Shown here piece after piece: positions 1 to 64,000 of a stretch of 64,000 nucleotides of DNA. Positions within the stretch are counted from its first letter, which is position 1. Each line of letters begins with the position of its first letter. The translations under genes and the position numbers were made by a program. Origin of the DNA: Bdellovibrionales bacterium (GTDB taxonomy: Bacteria > Bdellovibrionota > Bdellovibrionia > Bdellovibrionales > UBA1609); assembly GCA_965199825.1 (NCBI GenBank), contig OZ241329.1, positions 896,001-960,000 on the forward strand, written 5' to 3'. The notes below the pieces were generated by a model, which saw nothing but the letters and a program-made list of their open reading frames with translations, made no database searches and had not been told where the DNA came from.

Positions 1-36
1 AAAGGCATGGCGCAAGGTAACAAAACTTGCCCCAAC

Positions 37-618
37 TCACAAGAGCGACCTCCGGGCGATTGTCCAAACTTCAAAGCAAGCTGGACTATTGAGGGCATAA
101 AATGCAGCCTGCGCGGTTGCGCCACTTGTGATGACATCATCAATAAAGATCACTCTTGGCTCCTGAGCCTGAAATTTTTTAAACTCAAAAGGATTTGGTT
201 TCAGTTTTAAACGCAGCCGGTCTTGGCGCGATTTTGTTTTTTGCACGCTTGAGCTTTGTTTTTCAAGCAGCGGCCAAATCGCAATCCCAGTCACACCCGC
301 CACCGCGTGAGCAAAGGTAAAGGCATGGTCAAGAGTGGCCGCAGGGGCCGGTATCAAAACAGCTTCTTGCGGTAAAAATGGCCCAAATTTTAAAAACTCA
401 AGTGCGAAGCGTTCGAACATTGAAGTTTGGGCTCCACCTTTCAACTTGGATATCAAATACCTCAAGGGCTGATCGTTTTTTTTATTCCAATCAAAAAGGC
501 TATAAACAGGAACTATGTAGTCAAAACACTCACGCTGCTCGAACGGCAACATGGACTGACAAATCAAATCTTGGCAAACTTGGCAGCGGTAAGCACCGCA
601 AAGGAAACAAAAGGGCAT
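37..618 (-). CDS. comF: ComF-family amidophosphoribosyltransferase-like competence protein
   Basis: N-terminal CxxC...CxxC; PRT motif IFIDDVITSGAT; ATG at 618 follows GAGGA (ORF open to TTG at 630). Confidence 0.8.
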   Translation of the reverse strand: MPFCFLCGAYRCQVCQDLICQSMLPFEQRECFDYIVPVYSLFDWNKKNDQPLRYLISKLKGGAQTSMFERFALEFLKFGPFLPQEAVLIPAPAATLDHAFTFAHAVAGVTGIAIWPLLEKQSSSVQKTKSRQDRLRLKLKPNPFEFKKFQAQEPRVIFIDDVITSGATAQAAFYALNSPACFEVWTIARRSLL

Positions 619-677
619 ATCCTCATGCAATCCTCGAGATTTCTATTTTGAGGGAAAGGACTTGAGCTCGCACTCGT

Positions 678-1163
678 TCAACCGGCGGAACCCGCATTGT
701 GATAGGGCAGATTTTTAAGAATGGTAAACCCGCGATAAATTTGCTCAAGCGCAACCGCTACAGCAATCTGATGACTCATTGTTAAGTTGGAAAGCCTAAG
801 GCTTGCATCAGCCCTTTGGCGCAACAGTGCACCAAAGCCATAGGGCCCACCGATCAAAAAAACCAAACGTGATTTTCCGCTCTCTAAATATGAATTTAAT
901 TTTTTGGCAAACTGCTCGGAATTTTTAAGGTCTTGGCCCGTTTCATCAAATAAAATGACATAGTCTTTGAGGCTGATCTTTTTTAAAAAAGCGGTGTCAG
1001 ATTTTACGACCGCCTGTTGAGCTTGATCACGCTCACCCGCCTCGACCTTTAAACTTTCGATTATAAAAGGCGAAAACGGGTTGATCTTTTTTTGATAGGT
1101 TTGTTTAAGCTCCTCAAGCCAGCCCGATTTTTTGGTTTGAGCTGTGAGGACAACAATCTTCAA
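678..1163 (-). CDS. rlmH: 23S rRNA (pseudouridine1915-N3)-methyltransferase
   Basis: SPOUT motifs FLIGGPYG, LSNLTMSH, EQIYRGFTILKNLPYH; directly follows the RsfS domain as in the usual rsfS-rlmH order. Confidence 0.95.
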   Translation of the reverse strand: MKIVVLTAQTKKSGWLEELKQTYQKKINPFSPFIIESLKVEAGERDQAQQAVVKSDTAFLKKISLKDYVILFDETGQDLKNSEQFAKKLNSYLESGKSRLVFLIGGPYGFGALLRQRADASLRLSNLTMSHQIAVAVALEQIYRGFTILKNLPYHNAGSAG

Positions 1164-2203
1164 TTGAGTTTGCCTGTGATCTTTGGCAGCGGCAGCTCCT
1201 CAGCATCGCGCCAGAGCTGTTCGAGACGATATTCATTTCGCACGTAATCGTAAAATAAATGAACAATGAGTGAACCATAATCGATCACCACCCAGCGTCC
1301 CTCTTTTTGTCCCTCTACACTTTGTGGCCAAACTCCGTACTGATCTTTGACCGCCTTCATCACCGATTCGGCAAGGCTCTGGGTTTGACGAGTGCTCGTA
1401 CCCGAACACACCACCGTAAATTCGGAGGGCTGTTGGAGGGAACGTAAATCATAAGCCAAAACTTGGATGCCATTTTTTTCTTTTAAAATTTGGCTACAAA
1501 AGATGGTGAATTTTTCGAAGTCGCCAATGCGAGCACCAAGAGATTCGTACAGCCCTTGAGAACGAATAAATTTCTCAACAGATTCAGAAATCAAATCGGC
1601 AACCGCTTCTTTCGCTCGAAAACGCCTTCGAATTTCGGTAGCCGAAACATCAACATCTTTCAGTTGAATAAACGAAAGCGTTTTTCCGCTCGTAAACTCT
1701 CCTTTTTTGGCACGAAAAGTTTCAACCAATTTTTGTATTGCTACTGGAAAATCTTTTTTGCTTTTGATCAATGTCGAGTTCGGGCGTGAGGTCACAACCA
1801 CATTCACTTTTTTGATGATATCTTGAAAATTACGCCAGCGATCAAAACTTTCGAATTGATCAGATCCAATCACCAAATAAAATTCAGCAGACTTATTGCG
1901 TTTTTGGAGCTCATTCAAAGTTTCAATGGTAAAGCTCGTGCCTTTTTTATCGACTTCAAAACTCTCAACTTGAACCCGCTCATCGAGTTCTTGTGTTGCA
2001 GCCATCACCATTTCAAGGCGCTGCTCGGGAGTTGGCCCCTCGATCACGGGACGATGCGGACTTTGATAAGTGGGCACGATCAAAAACTGATCAAACTTCA
2101 TTTTGTCCAAAACAGTTTTTATTGAGTTCAAATGTCCATTGTGAAATGGATCAAACGTCCCGCCAAAAATTCCTATTTTAAGATTCTTTTTGGCTGCCCG
2201 CAC
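1160..2203 (-). CDS. nadD: Nicotinate-nucleotide adenylyltransferase fused to C-terminal ribosome silencing factor RsfS (Iojap) domain
   Basis: GIFGGTFDPFHNGH and VSATEIR (NadD); WVVIDYGSLIVHLF...RNEYRLEQLW (RsfS); start uncertain (GTG 2203 or 2272, both overlap obgE). Confidence 0.9.
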   Translation of the reverse strand: MRAAKKNLKIGIFGGTFDPFHNGHLNSIKTVLDKMKFDQFLIVPTYQSPHRPVIEGPTPEQRLEMVMAATQELDERVQVESFEVDKKGTSFTIETLNELQKRNKSAEFYLVIGSDQFESFDRWRNFQDIIKKVNVVVTSRPNSTLIKSKKDFPVAIQKLVETFRAKKGEFTSGKTLSFIQLKDVDVSATEIRRRFRAKEAVADLISESVEKFIRSQGLYESLGARIGDFEKFTIFCSQILKEKNGIQVLAYDLRSLQQPSEFTVVCSGTSTRQTQSLAESVMKAVKDQYGVWPQSVEGQKEGRWVVIDYGSLIVHLFYDYVRNEYRLEQLWRDAEELPLPKITGKLN

Positions 2204-3230
2204 TGGCTTTTTGGGCGAAGACTTTTTTGCTGATTTCAAAAGTAAGCTCCTTAATATTTTTTCCTGTGGCACACGAGATTAAAAAAGGATTAACCCCTTT
2301 TTTGATAAATTTCTTTTTCACTTTTTCTAAATCTTTGGCCTCGGAGGAATCAATTTTATTGAGGACAACGATTTGTTGGCGCGAATTTAGGGCAACATAA
2401 CCCTCTTCACCACTCTTTTGTTTGTCGTGAAGCTGAAGTTCCAAATTGATTTGCTCATAGGCTTCGAGTGGATCGAGCTGGGCCATTGAGCTCGCATCAA
2501 TCAGATGCACAAACAAAGATGTGCGCTCGATATGACGCAAAAACTGAGTTCCAAGACCAACACCAAGATGAGCGCCCACCACCAAACCTGGAATGTCGGC
2601 AACCACAAAACTTTGGGCATCTTCAAGTTGGACCACACCCAAATTCGGAATCAATGTTGTAAATGGGTAGTCGGCAATTTTAGGTTTGGCCGCCGAGATG
2701 CGAGAAATAAACGTCGATTTGCCCGCGTTTGGAAATCCAATGATTCCCACGTCCGCAATCAGTTTGAGTTCTAAATGTACATCTTGGGTTTTGCCGGGCA
2801 TTCCCTTTTGGGCAACCGATGGCGCTTGATTGACACTCGTTTTATAAAACGTGTTGCCCTTACCACCAATGCCGCCTTTGAGCAGAATCACACTCTGGCC
2901 AGGCTCACTCAAGTCGGCCAATACCATTCCTTCATCATCTTTGACGATGGTGCCCACAGGTACTCGCATGATCATATCTTCGCCCGCAGAACCCGACGAA
3001 TTGGCTTTTGAACCGGGATCGCCATGAGGAGCTTGATATGTTTTTTTGAATCTCAAATCGAGCAGCGATCCAAGCTGTGGATCCGCCCGAAAGACCACAT
3101 CTCCACCGCGACCCCCATCGCCACCATCAGGTCCACCCCGTGGGGTCATCGCTTCGTGCCTAAAGCTCACACACCCTGGCCCACCGTTGCCGGAGGAGAC
3201 AGTGATACGAACTTCATCAACAAATTTCAT
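2178..3230 (-). CDS. obgE: GTPase Obg/CgtA
   Basis: MKFVDE start, Gly-rich Obg fold, GFPNAGKST, DYPFTT, DIPG, NKID. Confidence 0.98.
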   Translation of the reverse strand: MKFVDEVRITVSSGNGGPGCVSFRHEAMTPRGGPDGGDGGRGGDVVFRADPQLGSLLDLRFKKTYQAPHGDPGSKANSSGSAGEDMIMRVPVGTIVKDDEGMVLADLSEPGQSVILLKGGIGGKGNTFYKTSVNQAPSVAQKGMPGKTQDVHLELKLIADVGIIGFPNAGKSTFISRISAAKPKIADYPFTTLIPNLGVVQLEDAQSFVVADIPGLVVGAHLGVGLGTQFLRHIERTSLFVHLIDASSMAQLDPLEAYEQINLELQLHDKQKSGEEGYVALNSRQQIVVLNKIDSSEAKDLEKVKKKFIKKGVNPFLISCATGKNIKELTFEISKKVFAQKASAGSQKES

Positions 3231-3247
3231 TTATTCCTCAGTTTATT

Positions 3248-3277
3248 AAAAAAAAAGGGCTTAAAAACAAGCCCTTT
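3248..3277 (-). terminator. Intrinsic terminator after rplU-rpmA
   Basis: Minus strand AAAGGGCTT-GTTTTT-AAGCCC followed by T9. Confidence 0.75.
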
Positions 3278-3306
3278 AGAAATTCCATCTTTTTAAGAAA
3301 ATGGGT

Positions 3307-3576
3307 TTAAGCAGATTTACGATCTTGTGGATAAACACTGATACGAAAACGATGTTTATTGACGCGCTCAAATTTTACCGCGCCTTCGATCACAGAATAA
3401 ATTGTAAAATCACGACCTAATTTAACATTACGACCAACATGAAACTGGGTTCCACGTTGACGAACGATAATTGTGCCTGGCTTTACGGCTTCGCCACCAA
3501 AACGCTTCACACCCAATCGCTGACTGTGACTATCTCGACCGTTTCGGGTACTCCCCGCCGCTTTCTTTGATGCCAT
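3307..3576 (-). CDS. rpmA: 50S ribosomal protein L27
   Basis: [16 protein letters not shown]...RLGVK...IIVRQRGT. Confidence 0.99.
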
Positions 3577-3586
3577 CTAAAAACTC

Positions 3587-4159
3587 CTACTTGCTCGATT
3601 TTTTCTTAACAGTTTTGCCAGCTGCTTTTTTGGCAACTTTTTTTGTGGCTTTCTTTTTGGTTGCGGCACCCGCAGCTTTTTTAGGAGCTGCTTTTTTAGC
3701 CGCTTTTTTCTTAACAGCTACCGGTTGAGTTTCAGTGGGTTGAGCGGCTTGCTTTTGATTTGCACGCCATGCTGCCAACTGCTCTTCACGCTGCTTTTTC
3801 TTTTCTGGATTGTACACTTTTGCCTGAGTTTCGGCCTCAACACTGCCGTCGGCGGTGTAAATACCTTTAACAAAAACTTCGGTATAAAGTTGTCGGTGAC
3901 CTTGCATTTTGCGATAGCCTTGACGACGCTTTTTCTTAAAAACAATCAACTTGGGGGCTTTATCCTGGCGTGTGACAACAACGGTGACCTTCGCATTTTT
4001 CACGGTTGGCTCTCCCACATGAGTCTTGTCGCCGCCCACCATTAGGACGTCGGTCAAATGAAGTTCAGATCCAGGCTCAGCTTGCAGCTTTTCAACACGC
4101 ACGGTGTCGCCCACTTCTACCCGATATTGCTTTCCACCTGTGCGAATAACTGCATACAT
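3587..4159 (-). CDS. rplU: 50S ribosomal protein L21 with Lys/Ala-rich C-terminal extension
   Basis: MYAVIRTGGKQY...KKKRRQGY...GHRQ; GGAGG RBS before ATG 4159. Confidence 0.97.
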   Translation of the reverse strand: MYAVIRTGGKQYRVEVGDTVRVEKLQAEPGSELHLTDVLMVGGDKTHVGEPTVKNAKVTVVVTRQDKAPKLIVFKKKRRQGYRKMQGHRQLYTEVFVKGIYTADGSVEAETQAKVYNPEKKKQREEQLAAWRANQKQAAQPTETQPVAVKKKAAKKAAPKKAAGAATKKKATKKVAKKAAGKTVKKKSSK

Positions 4160-4210
4160 TCTAGTTCGACCTCCAAAAGTGTTTGTAAGTGCCACGCAGC
4201 GGTTCTTGTG

Positions 4211-5722
4211 TCAAGGACGACCACTGATTTCATATTGCTCAATATGAAAACTGGGCTCAATTTTAAATCCAACCGAGCGGTTTAGTTTTTTCTCTACATC
4301 TTCAAGAGCCTCGGCCTCTTCGGCATAAATCCAATCGGCAAGATCTTGGTGACAGCAAACCACCACAGGCTCGGTTGAATTTGAGTTTGAGTGCTCCCGT
4401 TCAAGCTCGGCAAAAATTTCGTTAGCCACGGTGGATTTGCGCCGCACATAGCCCTTGCCATCGCAATAGGGACAAGGCTCACAGAGGGTTGAGACCAAAG
4501 AGGGTCTAATTCTTTTGCGAGTCATTTCGACAAGTCCCAATTCGGACATTGATGTAATTGTTGTGCGAGCCAAGTCTTTTTGGAGTTCTTGAGTAAAGAG
4601 ATTCATCACCTGTTCGCGGTGATACATTTTTTCCATATCGATAAAATCAATGATGATAATTCCGCCGCAATTTCGGATGCGCAATTGATGGGCAACTTCT
4701 TTTACCGCTTCAAGATTTGTCTTTAATATTGTTTCTTCAAGGTCGCGCTTTCCCACATAGCGGCCGGTGTTGACGTCGACCACCACGAGGGCCTCGGCTT
4801 CATCAATCACGATGTAGCCCCCGCTCTTGAGCCAAATTTTCCTATCGAGTGAGCGCGAAATTTCGAGCTCGATATCGTAAAGATCAAACAGAGGGCGCGA
4901 ATCCGTGTAGAGCTCCAAGCGACTTTTGCTCTTGGGCATAAATTGGGTGACAAAGGCTTGGATTTTTCGAAAGGATTTTGCGTCATCGACCACCACGCGC
5001 TCGACACGTTCGCTTAAAAGATCGCGCAGGGCTCTCAACTCCACATCCATTTCGGAATGGATGAGCCCCGAGGTTTTTCTTTTTTCGTAGCCCTTTTCGA
5101 TCTCTTTCCAAAGACGATTGAGATACTCAAGATCGGCCTGCAAAGATTCCTTTGAAGCACCTTCACCCGCGGTGCGAACGATCACACCACCTTTGGGTTT
5201 TAATTCTTCGACTAGGGTTTTGAGCCTCACCTTTTCGTTTTCGTCTTCAATCCGACGAGACACTCCAAGATTTACTAAGGTGGGCATGTAGACAATGTTT
5301 CTGCCAGGGAGAGAAATATGGGTGGTGATTCGAGCGCCCTTGGTGCCAAGCGGATCTTTTGCCACTTGCACCATGAGGATTTGGCCTTCATGAAGTAAAT
5401 CTTGGATCGGAACGCGCTGGTCCTCGATCACCGCTTCTTCTTGTGGCGGCTCTTCTTCTTGTTCCATAAATAAGTTTTTTTCGGAATCAACAAGATCCGC
5501 ACGCACATCGCCGACATAAAGAAAGGCCGCGCGATCAAGCCCAATGTCGACAAAGGCGGCTTGCATGCCCGGAAGAACTCTCGACACACGACCTTTGTAG
5601 ATCGATCCCACCAAGGTCGGTGAGGTTTTGCGCTCAATTTTTAGATCACTCAACGTGCGATCCTCGACGTAAGCCACGCGAGTTTGGTTGGAGCGCACAT
5701 TTATCAGGATCTCTGTGGACAT
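4211..5722 (-). CDS. rng: Rne/Rng family ribonuclease (RNase G-like)
   Basis: S1 domain GSIYKGRV...AAFVDIG; DVNTG; GGIIIIDFIDM; CPYCDGKG; no RNase E scaffold tail. Confidence 0.93.
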   Translation of the reverse strand: MSTEILINVRSNQTRVAYVEDRTLSDLKIERKTSPTLVGSIYKGRVSRVLPGMQAAFVDIGLDRAAFLYVGDVRADLVDSEKNLFMEQEEEPPQEEAVIEDQRVPIQDLLHEGQILMVQVAKDPLGTKGARITTHISLPGRNIVYMPTLVNLGVSRRIEDENEKVRLKTLVEELKPKGGVIVRTAGEGASKESLQADLEYLNRLWKEIEKGYEKRKTSGLIHSEMDVELRALRDLLSERVERVVVDDAKSFRKIQAFVTQFMPKSKSRLELYTDSRPLFDLYDIELEISRSLDRKIWLKSGGYIVIDEAEALVVVDVNTGRYVGKRDLEETILKTNLEAVKEVAHQLRIRNCGGIIIIDFIDMEKMYHREQVMNLFTQELQKDLARTTITSMSELGLVEMTRKRIRPSLVSTLCEPCPYCDGKGYVRRKSTVANEIFAELEREHSNSNSTEPVVVCCHQDLADWIYAEEAEALEDVEKKLNRSVGFKIEPSFHIEQYEISGRP

Positions 5723-5797
5723 AGTCTGAACAATAGCAAGCGGATCGGCCTGATGTCGAGCTATTGAATCCTTTCAGGTCTGCCGATAGAGCCTTTG

Positions 5798-6964
5798 ATG
5801 GCTGAAATAGATAAGCTTTTTACAATTCAAGTGGCCGAGGGCGCATCCGATCTTCACCTTTCAGCAGGCTCACCGCCTTCGCTGCGACTTCATGGTGAGA
5901 TGCACCGATTGTCCCATCCCTCACTGACAAATGAAAATGTTCAAGCTCTCGTGTTTGAAATCTTAACCGAAAAACAAAAGCGGTTGTTTGTTGAAAACTG
6001 GGAACTCGATTGCAGCTACCAACTTCCTGGTGTTGGCCGATTTCGTTGCAATGTGTTTATGCAACGACGTGGACTGGGCGCGGTCTTCCGAGTGATTCCT
6101 GAAAAAATTAAGAGTGCGAGTGAATTGGGTTTGCCACCCGGCCTTATGGATTTGATCAATGTTCCACGTGGAATGGTTTTGGTTACAGGCCCAACAGGTT
6201 CTGGAAAATCGACCACACTTGCGGCTTTGTTGCACACCATAAATCTTGAGCGCAAAGAACATATTATCACCATCGAAGATCCGATTGAATTTGTGCACGA
6301 AAATAATCAGTGCTTAATCAATCAACGTGAAGTTTCGAGTCACACAAAATCTTTTGCTAATGCGCTCAAAGCCGCACTTCGCGAAGATCCAGATATTATT
6401 TTGGTGGGCGAGATGCGAGATCTTGAAACGATTCATCTCGCAATGACAGCCGCCGAAACAGGGCATTTGGTTTTTGGAACACTCCATACAAACTCTGCTG
6501 CTAAAACGGTAGATCGAATTATCGATGTTTTTCCAGAAGCTCAACAGGCACAAATTCGTGTGATGTTGGCCGAGAGCCTTCGTGGTGTGGTCGCACAAAC
6601 TTTGTTTGCTCGTGAAGACAAACCGGGTCGTGTGGCGGCATTAGAAGTTCTTGTCAACACTCCTGCAGTTGGCAATTTGATTCGCGAGGGTAAAACCTTT
6701 CAGATCCCATCGGCGATGCAAACGGGTGCGGATAGCGGAATGCTGACCTTTGAAACTTCGGTTTCAAAATTGGCGCGTGAAGGTAAAATCAGTCAGGCCA
6801 CTTGCGATAACTTTTTAGGCCGCAAGAAAAAGATCACCGAGAACGTTGAGCCTTTAGCTCGGCCGGTGGACTCATCGATTCGAATCACATCGACCGAATC
6901 CTCCGCTGCCGACATCGGAAAAAATCTGCTCAATAATTTGGGATTCAAAAAGAAATCAGGTTAA
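5798..6964 (+). CDS. pilT: Type IV pilus retraction ATPase
   Basis: ASDLHL, GPTGSGKSTT, IEDPIE, LREDPD...GEMRD, GTLHT, NLIRE (AIRNLIRE-like). Confidence 0.93.
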   Translation: MAEIDKLFTIQVAEGASDLHLSAGSPPSLRLHGEMHRLSHPSLTNENVQALVFEILTEKQKRLFVENWELDCSYQLPGVGRFRCNVFMQRRGLGAVFRVIPEKIKSASELGLPPGLMDLINVPRGMVLVTGPTGSGKSTTLAALLHTINLERKEHIITIEDPIEFVHENNQCLINQREVSSHTKSFANALKAALREDPDIILVGEMRDLETIHLAMTAAETGHLVFGTLHTNSAAKTVDRIIDVFPEAQQAQIRVMLAESLRGVVAQTLFAREDKPGRVAALEVLVNTPAVGNLIREGKTFQIPSAMQTGADSGMLTFETSVSKLAREGKISQATCDNFLGRKKKITENVEPLARPVDSSIRITSTESSAADIGKNLLNNLGFKKKSG

Positions 6965-7216
6965 AATTCGAAAGTCATCATAGACTTGGTCTGTGGTGAT
7001 TTCGTTCACAGTGATGGCCTTAACGTCTCCAGGCCCACTCTTCAATTTTTCGATTTTTTCTTGAGCATTTGCGCCAATAAACAAAGCTTCAACCTCACCG
7101 CTTGGCAGGTTGCGAACAAATCCTTTTATATCCTTCGCAATACTTAAAACATAACGACGAAATCCCACGCCTTGAACTCGGCCGTGCACGATGACATGTA
7201 ACGCTGTTGATGGCAT
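6956..7216 (-). CDS. acyP: Acylphosphatase
   Basis: GRVQGVGFR and GFVRNLPSGEVE motifs. Confidence 0.92.
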   Translation of the reverse strand: MPSTALHVIVHGRVQGVGFRRYVLSIAKDIKGFVRNLPSGEVEALFIGANAQEKIEKLKSGPGDVKAITVNEITTDQVYDDFRILT

Positions 7217-7225
7217 GCTTGATCA

Positions 7226-7873
7226 ATGACACAAAAATCTGAGCTTGCAAGAGCAATCGATCACACGAATTTAAAACCTCTAAGCGGTGTTGAAGATATC
7301 AACCTCCTGGTGCGCGAGGCGCTTCAGTTGGGAGTGTTTTCGGTCTGTGTGGCTTCGCGCTATGTGGAGCAATGTGCTGCGGCTTTGCGTGGCAGCGACA
7401 CCTGCGTGTGCGCGGTGGTGGGATTTCCGCTGGGCCATCAAAGTTCTGAAATCAAAGCCTTTGAAACCGAGTGGTGTGTGGGGAAAGGTGCGACCGAAAT
7501 TGATATGGTTTTGGATCTTGCCGCAATTAAAGGGCGTGCTGTTTCGCTGATCGAGAAAGATATTTCGGCAGTGGTGCGCGCAGCGCGCGGGCATGTTGTG
7601 AAAGTGATTATTGAAACTTGTTTGCTGACTGATGATGAAAAATGTTTTGTGGTTCCATTGATCGAAAAATGTGGTGCGCAGTTTGTTAAAACTTCTACCG
7701 GATTTTCTGATCACGGCGCTGTGTTGGAAGATGTGCGTTTGTTTAAATCTTTGAGGCCTTCGCTTTTGATTAAGGCCAGTGGCGGTATTCGCGAGCGTTC
7801 GGTGGCGCTTGATTTTATTGCGGCGGGTGCGAGTCGGATTGGGACTTCGAATGCGGTGGGGATTTTGGGTTGA
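7226..7873 (+). CDS. deoC: Deoxyribose-phosphate aldolase
   Basis: IDHTNLK, VGFPLG, EIDMV, KVIIET, FVKTSTGF, KASGGIR, RIGTS. Confidence 0.97.
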   Translation: MTQKSELARAIDHTNLKPLSGVEDINLLVREALQLGVFSVCVASRYVEQCAAALRGSDTCVCAVVGFPLGHQSSEIKAFETEWCVGKGATEIDMVLDLAAIKGRAVSLIEKDISAVVRAARGHVVKVIIETCLLTDDEKCFVVPLIEKCGAQFVKTSTGFSDHGAVLEDVRLFKSLRPSLLIKASGGIRERSVALDFIAAGASRIGTSNAVGILG

Positions 7874-7882
7874 GGGTTGGGT

Positions 7883-8055
7883 TTGTCGTGCCCGCTTTGT
7901 TTTTGGGATTGTTCATTGCTTGAGTGGTTTTGGTTCTGGGATTCATATCTGTTCGGTGGGATTGTGGTGCCCGTTTTTTGTTTTTGGGATTGCTCGTTGC
8001 TTGAGTGGTTTTGGTTCTGGGATAATATCTGTGCGGTGGGATTGTCGTGCCCGCT
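7883..8055. repeat. Imperfect tandem duplication, 79-80 bp unit, about 2.2 copies, G/T-rich
   Basis: Units start at 7883, 7962 and 8042, each with TTGT(C/G)GTGCCCG; units 1 and 2 share TTGCTTGAGTGGTTTTGGTTCTGGGAT. Confidence 0.92.
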
Positions 8056-8298
8056 GAGTCGGGCGTGCTTTCTCTGCATTTTATTTTCAATTTTCGTTGA
8101 CACATTTTGTTGCAGCTTTAGTTGGCCTACATTTGAATTTTACGAGGCAAAACATTTTTTCTTCTGCGCTGAACATTGCAAATGAATTGTAGAGACAAAG
8201 ACTAAGCAAACAGTGGCGTTGAGCACTCCATCTGACACGCCTTAAAAACTGGTTTTTGAAAAGCCATGATACACTTCTATCATAAACAGGAGATATTT

Positions 8299-9123
8299 AT
8301 GGATCATTCAAAAATTCATTTTAATGCGGTGACCGCCGCCGCAGCTCATCGCAAAACCGAAATGGAATTGCTCAATGCTTTGGAACTCGTTTGGAAAAAT
8401 AAAACCTTTTCGCAGTATGGCTGTCGTTCAATGTTTGAATACTCAACTAAGGAACTGAAGCTGTCCGAGGAGATGGCGAGTATCGCAAATAAAATCGCAA
8501 AAAAATTTACCGAACTTCCCGAACTTAAATTAAAAATGGAATCGGAGGAGCTGTCCCTTTCAAAAGTGAATCGCATCACCGCAGTCGTTAACAAAGAAAA
8601 TGTCGATCACTGGGTCAATGTGGCCAAAGGGACTAAACGCCATCTCGAAAAAGAGATTGCAAAGGTCCAACCCGAAAAAGTCATTCCTGAGCGGGCACGA
8701 TATCAAAAGGCGGGTGATACGTTGAGAGTCGTGATTTCATATTCAATGACCCAGGAAGAATTTGCGATGCTTGAACGAACACAAGATCTCTTAAGTCAAA
8801 AATTGAAACGCCCGGCTTCAATCGCTGATGTTCATCTGGCGGCACTTAAGGAGCTTCATCAAAAGCTTGACCCATTAGAAAAACCGATTCGCCAAAAATC
8901 TGCGGGCACGATAAAGTTAACCATTAATCTTAAGCGAAAAGTCCATCACAAATTCAATAGTCAATGCAGTCATGTCGATGAGAAAGGCGAACGATGTGCT
9001 CAACGTCGCCACCTTGATATCCATCACATTATTCCACAATCAAAAGGTGGCACCCATGAGGAAGACAACCTTACGATATTATGCGCTGGCCATCATCGTG
9101 CCCACCATCGAAAAGTACACTAA
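8299..9123 (+). CDS. HNH endonuclease with DUF222-like helical N-terminal region; probable selfish or mobile insertion
   Basis: C-terminal CSH..RC...LDIHHIIPQSKGG...NLTILCAGHH; N-terminal GCRSMFEY..ELKLSE..A..P.L....LSLSK; AGGAG RBS before ATG 8299; interrupts deoC-deoA. Confidence 0.85.
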   Translation: MDHSKIHFNAVTAAAAHRKTEMELLNALELVWKNKTFSQYGCRSMFEYSTKELKLSEEMASIANKIAKKFTELPELKLKMESEELSLSKVNRITAVVNKENVDHWVNVAKGTKRHLEKEIAKVQPEKVIPERARYQKAGDTLRVVISYSMTQEEFAMLERTQDLLSQKLKRPASIADVHLAALKELHQKLDPLEKPIRQKSAGTIKLTINLKRKVHHKFNSQCSHVDEKGERCAQRRHLDIHHIIPQSKGGTHEEDNLTILCAGHHRAHHRKVH

Positions 9124-9195
9124 GAACACCCGTTAACTCTGAAACAAATCCCAAAACAACTTGAATCTTTCAAAAGACCCACACAAAATCAGCCC

Positions 9196-10500
9196 ATGTA
9201 TCTTGCAACCGAACTCATTCGCAAAAAACGCACGGGTCAGGAGCTGACGCTTCATGAGCTTCAATGGATGATAGGTGCCTATCTCGCCAACGAAGTTAAA
9301 GATTATCAAATCTCGGCATGGCTCATGGCGGTTTGCCTTAAAGGGATGACTCCTCAAGAAACTGTTTACCTCACTCAAGTGATGCGCGACAGTGGTGAGG
9401 TTTTCGACCTCCAATATTTAAACAAATATTGCGTCGACAAACATTCGACCGGTGGCATTGGCGACAAGACAAGCATGATCATTGCTCCGCTTGCGGCCGC
9501 GGCGGGACTGGCAGTCCCCATGGTTGCGGGCCGTGGACTTGGGCACACCGGGGGGACACTTGATAAGCTCGAAAGTATTCCACATTTTTCGACAAGCATT
9601 TCGCCCGAAAAATTTCGCTCGACGCTCGAGTCACTTGGATTTGCTATCGTTGGGCAAACTCCAGAAATGTGTCCGGCGGATAAAAAACTTTATGCCTTAA
9701 GAGATGTGACCAGCACCGTCGATTCAATTCCGCTCATTTGTGCGAGCATCATGTCGAAAAAATTGGCGGAGGGTTTGAACGGATTAGTTCTTGATGTGAA
9801 GTTTGGCAGCGGAGCTTTTATGAAGGATCTTAACTCGGCCCAAACTCTTGCAAGATCTCTGATTGAGATCGGGAATGGTTCGAACGTAAAAACAAAGGCC
9901 CTTCTTACCAATATGAACCAACCTCTCGGTCATAAAATTGGCAATGCTCTCGAGATACAAGAATGTGTGGACATTATGAATAACAAAAAATGCTTGATTG
10001 ACGGTGTCGATTTTTATGCCGACACGCGAGAGCTCAGTCTTGAGCTTTGCGCACATATGCTTCATCTTTCAAAGCCTCAAATTAATTTCGAAGACTGCAA
10101 ACGAGAGGTCACAGAGCTTTTAGAATCCGGAGCGGCATTAAAAAAATTCAACCAGCTTTGCGATGTCCAAGGACAGGGTTATCCTGAAAAATTTGAAATG
10201 CCGTATGCGCCCTACCCGCTGGTTGCAACCAAAGACGGCGTGATCGAAGGTATGGATGTGGAACAAATAGGAATTGCCGCAATTGAAATCGGTGTGGGTC
10301 GCAAAACGGTAGATGGTAAGATTGATTATTGGGCGGGGTTTGAAATGAATGTTAAAGTTGGAAGCCCAATCAAAAAAGGCCAAACCCTTTTAAATATTTT
10401 TGCCAAAAATCCACAAACAATAGAAAAGCAATTGCTCAACGCCATTACGATTGGGACTTCGGCAAAACCGTCACCTTTGATTGCCGAGGTGATGCAATGA
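9196..10500 (+). CDS. deoA: Thymidine/pyrimidine-nucleoside phosphorylase
   Basis: DKHSTGGIGDK, GRGLGHTGGTLDKLESIP, LYALRDVT, SIMSKK, LDVKFGSGAFM. Confidence 0.93.
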   Translation: MYLATELIRKKRTGQELTLHELQWMIGAYLANEVKDYQISAWLMAVCLKGMTPQETVYLTQVMRDSGEVFDLQYLNKYCVDKHSTGGIGDKTSMIIAPLAAAAGLAVPMVAGRGLGHTGGTLDKLESIPHFSTSISPEKFRSTLESLGFAIVGQTPEMCPADKKLYALRDVTSTVDSIPLICASIMSKKLAEGLNGLVLDVKFGSGAFMKDLNSAQTLARSLIEIGNGSNVKTKALLTNMNQPLGHKIGNALEIQECVDIMNNKKCLIDGVDFYADTRELSLELCAHMLHLSKPQINFEDCKREVTELLESGAALKKFNQLCDVQGQGYPEKFEMPYAPYPLVATKDGVIEGMDVEQIGIAAIEIGVGRKTVDGKIDYWAGFEMNVKVGSPIKKGQTLLNIFAKNPQTIEKQLLNAITIGTSAKPSPLIAEVMQ

Positions 10501-11333
10501 TGAAGCAACTCCTCGAAGCCAAAGATTTTATCGAGAGCAAATCAAAGTTAAAACCTGTGATTGGACTTACTTTAGGATCTGGTCTTGCCCAAATTGCTAC
10601 AGCAATAAAAATTGAAACCGAAATTGATTTTAAAGATATTCCGCATTTTTCACCTTCGACTGTTGAGGGTCATCCCGGAAAACTTTTGCTTGGCACTCTT
10701 CATGGAATCCCGGTGGCGGCCCTACAAGGTCGCGTGCACTTTTATGAGGGCCATTCCATCCAACAAGTTGTTGTTCCCACTCGGGTACTGGGACTTCTTG
10801 GAGTGCGACTTTTAATTTTGACCAACGCGGCTGGTGGTTTGCTCGACAAAATGACACCTGGCGATTTGATGGTGATCGAAGATCATCTCAATTTCACCGG
10901 GCAAAATCCTTTGATCGGTAAAAACCTCGACGTATTAGGGCCGCGATTCCCTGACATGACAGAAATTTATAGTAGAAAACTCAATCACGAACTCGAAAAA
11001 ATTTTAGAGCAATTGAAACTTAAATTTCATCGTGGTGTGTACTGTGGATTAACGGGGCCTTCCTATGAAACCCCGGCCGAAGTAAAATACCTTCGTTCAT
11101 TAGGCGTAGGTGCGGTCGGAATGAGTACCGTCGCCGAAGCAATTGCCGCACGTCATATGGGACTGCATGTCGTAGGACTTTCTTGCATCACAAATGTTGC
11201 GGCGGGTTTGCCAAATTCAAAAATCTTGTCACATCAAGAAGTTAAAGACGTCGCTGCCCAAGTTGAAAAATCAATTAGCGATGCGCTTGAAACCTTTATC
11301 CAGCAAGTCGCTCGGCAATATTTGCCGCTTTGA
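10497..11333 (+). CDS. punA: Purine-nucleoside phosphorylase (trimeric PNP I / XapA-PunA family)
   Basis: LGSGL, STVEGHPG, QGRVHFYEG, TNAAGG, GPSYETPAE, VGMST, CITN. Confidence 0.9.
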   Translation: MMKQLLEAKDFIESKSKLKPVIGLTLGSGLAQIATAIKIETEIDFKDIPHFSPSTVEGHPGKLLLGTLHGIPVAALQGRVHFYEGHSIQQVVVPTRVLGLLGVRLLILTNAAGGLLDKMTPGDLMVIEDHLNFTGQNPLIGKNLDVLGPRFPDMTEIYSRKLNHELEKILEQLKLKFHRGVYCGLTGPSYETPAEVKYLRSLGVGAVGMSTVAEAIAARHMGLHVVGLSCITNVAAGLPNSKILSHQEVKDVAAQVEKSISDALETFIQQVARQYLPL

Positions 11334-11398
11334 ATTTCTCGACTAACTTCTTTTAAAAATCTGAATCACAATTAGAGAGTAGCAAAGGGGAGGGCCAC

Positions 11399-12655
11399 AT
11401 GGATGTGGGTCGTTTAGGAATCGTTGCGCTGGCATTGCACATGATTGCATGCTCGTCATCGAAGACAGTATCGGGAGTTTTCCCGGTGATGAAAGAGAGT
11501 TGTGAATCCACCGCGGTTCATAATCAATTTTTGGTTAAGTGGACCAACGGAAGTATCACGACAGAAAAAGCAAATAGTCGCGAAGATTTTATTAGAGAGT
11601 TTGTCGAAAAAAAGCTCGATCAAATAGAATTTGTTGAGCAGGATCAAAACGTGGCAGTGCCCGTTCGACATGCTGCTGCTGTTGATTTGGAGTTTGCCGA
11701 CAATTGGGGTGCTGCGCGCATTCATGCCGATGATGTTTGGACTCAAGGCATTCGAGGGCAAGGAATTAAGATTGCGGTGATCGACACAGGTGTGGATGTC
11801 ACACATCCTCAACTCAAAAATCAAATCGCATACAATCAGGGCGAAATGGGTCTCGATGATCAAGGTCGCGATAAATCATCAAACGGAATTGATGACGATG
11901 CCAATGGCCTGATTGATGATTGGGCGGGTTATCATTTTCTTTTAAAAACCGGCGACGGTGTGGATGCAGCCGATCATGGCACTCATATCTCTGGGATCAT
12001 TGCGGCCGAGCATTATGAAAACACAATCACCAAAGGTTTTGTTCAAGGCGTTGCACCCGATTCAAAAATTATTGCTTCAGGATTTATGGATCATAGCGGA
12101 GGCGGAAAAATCTCAACCGTAATCAAAGCTCTCGATTATGCGGTTTCAAGAGGAGCAAATGTGATCAACGCCTCTTGGGGCAGCTCTTCGTGTTCGGCCA
12201 ATTTAAAAGAAAAGATTGCGAGTCTTTACGATAGAAATATCGCGTTTGTCACCGCCGCTGGAAACGAAACCACCGATATCGATTTCTTTCAGCAATTTCC
12301 TGCTTCTTACAATTTGAAAAATGAATTCACGATTGGAGCCATCGGGCCGTACAATGCAATGGCCGATTTTTCAAATTACGGCGATGCCCTAGCCCATCTT
12401 TTTGCTCCTGGTGTGGACATCTACTCTACCGTTCCTGGTGGAAAAATTGCGGCAATGAGTGGAACAAGTATGGCTGCACCTTTTGTGACAGCTGCAATCG
12501 GTCTTTTGATGTCGCATCGACCAAGTGCAGATCTTGATCAAATTCGACAGGCCATCTACCAAAGTGTTGAGACAAACTCGCTCTACAGAAATTTGACTCA
12601 TGGTCGCCTCAATGTGGCTAAAGCTATCCGTGCTTTAGAGTTGCTGGTTCCGTAA
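11399..12655 (+). CDS. S8 subtilisin-like serine protease, probable lipoprotein
   Basis: Triad motifs IAVIDTG, HGTHISG, GTSMAAP; DDDANGLIDD insert; lipobox-like MIAC. Confidence 0.92.
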   Translation: MDVGRLGIVALALHMIACSSSKTVSGVFPVMKESCESTAVHNQFLVKWTNGSITTEKANSREDFIREFVEKKLDQIEFVEQDQNVAVPVRHAAAVDLEFADNWGAARIHADDVWTQGIRGQGIKIAVIDTGVDVTHPQLKNQIAYNQGEMGLDDQGRDKSSNGIDDDANGLIDDWAGYHFLLKTGDGVDAADHGTHISGIIAAEHYENTITKGFVQGVAPDSKIIASGFMDHSGGGKISTVIKALDYAVSRGANVINASWGSSSCSANLKEKIASLYDRNIAFVTAAGNETTDIDFFQQFPASYNLKNEFTIGAIGPYNAMADFSNYGDALAHLFAPGVDIYSTVPGGKIAAMSGTSMAAPFVTAAIGLLMSHRPSADLDQIRQAIYQSVETNSLYRNLTHGRLNVAKAIRALELLVP

Positions 12656-12715
12656 CACGCGGCTTCAAATGTTTTACTTTGGCCCACCTACTGATGATGG
12701 TAATCCTGTTAGACT

Positions 12716-14005
12716 ATGGGAATTACAATTTCAGAGTTGGGCTCTCACGTCGGAAATACAGTCGAACTCAAAGGCTGGGTTTATAACTCTCGCTCATCGG
12801 GAAAAATAAAATTTTTGCTTCTGCGCGATGGCAGTGGGATTTGCCAGTGCGTTTTTTTTGGTGGCGACTGTGAGCCCTCGGCTCTTGAGCAATTCGAAAA
12901 GCTCACTCAAGAAACAAGTGTCCGGGTCACCGGAATTGTAAAACAAGAAAAACGAAGTCCCGGCGGCTTTGAACTCAGCGCCAAGTCACTCGAAATTTTG
13001 GGCGACTCACCCGACTACCCGATTTCGCCCAAAGAGCATGGTCCTGATTTTTTGATGAGCAATCGTCATTTATGGATTCGATCAAAAAGGCAGCATGCGA
13101 TACTCAAAATCAGAGCAGAGCTGGTCTCAGCCATTCGTGATTTTTTTGATGGGCGCGGATTTACTCTGACCGATGCGCCAATTTTTACTCCCAGTGCCTG
13201 CGAGGGAACTTCGAATCTTTTTGAAACAAAATATTTTGATGAAAAAGCGTATCTTTCCCAAAGTGGACAACTGTATATCGAAGCCACCGCTGCAGCTCTC
13301 GGCAAAGTCTATTGTTTTGGGCCTACCTTTCGTGCTGAAAAATCAAAGACACGTCGCCATCTGATCGAGTTTTGGATGGTCGAACCCGAAGTCGCATTTG
13401 CAAATCTTTATGACAATATGGAATTGATGGAGCAGTTTGTTGAATACATCGTTCAGCGAACCATAAAAAATCGCGCCGAAGAATTTTTAGCACTCGAGCG
13501 CGACACAACATCTTTAAAAAATGTGATCGGACCTTTTCCAAGAATTCATTATGATGAAGCGGCCGCGATCGTAAAAAAAGAAAATCCCGAATTTGAAGTC
13601 GGCAGTGATTTTGGCGCAACCGACGAAACCATTATCAGTTCAAGATTTGATAAGCCGGTGATGGTTCATCACTACCCTTCAAAAATAAAAGCGTTTTATA
13701 TGAAGGCTGAACCCAAAGATTTAAATTATTCTTTAAGTGTGGATATGCTTGCCACCGAAGGCTACGGTGAAATCATTGGCGGCGGACAGCGCGAAGATAA
13801 TCTTCAACTTTTAGAAACCAAAATTTCAGAACACGGTTTGAATCGAAAAGATTTTGAATGGTATCTCGATCTTCGTAAATATGGCACCTTTGAACATTCT
13901 GGATTTGGCCTTGGACTTGAGCGAACCGTATCGTGGATCTGCGGACTCAATCATGTTCGCGAAACAATTCCGTTCCCAAGACTTTATGGACGTAACTACC
14001 CTTAA
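12716..14005 (+). CDS. asnS: Asparagine--tRNA ligase
   Basis: OB fold [42 protein letters not shown]. Confidence 0.96.
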
Positions 14006-14018
14006 TTAAGGCAGGCAT

Positions 14019-15578
14019 ATGACCGAATCTGTGACTCTTAAGCGCATTGCCGATCTTGAAAAACGAAATGATCAGGCTTTTGTTGGCGGCGGCGAAGAGC
14101 GGCTTGCAAAACACAAAGTCGGCACACGATTGACCGCACGCGAACGTCTTGATGTTCTTCTTGATCCGGGAAGTTTTGTTGAGATCGATCGATTTGTCAC
14201 TCATCGCTGTACCAATTTTAAAATGGAAGACACACGCACCCCAGGTGATGGCGTCGTTACAGGTTATGGCCGAGTCAATGGTAAACTGGTTTTTGTTTAT
14301 AGCCAAGATTTTACCGTTTTCGGCGGATCGATGTCGCGCACCCAAGCCAATAAAATTATCAAAATCATGGAGCTTGCATTAAAAAATGGAGCACCCGTCA
14401 TTGGATTGAATGACTCCGGTGGAGCTCGCATTCAAGAAGGGGTCGAAGCTCTTGCCGGCTATGCCGATATCTTTTTAAAAAATGTGATGGCCTCAGGTGT
14501 GGTGCCACAGATCAGCGCGATCATGGGCCCTTGTGCTGGGGGTGCGGTTTATTCTCCTTCACTTACCGATTTTATTTTTATGGTTCGCGACACCTCTTAT
14601 ATGTTTGTGACCGGCCCTGATGTGATCAAAACCGTCACTCACGAAGACGTCACAAAAGAAGAACTCGGCGGAGCAATCACCCACAATCAAAAATCGGGTG
14701 TGGCACATTTTGCGACTGATGATGATCGCAATTGTTTGCTGATGATTCGTGAACTGCTCAATTTTTTGCCCTCAAACAATGTGGACGACTCACCTGTTTT
14801 GCCCACAAGAGACCGACCTGATCGAGTGGAAGAAAGTTTAAATACTCTTATTCCCGACAATCCCCGCAAACCCTATGACATGCTCGATTTGATCGGCAAA
14901 ATTGTGGACGAAGGTTACTTTTTAGAAGTCCAAAAGCATTTTGCCAAAAATATAATTATTGGATTTGCACGTCTCAATGGGCGAAGCATTGGTATCGTGG
15001 CCAATCAGCCCTCTGTTCTTGCCGGATGTTTAGATATCGATGCGAGTCGCAAATCAGCACGATTTGTGAGATTTTGTGATGCTTTTAATATTCCAATTTT
15101 GACTCTGGTTGATGTTCCCGGATTTTTACCCGGCACCAATCAAGAATGGGCCGGCATCATCACCCATGGAGCTAAACTGCTTTACGCCTATGCCGAGGCT
15201 ACCGTTCCAAAAGTCACCTTGATCACGCGCAAGGCTTATGGCGGCGCTTACGATGTGATGTCATCAAAACATTTGCGTGGAGATATTAATCTTGCCTACC
15301 CCACTGCAGAAATTGCGGTGATGGGTGCCGATGGTGCGGTCAGTATTATTTTTCGTAATGAAATCAAACAGGCCACCGATCACAATTCTGAAAAGTTGCG
15401 GCTGACCAAAGATTACGAAGACAAGTTCGCAAATCCCTACGTTGCAGCCGAACTGGGTTACATCGACGAGGTCATTGAGCCTGCAAGTACACGAAAACGT
15501 CTGATTGATTCTTTTGAAATGTTAAAAAATAAGCGCGACACCAATCCGCCGAAAAAACACGGCAATATTCCTTTATAG
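14019..15578 (+). CDS. pccB: Propionyl-CoA (acyl-CoA) carboxylase carboxyltransferase beta subunit
   Basis: [44 protein letters not shown] end. Confidence 0.92.
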
Positions 15579-15587
15579 GAGAGTGCA

Positions 15588-17090
15588 ATGTTTAAAAAAA
15601 TCCTAGTCGCCAACCGCGGTGAGATCGCAATCCGTGTGATGCGCTCATGTCGTGAACTCAACATTCCAAACGTTGCGGTTTATTCAGAGGCGGATCGCAA
15701 CAGTCTGCATGTGCTCTTAGCGGATGAGGCGTATCCCATTGGACCCGCTCCATCAAATCAATCCTATTTAGTTATCGAAAACATTCTCGAGGCCGCAAAA
15801 AAAGCGGGAGCTGATGCCATCCATCCTGGCTATGGGTTTTTGAGCGAATCTGCCGAGTTTGCCGAAGCCTGTGAAACAGCTGGAATCACTTTTATCGGGC
15901 CGACAAAAGAAAATATATTGGCCATGGGAGATAAGCTCGCCTCAAGAGAATTGATGAAAAAAGCGGGTGTGCCCACAGTGCCTGGCAGCGAAGGTGTGAT
16001 TCGCACAGTAGAAGAGGCCGAAGAAGCTTCGCATAAAATTGGCTACCCTGTGATGATCAAAGCCTCGGCGGGTGGTGGCGGTAAAGGGATAAGAGTTGTT
16101 TATGATAAAAAAGGGCTAAGCTCGGCCTTTCGCAGTTGTCAGTCCGAAGGTCTAAATTATTTTAAAGACGACCGAGTTTTTATCGAACGCTTTGTTCAAA
16201 ATCCAAAACACATCGAAGTTCAGGTTTTTGGCGATAAGCATGGCAATGCGGTCCATCTCTACGAGCGCGAATGCTCAATTCAACGACGGCATCAAAAATT
16301 AATTGAGGAGTGCCCCAGTATTTCAGTGCCTCAGGATGTGCGCGAAAAAATGGGAGCCATCGCTGTCAAAGCGGCTCAATCAATAAAATATGTGGGCGCA
16401 GGGACTATCGAATTTATTTTTGATAATTCGACCAAAGAATTTTTCTTTATGGAAATGAACACCCGACTTCAGGTGGAGCATCCCGTAACAGAACAAGTCA
16501 CAGGAATTGATTTGGTCCAAGAACAAATTTTTGTGGCAAGTGGTCGACCTTTGTCTTTTAGTCAAAAAGACATTCAACAAACCGGTCATGCGATTGAGCT
16601 TAGGATTTGTGCCGAAGATCCGGTTACGTTTGTTCCAAGTCCTGGCAAAATTCGTAAGTGCCGAATCCCAACTGGTCCTTTTGTGCGCTTTGATGGCTAC
16701 TGTTATCCCGATTACGAAGTCCCAATTTATTATGATCCCATGCTCGGAAAACTGATCACCTGGGGCCCCACGCGCGAAGTCTGTATTAAAAGAATGCAGC
16801 GAGCCCTCGCCGAATTTATGCTCACCGGGATCAAATCCAATATTGTTCTTCATCGAAATATTTTGATCCATCCCAAATTTTTAGATGGCTCTTACACAAC
16901 CCAATTTGTTGACCAAGAACTTGCGGGCCAAAAGCAAAAACAATTGTTTATGTTTGTGGATGAAAATGTCTTTTTGATTTCGGCAGCAATCACCGCCTAC
17001 AATGATTCAAAATCAAAAGATGTTGCGGGCTACAGTTACACAAGTCGTTGGAAAAACGATGGCCGCTCTAACGCTTTAAGGAAACGCTAA
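15588..17090 (+). CDS. pccA: Biotin carboxylase subunit of acyl-CoA carboxylase
   Basis: ANRGEIA, HPGYGFLSE, GGGGKG, ERECSIQRRHQK, EMNTRLQVEH; no biotinyl domain (encoded by next gene). Confidence 0.88.
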   Translation: MFKKILVANRGEIAIRVMRSCRELNIPNVAVYSEADRNSLHVLLADEAYPIGPAPSNQSYLVIENILEAAKKAGADAIHPGYGFLSESAEFAEACETAGITFIGPTKENILAMGDKLASRELMKKAGVPTVPGSEGVIRTVEEAEEASHKIGYPVMIKASAGGGGKGIRVVYDKKGLSSAFRSCQSEGLNYFKDDRVFIERFVQNPKHIEVQVFGDKHGNAVHLYERECSIQRRHQKLIEECPSISVPQDVREKMGAIAVKAAQSIKYVGAGTIEFIFDNSTKEFFFMEMNTRLQVEHPVTEQVTGIDLVQEQIFVASGRPLSFSQKDIQQTGHAIELRICAEDPVTFVPSPGKIRKCRIPTGPFVRFDGYCYPDYEVPIYYDPMLGKLITWGPTREVCIKRMQRALAEFMLTGIKSNIVLHRNILIHPKFLDGSYTTQFVDQELAGQKQKQLFMFVDENVFLISAAITAYNDSKSKDVAGYSYTSRWKNDGRSNALRKR

Positions 17091-17618
17091 ATGTACTTTG
17101 AAGCCACCAGCAACAACATCAATTACGAAATCAATGTGAGCGAAACCGCCCACGGATATCGGGTGAGCCTCAAGGCCGATGGCGAAGAATGGAAGCATCA
17201 CGATATTCTGAGCGACGATTACCAAACTCTTGATAGCGCAATCAGCTTTATTTTTGGCAACTCCAGCTACCTTGTGGATGTTGTTGGGAGTGGCACCGAC
17301 TACACCGTTTACACCCGCGGTACATTTCGGGGTGTTAAAATTTTTAATGAAGAAAAACTTCTTCACGAATCTCTTAAAGGCAAAAACAATTTGGCCTCTG
17401 GCGACACGCTGACATCAGGAATGCCAGGCAAAATCGTCAAGATCATGGTAAACGAAGGTGATGAGGTCGTAGCCGATCATCCACTGATGATTATGGAAGC
17501 GATGAAGATGGAAAACGAAATGCGTGCCTCACATCCAGTAAAAATAAAAAAGATTCATGTCAAAGCGGGCGAAAATGTTGATTCAGGCACATTGCTAATC
17601 ACATTCGAAACTCAATGA
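17091..17618 (+). CDS. Biotin carboxyl carrier protein
   Basis: EAMKM biotinylation motif, MPGKIV. Confidence 0.92.
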
Positions 17619-19150
17619 AACCTGTTTATACAGCCAAAGACTGGCAAGGCGACCTAGAACAGCCAGGTGAATTCCCTTTCACTCGCGGTGTACAGGCCAA
17701 CATGTACCGTGGCCAACTTTGGACAATGCGCCAATACGCTGGATTTGGTTCGGCCAAACAAACCAATGAGCGCTACCGCATGCTGCTTGAAAAGGGCACC
17801 ACCGGTTTAAGCGTGGCCTTCGATCTGCCCACCCAAATGGGTTATGACTCCGACCATGTCATGTCTTCTGGTGAGGTGGGTAAGGTGGGAGTTGCCATCT
17901 CTTCGATCGAAGATATGGAAATTTTGTTTGATCAATTGCCACTCGACAAAATTTCAACCTCAATGACCATCAACTCTACCGCAGCAATTCTTTTAAGCTT
18001 TTATATTGCGGTTGCCGAAAAGCGCGGCATCGCACGCACCAAACTCAAAGGCACCATCCAAAACGATTTACTCAAAGAATACATCGCCCGCGGCACTTAC
18101 ATTTACCCACCAAAGCCTTCGCTCAGATTGATCACCGACATCTTTGATTTTTGCACCCAACAAGTCCCTGAGTGGAATACCATTTCGATCTCTGGGTATC
18201 ATATTCGAGAGGCCGGCTCCACAGCGGTTCAAGAAGTGGCTTTCACCTTGGCGAATGCCATCACCTATGTGCAAGCGGCGATCGATCGTGGTCTTAATGT
18301 TAATGAGTTCGGCAAACGCTTGAGCTTTTTTTTCAATGTTCACAATAATTTTTTTGAAGAGGTCGCAAAATTTCGAGCAGCACGCCGGATGTGGGCCCAT
18401 ATTATGAAAGATCGTTTTAAAGCCACAGACCAAAAAGCGATGAAGCTGCGAGTTCACGCCCAAACCGCAGGCTCAACTTTGACCGCTCAGCAGCCCGAAA
18501 CAAATATTGTGCGGGTGAGCCTGCAAGCGCTTGCCGCAGTTCTAGGTGGGACTCAGAGTCTCCATACCAATTCGATGGATGAGGCTTTGGGTCTTCCCAC
18601 CACAAAAGCTGCAACCATTGCATTAAGAACCCAACAGGTTTTGGCTTTTGAAACAGGTGTTGTCGATGTGGTGGACCCCCTGGCGGGATCTTATTTTGTA
18701 GAGTCACTCACCGACCAAATCGAAAAGGAAGCGTATCAGTACATCGAGCGCATCGATTCGCTCGGCGGTGTGACTGCATGTATCGAATCTGGATTTATCC
18801 AAAATGAAATCCAATCGGCGGCCTACAAATTTCAACTCGATGTGGAGTCCAAAAAATCGGTGGTTGTTGGAGTCAATCAATTCGTTGAAGAAGAACTCAC
18901 CCCTCCCGAGGTATTAAGAATTTCAGAAAAGACATCCCAAGACCAAATTGACCGACTCAAAAAATTCAAATCTCAGCGTGATCAAAAAAAGGTCTTAAAC
19001 CACTTACAAATTATTTTATCGGCCTCGCATGGCACTCAAAATTTAATGCCGTTGCTTATCGATGCGGTCAAAGACGGCTGCACGTTAGGCGAAATTTCGG
19101 ATGTGTTACGCAAAAGTTTTGGAACTTACAAAGAGACCGTTAGTCTGTAG
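17615..19150 (+). CDS. Methylmalonyl-CoA mutase, substrate-binding (large) subunit of a split enzyme
   Basis: WTMRQYAGF and KEYIARGT (Tyr/Arg pair of MCM rather than Phe/Gln of ICM); ends without a DxHxxG B12-binding domain. Confidence 0.9.
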
Positions 19151-19829
19151 TCGGCGGCAAAATCGAATACATCTGGCGGACTTCGGTAAGCGCAGCCGTA
19201 CAGCTTGAACCCATATCAAAGGGCACATCCAAATACTTCGCGATGTCGACCAAGAGCCGAGCCAAGGTCTGCTCTTCAGAGTGAATGACTCGCACTTCAG
19301 GACTGCGAGTGGCAAATCTCCAAAATATTTGACGCATTTTGGATCCCATCACCGCGCTGCTTGTTAAATTTAAATTTTTTGCGGTGAGGTTTATATTGCT
19401 GGTTGTTGATAAAAGATGGGCATCCACAACACGATCCCAAAGACGTTTGGAATGCCAAAACAAACTGACTAATAAAATGGGATAAAACTTTTTAAGTTTC
19501 AACTTTTGATCAGGAGTGATCTGTTGATCTAAACCACTAAACAGTTTTTGTTCAACCGGTATTTCGATCTCATTCGCGATACGAATGGAATAAATTCTTA
19601 ATGCACTCTGATTAAAGATATCATGAAGAAGTGGAACTGCATCTTGGGGGATAAAATTTTGTGAGGCATCAATGTCATTGAGGTGTTGGCCTAGCCGCAT
19701 CACTGCATTTTCGAATGGCTTTACCAGACTCTGGCGGGGTGTATTTTCGGTCTGTAAGATTAAGTGTTTCATCCTCGAAGTCTCTTCGGCTCCGACTACA
19801 AAACAAAAAAATCCCAACAAATAAATCAT
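19140..19829 (-). CDS. Hypothetical protein, possibly exported
   Basis: 229-aa ORF with ATGA overlap to tatC stop; short hydrophobic N-terminus. Confidence 0.65.
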
Positions 19830-20563
19830 GTCACCTCGGATATTGTTTGTTTCTTACCCAAATACTTAACCACCCAAATGGAAATCTCGTAAAGAAAAAC
19901 TAAGGGAACAAGCATCATCAACATGCTGATCGCATCCGGGGGCGTTATAATTGCTGAAAGGACCGCCAAACCCACGATCGCATAGCGGCGATAGCGAATC
20001 AGCAATCGATGATCAATGATGCCCATGACGCCAAGTAAACACAAAATCAGCGGCATCTCAAAAGCGAGCCCAAATACCAAGGTGGTGGTGGTGAAAAAAG
20101 AAAGATAAGCCTCAATGGTGATCATCGGCTTGTCTGCGCTGGAGCCAAAGCTCATCAAAAATTTAAAAGCCATCGGAAAAACCAAAAAGTAGGCAAAGCT
20201 AATCCCGATCAAAAAGAGCACGCTACCAAACCCAATAAAGGCCAACGCATATCGACGTTCATGCTTAAACAATCCCGGTGCGATAAATTTCCAAATTTGA
20301 AAAATCCATATCGGGCAAGACAGTATCACCCCAGATAAAAACGAAACTTTGACGTAGGCCAAAAATTTATCCATGGGTGCGGTAAAAACCAAACCTCCCA
20401 CTGGCAAATATTTTTCGATGGGCTGGCGAATCACATCAAAAACTTTTTCGCAAAAAAACCAAGCGACTCCAAAGCCGGCAAACACCGCATAGGCCGAATA
20501 AATCAGTCGTGTTCTCAGTTCGGTTAAATGATCGATTAAGGATTGGGCTGCGGCTTCGGTCAT
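19826..20563 (-). CDS. tatC: Twin-arginine translocase subunit TatC
   Basis: HLTELRTRL, FIAPGL, FEMP, AIITPPD, LYE. Confidence 0.97.
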   Translation of the reverse strand: MTEAAAQSLIDHLTELRTRLIYSAYAVFAGFGVAWFFCEKVFDVIRQPIEKYLPVGGLVFTAPMDKFLAYVKVSFLSGVILSCPIWIFQIWKFIAPGLFKHERRYALAFIGFGSVLFLIGISFAYFLVFPMAFKFLMSFGSSADKPMITIEAYLSFFTTTTLVFGLAFEMPLILCLLGVMGIIDHRLLIRYRRYAIVGLAVLSAIITPPDAISMLMMLVPLVFLYEISIWVVKYLGKKQTISEVT

Positions 20564-20823
20564 GTGGCAGGATCCACCGGTTTTTTATCTTCTGTTTTTT
20601 TGGTTTCAAGCAAACTCTTGGCAATTGAATCGCGAGTTTCTTTTAAAACATTTTTTGTTTGATCGTGAAGATCCATAACGGATCCGAGATCACCCGTCGC
20701 TCTTTTGAGCTCGTTGATAAAGCGCGCGATTCCACGCGCAACTTCGGGCAATTGTTTTGGTCCAATAAAAATAAGTGCGATTGCACCAAGCAGCAGGAGT
20801 TCAGAAAATCCGATATCAAACAT
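20560..20823 (-). CDS. tatB: Twin-arginine translocase TatA/B-family subunit
   Basis: MFDIGFSELLL...GPKQLP; directly upstream of tatC. Confidence 0.88.
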   Translation of the reverse strand: MFDIGFSELLLLGAIALIFIGPKQLPEVARGIARFINELKRATGDLGSVMDLHDQTKNVLKETRDSIAKSLLETKKTEDKKPVDPAT

Positions 20824-20856
20824 GATAAAGGAAATAGCTGAGATTAAAGCTAAACT

Positions 20857-21432
20857 CTACTGCTTTTGTTGCTTGGTGGTGGTTTGGCCAACTTGAAGCA
20901 GACCTTTTTTGATCAGCTGTTCCTCGGCCAAACGCGAACCTGTTACCATATAGCGATCATAGAGCCGCAAAAGGTCGGCATCGGTCTGGATCAGAGACTG
21001 CTGGGAAATGTAGGTGAGCACATCGACAAAATCCATAAAGCGTTCTGAAAATTCTTGATACACCGGCGAATTGGCTTCATTCAGTCGGGCAAGATTTCCA
21101 TAAGCAGTGCCGCCCATCCCCACATAGTAATCAATATCGACCACTTTGCGGTTGAGCGAATCGCCAAAAAAACCGCTGATATAAAGACTCAAATCACCTA
21201 ATTTTTTTAACAGATCCATTCGGGCTTGGGTCTGTTCGGTGTTCACAGCCTGGAGGTAAAGTTCGGCTAGCATCGGGCGCTCGAAATTTTTGCTAAAAGC
21301 ATAATGCTCTAACAGCTTCACCAAGTAGGTGGCGGTCAAAGGCGAGGATTTAACCCGACGCTCTTCAAACGCATGAGCCACTTGCTCGCTAAAGAAATCG
21401 CCTATCGTCATCTGAAAGTCCGGCTTAGCCAT
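20857..21432 (-). CDS. Conserved-looking hypothetical protein
   Basis: 191-aa ORF with LGD.SL..SGFF..S...VDIDYY..MG..AY pattern; extended -10 TGATACAAT 6 nt upstream of ATG. Confidence 0.75.
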   Translation of the reverse strand: MAKPDFQMTIGDFFSEQVAHAFEERRVKSSPLTATYLVKLLEHYAFSKNFERPMLAELYLQAVNTEQTQARMDLLKKLGDLSLYISGFFGDSLNRKVVDIDYYVGMGGTAYGNLARLNEANSPVYQEFSERFMDFVDVLTYISQQSLIQTDADLLRLYDRYMVTGSRLAEEQLIKKGLLQVGQTTTKQQKQ

Positions 21433-21503
21433 ACTTCAATTGTATCAATTCGAATGACATCCTTCGACAAAATTTCTTACTCATCGACTCAAATTGAGTC
21501 GAT

Positions 21504-24086
21504 TTAAAATTCAAAGTCGGGCCCAACCACACTTATTATTTCAGGCTGCATAAAAATATTTTGTGCCGCCTTCAAGACCTCTGCCGAGGTCACACTTTCG
21601 ATGCGTTCGGCAAAATGCAGCGACTCATCATATGGCAACCCATAGATCTCATCAAACAAGACGCTTGAACATAAGGCGGAGTTTTTTTGATTGTCGATGT
21701 GCTGTCGTCCAATTAAAAATTGTTTAGCTCGGCTCAGTTCTAAATCTGTCAGTTGGGTCGAGGCTATTTTTTGAAATTCCTCGCGCAACATTTTGAGGGC
21801 CTTATTGGTTTTTTCTGGCGAGCAGCCAATGTACGCCCCGAAGTATCCGCAATCAGTTCCTTCCATTCTTAATGGTGAGACCGAATAAGCTAAAGAGGCT
21901 TTATCGCGCAATTCCAAAAACAAACGTCCTCCTTGGCCAGCAAGTACGGCTTGAACAATCTGAAGCGCATAGCGCTGCGGATCTGTCAGAGACAATCCTG
22001 AATGTCCAATGACGATGTGAGATTGCTCTTTTTCACTTTTTTCGAATCGAACTTTGGGGACCGTCACATTGTTAAATTTGGAGTTGTCTTGAAAACGCTC
22101 TCCACTCGGCAGTTGAGAGTAGATCTGAGATAAACGCTCAAGATGTTTTGTTTGATCAAAAAATCCACTGATCGATAGCACACAATTTTTTTGGTTTAGC
22201 TGCAGCTTTAAAAAATCTTTTAAATCTTGTGCATGATATTTTTCGGGCGTGCCCAAAGGATCAATGCTGTAAGGATGATCCTTAAAAAGCATTTTCATAA
22301 AATTGAGAATCGCCTTTTGCGAGGCATTGTCTTCACGCGTTCTCAAGGCCTCGGTCATCGATTGTTTTTCTCTTTCGATCACTTCGGGATCAAGTGCCGG
22401 TTCAAGCAACACCTCTTCTAAAAGATCAAGCATCGGATCGGCAAATGAGGGCATTGTGGTCAAGCTCAGTCCCACTGTATTGCGGCCCCCGAAGGCATTC
22501 AGGCTTGAAGCCATCCCTTCAACTTTGGAATAGAGTTTTTGTTCTGGTGTCTTCGTTGTGCCAGACACCCAAACTCGCGAGAGCAATTCGGTGAGACCCG
22601 CATTGTTAAAACCTTCAGCCCGAATTCCACCACGAAATCCACAACGCAAACTGATCACGGGCGCATCGTAGTTGGCGCGCGAAAGAATGGTAATTCCTCC
22701 TGGAAGCACCTTCCGATTGAGACCTGTTGAATCTAAAGCTGCGTTTGAAAATTTCGAAAGTTTTGGCATCTTTTGGGGTAAAGCCTTTGAACTTTTGATG
22801 GCCTTCCACTGTCGCTGATAATTTTTTAGCCATTCTTTTATAAGAGGTTCGTCAATTGCGGTTTGACTCATCAAAACCAAGCTCAATTTTTTTGGATCAA
22901 GATATTTTTTTATGATCTTGGTTAAGTCGCTCGAGGTCACTTGACCAACCGCTTTTAAAAATTGTTTTTGATAATTAGGATCATCAAAAAGCAAATTGTA
23001 AGTTCCCACTTTTCTGGCAAGTCCGTCCACTGTTTCAAGCGAATAAGCTTCTTCAGAAGCGATATTCACATGAGCTTTACCCAATTCTGTTTTGGTAGCT
23101 GGATTTTGGAGCATTCCAAAAATCTGCTCGGCGATACCATCGAGCACACTTTTTAAATTCTCAATTTTGATGGAGGCCGATACCGCAAAAAATCCTTGAT
23201 CTTGCGGAGTAAAGGTTGAGCAACCGACGTAATCCACCAGTGCATTCTCGAGTCGCAAGCGCTGATTTAAACGCGAGCTATCGCCTTGCCCCAAAATCAT
23301 CGAAAGCACATCAAGTGCTGGGATATCCTTGTGACGCACACCTGGTACGGGCCACGCGAGATAAAGAAGATTTTCTTGAAAAGTGGTTTGCTCTAAACCC
23401 AAGCGGGTGGATTTTTGGACGATCTCTTTTTTGCGAACAACTTTTTTGAGCGGATGAGAGACGAAGGGATCATAGTATTTTTGAATTTGATTTTTGAGAT
23501 CATCAAATTCAAAATCCCCCGCCACAACAAGGGTCATATTTTTGGGAACATAGCGCGACTGGTAGTAGTTGAGGATTTGCTTTTTTGAAACCTCACGAAT
23601 GATTTTTTCGTATCCAATCACCGGCTTGCCGTAAGGATGTTTTTTATAAACGGTTTCAAAAAGTTTTCGGCTCGCTTGACGATGAAGATTGTCATTGCCC
23701 CGTTTGATTTCTTCGATCACCACTTCGCGCTCATTGTCGATTTCGGTTTCATCAAATTTTGGAAACCCCATCATCTGCGACACTACATTGAGCCCCGTAG
23801 ACAAATAGTTTTTTGAAATGGTCACATAGAATACGGTTTGATCGAATGTGGTGTAGGCGTTGAGCTCTCCGCCCGAGCCTTCTACTGTCGAGGCAATCTG
23901 GCCTAAACCAAACTCGTCGGTGCCTTTAAAAACCAAATGTTCGATAAAATGGCTGATGCCCTGGACCTTTGGATCCTCATCGGCCGAGCCTGTTTTGACC
24001 CACATTTGCACTGAGACCACTGGGCTCTTATTACTTTGAACCGCAATGACCTTTAATCCGTTTTTCAATTGAAATTTCTTAAGCAT
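21504..24086 (-). CDS. M16 (pitrilysin/insulinase) family zinc protease, two-module
   Basis: HFIEH (HxxEH), NAYT, second degenerate M16 module with RLFLELRDK..LAY. Confidence 0.93.
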   Translation of the reverse strand: MLKKFQLKNGLKVIAVQSNKSPVVSVQMWVKTGSADEDPKVQGISHFIEHLVFKGTDEFGLGQIASTVEGSGGELNAYTTFDQTVFYVTISKNYLSTGLNVVSQMMGFPKFDETEIDNEREVVIEEIKRGNDNLHRQASRKLFETVYKKHPYGKPVIGYEKIIREVSKKQILNYYQSRYVPKNMTLVVAGDFEFDDLKNQIQKYYDPFVSHPLKKVVRKKEIVQKSTRLGLEQTTFQENLLYLAWPVPGVRHKDIPALDVLSMILGQGDSSRLNQRLRLENALVDYVGCSTFTPQDQGFFAVSASIKIENLKSVLDGIAEQIFGMLQNPATKTELGKAHVNIASEEAYSLETVDGLARKVGTYNLLFDDPNYQKQFLKAVGQVTSSDLTKIIKKYLDPKKLSLVLMSQTAIDEPLIKEWLKNYQRQWKAIKSSKALPQKMPKLSKFSNAALDSTGLNRKVLPGGITILSRANYDAPVISLRCGFRGGIRAEGFNNAGLTELLSRVWVSGTTKTPEQKLYSKVEGMASSLNAFGGRNTVGLSLTTMPSFADPMLDLLEEVLLEPALDPEVIEREKQSMTEALRTREDNASQKAILNFMKMLFKDHPYSIDPLGTPEKYHAQDLKDFLKLQLNQKNCVLSISGFFDQTKHLERLSQIYSQLPSGERFQDNSKFNNVTVPKVRFEKSEKEQSHIVIGHSGLSLTDPQRYALQIVQAVLAGQGGRLFLELRDKASLAYSVSPLRMEGTDCGYFGAYIGCSPEKTNKALKMLREEFQKIASTQLTDLELSRAKQFLIGRQHIDNQKNSALCSSVLFDEIYGLPYDESLHFAERIESVTSAEVLKAAQNIFMQPEIISVVGPDFEF

Positions 24087-24102
24087 ACTTTATGACCCTC
24101 TT

Positions 24103-25290
24103 ATGGCTCTTTCGATCTATGTTCATATTCCCTATTGTCTGCAACGTTGTCGCTACTGTGATTTTACCACTTTTGAATTTTCGCAGATTCTTCCCCCAGA
24201 ACAATATCTGACTCTTTTAAAAAAAGAGATCTCGAGCCGCCATACCGAAGTTCCAACTCAAACGGTTTCCACAATTTATTTTGGTGGCGGCACACCTTCG
24301 CTCGTTCCCTCTGAACATATCGTATCGGTGTTACAAGAATTATCCAATGTTGGATTTCAATTTGATGCTTCAACCGAAATTACCATCGAGATCAATCCCG
24401 CAACAATCGATGAAAAAAAACTCGACCACTATTTGGCCCACGGGGTAAATCGGTTTAGCGTAGGTGCCCAAACATTTAATGATGATCTTTTAAAAATGTG
24501 CGGCCGCAAACATTCAAGCGCTGACACTATTCACACGCTTCAATTATTAAAAAAACGACAAGTGAATTATTCTTTTGATCTTTTGTTTGCTTTACCCGGC
24601 CAAAGCTCGGCCCAGGTAGAGCAAGATGTGATCAAAGCCCTCGAATTCGATCCTCCTCATTTGAGTGCCTACTGCCTCACTGTTCCCGAGGGCCATCCCA
24701 TGGCAAAAGGTCGAGCTCTTGAAGACGAACAAATCAGAATGTTTGAGATCATCGAGAGCCGACTTTATGATGCAGGGATTTATAAATATGAAATTTCTAA
24801 TTTTGCAAAACCAAAGCTCGAGAGTCGACACAACCAATCCTATTGGTCCGATGCCGACTACTGGGGCATTGGATTGAGCAGTCACTCTTATTTTAATTCA
24901 CAACCCTATGGATTGCGTTTTTGGAACCCCAATGATTTTAAAACTTATCAGCAACAAATCGCAAATCCACTTTCACAATTGCCGCCGCAACAAAAAGAGC
25001 ACCTCCTCATGCACGAAGCGGCCACCGATTTTTGCCATATGTTTTTGCGCACCCGAAAAGGTTTATCGATTGAGCGTTTAAGAAAAAAATTTCCCATCAC
25101 GGACCTGATCGAGACTCGACTTGATCAGCTTCAAAAAAACGGGCTCCTCAACCGAACGATTGAGGGTTATACCCTATCCTCACGCGGTGAGCTTTTAAGT
25201 AACTGTGTGTTTGCCGAATTGACATTTTTGGCCCAAGATTTTGCGGCGGTTGACAGTTTTAAATTTGAATCCATATTGGAGAATCTATGA
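24103..25290 (+). CDS. hemW: Radical SAM heme chaperone HemW
   Basis: YVHIPYC..RC.YCDF, GGGTPS, YEISNF, HNQSYW. Confidence 0.92.
   Translation: MALSIYVHIPYCLQRCRYCDFTTFEFSQILPPEQYLTLLKKEISSRHTEVPTQTVSTIYFGGGTPSLVPSEHIVSVLQELSNVGFQFDASTEITIEINPATIDEKKLDHYLAHGVNRFSVGAQTFNDDLLKMCGRKHSSADTIHTLQLLKKRQVNYSFDLLFALPGQSSAQVEQDVIKALEFDPPHLSAYCLTVPEGHPMAKGRALEDEQIRMFEIIESRLYDAGIYKYEISNFAKPKLESRHNQSYWSDADYWGIGLSSHSYFNSQPYGLRFWNPNDFKTYQQQIANPLSQLPPQQKEHLLMHEAATDFCHMFLRTRKGLSIERLRKKFPITDLIETRLDQLQKNGLLNRTIEGYTLSSRGELLSNCVFAELTFLAQDFAAVDSFKFESILENL
25250..25277 (+). promoter_or_regulatory. Putative internal promoter for grpE-dnaJ inside the hemW 3' end
   Basis: TTGACA (25250-25255) then CCATAT (25271-25276), sigma32/sigma70-like; GGAG RBS follows. 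Confidence 0.45.
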
Positions 25291-25811
25291 GTAAAAAAAA
25301 TGAATCCCACGAGGATGTTGAAATCGAAAGTATTGGTGACGAAAAACCCTCAGCCACCGAAGAGCTCGAAAAACAGCTTGAGGCTGCAAAAAAAGATCAT
25401 CTCTATTTAGCAGCTGAGTTTGATAATTTTAAGCGGCAATCCTTAAAAGAACGCTCGGAACTTTTGCGCTACGGCGGCGAACGCTTGGCTCGAGATCTTA
25501 TGGGAGTGATTGATAATTTCGAAAGAGCTTTATCGGTTGAGCCGACTCCTGAGAATGCGGCGTCTTTTCGTCAAGGAATTGAGATGACTGCAAATGAACT
25601 CAAAAACTGTTTGCAAAAATTTGGCATTGTTGAGGTCGAAAGTTTGGGTAAACCCTTTGATCCTTCGTTACACGAAGCCATTGGATCCGAAGAGACCACA
25701 GAGGTGGAGGCCGGCCATGTGGCCCATGTTTTTAAAAAAGGATTTAAAATGCATGATCGACTTATTCGCCCAGGACAAGTGATTGTGGCAAAAGCTCCAA
25801 AGGAGCAATAA
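25287..25811 (+). CDS. grpE: Nucleotide exchange factor GrpE
   Basis: AEFDNFKR, IDNFERAL, FDPSLHEA, KGF...RLIRP. Confidence 0.96.
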   Translation: MSKKNESHEDVEIESIGDEKPSATEELEKQLEAAKKDHLYLAAEFDNFKRQSLKERSELLRYGGERLARDLMGVIDNFERALSVEPTPENAASFRQGIEMTANELKNCLQKFGIVEVESLGKPFDPSLHEAIGSEETTEVEAGHVAHVFKKGFKMHDRLIRPGQVIVAKAPKEQ

Positions 25812-26774
25812 TTGGCTAAACAGGATTACTACGGCACCTTAGGGGTCGAACGCGGAGCTTCTGAAGCGGAGCTCAAAAAAGCTTACCGCAAACTTGCAAT
25901 GCGTTATCACCCCGATAAAAATCCAGGTAACAAATCCGCCGAAGAAAAATTTAAAGAGATTAGCGAAGCCTACGAAGTTCTTAAAGATCCTAAGCGCCGC
26001 CAAATGTATGATCAATTTGGTCACACCGCAAATGCGGGTGGCCCTCAGGGTGGCAATCCTTTTGAGGGTTTTGATTACGGCAGCGCCGGGTTTGGTGGAT
26101 ATCAACAACAATCCGGAAATGCCCAAGATATTTTTAGCGAATTTTTTGGCGATGTGTTTCGTCAAGGACCGCGCTCACGCGATTTTCGAAATCAAAAAGG
26201 GGCAGACCTTCGCTACACTCTCACGATCTCACTCGAAGAGGCCGCCACGGGTGCGGAGAAAACAATCAGTTTTTTACGCAAACGCAATGGGCGCGAAGAC
26301 CAATCAAAACTTGCGATCACGGTTCCCGCGGGGGTTCGTGATGGTCAGCGTTTAAAATTAAAAAACGAAGGCGATGCCAGCTCTGGAGGCCAGGGCGATT
26401 TGTATGTGATCATTCACTTCCAAGAACATATTTTATTTAAGCGCAAAGAAAACGAAGTCTACATGGACTTGCCGGTGATTTTTACCGAAGCGATTTTGGG
26501 GGCCACTCTTGAGATCCCCACCCTCACAGGTGTTGCGCAGTTGCGCATTCCTCCAGGCACACATCCGAACCAAGTCTTTCGACTTAAAGGTAAGGGATTT
26601 CCTGACATGAGTGGCTATGGACACGGCGATATGTTGATCAAAATTATTGTCGACATTCCATCGAACCTCACAGAGGATGAAAAAAGAATATTTCAATCGC
26701 TCAGTTCACTAAAATCTCCGTTGGTTTCGGAATTTAAAGATAAAGCGAATCGCATCATCAAAGGTCGAAAATGA
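25812..26774 (+). CDS. dnaJ: DnaJ-class chaperone lacking zinc finger (class B / CbpA-like)
   Basis: J domain HPD, G/F-rich linker, DnaJ C-terminal domain; no CxxCxGxG repeats. Confidence 0.85.
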
Positions 26775-28708
26775 AAAAGCTTGGGTTGTTGATTTTTTTT
26801 GTGTTTCTTGGTTGTACAACGCCACAAAAAAAATCTCAGCCCGCAAAAGCCAGCCCCGACGCTCAACGCGAATTTCAGCGCATACAAATTGAACTCGCCT
26901 CGGGCTCGACCCGCAAAGCAATTCCTCGTCTTAACAAATTTATCAATCAGCACCCCGGAACAGATATCGCAGACGATGCCACTCTACTCTTAGCCAACGC
27001 CCAGTTTAACAATCGCAATTACGATGCAGCGTATTCGAGCTACATGTCTTTAGTGAACTCGAAAAATCTCAACGCCAACGAGGGTGAAGCCCTATTAGGT
27101 GCGGCTCGCTGTTTGACCAAAACCGGTCGTCCAGATGAGGCAATTAGCCTGACAGAAAAAAGCATTCGAATTCCAAATCTAAATTCCAAAACTTTGATCG
27201 AAAATTACCGACTGCGATTTCAGTTGTTTTCCGAAATGAATGATCGAGTGGATGCGCTCAAAGCCGCAGTCGTTTTGGCTGAACGCGAAACCGATTTATC
27301 TGTGAGAGACTCTTACCGCCTTCGCGCAATTGATCTCATCGAATCCCGATTAAATGAAAAAGAAGTCACCTCGATTGCAAACAGTGATTTTGGTTGGTTA
27401 AGAGCCTATGCCTATTTTCGTTTAGGTATGATCGCGGTAGATGAGCGCGATCACGCAAAAGCTCGGAGCGCCTTTGCACGAGTGATTGAGCTCCAGCCCA
27501 CCGGTGAGCTCAACGAACGTGCTCGTCAACGCATGGATCAGCTGGATGCCCGTCGCAAGGTCGAATCCTTTACCATCGGCGCCATTCTTCCGCTCTCGGG
27601 CAAATACGCCAATGTGGGTGCCCGCACATTAAAAGGTCTGCAACTTGGTCTTGGAATTTATGGCTCAGAGCGCTCGGAATTTAAACTCGCTCTGCAAGAC
27701 GAAGAAGGCACAGCAGACTCCTCCCGCCGCGCGGTTGAGCGGCTTGTCACCGAAGATCATGTGATGGCAATTGTCGGAAGTCTATTGAGTCGCACCGCTG
27801 TCAATGTGGCAAGCAAATCCGAAGAGTTGGGAGTGCCATCCATTGGTCTCTCGCAAAAAGCGGGACTGACCGAAATCGGTCCAACCGTTTTTCGTAATGC
27901 GGTGACAAGCCAAATGCAAATTCGTGCACTTGTGCGTGTGGCAATGGAAAATTTAGGTATTAAAAAGTTTGCGGTTCTTTATCCCAATGATGCCTATGGG
28001 GTTGAGTATACAAATTTACTTTGGGACGAAGTCTTATCGCGAGGTGGGCAAATTACCGCAGCCCAAATTTATGAGCCCAACGAAACCGATTTTTCTTCGC
28101 ACGTGGAGCGCTTAGCAAACAAATATTATTTTGAAGACCGCGAAGATGAGTACAAATATATTTTGCGAGACTGGGCAAAAAAACAAAAATCCCTTACCTC
28201 ACGCAAATCTATTCCTGAAGATCTGCTTCCCCCTATCGTAGAATTTCAGGCTTTATTTATTCCCGACGGCATTAAAGCGGTGGGACAGATTGCACCAATG
28301 CTCGCTTTCAAAGATGTTCGCGATGTCAAATTAATGGGAACCAATTTGTGGAACACCGATGCCCTCATTACCCGCGGCGAACGTCATGTGGAGAAGTCGA
28401 TTTTTATCGATAGCTTATTTGCTCAAGATAATGAGTTTCGTAATTCTAAATTTTTTCGTGATTTTCAAAAAGTATTTAACGAAGAGCCCGGTTTGTTTGA
28501 ACTCCTGGGTTACGACACTGGCTTAATTCTAAAACAGTTGATTCTTTCTGGGGAACGTTCGCGAGGGGCTTTGGCCGAAAAACTTGCCAACCTTAAAAAT
28601 TTTCCTGGCGGCGTGAGTTCACTCTCTATGAATGACCGCCGAGAGATCCAGCGCCCTCTTGTTGCGCTCACCGTCCAATCGGGCAAAATTGTCCAACTGA
28701 CTCGCTAA
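26771..28708 (+). CDS. LpoA/LppC-like penicillin-binding protein activator lipoprotein (TPR plus periplasmic binding fold)
   Basis: Lipobox FLGC; TPR-like helices; [18 protein letters not shown]. Confidence 0.8.
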
Positions 28709-28746
28709 TTTGGTTGTTGGAATGGATCCTGCTACAAACCAAAGTT

Positions 28747-29145
28747 ATGAAATATCTAGTTTGTCTTAGTTTTATTTTTGTCGCCCACACAAGCTGGGCT
28801 CAATCCTCTCAGCTAAAAAGAGCGAAAGTGATTTGGGTCGACGGCAAGCCCCACTTTGATGTGGAATTTGAGGATGGTGAAGTTTTAACCTATCAAGCCC
28901 CTAGTAAATGGAGTCAGTGGGACATGAACCCCATCGCCCATTTTTTATCCTACTCCGTGGGTTGGACGGTGGCCTCAGGTCTTACCAAATTTTTTAAGGC
29001 TCCCGTGCTCTATCAATTTATTCGAACCGGCGGTGGGGCCTTGGTGATTTATATTGGATTTATTGATGCGATTCGTGTGGGGCGCTCCATTTATCAAAAA
29101 TTCGCAAAGCCCGCACCTCATGAACCCCTCCCTCAAGGGCAATAG
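28747..29145 (+). CDS. Exported small hydrophobic-hairpin protein, array family A copy 1
   Basis: Signal peptide (SWA-Q); beta-rich N-domain; NPIAHF and VIYIGFID align with other family A copies. Confidence 0.75.
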   Translation: MKYLVCLSFIFVAHTSWAQSSQLKRAKVIWVDGKPHFDVEFEDGEVLTYQAPSKWSQWDMNPIAHFLSYSVGWTVASGLTKFFKAPVLYQFIRTGGGALVIYIGFIDAIRVGRSIYQKFAKPAPHEPLPQGQ

Positions 29146-29232
29146 CTCGAAAACAGTTCAAAGTAGACTTTTCTTTTACAATTTAAAATCGCTGTTATTT
29201 TGTTTTTAATTAATTTCTGCTAAAAGAAATTT

Positions 29233-29742
29233 ATGAAAATTTTAATCTGTCTTTTTTTGATGATCCCAGCAGTTTCATTTAGCCAAAGCTTAAATGAAGA
29301 AGGCCTTGCTCGGATCACTTATGTTCCTGGCGAAGATCACTACGAAGTTGCGATGAACGAAGTAGATCGCTATCAGGTGGCACTCCCAACATCAGATAAG
29401 GTATCTTCCCTCGCCGATGAGGTCTCAATTTTTTTAACCAAACCAATTGTTGCGCCCTTATTTCGCTTTTTTAAATACTACGCGGTCGTTAAAGGCGGCC
29501 GTTTCGTTGCTGGAAAAGTTGGGCTTTCAGCCACGCGAAGCGTAATTGGGTATGTTGGTTGGCCAACAGTAATTTACGTTGGTATCGCCTCAGCTTTTCA
29601 GTTGGTCGGTGACAGCTTTAATTTAACGGGCCGTGGACTCGGCGCTCTTTATGACTACACTGTCTCGCGACCCACTTTTCATAAAAAGTCTCAGCATCCT
29701 CACTCTCAAGATCAAGCTCCTGCTGAAATTGAAGTTTACTAA
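29233..29742 (+). CDS. Array family A copy 2
   Basis: Signal peptide (SFS-Q); VSIFLTKPIVAP; VIYVGI. Confidence 0.78.
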   Translation: MKILICLFLMIPAVSFSQSLNEEGLARITYVPGEDHYEVAMNEVDRYQVALPTSDKVSSLADEVSIFLTKPIVAPLFRFFKYYAVVKGGRFVAGKVGLSATRSVIGYVGWPTVIYVGIASAFQLVGDSFNLTGRGLGALYDYTVSRPTFHKKSQHPHSQDQAPAEIEVY

Positions 29743-29775
29743 TTCTAATTAGTTAAACAAATTGGTTAATAAATT

Positions 29776-30237
29776 ATGAAAAATTTGATTTGGATATTTT
29801 TGTTGTTTGGCGCAGTCAGTTTTGCCCAGGCCACTCAGCCTGTTACTGTCAAAGTGACCTACACATTTGGTGATGACCAAATGCAAGTGGCTATGGATGA
29901 CGCCCAAAGTTTTAATGTTGAAATTCCTAAAGAACATCATCGAAAAATTTCGATATTTAAACAACCTATGATTGGCCCAATTGTTCACTTTACCGTTTTT
30001 TATTTAGCAAAAGTTTTAAGTTCCTATCTTGTTCTTCAGTTTGCTTCGGTAAATCCTTATCTGTATCCAATCGTTGCGACCGCAGGCGACATCCTGGTTT
30101 TTTATGCCTTTTTGACTGACGGAACAACTTTGCTGCTGGATTCAATTGATGCAATCAAACCAAAGCTCGACAAACTTCAGCCTCAATCAAAATGGGCCCC
30201 TCGCAGTAATCCCAAATCTTTTCATAGCGTATTGTAA
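29776..30237 (+). CDS. Array family A copy 3
   Basis: Signal peptide (SFA-Q); ISIFKQPMIGPIVHFT, NPYLYPIV; TAATG overlap with next gene. Confidence 0.8.
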   Translation: MKNLIWIFLLFGAVSFAQATQPVTVKVTYTFGDDQMQVAMDDAQSFNVEIPKEHHRKISIFKQPMIGPIVHFTVFYLAKVLSSYLVLQFASVNPYLYPIVATAGDILVFYAFLTDGTTLLLDSIDAIKPKLDKLQPQSKWAPRSNPKSFHSVL

Positions 30238-31235
30238 TGAAACTTTTTTTATTTATTTTTATCTCTGCTTCCTCAAATCTTTTTGCTCAAGTGCCGCCAT
30301 CTGTTTTGAAACTAGAAAAAGATGGGGTCGTGTCTTACATCGTACCTTCACAGTTTATGGCAATCGACAAGATGGGTTTAGCTCCAGAAATCTTAAAGGC
30401 AATTCAGAGTAAACCGAACTATTTGAGTGACACCTCATTACTAAAGACTCCTTCAAGACGGGAATTGCTGCCTCAACTTCACCAGCTGGCATTTTCTCTG
30501 CCGCGTAAAGGCTTAGAAAAAAATGTAGATATAAAAAAATATCTTGGAGCACAAAGTGCCGAATGGAAACTCTATCTCAAATTAATCAATAAGTTTTATT
30601 TAGGTTTTTTTAATTCTAACAATTTAGTCTTCCTAAATGGAATCGGTTTTGTTCAGATGAAGCTTTTGCTTCGTGCTCGTTACCTTTCCCCCGCCCTCAG
30701 TTTCGATGCAATTGTTACGACGTTATTGGCAAACAATAGGAATCTGCAGCACTACATACTTCCGTTGCAATTGGATCAACTTGCCGGTGAAATTTCAGGT
30801 ACCATGGCCATTGAAACAAAGGTTGAACTTAACGAAGTGGTTGTAGAAGACGGCGTCGATATGGCCAATGCGTTTAACCTTCTGATCACCCCTGAATCTT
30901 TAAAAAGTTTTTTAACCTATTTGGTTAGGCATCAAGGCGAAGAGCTCAACTTGACCGAAGCCATTACTGCTTTATTAAAAGCAGCGCCTCGTGAGGCGTA
31001 TATCAGGTATGCCTCGGCTCAACGAGCTTGGATGTTGCGATTAGCAAATCTAATTAACGCAAAACATTTGGGTGGAGGAGTAACCGCGTTGATCACCGTG
31101 ACGACATTGCTTCATCCGAATAAAGTTTTAGCAACTCGATTGGGTCAGCTTGGATTTACCATTACGGATATGACAATAGACCACCAACAGCCCTCGTCTG
31201 AGGGATGTTCTGCACTCGAAATTCATTCAAAATAA
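30237..31235 (+). CDS. Exported degenerate TraB/GumN-like protein, array family B copy 1
   Basis: Signal peptide; LKLEKDGVVSYIV, YLSDT, YLGAQSAEWK, QRAW, RLGQLGFTI, terminal Cys motif. Confidence 0.72.
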   Translation: MKLFLFIFISASSNLFAQVPPSVLKLEKDGVVSYIVPSQFMAIDKMGLAPEILKAIQSKPNYLSDTSLLKTPSRRELLPQLHQLAFSLPRKGLEKNVDIKKYLGAQSAEWKLYLKLINKFYLGFFNSNNLVFLNGIGFVQMKLLLRARYLSPALSFDAIVTTLLANNRNLQHYILPLQLDQLAGEISGTMAIETKVELNEVVVEDGVDMANAFNLLITPESLKSFLTYLVRHQGEELNLTEAITALLKAAPREAYIRYASAQRAWMLRLANLINAKHLGGGVTALITVTTLLHPNKVLATRLGQLGFTITDMTIDHQQPSSEGCSALEIHSK

Positions 31236-31298
31236 TTTTTGATTTTACAAAAGCAAGCTAACTATTTTTATTTTGTTTTTGTTCTGTTAAAGAACAGC

Positions 31299-31784
31299 AT
31301 GAAATTTTTTATCGCACTCTCAATATTATTTGGCCCTCTGTCTTTTTCTCAGACAGGCAACAATGTTTTTTTACCTCAAACCAAAAATCAGTTTGCCCAA
31401 ATTTCGGTACGAGCAGGCGAAAAGACCATGCGCGTGGATCTCGAAAATGGCGAAGCCTTCGAAGTGCCAATACCAAAAAAAATTAGGCCTACCGTTTCGA
31501 TTTTTGAAAGACCAGTGATTGGCCCAGTACTTCACTTTACCGCATTCAATTTGGTTTGGTTTTTAAGCTCAAAGATCGGCTTGGCTCTCGGTGATGCGAA
31601 CCCCTATATTTTCCCGGTGGTTCACACAATCGGCAGTTTAATGGTTGTTTATTTCGGTATTACCGACACCGTTCATTTCACCAGAGATTTAATAAATCAT
31701 TTTTCTGCAAAAAAAATAGTTGATGAACCCCAGTCGCAAAACCCCTTGATCAGCGAGCTCCAACCTAAAGCGGACATACTCTAA
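31299..31784 (+). CDS. Array family A copy 4
   Basis: VSIFERPVIGPVLHFT, NPYIFPVV (close to copy 3); TAATG overlap with next gene. Confidence 0.8.
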   Translation: MKFFIALSILFGPLSFSQTGNNVFLPQTKNQFAQISVRAGEKTMRVDLENGEAFEVPIPKKIRPTVSIFERPVIGPVLHFTAFNLVWFLSSKIGLALGDANPYIFPVVHTIGSLMVVYFGITDTVHFTRDLINHFSAKKIVDEPQSQNPLISELQPKADIL

Positions 31785-32824
31785 TGAAGGCTTTAGGTCT
31801 TGTCTGCTTGCTTTTTCAGTTGCGAGCTCAAGCGACTCAAAGCCTTCCAGCCTTTAAGCTCACCAAAGGAAAGTCTGCTTCCTATCTCGTCGGAACATCC
31901 ATCGACAGGATAAACGACATCCATTTGCCTGCAGAAACAGTGAAATTGATTTTAGCTCAACCCAATAAATTGAGTGATACCAAGATTCCTGTACCCGAAA
32001 GCGATCTGATTGAAACTCTTGGCTTAAGAAATCAAGCCAACACTTCAGAAGTGATTGCCCTCAAACAATATCTTGGTCCAAAGAGCGAAGAGTGGAAATT
32101 TTTTTTGCAACTGGTGAACCGTTTGATGATTGATAAAATCGGAAGAGAGAGAGTAATCAAACTTCCATTTGTCGGACTACCAATTTTATCTGGCCTTGCC
32201 CTTATTCACCTTCTGCCTCCGTACGTAGCCCTCGGTCTGATTCATCTTTCTGTTGGCAAAAACGAAAACAAAATCATTCAAGTCAAACAGCCTGTTTCAG
32301 AAATTGCTTCGCAAGTGATTGGTCCTGTTTCCGGGCCGTTTCAGTTTTCAAAAGAAACAAAGGCTATTTTACAAAGACTTCAGGATCGCCAGAATCAGTC
32401 TAGTCTTGCAACTGTGGCTGACCACGATTGGAAGAATGAGACATTGCCGGAACCAATTTTTTTAAGAGAAATCAAAGATGCTTTTGACATCCTAGCAACA
32501 CCTGAAGCCATAAAGGCTGTGCTGCGGTATCTTGTCGATCAAAAAGAAAAAGCAGTGCGGCTGCAGCACATGAAACACATTCCATTTGATGTCGCCTTGG
32601 ATGAGACACTTCATCGCTACGAACTTGCAATTGAAGCTGCACAGATCAAATTTGCAGAACAAATCGCTGCGGTCCATTCTGAGGGTTCATCATCGTTTGT
32701 GAGCCTGATTGAACTTGAAACTCCACATAATCCAATCACCCTTCACCTACAGGAATTGGGTTTTAAAATTGAACGGATGGACCCCACGGGCGCTTCCGAC
32801 TGCGATACGATTTTAAAAAATTGA
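31784..32824 (+). CDS. Array family B copy 2 (TraB/GumN-like)
   Basis: FKLTKGKSASYLVGT, KLSDT, YLGPKSEEWK, PIFLREIKDA, LQELGFKIE. Confidence 0.75.
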   Translation: MKALGLVCLLFQLRAQATQSLPAFKLTKGKSASYLVGTSIDRINDIHLPAETVKLILAQPNKLSDTKIPVPESDLIETLGLRNQANTSEVIALKQYLGPKSEEWKFFLQLVNRLMIDKIGRERVIKLPFVGLPILSGLALIHLLPPYVALGLIHLSVGKNENKIIQVKQPVSEIASQVIGPVSGPFQFSKETKAILQRLQDRQNQSSLATVADHDWKNETLPEPIFLREIKDAFDILATPEAIKAVLRYLVDQKEKAVRLQHMKHIPFDVALDETLHRYELAIEAAQIKFAEQIAAVHSEGSSSFVSLIELETPHNPITLHLQELGFKIERMDPTGASDCDTILKN

Positions 32825-32879
32825 CGATTTTGCACCACAATTCTAAACGAGAGCGCTGTAGCCTCAGATGGATTTTTTT

Positions 32880-33908
32880 ATGCGAATAGCTTTATTTATT
32901 ATTCTGGTTTTTCAAATCCAAACTCACGCAGATCAAAACTCTCCTATTTTTGAACTAAAAAAAGGTGAGTCTGTTTCTTACTTGGTGAATGCGCCACTCG
33001 ATGGATTGAACAAAATGAATTTATCTCAGACGTTGATGGATTCGATTTTGAGGAATCGTATTTATTTGAGTGATACAAATTTATTAGCAAAAAACGTCGA
33101 CATCTTTGAGTCGGGTGGAGTCAAGAATCAGTCCATCCCCTTTAAACCATTTCCGTTGAGAGCCTCCCTTGGAGAACACAGCGAGGAATGGAAACTTTTA
33201 TTAAAAATGAGTAATCGCCATTTTATTGCGCAATTGAGAAATACAAAAATGATTCAGTTCCCGTTTGCTGGATTGCCTATTTTGTTAGGGCTTATAGGTC
33301 TCAAGTATCTGCCCCCAGTTGCTGCTCTTAACCAAATCCAAATATATCTAGAAGCAACAAGACCAGGCGCAGCCTTAATGGATAAGGGACTCGAACAAAT
33401 ACAGTTTGATGTACCTCCATTCGCTATTGTTAAAACAGACGATCTCAACACCCCCGTTCGAATCATAGAACTCACCAATCTGGCTTTAAAAACTTCAGAC
33501 TTAATGTCCAGTCCGGCTTCGAAAGGCGTACCTCAACCTATATTTTTAAGGGAAATAAAAGACGCGTTAGATGTTTTGGTCACTACAGAAACTATCAAGG
33601 CCGTTCTGCAATTTCTTATCGCGCATCAGAAGGATCGGGTCGACTCTTACAGTATTGGACATATCCCTTACGACACCGCCTCGCCCGAGACTCTTGCACT
33701 CTATGCCGAGGCTGTCCAAAATGCAGAGTCGCAATTTGCTGATGAGATCGCGAGTCATCATTCAGATGGCGTGGCCGCATTTGTGAGTCTTGTTCATCTC
33801 GAGTTTCCAAATAATGGGATCACCACTCGACTCGAGGAATTAGGATTTACGGTTCGAAGTATTGAGCCTGATGAATCCACTCCATGTTTGCGACTTTTAG
33901 AAAAATAA
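32880..33908 (+). CDS. Array family B copy 3 (TraB/GumN-like)
   Basis: FELKKGESVSYLV, YLSDT, SLGEHSEEWK, PIFLREIKDA, LEELGFTVR. Confidence 0.75.
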   Translation: MRIALFIILVFQIQTHADQNSPIFELKKGESVSYLVNAPLDGLNKMNLSQTLMDSILRNRIYLSDTNLLAKNVDIFESGGVKNQSIPFKPFPLRASLGEHSEEWKLLLKMSNRHFIAQLRNTKMIQFPFAGLPILLGLIGLKYLPPVAALNQIQIYLEATRPGAALMDKGLEQIQFDVPPFAIVKTDDLNTPVRIIELTNLALKTSDLMSSPASKGVPQPIFLREIKDALDVLVTTETIKAVLQFLIAHQKDRVDSYSIGHIPYDTASPETLALYAEAVQNAESQFADEIASHHSDGVAAFVSLVHLEFPNNGITTRLEELGFTVRSIEPDESTPCLRLLEK

Positions 33909-34021
33909 ATCGAGTCACTACAGATAATCTGTCCTAAAGCCCCCCTTGTTTTGGGCTCTTCCGGACCTTTTTTACTTTAAGTGAACTCTACGAACTCCGA
34001 AGAGGTGTATGCGGAGGAACT

Positions 34022-36436
34022 ATGAGTTTTGACGATAAAGTCATTGAGATACCAGATTCTTTACCTATGCTACCGGTACGCGACATAGTCGTGTTCCCTT
34101 ATATGATTCTTCCACTCTACATTGGTCGAGAGAGTTCGATCAAAGCAGTAGAAGATGCTTTAGCTAAAAATCGATTGATCTTTTTAGCTTCTCAAAAAGA
34201 AATCACCGAAGAAACTCCAACTGAAAAGACAATCTATTCAGTCGGAACAATCGCGATGATTATGAGAATGCGAAAGCTTTCCGATGGTCGAGTTAAAATC
34301 TTGATCCAAGGTGTAGCTAAAGGTCGCATCAAACAATACAAAAACGTTGAGCCTCATTTTGTTGTGGGTGTTGAGCGTATTGATGAAGCTGCAAGCACAG
34401 CCGCACCGGTTGAGTTTGAAGCCATGATTCGCAATGCAAAAGAGCAGCTTGAAAAAATCATCGCTCTCGGTCGCATGCTTTCACCAGATATCTTATTAGT
34501 ATTAGACGATGTCACTGAGCCAGGACGTTTGGCTGATTTGATTGCATCAAATCTCGGGTTAAAAGTTGGAGATGCTCAACGCGTTCTCGAAACTCAAAAT
34601 CCAAAAGAACGTTTACATCTCGTGAATGAGATTTTGGCTAATGAGCTTGAAGTGTTGCAAATGCAAACTCGTATTCGCAATCAAGCCAAAGACGAAATGT
34701 CTAAATCACAGCGCGAGTATTTTCTTCGTGAACAGATGCGCGCAATCAAAAATGAGTTGGGCGAAAATGATTCGAAGTCCGAAGAGGCCGACGAATTACG
34801 CGACAAATTGAACAATGCTGGAATGCCAGAAAATGTAAAAGCCGAAGCGATCAAACAAATGGGTCGACTTGAGCGAATGCATCCTGACGCTTCAGAAGCT
34901 TCAATGGTCCGCACTTATCTTGACTGGTTGGCTGATCTTCCTTGGAATAAAGCGACTACCGATAATTTGGATCTTGTTCGCGCTAAAACAATTCTTGATG
35001 AAGATCATTACGAATTGAATAAAGTTAAAGATCGTATTTTGGAATTTCTTGCGGTTCGCCGTTTGAAAGAAAAAAATATGAAGGGTCCTATCCTTTGTTT
35101 CGTTGGACCTCCTGGAGTTGGTAAAACTTCTTTAGGAAAAAGTATTGCACGCTCAATGGGTCGTGAATATTTCCGCGTCGCACTTGGTGGAGTTAAAGAT
35201 GAAGCTGAGATCCGAGGACATCGCCGCACTTATGTGGGAGCAATGCCAGGAAAAATCGTTCAGGCTTTAAAGACGATCAAAACCAACAATCCGGTTATTG
35301 TTCTCGATGAGATCGATAAATTGGGAAGCGATTTTCGTGGTGATCCTTCAGCAGCAATGCTCGAGGTATTAGATCCCGAACAAAACGCAAATTTCCGAGA
35401 TAATTATCTCAATGTTGATTTTAATTTGAGCAATGTTTTGTTTATCGCAACTGCAAACGTTTATGACAATATTCCTGCAGCTCTACGTGACCGTATGGAG
35501 ATCATTCATCTCTCGGGTTACACAGCGAACGACAAATTGTTAATTGCTAAAAAGCATTTGATCGAGCGACAAATTGAGAGCAACGGAATTACCGATAAGA
35601 ACATCAAGTTTACCGATGAAGGATTAAAATATTTGATCTCTCATTACACTCGCGAAGCTGGACTTCGAAATCTTGAGCGCGAAGTGGGAGCTGTTTGTCG
35701 TAAAGTTGCAAAAGACTTTGTGATGGGCAACACCGAACAAGTGATGATCACGCCGGAAGTTGTTCCAGATATTTTGGGAGCCCCAAGATATCTTAAAGAA
35801 GAGCGCTTAAAAGAAGATCAAGTTGGGATCGTAACCGGTCTTGCTTGGACACAAGCTGGCGGCGAAGTTCTTTATGTTGAAGCTTTGAAAATGAAAGGCA
35901 AAGGCGGACTCTCACTCACAGGCCAACTTGGCGATGTGATGAAAGAATCAGCTCGCGCTGCTTGGTCTTATGCCCGAGCACATTCAGAAGAGATTGGTAT
36001 CGACAGCGAATGGTTTGATCACAACGAAGTGCATATCCATTTACCTGCCGGCGCAACTCCTAAGGATGGACCATCTGCAGGTGTGACACTTGCCACAGCG
36101 CTGACCAGTTTGATGACTGGAATGCCTGTACCAAAAGATTTGGCAATGACGGGTGAGATCACCTTGTCTGGCCGAGTTCTTCCGGTTGGTGGTATCAAAG
36201 AAAAAGCTCTTGCAGCACTGAACCACGGTGTTTCAACAGTGATTATGCCTTTGTCGAACAAAAAAGATGTTCAGGATATTCCTAAAGAATTTAAGGATAA
36301 ACTGACTTTCCACTTTGTTGAAAATTTAGATGAAGTGTTTGCCCTCGTATTCAAAGATAAATCTTTAAAGAAAAAAGGTTTATCTCATGCGAAATCAGGC
36401 AAGCGCAAAATTCCCACCGCAGCGTCTGCTGCCTAA
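34022..36436 (+). CDS. lon: ATP-dependent protease La
   Basis: GPPGVGKTS, IRGHRRTYVG, LDEIDK, PKDGPSAG, VGGIKEK. Confidence 0.98.
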   Translation: MSFDDKVIEIPDSLPMLPVRDIVVFPYMILPLYIGRESSIKAVEDALAKNRLIFLASQKEITEETPTEKTIYSVGTIAMIMRMRKLSDGRVKILIQGVAKGRIKQYKNVEPHFVVGVERIDEAASTAAPVEFEAMIRNAKEQLEKIIALGRMLSPDILLVLDDVTEPGRLADLIASNLGLKVGDAQRVLETQNPKERLHLVNEILANELEVLQMQTRIRNQAKDEMSKSQREYFLREQMRAIKNELGENDSKSEEADELRDKLNNAGMPENVKAEAIKQMGRLERMHPDASEASMVRTYLDWLADLPWNKATTDNLDLVRAKTILDEDHYELNKVKDRILEFLAVRRLKEKNMKGPILCFVGPPGVGKTSLGKSIARSMGREYFRVALGGVKDEAEIRGHRRTYVGAMPGKIVQALKTIKTNNPVIVLDEIDKLGSDFRGDPSAAMLEVLDPEQNANFRDNYLNVDFNLSNVLFIATANVYDNIPAALRDRMEIIHLSGYTANDKLLIAKKHLIERQIESNGITDKNIKFTDEGLKYLISHYTREAGLRNLEREVGAVCRKVAKDFVMGNTEQVMITPEVVPDILGAPRYLKEERLKEDQVGIVTGLAWTQAGGEVLYVEALKMKGKGGLSLTGQLGDVMKESARAAWSYARAHSEEIGIDSEWFDHNEVHIHLPAGATPKDGPSAGVTLATALTSLMTGMPVPKDLAMTGEITLSGRVLPVGGIKEKALAALNHGVSTVIMPLSNKKDVQDIPKEFKDKLTFHFVENLDEVFALVFKDKSLKKKGLSHAKSGKRKIPTAASAA

Positions 36437-36443
36437 ACAAATC

Positions 36444-36474
36444 AGGTCGACCCTCAAGGTCGGCCTTTTTTTTT
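36444..36474 (+). terminator. Intrinsic terminator after lon
   Basis: AGGTCGACC-CTCAA-GGTCGGCC then T9. Confidence 0.85.
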
Positions 36475-36489
36475 GCAATAATTTAGTTT

Positions 36490-37065
36490 TTAATTCTGAA
36501 ATTCATGAACGCGATGATTAGGATCGGTCACCTTAGCCATATTATTTTCGAATGTTACCGTGGATGGAACGTCAGCCACAAACACCTCGCCCTGATTGGC
36601 GGCAAATAAACTCGATTCGACGTCGGTAGAATAAAAGGCATAGTAATCAGAGATCTTGGCATCAAATTGGTTTTTTCCTTCGATATCAAAGATCAACTGA
36701 CCATGGGAATCAAAAGCAGTAGCCTTTTTCAAATCCATCTGTGTTTGATGAATCAGTGCAAACTGCGACGAAATCTCGATGGTGCAATAAAAGCAGTCGT
36801 ACAGAGATTCTCCAGTAGAACCGAGCAAGCGGGTCACTCCATCTTGTTTATAAATCACAAAGCTAGAACTTTTTTGTAACAACTCCGCGCCATCGATAAG
36901 CGCAAGAGTTTGTCCACCGCCCATCACCTTGAGTTGATCGCCACTTACCTTTGCATCGAGATTCGCACTGGCTTGCTGTTTGTCTCGGGCTTCAAATGGT
37001 TTCGGATAATCATGACCACGACCGCAGGCGGAGAATAACAAAAACAGAGGGATTAATTTTTTCAT
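36490..37065 (-). CDS. Hypothetical lipoprotein, beta-rich
   Basis: MKKLIPLFLLFSACG lipobox; AGGGA RBS. Confidence 0.7.
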   Translation of the reverse strand: MKKLIPLFLLFSACGRGHDYPKPFEARDKQQASANLDAKVSGDQLKVMGGGQTLALIDGAELLQKSSSFVIYKQDGVTRLLGSTGESLYDCFYCTIEISSQFALIHQTQMDLKKATAFDSHGQLIFDIEGKNQFDAKISDYYAFYSTDVESSLFAANQGEVFVADVPSTVTFENNMAKVTDPNHRVHEFQN

Positions 37066-37244
37066 TCCCTGTTTTCTCATAGATTCAAATCACCTCGCAA
37101 TAAAAAACTCGGTCTAAAACGAGATGCTCCCAATTCAAGTCCAGCGCGACTCGGCTCTTCGATTTTGTGCAGCTTTTTATACAACTCAAAATTTTTTACA
37201 TCTTAATTGTTGCCACGCCCGCTTGGAAATTTGAGCATTGAGAG

Positions 37245-38114
37245 ATGATTCAATTTTTGATCTCACTTATCGGAGTTGCGGCGGCCCATGGTGTGAGTAG
37301 CGAAACGCGCGCGGGTCCATTGTATTTTGAGGAAGCTCTGACTGGCATCTACGAAACTGAGGATTGGACAACAAAGCTTGGAGCATCAATATTAAAAACA
37401 ACCTTGCAGGTTGCAAACTCAGCCGCAATCACGGATCAGACCACCTCTATGACAGGTGAACTGGGCTACATGCCTGAAAAAGGTTTTGGTACCGACTTGC
37501 AGCTCGATGGATCAACAACACCCGCAGAGAATTTAACCAATCTTTCAGTACTACTCAGCCAAAATTATCGATGGAAATATCGCCACCATCGCTCGTTGAA
37601 TTTGACCTTGCGTGGTGGTGTGAGCAACTTTGTCCAAAAGTTTACATCCCAAACCAAAAAGCGAAATGGCAAAACAGTTTCGGCGGCTCAAAGCACCGGA
37701 ATCAACCAAACAAATTTAAGCTTTGAAATGGACTCACGACTTCACAAGGATTTTTCGCTCACAATCGGATTTGATGTTTTTGGATACAATAAAAGTGTGG
37801 GAGTTTTTGAATCGCAACTCGATTCACCAGCTGCCCTCCTCCGAGGGAGCGGCGCACTGGCAAGTACTCTTGGAGGTTTTGCTAAGTATTCGGTCAACCT
37901 AAATTTGATTTATGATTTTTTAGATAAGTGGAGTGCACTTTTAAGTTCCACAATCGGAAAGCTCGCCATCGACGGCTCTCAAAGCACACTGTCTGCGTTT
38001 AAATTTGAAACAACATCGATTGAGAATTGGACGTTGAGTTTGGGTTTTGAGTCGCTTCAATCTAAGATTTATAGTGCTAACTATGCGGTTTTTCGTGTCG
38101 ACTACGACTTCTAA
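37245..38114 (+). CDS. Putative outer-membrane beta-barrel protein
   Basis: Signal peptide, alternating amphipathic strands, terminal YDF. Confidence 0.65.
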   Translation: MIQFLISLIGVAAAHGVSSETRAGPLYFEEALTGIYETEDWTTKLGASILKTTLQVANSAAITDQTTSMTGELGYMPEKGFGTDLQLDGSTTPAENLTNLSVLLSQNYRWKYRHHRSLNLTLRGGVSNFVQKFTSQTKKRNGKTVSAAQSTGINQTNLSFEMDSRLHKDFSLTIGFDVFGYNKSVGVFESQLDSPAALLRGSGALASTLGGFAKYSVNLNLIYDFLDKWSALLSSTIGKLAIDGSQSTLSAFKFETTSIENWTLSLGFESLQSKIYSANYAVFRVDYDF

Positions 38115-38188
38115 AAAGATTTGAAGATTTATCCACACCTGCACTTAAAAAAATTAAGATAAACTTATTTTATACAGGGGGTTTTTGG

Positions 38189-38539
38189 ATGAAGAAGAGT
38201 ATGTTGTTAGTTGCCGGTGCGTTACTAATCTCAACGGGTGTAGGTGCGCAAGAGCTTAAAGCCGACCGTGCCGAAATAAAAAAAGATGAAACCAAAATCG
38301 GTGCAGATCGTGAAGTGCGCAACGCCGATGAAAAGCGAGTTGTTCAAGATCGTGCTCAGCTGAAGAGCGATAAAGCAGCTGGTGCCTCAGCCACACAACT
38401 CGCGGCCGACAAAGACACTTTAGTGCAAGATAAAAAAGCCCGTAACGACGAGCAAAAAGATGTGAAAGACGATCGCAAAGATCTCAAACACGACCGTCAT
38501 GAACTACGAAGAGACAAACATCGTTTAGCTAAACACTAA
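38189..38539 (+). CDS. Small exported charged helical protein
   Basis: Signal peptide; heptad-like D-R/K repeats (KDDRKDLKHDRHELRRDK). Confidence 0.75.
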   Translation: MKKSMLLVAGALLISTGVGAQELKADRAEIKKDETKIGADREVRNADEKRVVQDRAQLKSDKAAGASATQLAADKDTLVQDKKARNDEQKDVKDDRKDLKHDRHELRRDKHRLAKH

Positions 38540-38541
38540 TT

Positions 38542-38570
38542 GTAGGGCGGGGGCTTCTGGCCCTACTTTC
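38542..38570 (+). terminator. Probable terminator hairpin
   Basis: GTAGGGC...GCCCTAC followed by TTTC just after the stop. Confidence 0.55.
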
Positions 38571-38620
38571 ATTTAATTCGGACATCACCCTTGCCGATAG
38601 GCCTAAAAGGGTGATGGGCC

Positions 38621-39928
38621 GTGCAGAACAATGTTATCACAATAAAACGTTCCGTTTTAATTTTGAGTTTAGCAACGTCCGTTTGTTGTAGCCCATCGCA
38701 ACCAAACCAAAATATCTCGCCACTTAAGGCCGAATCCTCATGGTCCGGACCTGCGGCGTTTATCACCAAAGATATGAAAATCAAAATAGGCGAGCATCTT
38801 TTACCGCCATTTTTTTTGAGCATTAACCCACAAGCTGTCACAAGTGATGCTGACTGGACTACGTTAATTTATCAGGTCGATTTAGCTCTTAAACACAATT
38901 TAGTAATCCTGGACGTCATGTTTTCGAATGAGTCCGAAGAGTTTATGCAGATTTTAAATGCAAAGCTCGGCACCCGGAGAGTTTTTATTTTTGTCCGAAT
39001 TTATTTTGGCGAACCTGCGGACGATGTCACTGATGCTTGGGTTGAGACCTACATAAAAAAACTCCAGTTGTTTATTTCTAAGCTCAATAAAAATATGTCA
39101 GACAAAGTGATAGGAATTCGAGCCATGGGTCTGAATGGCGGCGAATGGTTTCAGATTCCCTCTGACCCCTCGTTTGCCAAAAAAGTCGCAAACGCCCAAT
39201 TGAAAATCAATGCGGCAATTAAAACTTTAAGTTCTGGGAGGTTACTCACAATTGTAAACTCTGGCTATTTACTCGCCATGTCTGCGGTCCAAGGAGGATC
39301 TCATGTTTACTTCGAAGAAATCTTAAACTCTCCTGATATTGATATCATCAGCTCGCCTTATGAATATGGAATCTCGAGACAGGTCGATCAGCCATTTTTA
39401 CAACAGGTTCCATTTGATAGCGTGCCCTTACATGGGAAATTATTTTTGACCGAAGATGACACTCGCACAAGCCGCGCACAAATCGATCCATGGAAATCCT
39501 GTTTTACCGCGGAATGCGATATCACGATGGTTAATCGCAATGTGCAGGCCGCTCTTGATCACAACACCGGACTTTATTTTTTAGATCTGACCGCAAAAGG
39601 ATGGTTTGGAAGTCCATCAGCACCTGTGGATTCAGAAAATCTGTGGAATGCCATCGACACAGCGATTCACAAAACACCCAACCTCAAGGTTCCACAAATT
39701 GGTTTTTTTGCCGACGAAGGCTCGATGCGTGGACTTAAACCCCTCACACAGAGCACTGAGGCTGCGACCAAAATCGATTTTATCGGAATGGATAATTTGA
39801 ATTATGAGTATCAAAGTTGTGAAAACCAAATTTTGAGTCTTGAGAAAAATAACATGGGTGTTCGATATTTTATTTTAGCCGATAAACAAAGGGCCCCTAG
39901 ATTTAATCAAGAGGCTTTTTTAAAATAG
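38621..39928 (+). CDS. Exported TIM-barrel glycoside hydrolase-like protein
   Basis: Signal/lipoprotein-like N-terminus; GGEWF, DIISSPYEY and LFLTEDDTRT resemble GH-A clan acid/base and nucleophile strands (recalled, not searched). Confidence 0.5.
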   Translation: MQNNVITIKRSVLILSLATSVCCSPSQPNQNISPLKAESSWSGPAAFITKDMKIKIGEHLLPPFFLSINPQAVTSDADWTTLIYQVDLALKHNLVILDVMFSNESEEFMQILNAKLGTRRVFIFVRIYFGEPADDVTDAWVETYIKKLQLFISKLNKNMSDKVIGIRAMGLNGGEWFQIPSDPSFAKKVANAQLKINAAIKTLSSGRLLTIVNSGYLLAMSAVQGGSHVYFEEILNSPDIDIISSPYEYGISRQVDQPFLQQVPFDSVPLHGKLFLTEDDTRTSRAQIDPWKSCFTAECDITMVNRNVQAALDHNTGLYFLDLTAKGWFGSPSAPVDSENLWNAIDTAIHKTPNLKVPQIGFFADEGSMRGLKPLTQSTEAATKIDFIGMDNLNYEYQSCENQILSLEKNNMGVRYFILADKQRAPRFNQEAFLK

Positions 39929-39932
39929 CTGC

Positions 39933-40445
39933 CTACTTTGCAACGTCAAGCTCAGCCAAAACCTTTTCGATTCGGTATAAATTCGAAACCCAATCGGTAA
40001 ACAAAAGTTTATTTTTGAATGGAACCATCTCGCCATCTTTGGAAGACAAGATTCGGATCTTTGAATTGATTTCGTCGCTGGTCACATGCTTAAGAGTTCG
40101 CACATAGGTCAGCATGCGTTCGGGCTGGGCCGAGGGCAAAGTGGTTACAACATCAATTGAACTTCGCTCGGCATCGCGCGCCGAAATCACACTGAGTTCA
40201 CCGGTACCTGGATGCTCAACAATCGCAAAACCTAATTTTGATAAGGCTTGTGAGAGATCGTTAAAGGCCTCTTCCACAGATACTGAATTGGGATTCAAAA
40301 TGGTGATTTTGCCCCTTACCTCAGAGCCAAAAATAATTTTCTTTTTCGACATCTCCGAATATTGCGCAATCACTTCTGTCACATCTGCATTTTTAAATTT
40401 AAATGTTGCCGCCATCGCAAAAGAACAAATCAGACTTAAGAACAT
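39933..40445 (-). CDS. Stand-alone secretin N-terminal (GspD N0/N1-like) domain protein
   Basis: FKNADV..VI...V RGKITI (N0) and LKHV...NKLLFTD..NL.RI..V...LD (N1); no secretin barrel. Confidence 0.72.
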   Translation of the reverse strand: MFLSLICSFAMAATFKFKNADVTEVIAQYSEMSKKKIIFGSEVRGKITILNPNSVSVEEAFNDLSQALSKLGFAIVEHPGTGELSVISARDAERSSIDVVTTLPSAQPERMLTYVRTLKHVTSDEINSKIRILSSKDGEMVPFKNKLLFTDWVSNLYRIEKVLAELDVAK

Positions 40446-40517
40446 GGGCACCGCCTTTTTATCAAACCTAAGCGCGCGCCGATGCAGTTGCAAAAAAATG
40501 TTTATGGAGTTTTCTTG

Positions 40518-41012
40518 TTACTTTAAGCCCGCATCCAGTGGAGTGGGCGCCTTTAGCCATTGATCCAAAGAGCAGGAATCCTTGATCACGTTTTTAAGAC
40601 GTTCATTTTCTTCCTCTAACACGCGCGCAAGAGTCTGAAGATCGGTCACCTCATCACGCAGTTGCAAGATCTGTTGATCCTTTTCTTGCAGAATTGTTGA
40701 GTAGGCCTTTTTTAGTTCACCAACCAGAAGTTGAACCTCCCCCCGATCAGAGGGCTGAACGGGAGAAGGCATTTGTGTTGGGGGGACAATGGGCACCTTT
40801 TGTTCGGCTAAAGCACTTGCCACCTTTTGCACAGGTGGTGGCGCCTCAGCCAATTTGCGTGACGCTTCAAAAGGAGTATCGCGAAGCAGGTATTTTCCTT
40901 CTTCGATTTTATACTCCACATCCTGGTTTTTGATCCTTCGCCTTAGTGTCGAAATACTCACTTTATATTTTAGCGAATAATCTGCTAAGGCGATCCAAGC
41001 TTTGTCGGTCAC
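40518..41012 (-). CDS. Helix-turn-helix plus coiled-coil DNA-binding protein
   Basis: YSLKYKVSISTLRRRIK HTH, Pro-rich linker, C-terminal coiled coil; GGAG RBS before GTG. Confidence 0.75.
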   Translation of the reverse strand: MTDKAWIALADYSLKYKVSISTLRRRIKNQDVEYKIEEGKYLLRDTPFEASRKLAEAPPPVQKVASALAEQKVPIVPPTQMPSPVQPSDRGEVQLLVGELKKAYSTILQEKDQQILQLRDEVTDLQTLARVLEEENERLKNVIKDSCSLDQWLKAPTPLDAGLK

Positions 41013-41029
41013 GCGTCAACTCCTTCGAT

Positions 41030-41154
41030 GACTACCCAAATCTACCTATTCACCTTGTCAGGTGAGTAGTCTTGAATAGTCAAACTAGACTAATTCAGGA
41101 CTGATCACTTGATTTTGACTATTCATGACTACTCAAAATGTCATAGACTATCTA
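41030..41154. promoter_or_regulatory. GACTA(C/T)TCA repeat array forming a 22-bp inverted repeat in a divergent promoter region
   Basis: 41063-41084 versus 41114-41135 match 21/22 as reverse complements; extra partial copies at 41030, 41088 and 41146. Confidence 0.75.
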
Positions 41155-41156
41155 GC

Positions 41157-42362
41157 GTGAAACTATCAGATAAAAAAAACCTAGCCCTTGTTCTTTCCGG
41201 TGGTGGAATCAAAGCCGCCGCTTTTCATATTGGTGTTTGTTTAGCTTTGCGCGAAAAAGGATTTCGCTTTGCTGGTGGAACTCCGGATGCGGTGATGCAA
41301 AAGTTTGAGAGTTCAAAACTCACCTTTAAACTCTACGTCGGTTCAAGCGCTGGCGCGGTGATCAGCACTTTTCTGGCTGCAGGCTACTCCATTGATGCGG
41401 TGATTGATGCATTCACTCAGGGCGCTGGTATTGGATCATTTGCCAAACAAGAAAATAGCGAAGGTTATCTCAAGCCCATAACCTATCGAGATATTTTTGC
41501 TTTAAATATTGGTGCGAGTAGCCCAACAAAAATAATTTCTAATCTGTTTAAAAAAAGACCAGCAATTGCGGGAGGTCTCGAAGTTTTTTTAAAACGCGGG
41601 ATTAAAGTAAATGGTTTATTTTCTACCAAAAATCTCGAACGCTATTTGAGAGAAACAGTTTTTCCTCAAAATAAATTTGAAGCTCTAGGCGTTGGTCTAT
41701 ATATCGTTGCCACTCAATTGAACCATTCGCGCAAAGTCGTGTTCGGCCCCTATGCCGAAAACACCAAGACCCCTCATGTGGGAACCGCAAATTATGCTCA
41801 TATCAGCGATGCGGTTGCTGCCTCAGCGGCACTGCCTCCATTTTTTTCGCCCTATGCAATAGAAAATCAAAGCGGTCGTAAGGTCCATTTTTTTGATGGC
41901 GAAATTCGCGATACGTTATCGACCCATGTGGCGGCCGAACAGGGAGCAGATCTTGTAATCTCGAGTTATTCGATCCAACCTTATCACTATCATCGCGAAA
42001 TGGGTTCGCTCCATGAGTACGGTATGCCCCTGATTTTTAATCAGGCTCTCTACCAAGCGGTCCAACAAAAAATCGAGAGTCATATTCGAAATCAAAACGA
42101 TGCCCGCAGCTTGATCGAAACTGTGGAGAAATATATGACCGACGCCAAAATACCAAAAGAACATCGTGAAAATTTACGTCAAATTATTATGAGCAAAACC
42201 CGGTTTAATCCGGCTGTGGATTATATTTATATTCATCCCAGTCCAAAAGATTACGAAATGTTTTTTTACGATCACTTTTCGCTCAACCCAAAAATTTTGG
42301 GACGGATCGTTCGCACAGGATTTAAAGCCGCAATGACCGCTTTAAAACCCTTTGCGATTTAG
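41157..42362 (+). CDS. Patatin-like phospholipase
   Basis: SGGGIKA, GSSAG nucleophile, DGE; probable GTG start at 41157. Confidence 0.9.
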   Translation: MKLSDKKNLALVLSGGGIKAAAFHIGVCLALREKGFRFAGGTPDAVMQKFESSKLTFKLYVGSSAGAVISTFLAAGYSIDAVIDAFTQGAGIGSFAKQENSEGYLKPITYRDIFALNIGASSPTKIISNLFKKRPAIAGGLEVFLKRGIKVNGLFSTKNLERYLRETVFPQNKFEALGVGLYIVATQLNHSRKVVFGPYAENTKTPHVGTANYAHISDAVAASAALPPFFSPYAIENQSGRKVHFFDGEIRDTLSTHVAAEQGADLVISSYSIQPYHYHREMGSLHEYGMPLIFNQALYQAVQQKIESHIRNQNDARSLIETVEKYMTDAKIPKEHRENLRQIIMSKTRFNPAVDYIYIHPSPKDYEMFFYDHFSLNPKILGRIVRTGFKAAMTALKPFAI

Positions 42363-43834
42363 AACATCGATTGAACAGTGAGCTTCACAAAATCATAAAA
42401 AGGTTGTGAGCAAATTCCAAGAGCAATGGTCAACACAGCGGCCACAGTAACTGCGGCTCGAGTCATCTGTTTTTGATCGTCCACTTGAACTCCGTTTGCA
42501 TCACCCATGTACATCACCACCACAGGGCGCAAATAATAATACACACTGATTGCCGAGCCAATCACTCCCCAGATCGCAAGCCAATAAAGGCCTTGCTGAA
42601 TCAAAGCTGTAAACACAAAGAATTTACCAAAAAATCCGATGGTGGGTGGCAATCCTGCAAGGGACAACATAAAAATAGTCAAAGTAAACGCAATCCAAGG
42701 GCTTCGCTTTGCAAGACCCGAGAGATCATCAATGTCGGTAAATGAATCCTCGTGAGAATCGAGCAGCGACACCACCCCAAAGGCTCCAATGGTCATCACC
42801 GAATAGGAAAATAGATAAAAGATCAAACCGCTCGCGCCCACTTCGGCGGCTCCGCCAATACCTGCAGCAATCAATGCCATCATTGCATAGCCAGAATGTG
42901 CAATGCTCGAATACGCAAGCATGCGTTTAAAACTTGTCTGCATAATTGCGGCAACGTTGCCCACAATCACGGTAAAAACCGCCAGCCATTCAAGCAGATG
43001 AACAAGACTATCCGCCCGCTCCGACAACAAAGCGTCGGTCAAAATCAATCTTAAAAAAAAGGTAAAGCTCACCGCTTTAACCCCTGTTGCCATAAATGCG
43101 GTAATCGGTGTTGGTGCTCCTTGATAGACATCAGGGGCCCAAGCATGAAATGGAAAAATCGCCACCTTAAAGCATATTCCAATCACAGCCATTACAAAAC
43201 CAAACAAAAAGAGTCGGTTGGTTGTCATCAGATCACTGGCTACCGCGGTGATATCTGGAAGATAAGTCGATCCCACTGTTCCGTAGATAAAGGCGACACC
43301 ATAAAGAAAAATGGCCGACGCAAAACTTCCTAATACAAAATATTTGAATGCGGCTTCTTTAGATAACCGGCTCTCACCGCTCATTGCGATCAGCATGTAA
43401 AGACAAAGCGACATCAACTCGATACCAACAAAGGTGACGATCAAATCATTGGACCATGCGATGATCAACATTCCGATTGCCGAATTCATTACCAAAAAAA
43501 TAAATTCTGAAAACTGTTTGGTCATGGTGGTCAAATTTTCGCGCGCATAAAGGAGCGACCACGATGTGATAAGCAAAATCAAAACTGTGGTCCAGGTCGA
43601 AAGGCCATCAAAAATAAGCGCTCGACTAAAAGCCATTTTGTTTACACCAAAATTTGCCACCGCTAAGCCTGAGGCCGTCACACATCCGATGAGTCCATAA
43701 AGCAGACTCGCAAAAGAATTTTGCTCTTGATTCCCATGAGTGATTTTTACGGTAAGTGGAATAAGACTAGTAAAGAAAAGTGCCAAAAGTGGTGAAACAA
43801 GAAGAAGATCCAACCATTCAAAATGCTGTTCCAT
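42359..43834 (-). CDS. nuoN: NADH-quinone oxidoreductase subunit N
   Basis: EAAFKYF, FKVAIFPFHAWAPDVYQG, KRMLAYSS. Confidence 0.96.
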   Translation of the reverse strand: MEQHFEWLDLLLVSPLLALFFTSLIPLTVKITHGNQEQNSFASLLYGLIGCVTASGLAVANFGVNKMAFSRALIFDGLSTWTTVLILLITSWSLLYARENLTTMTKQFSEFIFLVMNSAIGMLIIAWSNDLIVTFVGIELMSLCLYMLIAMSGESRLSKEAAFKYFVLGSFASAIFLYGVAFIYGTVGSTYLPDITAVASDLMTTNRLFLFGFVMAVIGICFKVAIFPFHAWAPDVYQGAPTPITAFMATGVKAVSFTFFLRLILTDALLSERADSLVHLLEWLAVFTVIVGNVAAIMQTSFKRMLAYSSIAHSGYAMMALIAAGIGGAAEVGASGLIFYLFSYSVMTIGAFGVVSLLDSHEDSFTDIDDLSGLAKRSPWIAFTLTIFMLSLAGLPPTIGFFGKFFVFTALIQQGLYWLAIWGVIGSAISVYYYLRPVVVMYMGDANGVQVDDQKQMTRAAVTVAAVLTIALGICSQPFYDFVKLTVQSMF

Positions 43835-43837
43835 ATT

Positions 43838-45364
43838 CTACCTTTTTACTTCGAGCTGATATTGATAACGAGCGTCTTGAAGATGTTCGAGACTGGCTTT
43901 GGAAAAATTCAAAAAATGCTGCGGAAAAATTCCCATCCAAAATATCAGCAAAATCAGCGGAGCTAAAACCAAACGCTCTCTTAATCCAATATCGAGACCT
44001 GGATTTTTTTCGTCGTCGTGCCCAATAACCACACCAGCCGCGGGTCCAAAGAACACTCGCTTGATCATCCACAGCATATAGGCTGCACCGAGCACCACAC
44101 CCAACACTGCAATTGAAGCAATCAACTTTTTCGCCCCAAAAGCTCCAAGTAAAATCAAAAACTCTCCGACAAATCCATTGGTCAACGGAACCGCAATGCT
44201 CGAAAGTGTCACAATCAAAAATGCGATTGTGAAAATGGGTGCGGCTTTGGCAAGGCCCCCATACTGACTGATTTCTCGAGTGTGGGTTCGCTCATAAATC
44301 ATCCCAACAAGCAAAAACAAAGCGCCTGTGCTCACACCATGATTGAGCATTTGATAAAGAGCGCCGGTTGATCCGTAAATATTGTAAGCAAAAAGTCCAA
44401 GCATCACATATCCCATATGTGAAACAGACGAGTAGGCCACAAGTTTTTTGATATCGGGCTGAACCATTGCGACCAAGGCACCATAAATAATTCCAAAAGC
44501 GGCAACACCCATCATAAATCCAGAAAAGTATTCTGCCGCCTGCGGAAAAAGAGGTAAACAAATTCGCATGAATCCATAGGTTCCCATTTTCAAAAGCACA
44601 CCCGCAAGGATCACCGACCCTGGAGTGGGTGCCTCAACGTGAGCATCGGGCAACCAAGTATGAAATGGAAATATTGGCACTTTGATCGCAAATGCCAGAG
44701 CAAACGCAAAAAATAACAGGGTTTGGGTATTTAAAAATCCGCCACCCACAAAAGGTAAATCTAATTTGTAAAAGTCTAAAAGACTTGCACTGATATGACC
44801 GCCCTCAAGCGATTTGGTCATAAACATCAATGTGATAATTCCAAGGAGCATAAACAGAGAGCCAAACATGGTGTAAATAAAAAATTTCACCGTGGCATAG
44901 ATGCGACGCTTGCCACCCCAAATCCCAATCATAAAATACATCGGGATTAAAGACGCCTCGAAGAAGGCATAAAATAAGATGGCATCAAACGATAAAAAAG
45001 TCCCAAGCATCGTGGTGCCCAAACAAAATAAGCAGGCATGAAATCCGCGCACTTGTTTATCGATCGCGGTCCAACTCCCTAAGATGGTCAGCGGAAGTAA
45101 AAATGTGGTGAGCAGCACAAGCCAAATCGAAATTCCATCGACACCCACAAAATAGGAAATCCCGAGCGAGCGCACCCAAGGGGTTTGCTCTACAAATTGA
45201 AGTTGGGCGGTGCTCTGGTCGAACTGGAATAACAAAAACAAACTTAAAATAAAAAGCGCTGTGGAACTGACAAGTGCAAAAGGTCTTACCCACTGCTCTT
45301 GCGGCATCAGCGCACAGACCAGCCCAAAAATAAGAGGTAAAAAAATGATTGAAGTTAAGATCAT
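43838..45364 (-). CDS. nuoM: NADH-quinone oxidoreductase subunit M
   Basis: GVDGIS, PFHTWLPDAHVEAP, LKMGTYG, GFVGEF. Confidence 0.97.
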   Translation of the reverse strand: MILTSIIFLPLIFGLVCALMPQEQWVRPFALVSSTALFILSLFLLFQFDQSTAQLQFVEQTPWVRSLGISYFVGVDGISIWLVLLTTFLLPLTILGSWTAIDKQVRGFHACLFCLGTTMLGTFLSFDAILFYAFFEASLIPMYFMIGIWGGKRRIYATVKFFIYTMFGSLFMLLGIITLMFMTKSLEGGHISASLLDFYKLDLPFVGGGFLNTQTLLFFAFALAFAIKVPIFPFHTWLPDAHVEAPTPGSVILAGVLLKMGTYGFMRICLPLFPQAAEYFSGFMMGVAAFGIIYGALVAMVQPDIKKLVAYSSVSHMGYVMLGLFAYNIYGSTGALYQMLNHGVSTGALFLLVGMIYERTHTREISQYGGLAKAAPIFTIAFLIVTLSSIAVPLTNGFVGEFLILLGAFGAKKLIASIAVLGVVLGAAYMLWMIKRVFFGPAAGVVIGHDDEKNPGLDIGLRERLVLAPLILLIFWMGIFPQHFLNFSKASLEHLQDARYQYQLEVKR

Positions 45365-45367
45365 GAG

Positions 45368-47299
45368 TTAGCCCACCAATACATAGGTCATTGTGACGAT
45401 CACACCGAGTGCAATATAGAGCGCATAGTATTGCATATTTCCATTTTGCACCGATCGCAACATTCGCCCCACACCTTGAACAAGATCTGCCGCAACATAG
45501 GTCGCGCGATCAACAAAATTGACATCGATATAGAGCCACAAGCCTTGGCTCAATTTCACCAGAGGTTGAATAATTCGTGCGGTGTAAAATTCATCGACAT
45601 AAAATTTGTTGTAGGTGGCCCGGTAAACAAAACCTATTTTCTGAGAAAAAGCCGCAATCTTTTGAGGATGAAAAATATAAAGGTTATAAGCAAAAAGTGC
45701 TGATACCGCCGCACCAACAACCGACACGATCATCAGAGTCCACTCCATCGAGTGCGAGGCTGTCCCCTCAGGAATTTTGGCAAGAACAGGCTCAAGCCAT
45801 TCTTCCAAAAAATTTCCGGGATGACCCGGAATCATATGACTTAAAATTTCAGGAATTCCCACCCAGCCACCAATCACCGATAAAACTCCTAAAACGATCA
45901 ATGGAATTGTCATCGTAAAGGGTGACTCGTGAGGGTGAATTTCGTGAGGCACACGCGATTTGCCCCAAAAGGTCAGGCACATTAAGCGTGTCATATAAAA
46001 TGCGGTCCCAAGGGCGCCAACAAATCCGACTACCCACAACAAAGGATGACCAAATGAAGAAGAGTACGCGCGCCACAAGATTTCATCCTTACTAAAAAAT
46101 CCGGCAAAAGGTGGCAGTCCAATAATCGCAAGCCAACCGAGCACAAAAGTAAAATGGGTGATGGGCAAGTATTTTTTAAGTCCACCCATTTTGCGAATGT
46201 CTTGCTCTTCGTGCATCCCATGAATGACCGAGCCTGAACCTAAGAACATCAAAGCTTTAAAAAATGCATGAGTCATAAGATGAAACATCGCGGGCCCAAA
46301 GGCACCAACGCCCACACCTAAAAACATATAACCGAGCTGCGAAACGGTTGAATACGCCAAAACTTTTTTAATATCGAACTGGGTAAACCCGATCAGCGCT
46401 CCCATCAGCGCCGTCAATGCACCTATCACAGCAATGATATTCATCACGTGAGGCGCTAAAATAAAAACCCCACTCATTCGAACGATCATATAAATTCCGG
46501 CAGTGACCATTGTTGCGGCGTGGATCAATGCCGACACAGGAGTGGGTCCCGCCATCGCATCGGGGAGCCAAACATAAAGAGGAATCTGCGCCGACTTTCC
46601 GGTGGCCCCAATAAAAAGCATAAGGCAGGCAAAGGTGATTGGACCACTCCAACCCAACTCCGCAACTTGAGGAACCCGAGTTAAAAGTTCGGTAAAATTC
46701 AACGTATTAAAATTGTAAAACAAAGTAAAAATGCCGAGCAAAAATGCGGCATCACCGATTCGGTTGGTAACAAAGGCTTTCATCCCAGCCGCCGCTTTGG
46801 CAGGATCGGAAAACCAAAATCCGATTAAGAGATAAGAGCAAAGCCCCACACCTTCCCATCCCACAAACATCACCAAGAGATTGTCGCCAAGAACAAGAAT
46901 CAACATGTTCATCAAAAACAGATTGAGATAAGCAAAAAACTTGGCAGGCCGTGGATCGTGAGACATGTAACCCACGCTGAATAAATGAATTAAAGATCCA
47001 ACACCGGTGATGATCAAAATCATCATCGCATTCAATGGATCAAGCAAAAAAGCAAAGTTGACATGAAAGTCGCCGGCCGAAATCCACGAAAAAAATTGGG
47101 CCGACAAAACCCGGTGCTCCTCGGGCAAACTTTTAAGCTGCAAAAATAATGTGACCGAGATGATAAAACAAATGACCGAAGCTAACGTTGCGATGCCGCC
47201 TGCAACCACCGCATTGTGCGATCGAAACCGAAATCCATTGATCAAAAATCCAACAAAAGGCACCAAAACCAGTGCTGCAAATAAAAACGGCGTGCCCAT
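45368..47299 (-). CDS. nuoL: NADH-quinone oxidoreductase subunit L
   Basis: GWEGVG, KSAQIPL.WLPDAMAGPTPVSALIHAATMV, HAFFKAL. Confidence 0.97.
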   Translation of the reverse strand: MGTPFLFAALVLVPFVGFLINGFRFRSHNAVVAGGIATLASVICFIISVTLFLQLKSLPEEHRVLSAQFFSWISAGDFHVNFAFLLDPLNAMMILIITGVGSLIHLFSVGYMSHDPRPAKFFAYLNLFLMNMLILVLGDNLLVMFVGWEGVGLCSYLLIGFWFSDPAKAAAGMKAFVTNRIGDAAFLLGIFTLFYNFNTLNFTELLTRVPQVAELGWSGPITFACLMLFIGATGKSAQIPLYVWLPDAMAGPTPVSALIHAATMVTAGIYMIVRMSGVFILAPHVMNIIAVIGALTALMGALIGFTQFDIKKVLAYSTVSQLGYMFLGVGVGAFGPAMFHLMTHAFFKALMFLGSGSVIHGMHEEQDIRKMGGLKKYLPITHFTFVLGWLAIIGLPPFAGFFSKDEILWRAYSSSFGHPLLWVVGFVGALGTAFYMTRLMCLTFWGKSRVPHEIHPHESPFTMTIPLIVLGVLSVIGGWVGIPEILSHMIPGHPGNFLEEWLEPVLAKIPEGTASHSMEWTLMIVSVVGAAVSALFAYNLYIFHPQKIAAFSQKIGFVYRATYNKFYVDEFYTARIIQPLVKLSQGLWLYIDVNFVDRATYVAADLVQGVGRMLRSVQNGNMQYYALYIALGVIVTMTYVLVG

Positions 47300-47300
47300 A

Positions 47301-47627
47301 CTACCCTCTTAAATTTTCGAAGAATCGAATATTTACTTCTTTAAATTTTTTGTAAACCGTAACAGCAAGGGCAAGTCCCACACCCGCTTCGGCTGCGGCT
47401 ATGGTCATCACAAAAAACACCATAATTTGACCATTGAGATTGTGTGAATAATGGCTAAATGCCACAAATGTTAAATTGACCGCATTGAGCATGATCTCAA
47501 TACCCATCAACATCACCAAAACGTTTTTTCGCAAAAGTACCGCAATCATTCCAAAAGAAAATAAAATCGCCGATAAGATGAGGTAATGCTCAAGCCCTAC
47601 CGTCATCATATTTTCAACCGCGAGCAT
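47301..47627 (-). CDS. nuoK: NADH-quinone oxidoreductase subunit K
   Basis: EIMLNA, AAAEAGVGLA; AAGGAGG RBS before ATG 47627. Confidence 0.96.
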   Translation of the reverse strand: MLAVENMMTVGLEHYLILSAILFSFGMIAVLLRKNVLVMLMGIEIMLNAVNLTFVAFSHYSHNLNGQIMVFFVMTIAAAEAGVGLALAVTVYKKFKEVNIRFFENLRG

Positions 47628-48138
47628 GAGTGCCTCCTTTAATACGTGATACGGCAACCACTCCAACTGCTACGACCAAAAGTAAAACGCCCAACGCTTC
47701 AAACGAAAACACGTACTGATTGAACAACACGTTCGCAAGATCCTTGGTCGAAGTTTCAACCAAGGGTTGCTTTTCGCCAGGTTGAACTAATGATGTCGAC
47801 AGAGGGACTGCACCAATGATCAAACCCGCCAAACAAGCCGAAGCCGCAATTTTTAAAACATTGCTCGCCTCACCTCGAGTGTAAGCTTTGAGCTCGGTGC
47901 GCAAATCAAACAGCATCACCACCATCACAAATAATACCATCACCGCACCGGCATAGACGATCAACTGCACGCCGGCGATAAATGGAGCACCTAATTGAAA
48001 AAACAAAAGGGCCAATGTCACCATCGCAACTGCTAAATGGAGAGCCGAAAAAATTGGATTCACGGAACTCACCACTTTATAAGTGGCATACAAAAGAATA
48101 ATCGCCAGAATATAAAAGAGCGCTGAATTGACGTCCAT
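47614..48138 (-). CDS. nuoJ: NADH-quinone oxidoreductase subunit J
   Basis: QLIVYAGAVMVLFV; TAATG overlap with nuoH. Confidence 0.95.
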   Translation of the reverse strand: MDVNSALFYILAIILLYATYKVVSSVNPIFSALHLAVAMVTLALLFFQLGAPFIAGVQLIVYAGAVMVLFVMVVMLFDLRTELKAYTRGEASNVLKIAASACLAGLIIGAVPLSTSLVQPGEKQPLVETSTKDLANVLFNQYVFSFEALGVLLLVVAVGVVAVSRIKGGTHARG

Positions 48139-49301
48139 TACGCCCCCCAATTCGTGCGTAAAACAAAAACCAAAAGTGCGGTCGCAACAACGTTAAACAG
48201 GGCCCAAGGCAACATCGATTTCCAACCCAAATCCATCAGCTGATCATAACGAAGGCGAGGCAATGTCCAACGCACCCAAATAAAAATCCATAAAAATACC
48301 AAAATTTTTAAAAGTAAAACCACGTGAAGCATGACAGCTGTGATCACACTTGCGGCTGTTGCTCCATAGCCATGAGCCGCAATCCAGGTGTTGATCTGTT
48401 GTGGAGATATAAACGGCAAATTGTATCCACCAAAATAAAATGTCGCCATCAGTGCCGAGGCCACAAGCATATGGCCGTACTCACCGATATAAAACATGTT
48501 CATTTTAATTCCGCCGTACTCGGTATGATAACCCGCAACGAGCTCACCCTCAGCTTCAGACAAATCAAAAGGTAAGCGGTTGGTTTCGGCAAACACCGAA
48601 CTAAAAAAGAGCAAGGCTCCAAGGGGTTGATAAAAGATGCCCCAATTAGGCAAAAATCCAATACTGATGGGCTTCCCCATCCAGTGAATGGTCAAAGGTC
48701 CCACTTGATGATTGATCATCTCGCTAAAACTAAATGTGTTGTAAACGATCAAGACACCAACAAGTGCAAGACCCATCGCAAGTTCATAACTGATCATTTG
48801 GGCCGAAGCTCTGAGCGCACCTAGAAGCGAAAATTTATTGGCTGATCCCCAACCCGCCATCAAAAGTGAATATGCAGCAAGTGATGAAACGCCGAGGACA
48901 AAAACAATTCCCACCCCGATTTCGTATCCTTGAAATGCAAAATGATAAGGGCCCCATGTGCGACCCAACCATTCAAAGGGGACCACATCAATGGGTGCAG
49001 AAAGAGGAATCGCATTGAACGCTAAGGCTGCTGGAATCAGCGCGACAACAGGGGCTGCATAAAAAATAAAGCGATAACTGCTTGCGGGTACAAACTCTTC
49101 TTTTGTTAAAAACTTCACCGCGTCAGCCAAAAGCTGGGTTAAACCCAGTGGACCAATTCGGTTGGGTCCCAAACGATTTTGGATAAACGCCGAACCTCTG
49201 CGTTCCACCCACACGAGTGCTGGCACCAACTGCACCATCATCAAAAAGATGGCGACCATCTTGATAAAATTTATTCCGATTTCAAAGACGTCGGTTCCCA
49301 T
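48138..49301 (-). CDS. nuoH: NADH-quinone oxidoreductase subunit H
   Basis: Q.R.GPNR, AQMISYE, ETNRLPFDL.EAE.ELV.GY..EY, PRLRYDQLM. Confidence 0.97.
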   Translation of the reverse strand: MGTDVFEIGINFIKMVAIFLMMVQLVPALVWVERRGSAFIQNRLGPNRIGPLGLTQLLADAVKFLTKEEFVPASSYRFIFYAAPVVALIPAALAFNAIPLSAPIDVVPFEWLGRTWGPYHFAFQGYEIGVGIVFVLGVSSLAAYSLLMAGWGSANKFSLLGALRASAQMISYELAMGLALVGVLIVYNTFSFSEMINHQVGPLTIHWMGKPISIGFLPNWGIFYQPLGALLFFSSVFAETNRLPFDLSEAEGELVAGYHTEYGGIKMNMFYIGEYGHMLVASALMATFYFGGYNLPFISPQQINTWIAAHGYGATAASVITAVMLHVVLLLKILVFLWIFIWVRWTLPRLRYDQLMDLGWKSMLPWALFNVVATALLVFVLRTNWGA

Positions 49302-49670
49302 TTATTCCCACTCCAAGGCTCGGGATTTAATTTCCCAAAAAAGACCAAAAACAAAAATTCCCACAAACATCGACATCACGAGCAACGCATAAGCCCCACG
49401 GCCCGCATCGATATTTTCGGAATATGTGATTGCCCAAGGGTACATAAAAATAATTTCGATATCGAACAGGATAAACAAAATCGCTGTAAGATAAAATTTA
49501 ACCGGAACTTTTGTGGTCTCTGATCCCTCACCCGCAAGTCCGGACTCGTAGGCTTCCATTTTGGATTTTGAATATTTCCCTTTGGCGCCGCATAAACTTG
49601 CGACAACGACGATTGCAATGCCAAAGACAGTGACGAATAAAGTGAGGACAAGAACCGATAGAAGACTCAA
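49302..49670 (-). CDS. nuoA: NADH-quinone oxidoreductase subunit A
   Basis: YESG, FILFDIE, PWA, ALEW; probable TTG start at 49670 after GGAG. Confidence 0.93.
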   Translation of the reverse strand: MSLLSVLVLTLFVTVFGIAIVVVASLCGAKGKYSKSKMEAYESGLAGEGSETTKVPVKFYLTAILFILFDIEIIFMYPWAITYSENIDAGRGAYALLVMSMFVGIFVFGLFWEIKSRALEWE

Positions 49671-49801
49671 GCGGTGGCTCCAGGGCTGATGACTTTCATG
49701 GGTGGAAACCATTACCTTATACAAATTCACAAATGTAAATCCAAGGCTCACACAAAATGTGGCTCTTTGCGTCGAGCAATGTTACAAACTTTTGATCACG
49801 C

Positions 49802-52800
49802 ATGAACAATTTTGAAGTCGAACCATTTCCATTAAGAACAATCGAAACTCTCGAAAGATTTTTGAGCCGTCCACCTTTGATAAAAGAAATGGTTGGCTCA
49901 ACCAATCTCTCTTTTTTGTCGCATCTCCTGAGTCAACGCCGCCTCAATCTCGAAAGACCAGTGGTGCTCGTGGTCGCAACCGACAAAGAGGCCGAATCAT
50001 TAGTCACCAACCTCAAATTTTTTGATCCCACCATCGCACCAATTATTTTGCCGGGATTTGATGTTTCGCCCTACTCGCAACTTTATCCCAATCGAAAAGT
50101 CGTGGCAGATCGCCTCCACTGGCTCTACCGCGCTCAGCACGCCAAGCCTCCAGATATTTTTATCGCCACCATCTCAGGACTACTGCAAAAAACTTTGCCC
50201 TTTGAGGTGCTCTCGCAAAACGAACTCGCCTTTCGGGTCTCCGAAAATCTTCCAGATGATCTTGCAAAAACACTGCTTCATTTAGGATATCAAGCCGAAC
50301 CCTTGGTCGAAGATGTCGGAACCTTTTCGATTCGCGGCTCGATCGTCGATATCTTTTCGCCAGCCCATCGGCGGGCTCTCCGGTTTGAACTTTTTGGCGA
50401 CACGATTGAGAGCATCAAAGAATTTGACCCCGCTACCCAACGCAGCATCGGTAACCTAAAGATCGCTCACATCATTCCCGCCCACGAAGTTTTGTTGCGC
50501 GATGACAGTTTGCAAAGTGCGGCTCAAGCCCTTCGTCAGAGTTGCGCTTCACGCGGAGTTCTCAACGAGGATGCAAAAACAATTTTAAGTTCGCTCACCA
50601 AAGGGCAGTACTTTTACGGAATCGAATTTTTACTTCAAAATTTTTATCCAAAGCCTGCGCAGCCCTTGGAGCATTTTAGTTTACCCATCGAAATGTGGTG
50701 GATCGATTCGATCGCAATCGTAACAGCTGCCGACAAGATTCATGCGCAACTCAAAACCGAATTTGAAGAGTCTGTGGGAGCTATTATCCGCCCCGAACCC
50801 CAAGATCTGTATGTCACGGTCGAGCAGCTTGAAGCTCCACCCGAAAGTTTTGAAACAAAGCTCAGTGGAATTCAAATCGGCGATACCGATGAAGGTATTT
50901 ATTCGGTTCAAGTCAAAGATCTCAACGAGATCACTCAGCAAACCAAAGCTCTTCATGGAAAGCCCCAGGAGCTTCAGACCTATCTTACCGAACGCATCAA
51001 AAATTTTAAATCTCAAGGTCAGCGTGTTTTTGTCGCAACAAGTACTCTGACTCAAGGCCAAAGACTTTATGCATTTTTGGAGCGCTGTGGGTTTCATCCG
51101 CAGTTGGTGAACGAAGAAAAATATGCTTGGACCCAATGGGTAAACGATCAGCAAGATGATATCGACCGCATCACATTGATCCCCCATTTTTTAAATGAAA
51201 GTTTTCGTTGGGTCGAAGAAGACATTGTCTTTTTGCGCGACGAAGATTTTTTTGGCCAAAAACGGGCGCGGCGCGAATACAAAGAAACCGGCACCCTTGA
51301 AGCCCGCACCGGCACTCTCAGTTTTGGTGATTTAAAAACCGGTGATTTTATTGTTCACAAACTTCATGGCATTGGAATCTACGAAGGCCTCAAAGTGATG
51401 CCCATTGGTGGAGTCGACGCCGAATTTATTCAGCTGTCTTACAAAGACAAAGATCGATTGTACCTTCCTGTTTATCGAATCGCTCAAATTCAAAAATACA
51501 CCGGCCCCACTTCGCCGGGTTTATTAGATAAATTGGGTGGGCTTGGTTGGGAAAAAACAAAAACCAAAGTTCGAAGTCATCTGCGTGATGTGGCCTCCGA
51601 TTTACTAAAACTTTATGCCACCCGCGCCCAAACTCAGCGCCCGCCATTTTTGGCAAACGACGACGAGTTTTATTCTTTCGAAGCCGCATTTCCCTATGAC
51701 GAAACACCCGATCAAATGCGCGCCATCGGCGACATCGTAAAAGATATGACGAGCGATAAGCCCATGGATCGTTTGATTTGTGGCGATGTGGGTTTTGGTA
51801 AAACAGAGATTGCGATGCGAGCCATCTTTAAAGCCACACAAAGTGGCAAACAAGTGGGGGTGATTGCACCCACCACCGTTTTGACCTTTCAACATTTCGA
51901 AACTTTTCAAAAACGATTTAAAAAATGGCCCCTCAATATTCGAAGCCTCAACCGCTTCGTCAGTAAAAAAGAACAGACCGAAACTTTAAAAGGATTAAAA
52001 TCAGGCCAAGTCGATATCTTGATCGGCACCCACCGTCTGTTGAGTAAAGATGTTCAGTTTAAAGATTTAGGTTTGCTCGTTATCGACGAAGAACAAAAAT
52101 TTGGGGTGCGCCACAAAGAGCGCCTACGACAAATGAAGCACAGCGTGGACACTCTTGCGATGTCTGCAACACCCATTCCCCGCACTCTCAATATGTCGCT
52201 GATGGGAATTCGCGATTTGAGTATTATCAACACCGCACCTGTTGATCGTTTGCCCACACGCACCTTTGTTTGCAAGTTTGATAAGGATACCATTCGCAAA
52301 GCGGTGATGGGCGAAGTGGCGCGCGGAGGACAGGTTTATTTTATTCATAACCGAGTCCAAAGTATTTACGGCCTTGCTGATGAATTGCGTGCCCTTTTGC
52401 CAGAAGTAAAAATGCGAGTGGCCCACGGCCAGATGGACGAAGGGACACTCGAAGAAACCATGCTCGCCTTTTTCCATCACGAGATCGATATGCTTGTGTG
52501 CACTGCCATTGTCGAAAGCGGAATGGATGTGTCGATTGCCAACACCATGTTTATCGATAACGCCCAACAATTTGGATTGAGTCAGCTGTATCAATTGCGT
52601 GGACGCGTGGGCCGATCGAAAGAGCGCGCCTATTGTTATTTGTTGATTCCCCCTCACGGCCGCATCGAAAAAGATGCGCAAGAGCGTCTCAAAGTTTTAC
52701 AAGAAAACACAGCCCTCGGCAGTGGGATTCGGATTGCGCATTATGATCTTGAACTTCGCGGAGCAGGCGATTTATTAGGCGAAACTCAGTCCGGTCATAT

Positions 52801-53314
52801 TCAAGCGGTGGGTTACGAATTGTATTTAGAACTTTTAGAAGATGCAGTTGCCGATTTGCGTGGTGACGTCGACGTCAAAGAAGATCTCGAACCCGAGATC
52901 AATGTGCGGATCGCAGCTCTCATTCCTGATTCTTATATTCCAGATATTCGCATGCGCTTATCTTACTACAAAGCTCTCTCACAAATCGATGGGCCCGAAG
53001 ATTTGGAGCGCATCGAAGATGAACTGCGCGATCAGTTTGGCAAACCACCAGAGCAAGTGATGAATCTGATGGGGCTCATGCTGATTCGCAAGATGTGCAA
53101 AAATTTAAGCATTCGCGATTTGAGTTCGGGCAAAGCCCAGATCTCTTTGTCGTTTACCGAACACACCAAACTGGGTGCAAAAACCGTCATCGAGCTCGCT
53201 TCAAGACAAAACAAAAAATATGCTCTGACTCCGGATAACCGTTTGAACATTCGGATGAATGAAATCACCTGGCCGCGAATTTATGACGAGCTCAATTATT
53301 TGGATGGGCTTTGA
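49802..53314 (+). CDS. mfd: Transcription-repair coupling factor
   Basis: UvrB homology, CarD/RID, GDVGFGKTE, DEEQ, SATPIPRTL, QLRGRVGR, TRCF tail. Confidence 0.98.
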   Translation: MNNFEVEPFPLRTIETLERFLSRPPLIKEMVGSTNLSFLSHLLSQRRLNLERPVVLVVATDKEAESLVTNLKFFDPTIAPIILPGFDVSPYSQLYPNRKVVADRLHWLYRAQHAKPPDIFIATISGLLQKTLPFEVLSQNELAFRVSENLPDDLAKTLLHLGYQAEPLVEDVGTFSIRGSIVDIFSPAHRRALRFELFGDTIESIKEFDPATQRSIGNLKIAHIIPAHEVLLRDDSLQSAAQALRQSCASRGVLNEDAKTILSSLTKGQYFYGIEFLLQNFYPKPAQPLEHFSLPIEMWWIDSIAIVTAADKIHAQLKTEFEESVGAIIRPEPQDLYVTVEQLEAPPESFETKLSGIQIGDTDEGIYSVQVKDLNEITQQTKALHGKPQELQTYLTERIKNFKSQGQRVFVATSTLTQGQRLYAFLERCGFHPQLVNEEKYAWTQWVNDQQDDIDRITLIPHFLNESFRWVEEDIVFLRDEDFFGQKRARREYKETGTLEARTGTLSFGDLKTGDFIVHKLHGIGIYEGLKVMPIGGVDAEFIQLSYKDKDRLYLPVYRIAQIQKYTGPTSPGLLDKLGGLGWEKTKTKVRSHLRDVASDLLKLYATRAQTQRPPFLANDDEFYSFEAAFPYDETPDQMRAIGDIVKDMTSDKPMDRLICGDVGFGKTEIAMRAIFKATQSGKQVGVIAPTTVLTFQHFETFQKRFKKWPLNIRSLNRFVSKKEQTETLKGLKSGQVDILIGTHRLLSKDVQFKDLGLLVIDEEQKFGVRHKERLRQMKHSVDTLAMSATPIPRTLNMSLMGIRDLSIINTAPVDRLPTRTFVCKFDKDTIRKAVMGEVARGGQVYFIHNRVQSIYGLADELRALLPEVKMRVAHGQMDEGTLEETMLAFFHHEIDMLVCTAIVESGMDVSIANTMFIDNAQQFGLSQLYQLRGRVGRSKERAYCYLLIPPHGRIEKDAQERLKVLQENTALGSGIRIAHYDLELRGAGDLLGETQSGHIQAVGYELYLELLEDAVADLRGDVDVKEDLEPEINVRIAALIPDSYIPDIRMRLSYYKALSQIDGPEDLERIEDELRDQFGKPPEQVMNLMGLMLIRKMCKNLSIRDLSSGKAQISLSFTEHTKLGAKTVIELASRQNKKYALTPDNRLNIRMNEITWPRIYDELNYLDGL

Positions 53315-53561
53315 GGTGAGCGCTGATCGATTAGGGTTTCTAAATGATTGAGTTTTGAAATCTTTTGGCTCTTTTTAGCATTGAGCTTAAAGGCTTCTCA
53401 TACCCAGCTCCCTCGATGTGAACGAAGGTAAAAATCAATCTGTTCGACCTCTATTTAAGAGCTCACGGCGGCTCAAACCCCGCGCTCATCGCCAAACCTT
53501 TAAAGACTAACCTAAAATTTCCTTAGCGCGCAGTCCGTATGTCGGCTACCGTGACCACGAG

Positions 53562-54557
53562 GTGATTATGATATTGGGTGTACTGTTCGGTTTTATACTT
53601 TTTTTGTTTATACGATTTATTGCCACATCCTTTTATACGGTCGACCAAAACGAGCGCGCGATCAAAACCAGATTTGGGCGGGCTGAACGATTAAACGAGC
53701 TCACAACACTCACAGATCCAATTTCAGATTCGCTCGATCAGGAAGATAAACAGCGCTACATTTATCCGCAAGTTCGGGTGATCAATCCGGGCGGTCCATT
53801 TTTCAAATGGCCGTGGGAAAAGATTTATAAAGTCAGCATCGCCACCCAAACTTTGAACATGGCTTATGATCCGATGGAACCGCTCGCAAACGAGGCGGGC
53901 ACGGTGCTCGCTGCGGTGACGAAAGATCAATTGAACACCGGGCTGAGTGGACAAATTCGTTATAAAGTTTGTGAGCGCAATCTTTATGCTTATTTTTTTG
54001 GTGTGAAGCGACCCATTGCGCATGTGATGGGATATTTTGTTTCGATCTTGCGTGAGCGCATCGCAAACTTTGATGCAAACTCAATTAAGACCACTCAGCC
54101 GCCTACCGATCTGCTCACCGAATCGGCTTCGGTGATTGGTGTTTCGATCAACGATTTGCGAAAAAATTTGCGCGACCTCAACAATCATATGGAGCTTGAG
54201 TGTTTGAGTTCTGGAGCACGCTACGGCATGACCTTGGAATCCTCACTCATCACCGGCATTGATCCACCTCCCGAAGTCGAGTCGGCACTGGCCGCGATCA
54301 ACACTGCTCACAACCAAGTGTCCTCCGATATCAGCCTGGCTCAAGCCAGTGCCGATCAAAAAATTGTGCAGTCACGAAGGGCGGTCGAGATCGAAACCTT
54401 GAAAGCCCAAGCCGAAGTCGAACCTCTGATTCGACTAGCTTCGCAGCTGGCAGATTTAAAAAAATCAGGTCTTGGCGCTCTTGCCGCCTATCAAAGAGAT
54501 ATTCGCTTGAGTTTGCTCACCCAGGCCGCCCAAGTATTTTTAGGGATTAAAAAATGA
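53562..54557 (+). CDS. SPFH/band 7 domain membrane protein
   Basis: N-terminal TM, YTV..NERAI..RFG, TKDQL, IDPP.EV, Ala/Gln-rich coiled coil. Confidence 0.8.
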   Translation: MIMILGVLFGFILFLFIRFIATSFYTVDQNERAIKTRFGRAERLNELTTLTDPISDSLDQEDKQRYIYPQVRVINPGGPFFKWPWEKIYKVSIATQTLNMAYDPMEPLANEAGTVLAAVTKDQLNTGLSGQIRYKVCERNLYAYFFGVKRPIAHVMGYFVSILRERIANFDANSIKTTQPPTDLLTESASVIGVSINDLRKNLRDLNNHMELECLSSGARYGMTLESSLITGIDPPPEVESALAAINTAHNQVSSDISLAQASADQKIVQSRRAVEIETLKAQAEVEPLIRLASQLADLKKSGLGALAAYQRDIRLSLLTQAAQVFLGIKK

Positions 54558-55456
54558 TCATCTCTTTTTTCACAACTGTAGCTCTCAGCTTTTTTTGTTT
54601 TATGATTTTAACCCCATTGATTTTGGGAATGGGCCGCTTGCTCGGCCTTTACACAATCGTCAACGAACGCGAATGTCAGGTGTATGTTTTGTTTGGAAAA
54701 GTGGTTGGGGTGATCAATCAACCCGGACTTTATTTTCCTTTTGCAAAATTTGGATCCAGAGCTTTGATTATGAATTGGCTCGGAAAACAATACCGTCTCG
54801 ATTTGCGTTTGGATCAAGAATATTTAAGAAGCCTACCCGTAAACTCTGAAGAGGGCGCGCCAATGGGAATTGGCATTTGGTACGAAATGGTTGTGAGCGA
54901 TCCGGTGGCCTATCTTTTTAAAAACGCCGATCCGCGCGGATCTCTGAGTGCAAACGTGAGCAACTCGGTGGTGCGTTGCCTCAGCAATCTTCCTCTGGCC
55001 GAAATGCTCGCAAACCGTCATGCGATGAGTCGCACGGTACGCGCCGAGGTTTCACCAAAATCGGAAGAATGGGGCTATCAATTGGGCTCGGCCTATGTTC
55101 GCAAAGTTCATTTTCGCGATACAGGCATGATCACCCAAATTGAAAGTAAAGTTGTAAACCGACTTCGTCAGGTGACCTCGGCCATCAAACAAGACGGCGC
55201 AAACCAAGTGAGCATTATTGCAAGCACTGCCGATCGCCAAGCCGCGGTTGAGTTTGCAAAAGCAGGAGCCATTCGTCCTTCGATTGTGGGCGAGGCCTTA
55301 CAAAAAATTTCTCAAGACCAAGAAGTGGCATCGGCCATGTTTGATGTTTTAGAAAATCAAAATATTTTATCGAGCAAAGCTCGGCTGACCTTTGTTCCCG
55401 AAGATGCAAGTGCACTCACCGCTCTACTTGCGAGTCGAGCGCCAGGAGTTATTTAA
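54554..55456 (+). CDS. SPFH/band 7 domain membrane protein (partner)
   Basis: N-terminal TM, YTIV.ERE...FGK..PGL, WGY; ATGA overlap with previous gene. Confidence 0.8.
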   Translation: MIISFFTTVALSFFCFMILTPLILGMGRLLGLYTIVNERECQVYVLFGKVVGVINQPGLYFPFAKFGSRALIMNWLGKQYRLDLRLDQEYLRSLPVNSEEGAPMGIGIWYEMVVSDPVAYLFKNADPRGSLSANVSNSVVRCLSNLPLAEMLANRHAMSRTVRAEVSPKSEEWGYQLGSAYVRKVHFRDTGMITQIESKVVNRLRQVTSAIKQDGANQVSIIASTADRQAAVEFAKAGAIRPSIVGEALQKISQDQEVASAMFDVLENQNILSSKARLTFVPEDASALTALLASRAPGVI

Positions 55457-56453
55457 TGGCCCGCTCGAGTGCGTGTTTATAAAGTGGATCGTAGTACCAC
55501 ATCAAAAGTTTACGAATCCAATTTCGATTGGATTCAAGGCCATGACCTGCCGAAAACTCTTGCTCGCTTATAGTCAGATCTTTAACAATTTCTTGAGTTC
55601 GTACACCACCCAATCGACGAGAGATGGCTTGGACGGATACGCGAAATTCAATGAATCTCTGCATATCCTGATTTCTGCCAAGACTTGAATTCACCACATA
55701 GTCTTCAAAAATATTTTCAACCCGAGTTTCGAGTGGAACATCTAAAAAAATTCTTTCACTCGATTGCATTTTGGAAAACAAAACCGAAGGGATTAATCGA
55801 TGTCCGATCTGTGGACTTTCATCTTCAATAAGAATTGTTTGATTCTTTAATCTTAAAAGATCAACGATCAGAGCATTTTCAAAATTAGCCTGAGTGGGTT
55901 GAGGCTCAGACATGGCTCCAAAAGCAGAGCCGCGATGTTTTGCTAACTTTTCTAAATCCAAAGCCGGTCGATTTGCTAAATATTTTGTTTTGCCTGACCC
56001 TGTAGGCCCACTCACCACTCGAAATTGGATCGAGTCGACCACCGGCTTGAGGGCCGCGAGCAAAAAATTTCTGAGCGCTTTGTAACCACCTGAAATAATC
56101 GGAACTTCTACGCCTTGGTTGGCCAACCAATTTTGGACCGTCTGACTGCGAAGACCACCGCGAAAACAATAAAGCACAGAGTCAGGCTGCGACCTCACAG
56201 TCGCCATCCACCGTGAAAGACGATCTTCACGAACTTCACCGCTCACAAGTCGATGACCCAATTCGATTGCGGCGGGTTGCCCTTGAGTTTTATATGTTAG
56301 CCCCACATCATGCCGTTCGCTGTTCATGAGCAAAGGTAAATTGATGGCCTGTGGTATTGCCCCTTCACCAAATTCGATGGGAGCCCGAACATCGATCCAT
56401 TGGGTTCGATTTAAAAAAAGTTTTTCAAATTGATCAGGTAGAATCTCGTTCAC
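55449..56453 (-). CDS. selU: tRNA 2-selenouridine synthase (MnmH/YbbB)
   Basis: Rhodanese IDVRAPIEF, YCFRGGLRS; P-loop GPTGSGKT; HRGSAFG; YYDP.Y. Confidence 0.95.
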   Translation of the reverse strand: MNEILPDQFEKLFLNRTQWIDVRAPIEFGEGAIPQAINLPLLMNSERHDVGLTYKTQGQPAAIELGHRLVSGEVREDRLSRWMATVRSQPDSVLYCFRGGLRSQTVQNWLANQGVEVPIISGGYKALRNFLLAALKPVVDSIQFRVVSGPTGSGKTKYLANRPALDLEKLAKHRGSAFGAMSEPQPTQANFENALIVDLLRLKNQTILIEDESPQIGHRLIPSVLFSKMQSSERIFLDVPLETRVENIFEDYVVNSSLGRNQDMQRFIEFRVSVQAISRRLGGVRTQEIVKDLTISEQEFSAGHGLESNRNWIRKLLMWYYDPLYKHALERAIK

Positions 56454-57499
56454 AATAGATTAAGAGCATATTGTTTTAGAGGTTGAACAGATCCAATAAT
56501 TTCTGCAAATAAAAATCGTTTGCGAATCTGGGCAAGAATTTGCGGAGCAGACTGAGAGTCCACCGCGAGCAACAAGCCCCCACTGGTTTGCGGATCAAAA
56601 ACCAATTGCTGAAGTTCAGCACTCTGAGATTCTAGCGCAATCTGCCCTTCAACATATTCTCGATTAGTTCGATGCGCTTTGGTCAAAAAACCTTTTTTTA
56701 TAAATTCGAGCGCTCTTTCAAACCGTGGCAGAGCAGCCGTTTTGATATGTAAACTCACCCCACTTGCCCGAGCCATATTGAGAGCGTGGCCACATAAACC
56801 AAAACCGGTGATATCTGTTGCGGCGTGGATATTATTTTGGAGCTCAGGCGAGATCGCTGTCGCGACATCGTTGAGTAAACACATGCTGTCGAGAGCATCC
56901 TGAATTTCAGCCTCACTCACTTCGCCGCGCTTTAATGCCGCTGTGAGTGTTCCCGTGCCTAAAGGCTTTGTTAAAATGAGTGTATCACCCGCTTTTGCGC
57001 AGGCGTTGGACCACACATGATCGGGATGCACAAAGCCCGTGACCGAGAGTCCAAACTTCATTGTGTCATCGTCGATGGTATGTCCACCCACAAGAGCCGC
57101 GCCGGATTGAGCAATGGTATCACTCGCTCCTTGCAAAACATCCACCGCGATTGATGTGTCCAAGGTTGCCAATGGAAACGCAAAAATCGCCATCGCCGTT
57201 TTTGGAATTGCACCCATCGCATAGACATCACTCAAGGCATTCGCACTGGCGATGCGACCAAACAAAAAAGGTGTATCTACAATAGGAGTAAAAAAATCGA
57301 GAGTCTGCACCAATGCCAAGTCTTTTGAGTCAGCAGGCATACGATAAACCGCAGCATCATCAAAAGTCCCCGCACCTATGATAAGCTCTGGTGGCGCCTT
57401 TGGAAACGTCACTTGAGCGAGGATTTTTCGAAGCTCCGTCGCTGCAACTTTAGCAGCGCATCCGCCTTTTTGAACTGTCTGAGTTAATCTTATTTTCAT
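56450..57499 (-). CDS. selD: Selenide, water dikinase (Cys form)
   Basis: GGCAAK (TGC Cys codon), DDAAV, DFFTP, ANALSDVYAMG, TDITGFGL, DPQTSGGLL. Confidence 0.96.
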   Translation of the reverse strand: MKIRLTQTVQKGGCAAKVAATELRKILAQVTFPKAPPELIIGAGTFDDAAVYRMPADSKDLALVQTLDFFTPIVDTPFLFGRIASANALSDVYAMGAIPKTAMAIFAFPLATLDTSIAVDVLQGASDTIAQSGAALVGGHTIDDDTMKFGLSVTGFVHPDHVWSNACAKAGDTLILTKPLGTGTLTAALKRGEVSEAEIQDALDSMCLLNDVATAISPELQNNIHAATDITGFGLCGHALNMARASGVSLHIKTAALPRFERALEFIKKGFLTKAHRTNREYVEGQIALESQSAELQQLVFDPQTSGGLLLAVDSQSAPQILAQIRKRFLFAEIIGSVQPLKQYALNLL

Positions 57500-57711
57500 G
57501 GGCGAACACTCGCATAAGGATTTGCAAAAAGCACTTGGCGATTTGGACACCGGTTGTGAGCTGCTCAGCGCATTTTTTTAGTGGGAATAGCTGTGGTTGG
57601 GACCGGCGAAGCCTGGGCCGCTCGGGATTATTGAAGGCAGGTTTGGTACTAGTTTATATGAAATCGTAGAGCCATTGATGTTCTTAAATATGCGATGCGA
57701 ACGATGGTACA

Positions 57712-57907
57712 AGCGGGCACGACATTCAGAGCGGGCACGACATTCAGAGCGGGCACGACATTCAGAGCGGGCACGACATTCAGAGCGGGCACGACATTCA
57801 GAGCGGGCACGACATTCAGAGCGGGCACGACATTCAGAGCGGGCACGACATTCAGAGCGGGCACGACATTCAGAGCGGGCACGACATTCAGAGCGGGCAC
57901 GACATTC
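57712..57907 (+). repeat. Perfect 18-bp tandem array (AGCGGGCACGACATTCAG) x10.9
   Basis: 10 identical units plus 16/18 of an 11th; no spacers. Confidence 0.97.
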
Positions 57908-57992
57908 GTGTTATCGGAACTTACAAATCTGTAATATCTGCCAAACAGTATTGCTAAATGTAATTGGCGATTAAGGAGTGTTAAAATAGTTT

Positions 57993-58616
57993 ATGTTTAT
58001 CGTTTTTAGTTTTTTAATTTCATATTTTAGTTTGGCTCAGGCTTCTGTCATCTCCCACTCTTGTGAACAATCATTGCACGGCTTTCCTGCAAATTGGGGA
58101 TTGACCATAAAACTTTTTACTCAGATGAGCAGATCGCCAAAATTTGGGGAGCAGTTCGCAGATCTGATTGAGTTTGTGAGGTTGTGTGAGGAGTCATCCA
58201 AGCAGGAATTAAATCTGATATTATGGTCAACTTGGAAGCCAGGAATGACCCATGTGCAGCTTGAACATCTTGTTCAAAAAACATTGGATTTTTATCGATC
58301 TCCGGTCATTAATCAAAACGTAACATTGAAAACACTATTAGCCGTTCGAACCGAACTTAAAGAACTTAATAAATATAAAGGTACCAATATAATTCCATTG
58401 GAGGAATCTAGAACGTTGGACATGAAAGCCGTAATCCAATCTATAAAGGAGACCGCGAATTTTGCTGAAGAGTCACACACGTATGAATTAGTGAGAGACA
58501 TTACCGATGTGTCAAAAATCTTATTTAACAACGATTACCAGGCTATCTTAAACTCACTACGTGAGCACGTTCGGTCGCAGATACAAAAGAAAACCTTGGA
58601 ATTTCAATTATTTTAA
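57993..58616 (+). CDS. Hypothetical exported protein, AT-rich
   Basis: Signal peptide (AQA-S), SHSCEQSL; AAGGAG and TGTTAAAAT upstream. Confidence 0.7.
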   Translation: MFIVFSFLISYFSLAQASVISHSCEQSLHGFPANWGLTIKLFTQMSRSPKFGEQFADLIEFVRLCEESSKQELNLILWSTWKPGMTHVQLEHLVQKTLDFYRSPVINQNVTLKTLLAVRTELKELNKYKGTNIIPLEESRTLDMKAVIQSIKETANFAEESHTYELVRDITDVSKILFNNDYQAILNSLREHVRSQIQKKTLEFQLF

Positions 58617-58728
58617 ATGCTGCGAACTCACTAACGATCGTGGTGGACATTCATCTTGTGAAATCGAACTTCAATCTAAAATGCCAACGAAGCGGCGAAC
58701 GGCATCTCGCCCGATGTGCAAAAGCCAA

Positions 58729-59469
58729 CTAATTCAGTTTTGAGATAAAATCCCGTAAACGGGTAATAAAAAGACCCGACAGGTGATGCTCTTCACAAAA
58801 TGCTTTTTCTAATTTTTCCATTCCTGGAGAAAGTTTAAATTGTTCAAGTGCTTGTTCTGATCCAGCTTGATTCAAATCAACAAACTGATCGAATAACTTA
58901 GTGTACTCAACACCCCAGTTTTGAATCTCATGTTTGATATCTAGTCGAAGTTGAGCAACATCTGTTGTAAGTGCAGCAGATGAATTCCAGAATTCATGCT
59001 TGATGCCATACTCAACCAACACGCTATCAACACTTGCGTTTACAAACGTTAAATATTTCTCTGCGGTTAGAGATAATCTAATTTCTTTTTCAACTTTTGA
59101 TTTGATATCTGGATTTTTACTGGATGAATTTATGAGAGCCTTTGTGATTGAGTAGCGGCCAGCGGGGCAATCATAACCAGTCCCTTCAATCCATTTCACA
59201 AAGTCGTCAATACATTTTCCATTTTGGGTAGCAGACTTTAAAACTTGTTCGGAAAATTGCCGGATCTCCTGCAGGATTTGAATCGCCCGATCAATTTTAT
59301 CTTCTGCAACTTCATGATCGACGTCATCTTTATCATTGATCCACCAAGTCTTAACTTCATCTGCATAAGCGTTACATTCGAGAATCATCTTTCGTTCGAA
59401 CACTGGTTCAATGCCGTAGGAGTTTAAAGAGAACATCACCAAAGAAACTAAACTTAAAATCTTTGGCAT
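58729..59469 (-). CDS. Hypothetical exported helical protein
   Basis: GAGGTG RBS then MPKILSLVSLVMFSLNSYG signal peptide. Confidence 0.7.
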   Translation of the reverse strand: MPKILSLVSLVMFSLNSYGIEPVFERKMILECNAYADEVKTWWINDKDDVDHEVAEDKIDRAIQILQEIRQFSEQVLKSATQNGKCIDDFVKWIEGTGYDCPAGRYSITKALINSSSKNPDIKSKVEKEIRLSLTAEKYLTFVNASVDSVLVEYGIKHEFWNSSAALTTDVAQLRLDIKHEIQNWGVEYTKLFDQFVDLNQAGSEQALEQFKLSPGMEKLEKAFCEEHHLSGLFITRLRDFISKLN

Positions 59470-59527
59470 CTCAGACACCTCATAACTCGAGCTCCTTTTC
59501 AATTTTAGTAGAGACCAATACATAGAA

Positions 59528-60259
59528 CTAAAACTCAAGGCGCATCCCCAGATTCCCATGAAAAGGGGAGCTGACATCTTCACCAGAAGGTTCAGAGCCA
59601 TTTAAAAAAGTGCGGGCTTCGAGATAAACAAAAGCACTCTCTAGACCCGAAGAGTTGTAAGCGGCACGCGCCGAATCGCGATCGATCCCGTCCAATTGAA
59701 CCTGTACCCCCGCAGTCATATAAGGCGCGATGCCTGTGTGACCATTTGGCGAGGCGACCGTCTCGCTATTTTCATAGTGAACGATGGTATAAACACCTGC
59801 GCTGACGTACGGAACAACATAAGGTTCAGCAAAGATCGTATCTAAATAAAATGCGCCACCGAGTCGAATTAACGTTGTGGTTAACGATGAGCCTGCATAA
59901 CTGCCTGTGCCCGAATCCTTACGAAAGCCGACGCCCACTTCAGCTCCCAAGGAACCAAAAGCCAAATTTCGTTTTACAACAAAGCTCGATTCAAACATTG
60001 GCATTTTGTTTTGATAAATATCATTATATTGAACTGCGATAGCATTGCCACCGCTGTCGCTGGTGAAGGATTCATAGTTTGACGGTTGATAGGTACTTCC
60101 ACCAAAAGCAATCGTCTTGCCCCAACGCGGACGGCGTTCGCGATAAGAATAAAGATTCAGAGCCGTTGGTAAGACCTCAACCAAATGAGGTTCGGTAAAA
60201 TCGATGATATCAACCGCGGCGAAAGCCTGAAAATAAAAAAGGCAAAACAGAATCCACAT
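59528..60259 (-). CDS. Putative small outer-membrane beta-barrel protein
   Basis: Signal peptide AFA; VVPYVSAG strand; terminal LEF. Confidence 0.7.
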   Translation of the reverse strand: MWILFCLFYFQAFAAVDIIDFTEPHLVEVLPTALNLYSYRERRPRWGKTIAFGGSTYQPSNYESFTSDSGGNAIAVQYNDIYQNKMPMFESSFVVKRNLAFGSLGAEVGVGFRKDSGTGSYAGSSLTTTLIRLGGAFYLDTIFAEPYVVPYVSAGVYTIVHYENSETVASPNGHTGIAPYMTAGVQVQLDGIDRDSARAAYNSSGLESAFVYLEARTFLNGSEPSGEDVSSPFHGNLGMRLEF

Positions 60260-60327
60260 CACTTAAGTATAGCTACAAATCTAAAAAAATCGCGACAAAC
60301 AAAAAGCGACTGGTCTTGGGGCCGGAA

Positions 60328-60732
60328 TCAATGAAGTTTGGCAAAGTCCATTCGCGCTCGCGCTCGATCCATCTTGCGGCGGTATTTTTTAATTTGATCG
60401 GGCTCAAGATCGGGCTCGAGCAAACGTTCTTGAGAACGCTTAAAGGACTGCTCGGCACGATCGATATCGATCTGCTCTTTTGTTTCGGCGGTCTCGGCCA
60501 ATATTAAAATGCCTTGAGGATTAACTTCGCAATAACCCCAACTGATCAAGATATCTTCAAAGGCGGTTGTCCCTTTAAGGCGGTAACGCAAAGTTCCCAC
60601 CTGCAGAGTCGTCACCAATGGTGCATGCCCAGGTAAAATATCGAGCTGTCCCGCTTCACCGGGAACAATCAGCTCATCAATTTCTTCGTCGAGAACCATT
60701 CTTTTTTCTGGAGTGACCACGCTCAACAACAT
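60328..60732 (-). CDS. atpC: ATP synthase F1 epsilon subunit
   Basis: VVTPE, G.LDILPGHAPL, ILAE; follows atpD. Confidence 0.97.
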   Translation of the reverse strand: MLLSVVTPEKRMVLDEEIDELIVPGEAGQLDILPGHAPLVTTLQVGTLRYRLKGTTAFEDILISWGYCEVNPQGILILAETAETKEQIDIDRAEQSFKRSQERLLEPDLEPDQIKKYRRKMDRARARMDFAKLH

Positions 60733-63014
<2,282 letters not shown>

Positions 63015-64000
63015 TTACGCCTTCGCACCCGGAGTGAAAATCGCGGTAAATTCTAAAACCGCATCCTTTAATGAAGCCTTAATACCATCGTCCACAGCTT
63101 TTTTCTCGGCCAGTTGACCTAAAATTGCTTTGTGTTTGGTGTGCAAAAATTCAAGAAATTCGGTTTCGAATCTTCGAACATCTTCAACCGCAATCACATC
63201 AAAATATCCATTGGTAGCTGCCCAAATAATTGCCACCTGCTCTTCCACTTGAACTGGCTGATAGTTTTTTTGTTTCAAAACTTCGACCAACCTTCGTCCA
63301 CGAGCTAATTGAGCTTGAGTGGCTTTATCAAGATCCGATGCAAACGCTGCAAAGGCTTCCATCGCGCGGTATTGGGCAAGATCAAGTTTTAAAACACCCG
63401 CGACTTGCTTCATCGCTTTAATTTGGGCTGCACCACCCACACGTGAAACAGATTTTCCAACCGAGATTGCGGGCCGCACACCTTTATAAAACAAATCGGT
63501 TTCTAAGAATATTTGTCCATCGGTAATCGAAATTACGTTTGTTGGAATGTAGGCAGAAATATCACCCGCCTGAGTTTCGATAATTGGCAGAGCGGTCAAC
63601 GATCCCGAACCTTTTTCTTTACTCATCTTTGCGGCTCGCTCTAACAATCGTGAGTGAAGATAAAAAACATCCCCAGGATAAGCTTCACGTCCAGGAGGCC
63701 GTCTTAAAAGTAATGATAACTGTCGATAGGCCTGAGCTTGTTTAGTTAGATCATCATAAATAATAAGAGCATGGCGGCCGGTATCGCGAAAATATTCTGC
63801 CATAGTCACGCCTGCATAAGGAGCCAAAAACTGTAAGGGCGCTGGATCAGAGGCAGTAGCCGCAATCACCGTCGTGTATTCCATTGCGCCCTCTTGACGC
63901 AATTTTTCGACCACTTGAGCAACGGTCGATCGCTTTTGGCCAATGGCCACATAAAAACAATAAACCCCTTTGCCTTTTTGATTAATGATCGTGTCGATTG
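63015..64000 (-). CDS. atpA: ATP synthase F1 alpha subunit (5' part beyond window)
   Basis: [34 protein letters not shown]. Confidence 0.99.

Follow-up and report, generated by a model that had tools for sequence, protein, structure and literature searches.

The window, a 64,000-nucleotide stretch of contig OZ241329.1 from a Bdellovibrionales bacterium, carries a gene for an HNH endonuclease between the host genes deoC and pdp (Table 1). Upstream of the HNH gene lies an array of a short motif, in which each ~80-bp tandem unit begins with a motif copy, intact at 7887 and decayed at 7965–7974. The decayed copy at 8059–8067 doubles as one arm of the hairpin. The initial annotation described the decayed copies as changed in the direction of the bias; the positions are right and all five changes are to G or T, but only three of the five are C>T or A>G. 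The leader of the closest paralog is 78% identical to that of the HNH gene. Relative to the paralog at C1:875591-876415, the first 288 nt of the gene have 28 differences, and they are followed by a 521-nt identical tract that runs across the internal motif copies and is likely the product of a recent gene conversion. A contig of about double depth from run X1 covers 8524–9107. A contig from run X3 (depth 4.8) has six differences and one insertion in 9124–9140, and 14 of the differences listed for it fall in 9287–9598.

Table 1 Features of the HNH locus and of a related array in the window
Feature	Coordinates	Strand	Evidence or remark
deoC (deoxyribose-phosphate aldolase), host gene	7226..7873	+	TIGR00126 E 6e-66
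26 consecutive G- or T-ending codons, end of deoC	7793..7870	+	codon count
G/T-rich non-coding flank and distal array	7874..8045	+	~80-bp tandem duplication 7886-7965 / 7966-8045
Proximal motif CGTGCCCGC and inverted G-T-wobbled partial copy (8059-8067)	8046..8067	+	terminator-like hairpin
HNH leader, near-fixed layout in paralogs	8068..8298	+	TTGACA 8097, TACACT 8270, AGGAG 8288
HNH endonuclease gene, 274 aa	8299..9123	+	PF01844 E 1e-7
Tract identical to paralog G000:C1:875591-876415, 521 nt	8587..9107	+	paralog comparison
Motif copy in HNH coding sequence, codons 131-134	8691..8699	-	conserved at synonymous positions
Second internal motif copy	8902..8910	-	found in ~half of paralogs
Terminal motif ATCGTGCCC	9095..9103	+	codons 266-268 CAT CGT GCC
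A/C-rich downstream flank (minus strand G/T-rich)	9124..9195	+	base counts
pdp (pyrimidine-nucleoside phosphorylase), host gene	9196..10500	+	no codon footprint at 5' end
HNH-free array, 11 x 18-bp units, same motif as HNH element	57713..57901	-	

The HNH gene has 29 matches in the genome, at about 27 loci; paralog counts are given without a fragment at C1:1029896, and the 24-gene alignment without three broken or partial copies. The PF01844 match scores 32.1 bits (cut-off 21.4), and H242, H243, N257, H266, C223 and C233 are invariant in 20 of 20 HNH sequences. The protein has a helical N-terminal half, a predicted beta-hairpin/helix-helix segment and a C-terminal zinc-finger HNH domain. A Foldseek search with its structure model (pLDDT 82.7, pTM 0.45) finds nothing in the PDB at E 0.001 or better. 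The IscB/HEARO model NF040563 matches the HNH part only, with 38.6 bits against a cut-off of 175; a check of 7800–9250 for guide RNAs of described families gives no Rfam match near the gathering score, and a Pfam scan to E 0.1 returns HNH-type families only and no GIY-YIG domain.

Arrays of the motif RTCGTGCCC stand upstream of the ~27 HNH paralogs, with CGTGCCCG present at 26 of the 27 loci and a looser pattern at all 27. The motif is non-palindromic and forms mostly direct arrays, with one inverted pair at 8046–8067. Its 13-mer occurs in 104 copies in the genome and in at most one copy per genome in 40 relatives. The motif is conserved at the DNA level: in the 24-gene alignment it is fixed at synonymous sites inside the HNH coding sequences, and CAT, CGT and GCC at codons 266–268 are kept in 24, 24 and 23 of 24 paralogs, among which the median synonymous difference is 0.49. 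The predicted target of the 274-aa nuclease family is RTCGTGCCCRC. Counts of G/T-ending codons per 10 codons give no clear local polarity around the internal motifs.

As initially annotated, the last 26 sense codons of deoC all end in G or T, compared with 10 of the first 26 after the ATG, and the adjacent 7874–7920 contains two A in 47 nt. Runs of 26 codons are not common: that of deoC is the longest in the genome (2,550 called genes, 844,499 codons), and the next measures 22. The synonymous G/T excess of deoC ranks first among 2,131 genes (z 5.3), extends over most of the gene and climbs toward the 3' end (rho 0.27 for the trend with position, p 8e-5). Of all 40-codon windows in the genome, the top one also sits in deoC, 13 nt from the array (z 5.6, codon z values being nominal, with a window sd of 1.11). 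Genes were called by a custom ORF caller, and the few false ORFs inside arrays were taken out of the polarity, host-codon and composition statistics. The bias is not shared by 29 distant deoC homologs, in which 7–15 of 26 codons over the matching stretch end in G or T (mean 0.45), the absence of an HNH gene beside them being judged from motif counts of 0–1 alone. No close ortholog was found, the best having 48% identity among 40 relatives and 52% among 54 metagenome loci. The shift at the amino-acid level is slight and inside the homolog range. Contigs from runs X1, possibly the source sample, and X2 match deoC and the array without a single differing letter, so the sequence is not an assembly error; a contig from run X3 spans only 7493–7711 of deoC, with two differences among those listed. 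The longest run of A- or C-ending codons in the genome also has 26 codons; it encodes a tail rich in Pro, Thr and Ala and lies 1.6 kb downstream of another HNH paralog.

The bias had been described as centred on the HNH gene. Its centre is instead the motif array, because HNH-free arrays and genes of a second, Y1/RAYT-like family carry the same mirror bias. The second family has 17 matches in the genome, with direct, non-palindromic repeats GGGCARTGTCA rather than the palindromic inverted pairs of REPs. Two of the 17 copies were scanned; they match PF01797 (Y1_Tnp) with 29.8 and 22.9 bits (cut-off 23) and stay below the RAYT equivalog cut-off (NF047646, at most 21.7 bits against 80). The family is also under the NCBIfam IS200 cut-off.

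Of 106 non-coding flanks, 95 measure at least 40 nt, and in 79 of these 95 G+T exceeds 0.5 on the strand with its 3' end toward the element. The 79 comprise 40 of 45 flanks of HNH paralogs, re-examined as the initial annotation had proposed, 22 of 31 of the Y1 type, 15 of 17 of HNH-free arrays, and two of one composite element. The G+T content is at least 0.65 in 20 of the 95 flanks and at most 0.35 in none, and 5 of 548 halves of control gaps reach 0.65. Control gaps lie at 0.49–0.52, which rules out a generic intergenic polarity. Of the 68 most skewed non-coding windows of 80 nt, 48 are within 700 nt of an element (expected 22.9%), 33 of them outside elements with the mirror sign, three reversed and 12 inside. 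The flank at 9124–9195 is A+C-rich with six G, as had been counted (A31 C23 G6 T12); this A/C block does not extend into the codons of pdp (z -0.7).

The sign of the skew follows neither fork direction nor host gene orientation: left flanks have 0.55–0.58 and right flanks 0.43–0.47 in all classes of both, which rules out fork stalling and host transcription as its sign-setter. The plus strand is the lagging one here, the GC-skew minimum (C1:972,316) being to the right of the window. The C/A lean of its background, which had been entered as a caveat, is small and acts against the upstream bias. It is quite improbable that the skew arises with no cutting at all, from protein-bound arrays that stall forks or RNA polymerase, or from heavy local transcription that unwinds the flanks, with deamination of the exposed strand. 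The confinement of the footprint to clustered motifs and a mild halo at the sole rRNA operon would fit such an origin; however, that halo is of reverse sign, and both flanks are hit, on either replichore and next to host genes of divergent and convergent orientation alike. Among 30 tRNA/tmRNA clusters there is neither a G excess nor host-codon polarity (z -0.1), which rules out heavy transcription of tRNA genes.

The footprint reaches about 100–180 nt, mostly ~150 nt, the G/T content falling per 20 nt from 47 array edges as 66, 65, 62, 61, 57...50%. Farther out than 100–200 nt the sign is weakly reversed (-0.017 at 100–1500 nt from HNH elements; 0 of 3,000 draws as low). Host synonymous sites less than 100 nt from HNH elements, with deoC excluded, are shifted by +0.12 (n 105, z 2.7) and +0.11 (n 255, z 3.6), equal in size to the shifts of +0.11 and +0.08 in their non-coding counterparts. 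In host genes other than deoC, the bias enters only within 100 nt. The polar footprint in neighbouring genes that had been postulated is local, strand-polar and mutation-like down to host synonymous sites, but its reach is short and its outer sign weakly reversed. The probable reason why deoC is an outlier among host genes in footprint size is that an old array, with a conversion-refreshed HNH gene, lies 13 nt past its end. A generic codon bias of gene 3' ends is ruled out, as 2,243 motif-free genes have 0.510 observed and 0.510 expected. It is very improbable indeed that the G/T flanks came with the elements or from the expansion of repeats, and that codon usage in the deoC run is extreme for an unrelated reason. 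Micro-duplications in several G/T blocks, the existence of an A/C run of equal length and the overdispersion of gene-level z (sd 1.4) would agree with it, but it is already largely refuted by the gene-end control and the host synonymous shift: unrelated host genes within 100 nt share the sign even without deoC, generic gene ends have no excess of G/T-ending codons, and the top window of the genome is 13 nt from an array.

The composition of the flanks fits the annotated combination of A>G and C>T on one strand, that strand being the one with its 3' end facing the element. In non-coding flanks the slopes on G+T are -0.63 for A, +0.64 for G, -0.37 for C and +0.36 for T, so that G gains what A loses, and T what C loses. 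The slope of purine content is 0.01 (interval -0.12 to 0.13) and that of GC content 0.27 (0.09 to 0.43), compared with -0.18 and 0 in a transversion-only model; the spectrum may be partly mixed, the edge of the GC interval touching the half-and-half value of 0.09. By these slopes C and A are depleted on the strand with its 3' end toward the centre, and the differences between pairs of units are less clean. From unit to unit, transversions are no less polarised than transitions (29:15 and 58:37, in noisy alignments), which speaks against a mutational scar.

Selection could favour the skew if G/T-rich 3' tails were better RecA substrates or Chi-like, or if an unstructured A/C strand helped to stop element transcripts. 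RecA is described as preferring TGG repeats (PMC3763553). Sharp block edges at some host genes and the polarised transversions between repeat units are also in its favour, and a transition-rich mutation supply could give transition-dominated change under selection as well. Such an origin is nevertheless unlikely: within 100 nt the shift is as large at synonymous as at non-coding sites, the purine balance holds at 0.50 over the whole skew range, neither TGG nor GTG ranks among the most enriched trinucleotides, and dozens of silent sites would each need an advantage of their own. Nor is the A/C strand like typical Rho sites, being poor in U.

There is an even chance that the G/T-rich flanks are the mutational scar of repeated cutting, which is itself predicted, and of repair at the motif arrays. 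The steps that we infer for the scar are cutting, resection and deamination. The encoded HNH nuclease would cut the clustered motif again and again, and short 5'-to-3' resection would expose a single-stranded 3' tail of the strand that points toward the array. Once the partner strand is rebuilt from this tail, the C>T and A>G damage that the tail has taken would be fixed, and the C>T damage of the partner strand would be erased. The rise of G by as much as T would be explained because rebuilding removes the C>T damage of the other strand. The Y1/RAYT-like HUH genes with their own repeat may produce an equal scar by the same route. The genome contains an AddAB-like PD-(D/E)XK gene pair, and endonuclease V was not found in it. 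The same two transitions could also come from a 3' end that is chewed back at a nick or break and re-extended by ~100 nt, if G-T wobble errors (dG opposite T and dT opposite G, in the newly made strand) escaped mismatch repair. This rather unlikely route predicts a short patch; A>G is at least as strong as C>T, a DinB-type polymerase gene is present, and errors of this kind in long repair synthesis would yield the reversed outer sign. However, both strands would have to lose DNA in the 3'-to-5' direction, whereas enzymes of the AddAB type produce 3' tails; composition cannot tell its errors apart from deamination.

Besides the reversed outer sign, several further observations weigh against a mutational scar by cutting and repair. 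The genome has two uracil-DNA glycosylase genes. Genes with a 3' end within 60 nt have z above 0 in 10 of 14 cases with a mean of 0.8, a weak effect per gene, and z shows no dependence on distance across 106 flanks (rho -0.12, p 0.23). Most of the 14 outlier codon windows near elements are reversed in sign, and no footprint accompanies motif copies that stand alone and far from elements (p 0.18 for 22 copies of the 10-mer). Some G/T blocks at Y1 loci extend over 400 nt, with a peak distant from the repeat and a sharp end at a host stop codon. In relatives, 40 HNH loci from five genomes were fetched and the gene was located in 35 from four; their flanks, from crude ORF calls and with no control, give 0.523 upstream, where 22 of 32 exceed 0.5, and 0.524 downstream, where 18 of 29 do. 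The pooled non-coding value is a weak 0.52, with ~0.50 in G036 and G034.

A wider proposal is held with rather less than even confidence. The HNH element may breed its own arrays of the 9–13-nt motif through duplication during cutting and repair, convert its paralogs, and write a mirror scar of two zones: an inner one of ~150 nt, G/T-rich toward the cut and due to exposed 3' tails, and an outer one of opposite sign that repair synthesis leaves as far out as ~1.5 kb. HUH elements would act alike, and bacterial chromosomes would hold a fossil map of selfish nuclease cuts.

Among known systems, the replication-linked and the mitochondrial heavy-strand G/T skew arise from C>T and A>G changes in exposed single-stranded DNA and so share the two transitions on one strand; however, these skews are genome-wide and follow the fork, whereas the skew described here is local, mirror-symmetric and fork-independent. 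Human meiotic breaks made by PRDM9/SPO11 have strand-asymmetric C>N and A>N mutation in their resected flanks (Hinch et al. 2023, PMC7615360), ascribed there to single-stranded DNA and re-synthesis and arranged in more than one footprint zone. By our reading of its text and Fig. 1 legend, the affected strand is the 3' tail. The motif-centred site and the strand-asymmetric flanks are alike; however, the footprint in PMC7615360 concerns germline mutation rate, extends ~2 kb per side and is symmetric within the central 100 bp, whereas the bacterial one spans ~150 nt of standing composition, is strongest beside the motif and has a presumed break. The Ssn/NTS (SRM) systems, with GIY-YIG site-specific ssDNA nucleases (Chenal et al. 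2025, PMC11893778), also have a small repeat-flanked nuclease gene and repeats clustered elsewhere, and the discussion of that paper cites lower sequence identity of repeat-adjacent genes. These nucleases have a single domain and hairpin repeats, and the available sections of the paper mention no strand skew. By contrast, the HNH protein has a large N-terminal part and ~27 gene copies, and its non-palindromic 9–13-nt motif lies in direct arrays and inside the coding sequence. RAYT/TnpA-REP with REP, REPIN and BIME (10.1101/279083; PMC3116915; PMC2817692) likewise combine a nuclease gene with repeats that form stand-alone arrays too. The Y1 family differs from RAYTs in its 17 matches in one genome, direct non-palindromic repeats and sub-cut-off scores, and the HNH family is unrelated to them in fold. 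Free-standing HNH homing endonucleases of phages (PMC10448857) resemble the HNH element as selfish genes spread and homogenised by cutting and conversion, but, unlike them, it carries many intact copies of its presumed target, even inside its own gene, instead of disrupting the site. In the literature covered, thinly for subscription papers, no report was found of this HNH family or of such a skew beside bacterial nuclease-repeat elements.

If the scar proposal is true, the flanks are a bacterial counterpart of hotspot mutagenesis, in which resident selfish nucleases alter silent sites in the housekeeping genes beside them, over up to 26 codons running. Because HUH elements would scar alike, mirror skew could reveal, with nothing but sequence, which nucleases are active and what motifs they target, and would provide a cheap read-out of repeatedly opened DNA sites in uncultured genomes. 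It would also be a warning that codon bias and skew near repeats need not mean selection or replication.

The initial annotation described a G/T bias running through the host gene deoC towards an HNH endonuclease gene, and all its base and codon counts are correct on recount. The 26 consecutive deoC codons ending in G or T form the longest such run in 2,550 called genes, the runner-up being 22 codons; long G/T runs are therefore not common elsewhere, with the caution that one run of A/C-ending codons also reaches 26. With codon identity and replichore taken into account, deoC has the largest synonymous G/T excess among 2,131 genes (z = 5.3), and the most extreme 40-codon window genome-wide lies within it (z = 5.6). 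The G/T fraction at third positions takes successive values of 0.41, 0.81, 0.44, 0.78, 0.70, 0.67, 0.74, and 1.00 along deoC, compared with 0.45–0.52 in 42 homologs. The bias is not shared by 29 distant homologs, judged free of the HNH gene by motif counts of 0–1: these, three of whose alignments stop near residue 198, have only 7–15 G/T endings among the last 26 aligned codons. Public contigs match the deoC region letter for letter. The + strand of the window is the lagging strand, and therefore the background runs against the upstream G/T bias. At 14 well-conserved positions the deoC product has residues other than those of the homolog consensus (L15N and P44S among them); its activity may be relaxed.

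Positions of the features in the window and in its contig (C1) of the same genome (G000)
Feature	Position	Context	Domain
deoC	7226-7873 (+)	upstream of HNH gene	
deoC G/T codon run	7793-7870		
HNH leader	8097-8275		
HNH gene	8299-9123	between deoC and pdp	PF01844
Tract identical to closest paralog	8587-9107	521 nt	
Tandem array	57713-57901	no HNH gene	
Tandem array	G000:C1:1202451-1202909		
Tandem array	G000:C1:2565511-2565863		
Tandem array	G000:C1:808644-809770		
Broken or shortened HNH copy	G000:C1:840598-841266		
Broken or shortened HNH copy	G000:C1:1247917-1248723		
Broken or shortened HNH copy	G000:C1:798436-799110		
Broken or shortened HNH copy	G000:C1:1029896-1030120		
16-copy HNH-motif array	G000:C1:246171-247515	within repeat region upstream of Y1/RAYT-like gene	
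Locus L031	G000:C1:828560-830400	A/C codon run	
Locus L157	G000:C1:1597300-1600900	Y1-family flank block	
Locus L156	G000:C1:2714000-2716800	Y1-family flank block	
rRNA operon	G000:C1, around 1,755,700	single copy	

The 2.84-Mb genome contains 29 matches to the HNH gene at about 27 loci. The copies have a similar leader layout, and upstream of each lies a motif (consensus RTCGTGCCCRC) that is repeated in direct orientation from one to about 25 times; about ten further arrays lack an HNH gene. The 13-mer form of the motif occurs 104 times in this genome, and none of 40 relatives has more than one copy; 20 of these relatives encode distant members of the HNH family. The nearest Atlas clusters to the protein are mostly from Bdellovibrionota. 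The catalytic residues are conserved. Where the motif lies inside the HNH coding sequence, its synonymous positions are fixed (codons 266–268 are identical in 24/24, 24/24, and 23/24 paralogs, at a median synonymous difference of 0.49), and therefore conservation acts on the DNA sequence itself. The tract identical to the closest paralog extends slightly beyond the terminal motif. Divergence from that paralog is about 10% in the 5′ third of the gene and 22% in the leader; this pattern suggests that gene conversion has recently acted on a locus that is itself older. In all paralog leaders, TTGAC and CCATG(A/T)TACACT are separated by a nearly constant distance of about 170 nt; the intervening sequence turns over rapidly and carries T-tracts in its left half and A-tracts in its right. 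The leaders may be bent or wrapped DNA sites, or RNA; a search of Rfam gave no match. Four tandem arrays of 18–25-bp motif-based units are near-perfect, suggesting recent expansion by slippage or cut-and-reanneal. Defects among the four broken HNH copies comprise an in-frame internal deletion, an internal stop, a missing HNH domain, and a fragment.

The bias is centred on the arrays and not, as had been supposed, on the HNH gene. The same mirror flanks, with a G+T excess on the strand running 5′ to 3′ towards the element and the complement on the other side, are found around HNH-free arrays and around an unrelated second family, Y1/RAYT-like HUH genes. At 14 HNH-free clusters G+T is 0.56 in the 5′ flank and 0.40 in the 3′ flank, with 13 of the 14 in that direction. 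The 53 elements give 95 measurable non-coding flanks, of which 79 have a G/T excess on the expected strand; 20 reach 0.65 G+T and none falls to 0.35, compared with 5 of 548 control half-gaps at 0.65. Genome-wide, the nine non-coding windows with the strongest skew all flank an element with the same sign, which is independent of fork direction and of neighbour gene orientation. At 47 outer array edges G+T starts at 66% and declines smoothly with distance, reaching about 50% after 180 nt. We conclude that the bias is genuine, extends across the genome, and is tied to the repeats associated with nucleases. Because isolated motif copies leave no footprint, either clustering matters or events at isolated motifs are purged inside genes. 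No such mirror pattern occurs at 30 tRNA/tmRNA clusters. The rRNA operon, a single locus, appears to have a mild halo of opposite sign (G+T 0.44–0.50 left, 0.56–0.60 right, about 2 kb). Among relatives the signal is patchy: some loci of genomes G040 and G015 show it, and G036 and G034 do not. A related HNH family in G015 has the same leader layout with hairpin-type repeats (CATCCATGGATG, GCAGGATGC) in place of the motif, and at its locus L144 the end of the upstream host gene is 56–68% G+T.

The Y1/RAYT-like family has 17 matches in the genome, PF01797 being found in the two copies scanned, and many carry their own upstream direct repeat, GGGCARTGTCA. Some associated blocks extend 400 nt at 68–86% G+T and stop sharply at a host stop codon. 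The L157 and L156 blocks reach 86% G+T across hundreds of bases, and the adjoining host genes lean in the opposite direction.

With deoC left out, synonymous sites less than 100 nt from HNH elements are shifted by +0.12 and +0.11 (z = 2.7 and 3.6), the same size as the non-coding shift at that distance; permutation against 510 control gaps, deoC included, gave p = 0.004. Generic gene ends have no such effect. The effect per host gene is modest, distance is no significant predictor, and pdp lies outside the downstream A/C block. Farther out, at 100–1500 nt, the sign reverses weakly (−0.017; none of 3,000 draws was as low). Of 75 outlier codon windows, 14 are less than 1.5 kb from an element, against an expectation of 5.3%, and most of these have the reverse sign. 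At L031, the longest A/C run, 26 codons in a Pro/Thr/Ala-rich tail, is directly followed by G/T-rich codons opening the next gene; this switch, which has no element of its own, lies 1.6 kb downstream of an HNH paralog.

Composition across the 95 flanks supports the proposed C>T and A>G changes on one strand, since the slope of A (−0.63) pairs with that of G (+0.64) and C (−0.37) with T (+0.36). By contrast, in ordinary intergenic DNA A covaries with T and C with G. Along the skew, purine content is flat and GC rises, as predicted by transitions and unlike a transversion-only model. The spectrum may be partly mixed; among repeat-unit differences, transversions (29:15) are polarised as well as transitions (58:37). 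It is very probable that some local mutational bias is at work, and we give about even chances to one specific cause. The nuclease is predicted to cut clustered motifs on both strands, and resection, for which the genome encodes an AddAB-like pair, would leave 3′ tails. C and A on the tail would deaminate, and the rebuilt partner strand would fix these changes while losing its own. Two uracil glycosylases were found; a search for endonuclease V found none. Wobble mispairing while chewed-back 3′ ends are re-extended would yield the same two transitions and be indistinguishable by composition, though we consider this source less likely; weaker candidates still are selection for tails that suit RecA and strand unwinding in the absence of cuts. 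The simple cutting and deamination model does not explain the outer sign reversal or the sharply ending 400-nt Y1 blocks.

A profile comparison rejected the HNH element as IscB. Ssn/NTS (PMC11893778) and RAYT/REP systems have a similar layout; however, the HNH element lacks their defining domains. We found no report in the literature of this skew beside such elements, or of this HNH family. The asymmetric flanks of meiotic breaks (PMC7615360) work alike, and the bacterial range is a tenth of theirs. The flank skew is best read as a bacterial form of break-associated strand-asymmetric mutagenesis, with a putative cutting step.

Follow-up and report, generated by a model that had tools for sequence, protein, structure and literature searches.

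The 64-kb window (the whole 64,000-nucleotide stretch analysed) carries, between deoC and deoA, a gene for a 274-residue HNH protein with copies of the 10-mer GCGGGCACGA (the motif) in and around it. The features of this locus, and of a motif array elsewhere in the window, are:

7878-8055, strand not given: 81-bp tandem duplication (2.2 copies) forming the left flank, with motif
7884-7896, - strand: upstream motif copy as a 13-mer (10-mer exact at 7886-7895)
7963-7975, - strand: degenerate upstream motif copy with two mismatches in the 10-mer
8043-8055, - strand: proximal motif copy and left end of the element, where homology to the sister copy starts (10-mer exact at 8045-8054)
8046-8067, + strand: terminator-like 8-bp hairpin with the motif as its 5′ arm; the sister copy lacks it
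8088-8109, + strand: box A, an A/T-rich stretch, TTGAC (8097-8101) and a T tract, resembling an UP element plus -35 with no -10 behind
8110-8259, no strand: spacer between boxes A and B, conserved in length and variable in sequence, with no RNA structure
8260-8275, + strand: box B, an A tract plus an extended -10-like TG-N-TACACT, likely the gene promoter
8288-8292, + strand: Shine-Dalgarno sequence AGGAG
8299-9123, + strand: HNH protein gene, 274 aa, likely start ATG at 8299, with the last few residues and stop supplied by flanking DNA
8587-9107, + strand: tract of 521 bp without any difference from the C1:876424 paralog; it stops two bases past the 3′ motif
8691-8700, + strand: exact motif in E-R-A-R codons, codon-locked
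8902-8911, + strand: exact linker motif in A-G-T codons (antisense, as S-C-P, in 13 other paralogs)
9096-9105, - strand: motif with one mismatch in the H-R-A-H (HHRAHH) codons, codon-locked, the right end of the element
57712-57907, + strand: solo tandem array, 18 bp x 10.9, with one motif per unit and 100% identical units

Within the window the motif occurs in 15 exact copies and three with one mismatch, 18 matches against a mean of 2.92 and a maximum of 8 in shuffled sequence; 11 of the exact copies lie in the array (57713-57902). All exact copies listed in the initial annotation (two on the + strand in the gene, two on the - strand upstream, and the array at 57712) are present, as is the two-mismatch variant at 7963-7975. 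That annotation also read 8059-8067 as a decayed copy. The segment does form the 3′ arm of the hairpin, but it lies more than two mismatches from the motif and is not a decayed copy, and the one-mismatch copy at 9096-9105, in the last HNH helix, had been overlooked.

The gene had been described as splitting a deo cluster, and comparison with relatives agrees: the deoC-deoA gap is at most 150 bp in 17 of 24 relatives' loci and an HNH gene is found at none of the 24, so that the gene here is an insertion. The 3′ end of the element also precedes deoA in one related strain. No empty site was found at nucleotide level, and contigs of four public sequencing runs contained no empty allele of the deoC-deoA site.

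The taxa of Atlas hits suggest a Bdellovibrionota-like host. Its 2.84-Mb genome (G000) contains 28 paralog loci with identities of 43-100%, a motif within 2 kb of each, and different neighbours at every one. Each element has a single ORF, and a profile search for DDE, serine, tyrosine and HUH transposase or recombinase domains found none. A selfish multicopy element, as first proposed, is therefore supported by 28 paralogs at unrelated sites. With 300 exact copies, besides 115 of a GTG variant, the motif is one of the most frequent 10-mers in the genome, and the genome-wide count ties it to the HNH paralogs, contrary to an abundant repeat unlinked to them. The core motif is found upstream of 27 of the 28 paralogs, compared with a random mean of 1.05 (maximum 5 in 2000 draws), and the upstream copies are polar, with 151 in one orientation and 1 in the other. 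The core 8-mer has 522 copies, 234 of them in or within 1.2 kb of a paralog, a space that makes up 3.3% of the chromosome. The 288 located more than 1.2 kb from any gene copy comprise 200 clustered copies and 88 singletons, the latter within the range of permuted 8-mers (median 42.5, maximum 130). The 13-mer is present in 116 copies here and in at most one copy in each of 60 relatives. About ten motif matches at C1:204280-238827 are coding repeats (P-A-G-T) in large repetitive genes, unrelated to the element.

Other dispersed words were observed in the same genome. A Y1/HUH (RAYT-like) family occupies 17 loci on C1 (e.g. 247156-247440, 507668-508000 and 591238-591570) and has its own non-palindromic motif, TGACA(T/C/G)TGCCC, upstream of 14 of the 17 genes; 39 of the 46 genomic copies of this motif lie upstream in one orientation, a layout like that of the HNH element with a different enzyme. 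The top over-represented word besides the HNH motif is the dispersed 12-mer ACC(T/A)TCGT(T/A)C(A/G)C (165 copies, 122 of them in ORFs, with no clear strand bias; 57698-57709 in the window), possibly an uptake-sequence-like host signal. For a related pattern, 15 of 147 copies are no more than 300 bp away from the HNH motif, where 4.1 would be expected.

Codon usage across the paralogs bears on how the motif is maintained inside the gene. In the HRAH codons, Arg is CGT in 24 of 24 paralogs and Ala is GCC in 23 of 24; in the ERAR codons, CGG, GCA and CGA are used in 19 of 21, 19 of 20 and 22 of 24. The same-codon fraction elsewhere is 0.29-0.65 for conserved Arg columns and 0.32-0.76 for conserved Ala columns. 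The linker motif is found in 23 of 25 paralogs, in sense (A-G-T) in 10 and antisense (S-C-P) in 13, and is absent in two. The translation set covered 26 of the 28 paralogs and the codon alignment 25. The median pS over 276 paralog pairs is 0.71 and dN/dS among paralogs is 0.13-0.16. Because the codons are locked although synonymous sites are near saturation, the motif is constrained at the DNA level, and one word in four frames and orientations is beyond what protein constraint can produce.

Tandem arrays are likewise built on the motif, as the initial annotation had noted for the one in the window. The chromosome contains 18 head-to-tail motif arrays (256 copies, units of 16-25 bp) whose spacers differ between arrays, and the first five motif bases are invariant over 193 adjacent-unit comparisons. 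All 14 chromosomal arrays with a period of at least 10 and at least five copies carry the motif, many of them far from any gene copy; for arrays of at least three copies on all contigs the figure is 16 of 24. Some solo arrays have units in common with element flanks, and so may be relics rather than new products. Contigs C3, C4 and C5 contain long internal duplications with periods of about 3.4, 2.1 and 12.2 kb, and are probably concatenated circles or assembly artefacts; C5 also contains tandem arrays of 60 bp and 21 bp, and these lack the motif.

The ends of the element were defined from young copies. In the closest paralog pairs, homology begins at or near the last upstream motif (at it or within about 10 nt in four of the five closest) and ends 0-17 bases past the 3′ motif, and a truncated copy matches its sister over precisely the interval bounded by the upstream motif and the linker motif. 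The window copy and C1:876424 are 92% identical overall, with 521 bp identical up to 9107 and many differences further 5′, a pattern from which we infer recent gene conversion. No conserved stop codon is present at the right end. The initial annotation had found no transposase and no obvious terminal repeats. The former holds at the level of domains; the ends, in contrast, are direct copies of the motif, rather than terminal inverted repeats. In the relative G026, pairs end at that genome's own palindrome. The left end is the better-supported motif boundary, since in G000 the right breakpoint is also where protein conservation ends, and since pairs from G139, G047, G027, G034 and G044 lose homology where the HNH frame ends, at a point that has no motif.

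Two further observations concern the flanks. At two loci of G015 (L065 and L067), short-type HNH copies lie between long inverted repeats sharing words with the linker codons. Element flanks and solo arrays frequently contain a companion word, ACACCNNCGGA, at a distance of 18-60 bp from the motif; 15 of its 52 copies are within 300 bp of a motif (e.g. C1 246440, 512617 and 2565798), which suggests a longer left-end module.

The HNH family occurs in 30 of the 61 relatives and in 72 of the 151 genomes of the phylum, and comprises 6,388 clusters at 50% identity (E ≤ 1e-30); it was not found in 50,697 phage records or in a plasmid collection. A metagenome scan gave 19 loci matching the HNH domain alone, which were excluded. 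Of 100 relatives' loci fetched, the 57 parsed were used for palindrome analysis. In 13 of 57 and 10 of 35 loci, the upstream region shares a word of at least 12 nt with the linker or 3′ part of the same locus, compared with 8 of 456 and 7 of 280 cross-genome control pairs, although the loci are kin and these counts overstate their independence; 44 of the 57 and 25 of the 35 have no exact shared word of this length. The words are private to a lineage, mostly palindromic and 16-18 bp long, and linker palindromes with arms of at least 7 occur in 28 of 57 loci vs. 9 of 57 controls. Three relatives' sites, checked in five genomes, were each restricted to their own genome (15, 26 and 56 sites). Of the 15 sites in the complete genome G026, the three cognate copies account for 13 and five other HNH loci for none, and where one host has two HNH subfamilies (G013, G015, G048 and G139) these carry different sites. 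Own-locus shared words, palindromes and genome-restricted sites thus support the idea of a private motif for each lineage. In G139, one recognition-helix sequence pairs with two different palindromes, so that no simple protein-to-site code is evident.

A structure model of the 274-residue protein (mean pLDDT 88, pTM 0.52) suggests which parts might read and cut such a site. Residues 13-127 match four KorB/ParB/Spo0J DNA-binding entries (Z 5.8-6.9 over 90-97 residues), residues 143-198 the ribbon-helix-helix (RHH) proteins TraM, MazE6 and PutA (Z 4.3-5.0), and residues 205-274 the HNH domains of IscB (Z 7.1, the best), GVE2 and Gme, all below the tool's guide value of 8, a range that the tool treats as inconclusive. 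A Foldseek search with the model returned nothing at E ≤ 0.001. Several members of each fold family agree and weak Pfam matches point the same way, with HTH_ParB weakly matched in 11 of 112 family members. HNH is matched in all 112, and the catalytic and zinc-binding His, Asn, Cys and His are kept in 24 of 24 full-length paralogs. The protein is therefore predicted to consist of a ParB/KorB-type HTH (residues ~13-127), an RHH-like module (~143-192) and a zinc-binding HNH domain (~205-274). A helical N-domain that recognises DNA had been proposed; the predicted fold resembles sequence-specific DNA-binding domains, but the model adds a second putative DNA-binding module, the RHH, to the single one envisaged.

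The designation "DUF222-like" holds in part. Neither the window protein nor its paralogs match PF02720 (DUF222) at the curated cut-off, but five of 112 family members match the profile (best E 5.8e-5) and two G147 homologs reach the cut-off. A cut-off-passing DUF222 homolog aligns end to end with the family (290 profile columns, 99.95%), and the Atlas cluster of the family is 12% DUF222 (score 0.95). By sequence, the HNH family is thus a distant relative of DUF222/13E12.

Upstream of the gene, 50 of 87 loci have box B (A tracts, then TG-N-TAnAnT), and in 49 of these box A (consensus A tract, TTGACR, T tract) is found at a distance of 159-182 bp, vs. 1-3 in control windows. In a second set, 12 of 40 loci have the box B pattern and 10 of the 12 agree. 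The spacings, mainly 160-164 and 179-182, are found across the phylum. No conserved -10 occurs at normal distance behind box A and no conserved -35 before box B, and by arithmetic the two boxes would stand about 17 bp apart if the stretch from the T tract to the A tract were deleted. Two candidates were rejected: a general host promoter, since none of 11 non-HNH box B sites has a box A, and a structured ncRNA in the spacer, for which mean folding z was -0.06 and -0.15 (23 loci) with no 10-bp A-tract period. An Rfam search upstream of the gene gave no real match. The A-B pair is specific to the element, and may be a promoter that is looped or split, or a pair of protein sites kept in phase. In the G052 copies, by contrast, the promoter appears to be compact.

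Spread, linkage to the motif, codon locking, motif-bounded young copies, motif-built arrays and private sites are the observations that a mechanism has to explain. We propose a transposase-free element of about 1.06 kb whose own protein binds its own motif and nicks beside it, with host repair copying, converting and amplifying the sequence, a model that we consider evenly poised between right and wrong. One part of it, binding of the motif by the ParB-like domain, is likely. The protein would dimerise through the RHH module, and the ParB-type HTH would read a 16-18-bp site, palindromic in most lineages and here asymmetric and polar, about ANNTTGTCGTGCCCRCT. Typical ParB or RHH operators are palindromic, unlike the site in G000. 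The tethered HNH domain would then nick one strand nearby, and the 3′ end would be extended and switch template at a common motif. Switching to an element elsewhere would produce either a conversion tract or a new insertion between direct motif copies, and switching back by one unit would produce the 16-25-bp tandem arrays. The sites by box A and in the gene are probably also operators limiting expression of the nuclease. Site-placed nicking is plausible because an engineered HNH-zinc-finger fusion nicks beside the site of its binding domain (PMC3592412).

The sites may instead be operators only, with the protein joining upstream and intragenic copies in a DNA loop and so repressing its own gene, mobility arising otherwise and the arrays growing by slippage. 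The clustering of sites just before box A and within the gene fits this reading, as do the KorB-like and RHH folds, both repressor folds, and the lack of a right-end motif in many relatives. It leaves unexplained the junctions and truncations at the motif, the 151-to-1 polarity and the long arrays, 14 of 14 on the motif and many far from gene copies, and we consider it unlikely, though a serious contender.

Another alternative arises from the Y1 family of 17 genes, which has a polar upstream motif of its own; here the element would be non-autonomous, the motif being the substrate of a HUH (Y1/RAYT-type) transposase acting in trans and the HNH protein a helper, like IscB/TnpB in IS200/IS605. 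Upstream motif copies at 14 of these genes end, like the HNH motif, in TGCCC, the relatives' sites are palindromic as REPs are, and the best HNH fold match is IscB. However, none of the 46 Y1 motifs lies near an HNH locus, the HNH motif is near one of 17 Y1 genes (1.2 expected), sites follow HNH subfamilies within one host, and G047 (98% complete) has 20 HNH matches and 56 site copies with no Y1 match. Action in trans is thus distinctly unlikely.

An RNA-guided system (OMEGA- or HEARO-like), with the A-B spacer or the motif cluster as guide RNA gene, would accommodate the IscB-like HNH and the length-conserved 160-180 bp behind a -35-like box; but with folding z near 0 on both strands at the 23 loci, no conserved -10 behind box A, no Rfam match, and a match to the IscB model confined to its HNH part (38.6 bits vs. 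a cut-off of 175), it is very improbable. A role of the motif as a host signal that the element collects or targets (a Chi-like, uptake or methylation site), as its rank among the commonest 10-mers and the 288 of 522 core copies distant from the gene might suggest, is scarcely tenable and already largely refuted, since 200 of those 288 are clustered and the number of singletons (88) is at background level, the motif follows no evident replichore pattern, the 13-mer is virtually confined to this genome (at most one copy per relative) and different subfamilies in one host have different sites. Two narrower candidates were rejected as well: Chi-like dispersal, on the background level of singletons, and retro-mobility, as the sole reverse transcriptase match in the genome is on the small contig C2 and the element includes DNA upstream of its promoter.

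If self-directed nicking is correct, the element could represent a new class of mobile element that combines ParB-HTH, RHH and HNH domains, uses no transposase, recombinase or guide RNA, nicks a private, evolvable 16-18-bp site in its own gene, leaves host minisatellites as a by-product, is driven by a promoter split by ~150-170 bp, and explains the 13E12/DUF222 hotspots. We put this wider proposal forward tentatively, with the chances somewhat against it. The family is large, and would then offer a natural collection of compact nickases together with their readable sites of 16-18 bp, and would provide a protein cause for the birth of bacterial minisatellites.

Several known systems share features with the element. 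Homing endonucleases spread by break-induced conversion, and cut a site at one locus that their own insertion disrupts. The element keeps the motif at both ends, multiplies its candidate site and occupies 28 unrelated loci. It does share with homing endonucleases and phage HNH nickases an HNH nuclease with an added DNA-binding domain, and related domains nick (PMC3592412). With IscB and the IS200-IS605 OMEGA systems it shares its closest HNH fold (Z 7.1) and transposase-less multicopy nuclease genes, but no RuvC or PLMP region is matched, no structured upstream RNA is present, and the DNA-binding domains are predicted to be of protein type. Residues 13-127 may have a fold like that of ParB, KorB and Noc, and the palindromes of 16-18 bp in relatives, many of them with a CCCGGG core, are reminiscent of NBS and parS; unlike those proteins, this one has no CTPase domain and is fused to RHH and HNH modules, and the element is not a partition locus.

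The mycobacterial 13E12/REP13E12 repeats are likewise multicopy DUF222-like plus HNH genes with conversion between paralogs (here 28 loci and a 521-bp tract), although their family is PF02720, which the window protein does not match. They are common, are among the strongest conversion and inversion hotspots of mycobacteria, and have no known mechanism: the portions of the reports at hand describe them as gene conversion hotspots (87 events in 10 of 14 regions; PMC13061034) and inversion hotspots (PMC13157036), and in those portions state that the regions have no defined function and describe no cognate site, domain anatomy or mechanism, while PMC10589994 merely names 13E12 among repeats. In the literature searched, main texts mostly outside subscription journals, we found no account of a cognate site for this HNH family. 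The present element offers DUF222/13E12 repeats a testable anatomy, in which the ends are defined, each lineage has its candidate site and one domain is predicted to read it.

REPtrons consist of a nuclease gene flanked by its own repeat family, further copies of which are scattered through intergenic DNA; a genome can have several pairs of gene and repeat, and in one subclass the gene itself also contains repeats (PMC6006769). The element resembles them in its gene-specific repeat family, both flanking and dispersed. The REPtron enzyme is HUH, whereas Pfam detects only HNH here; REPtrons have about one gene per REP type and apparently do not transpose, whereas the element's gene is multicopy and moves as a unit. 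The REPtron repeat is a GT[AG]G foot plus hairpin; the G000 motif is asymmetric without such a foot, and the relatives' sites are palindromic. The element's site, unlike those of REPtrons, is codon-locked and occurs in head-to-tail arrays. The REPtron is thus the closest functional analogue, from which the element is set apart by its HNH enzyme and spreading gene, and its anatomy is new for a known kind of repeat and possibly defines a new class of element.
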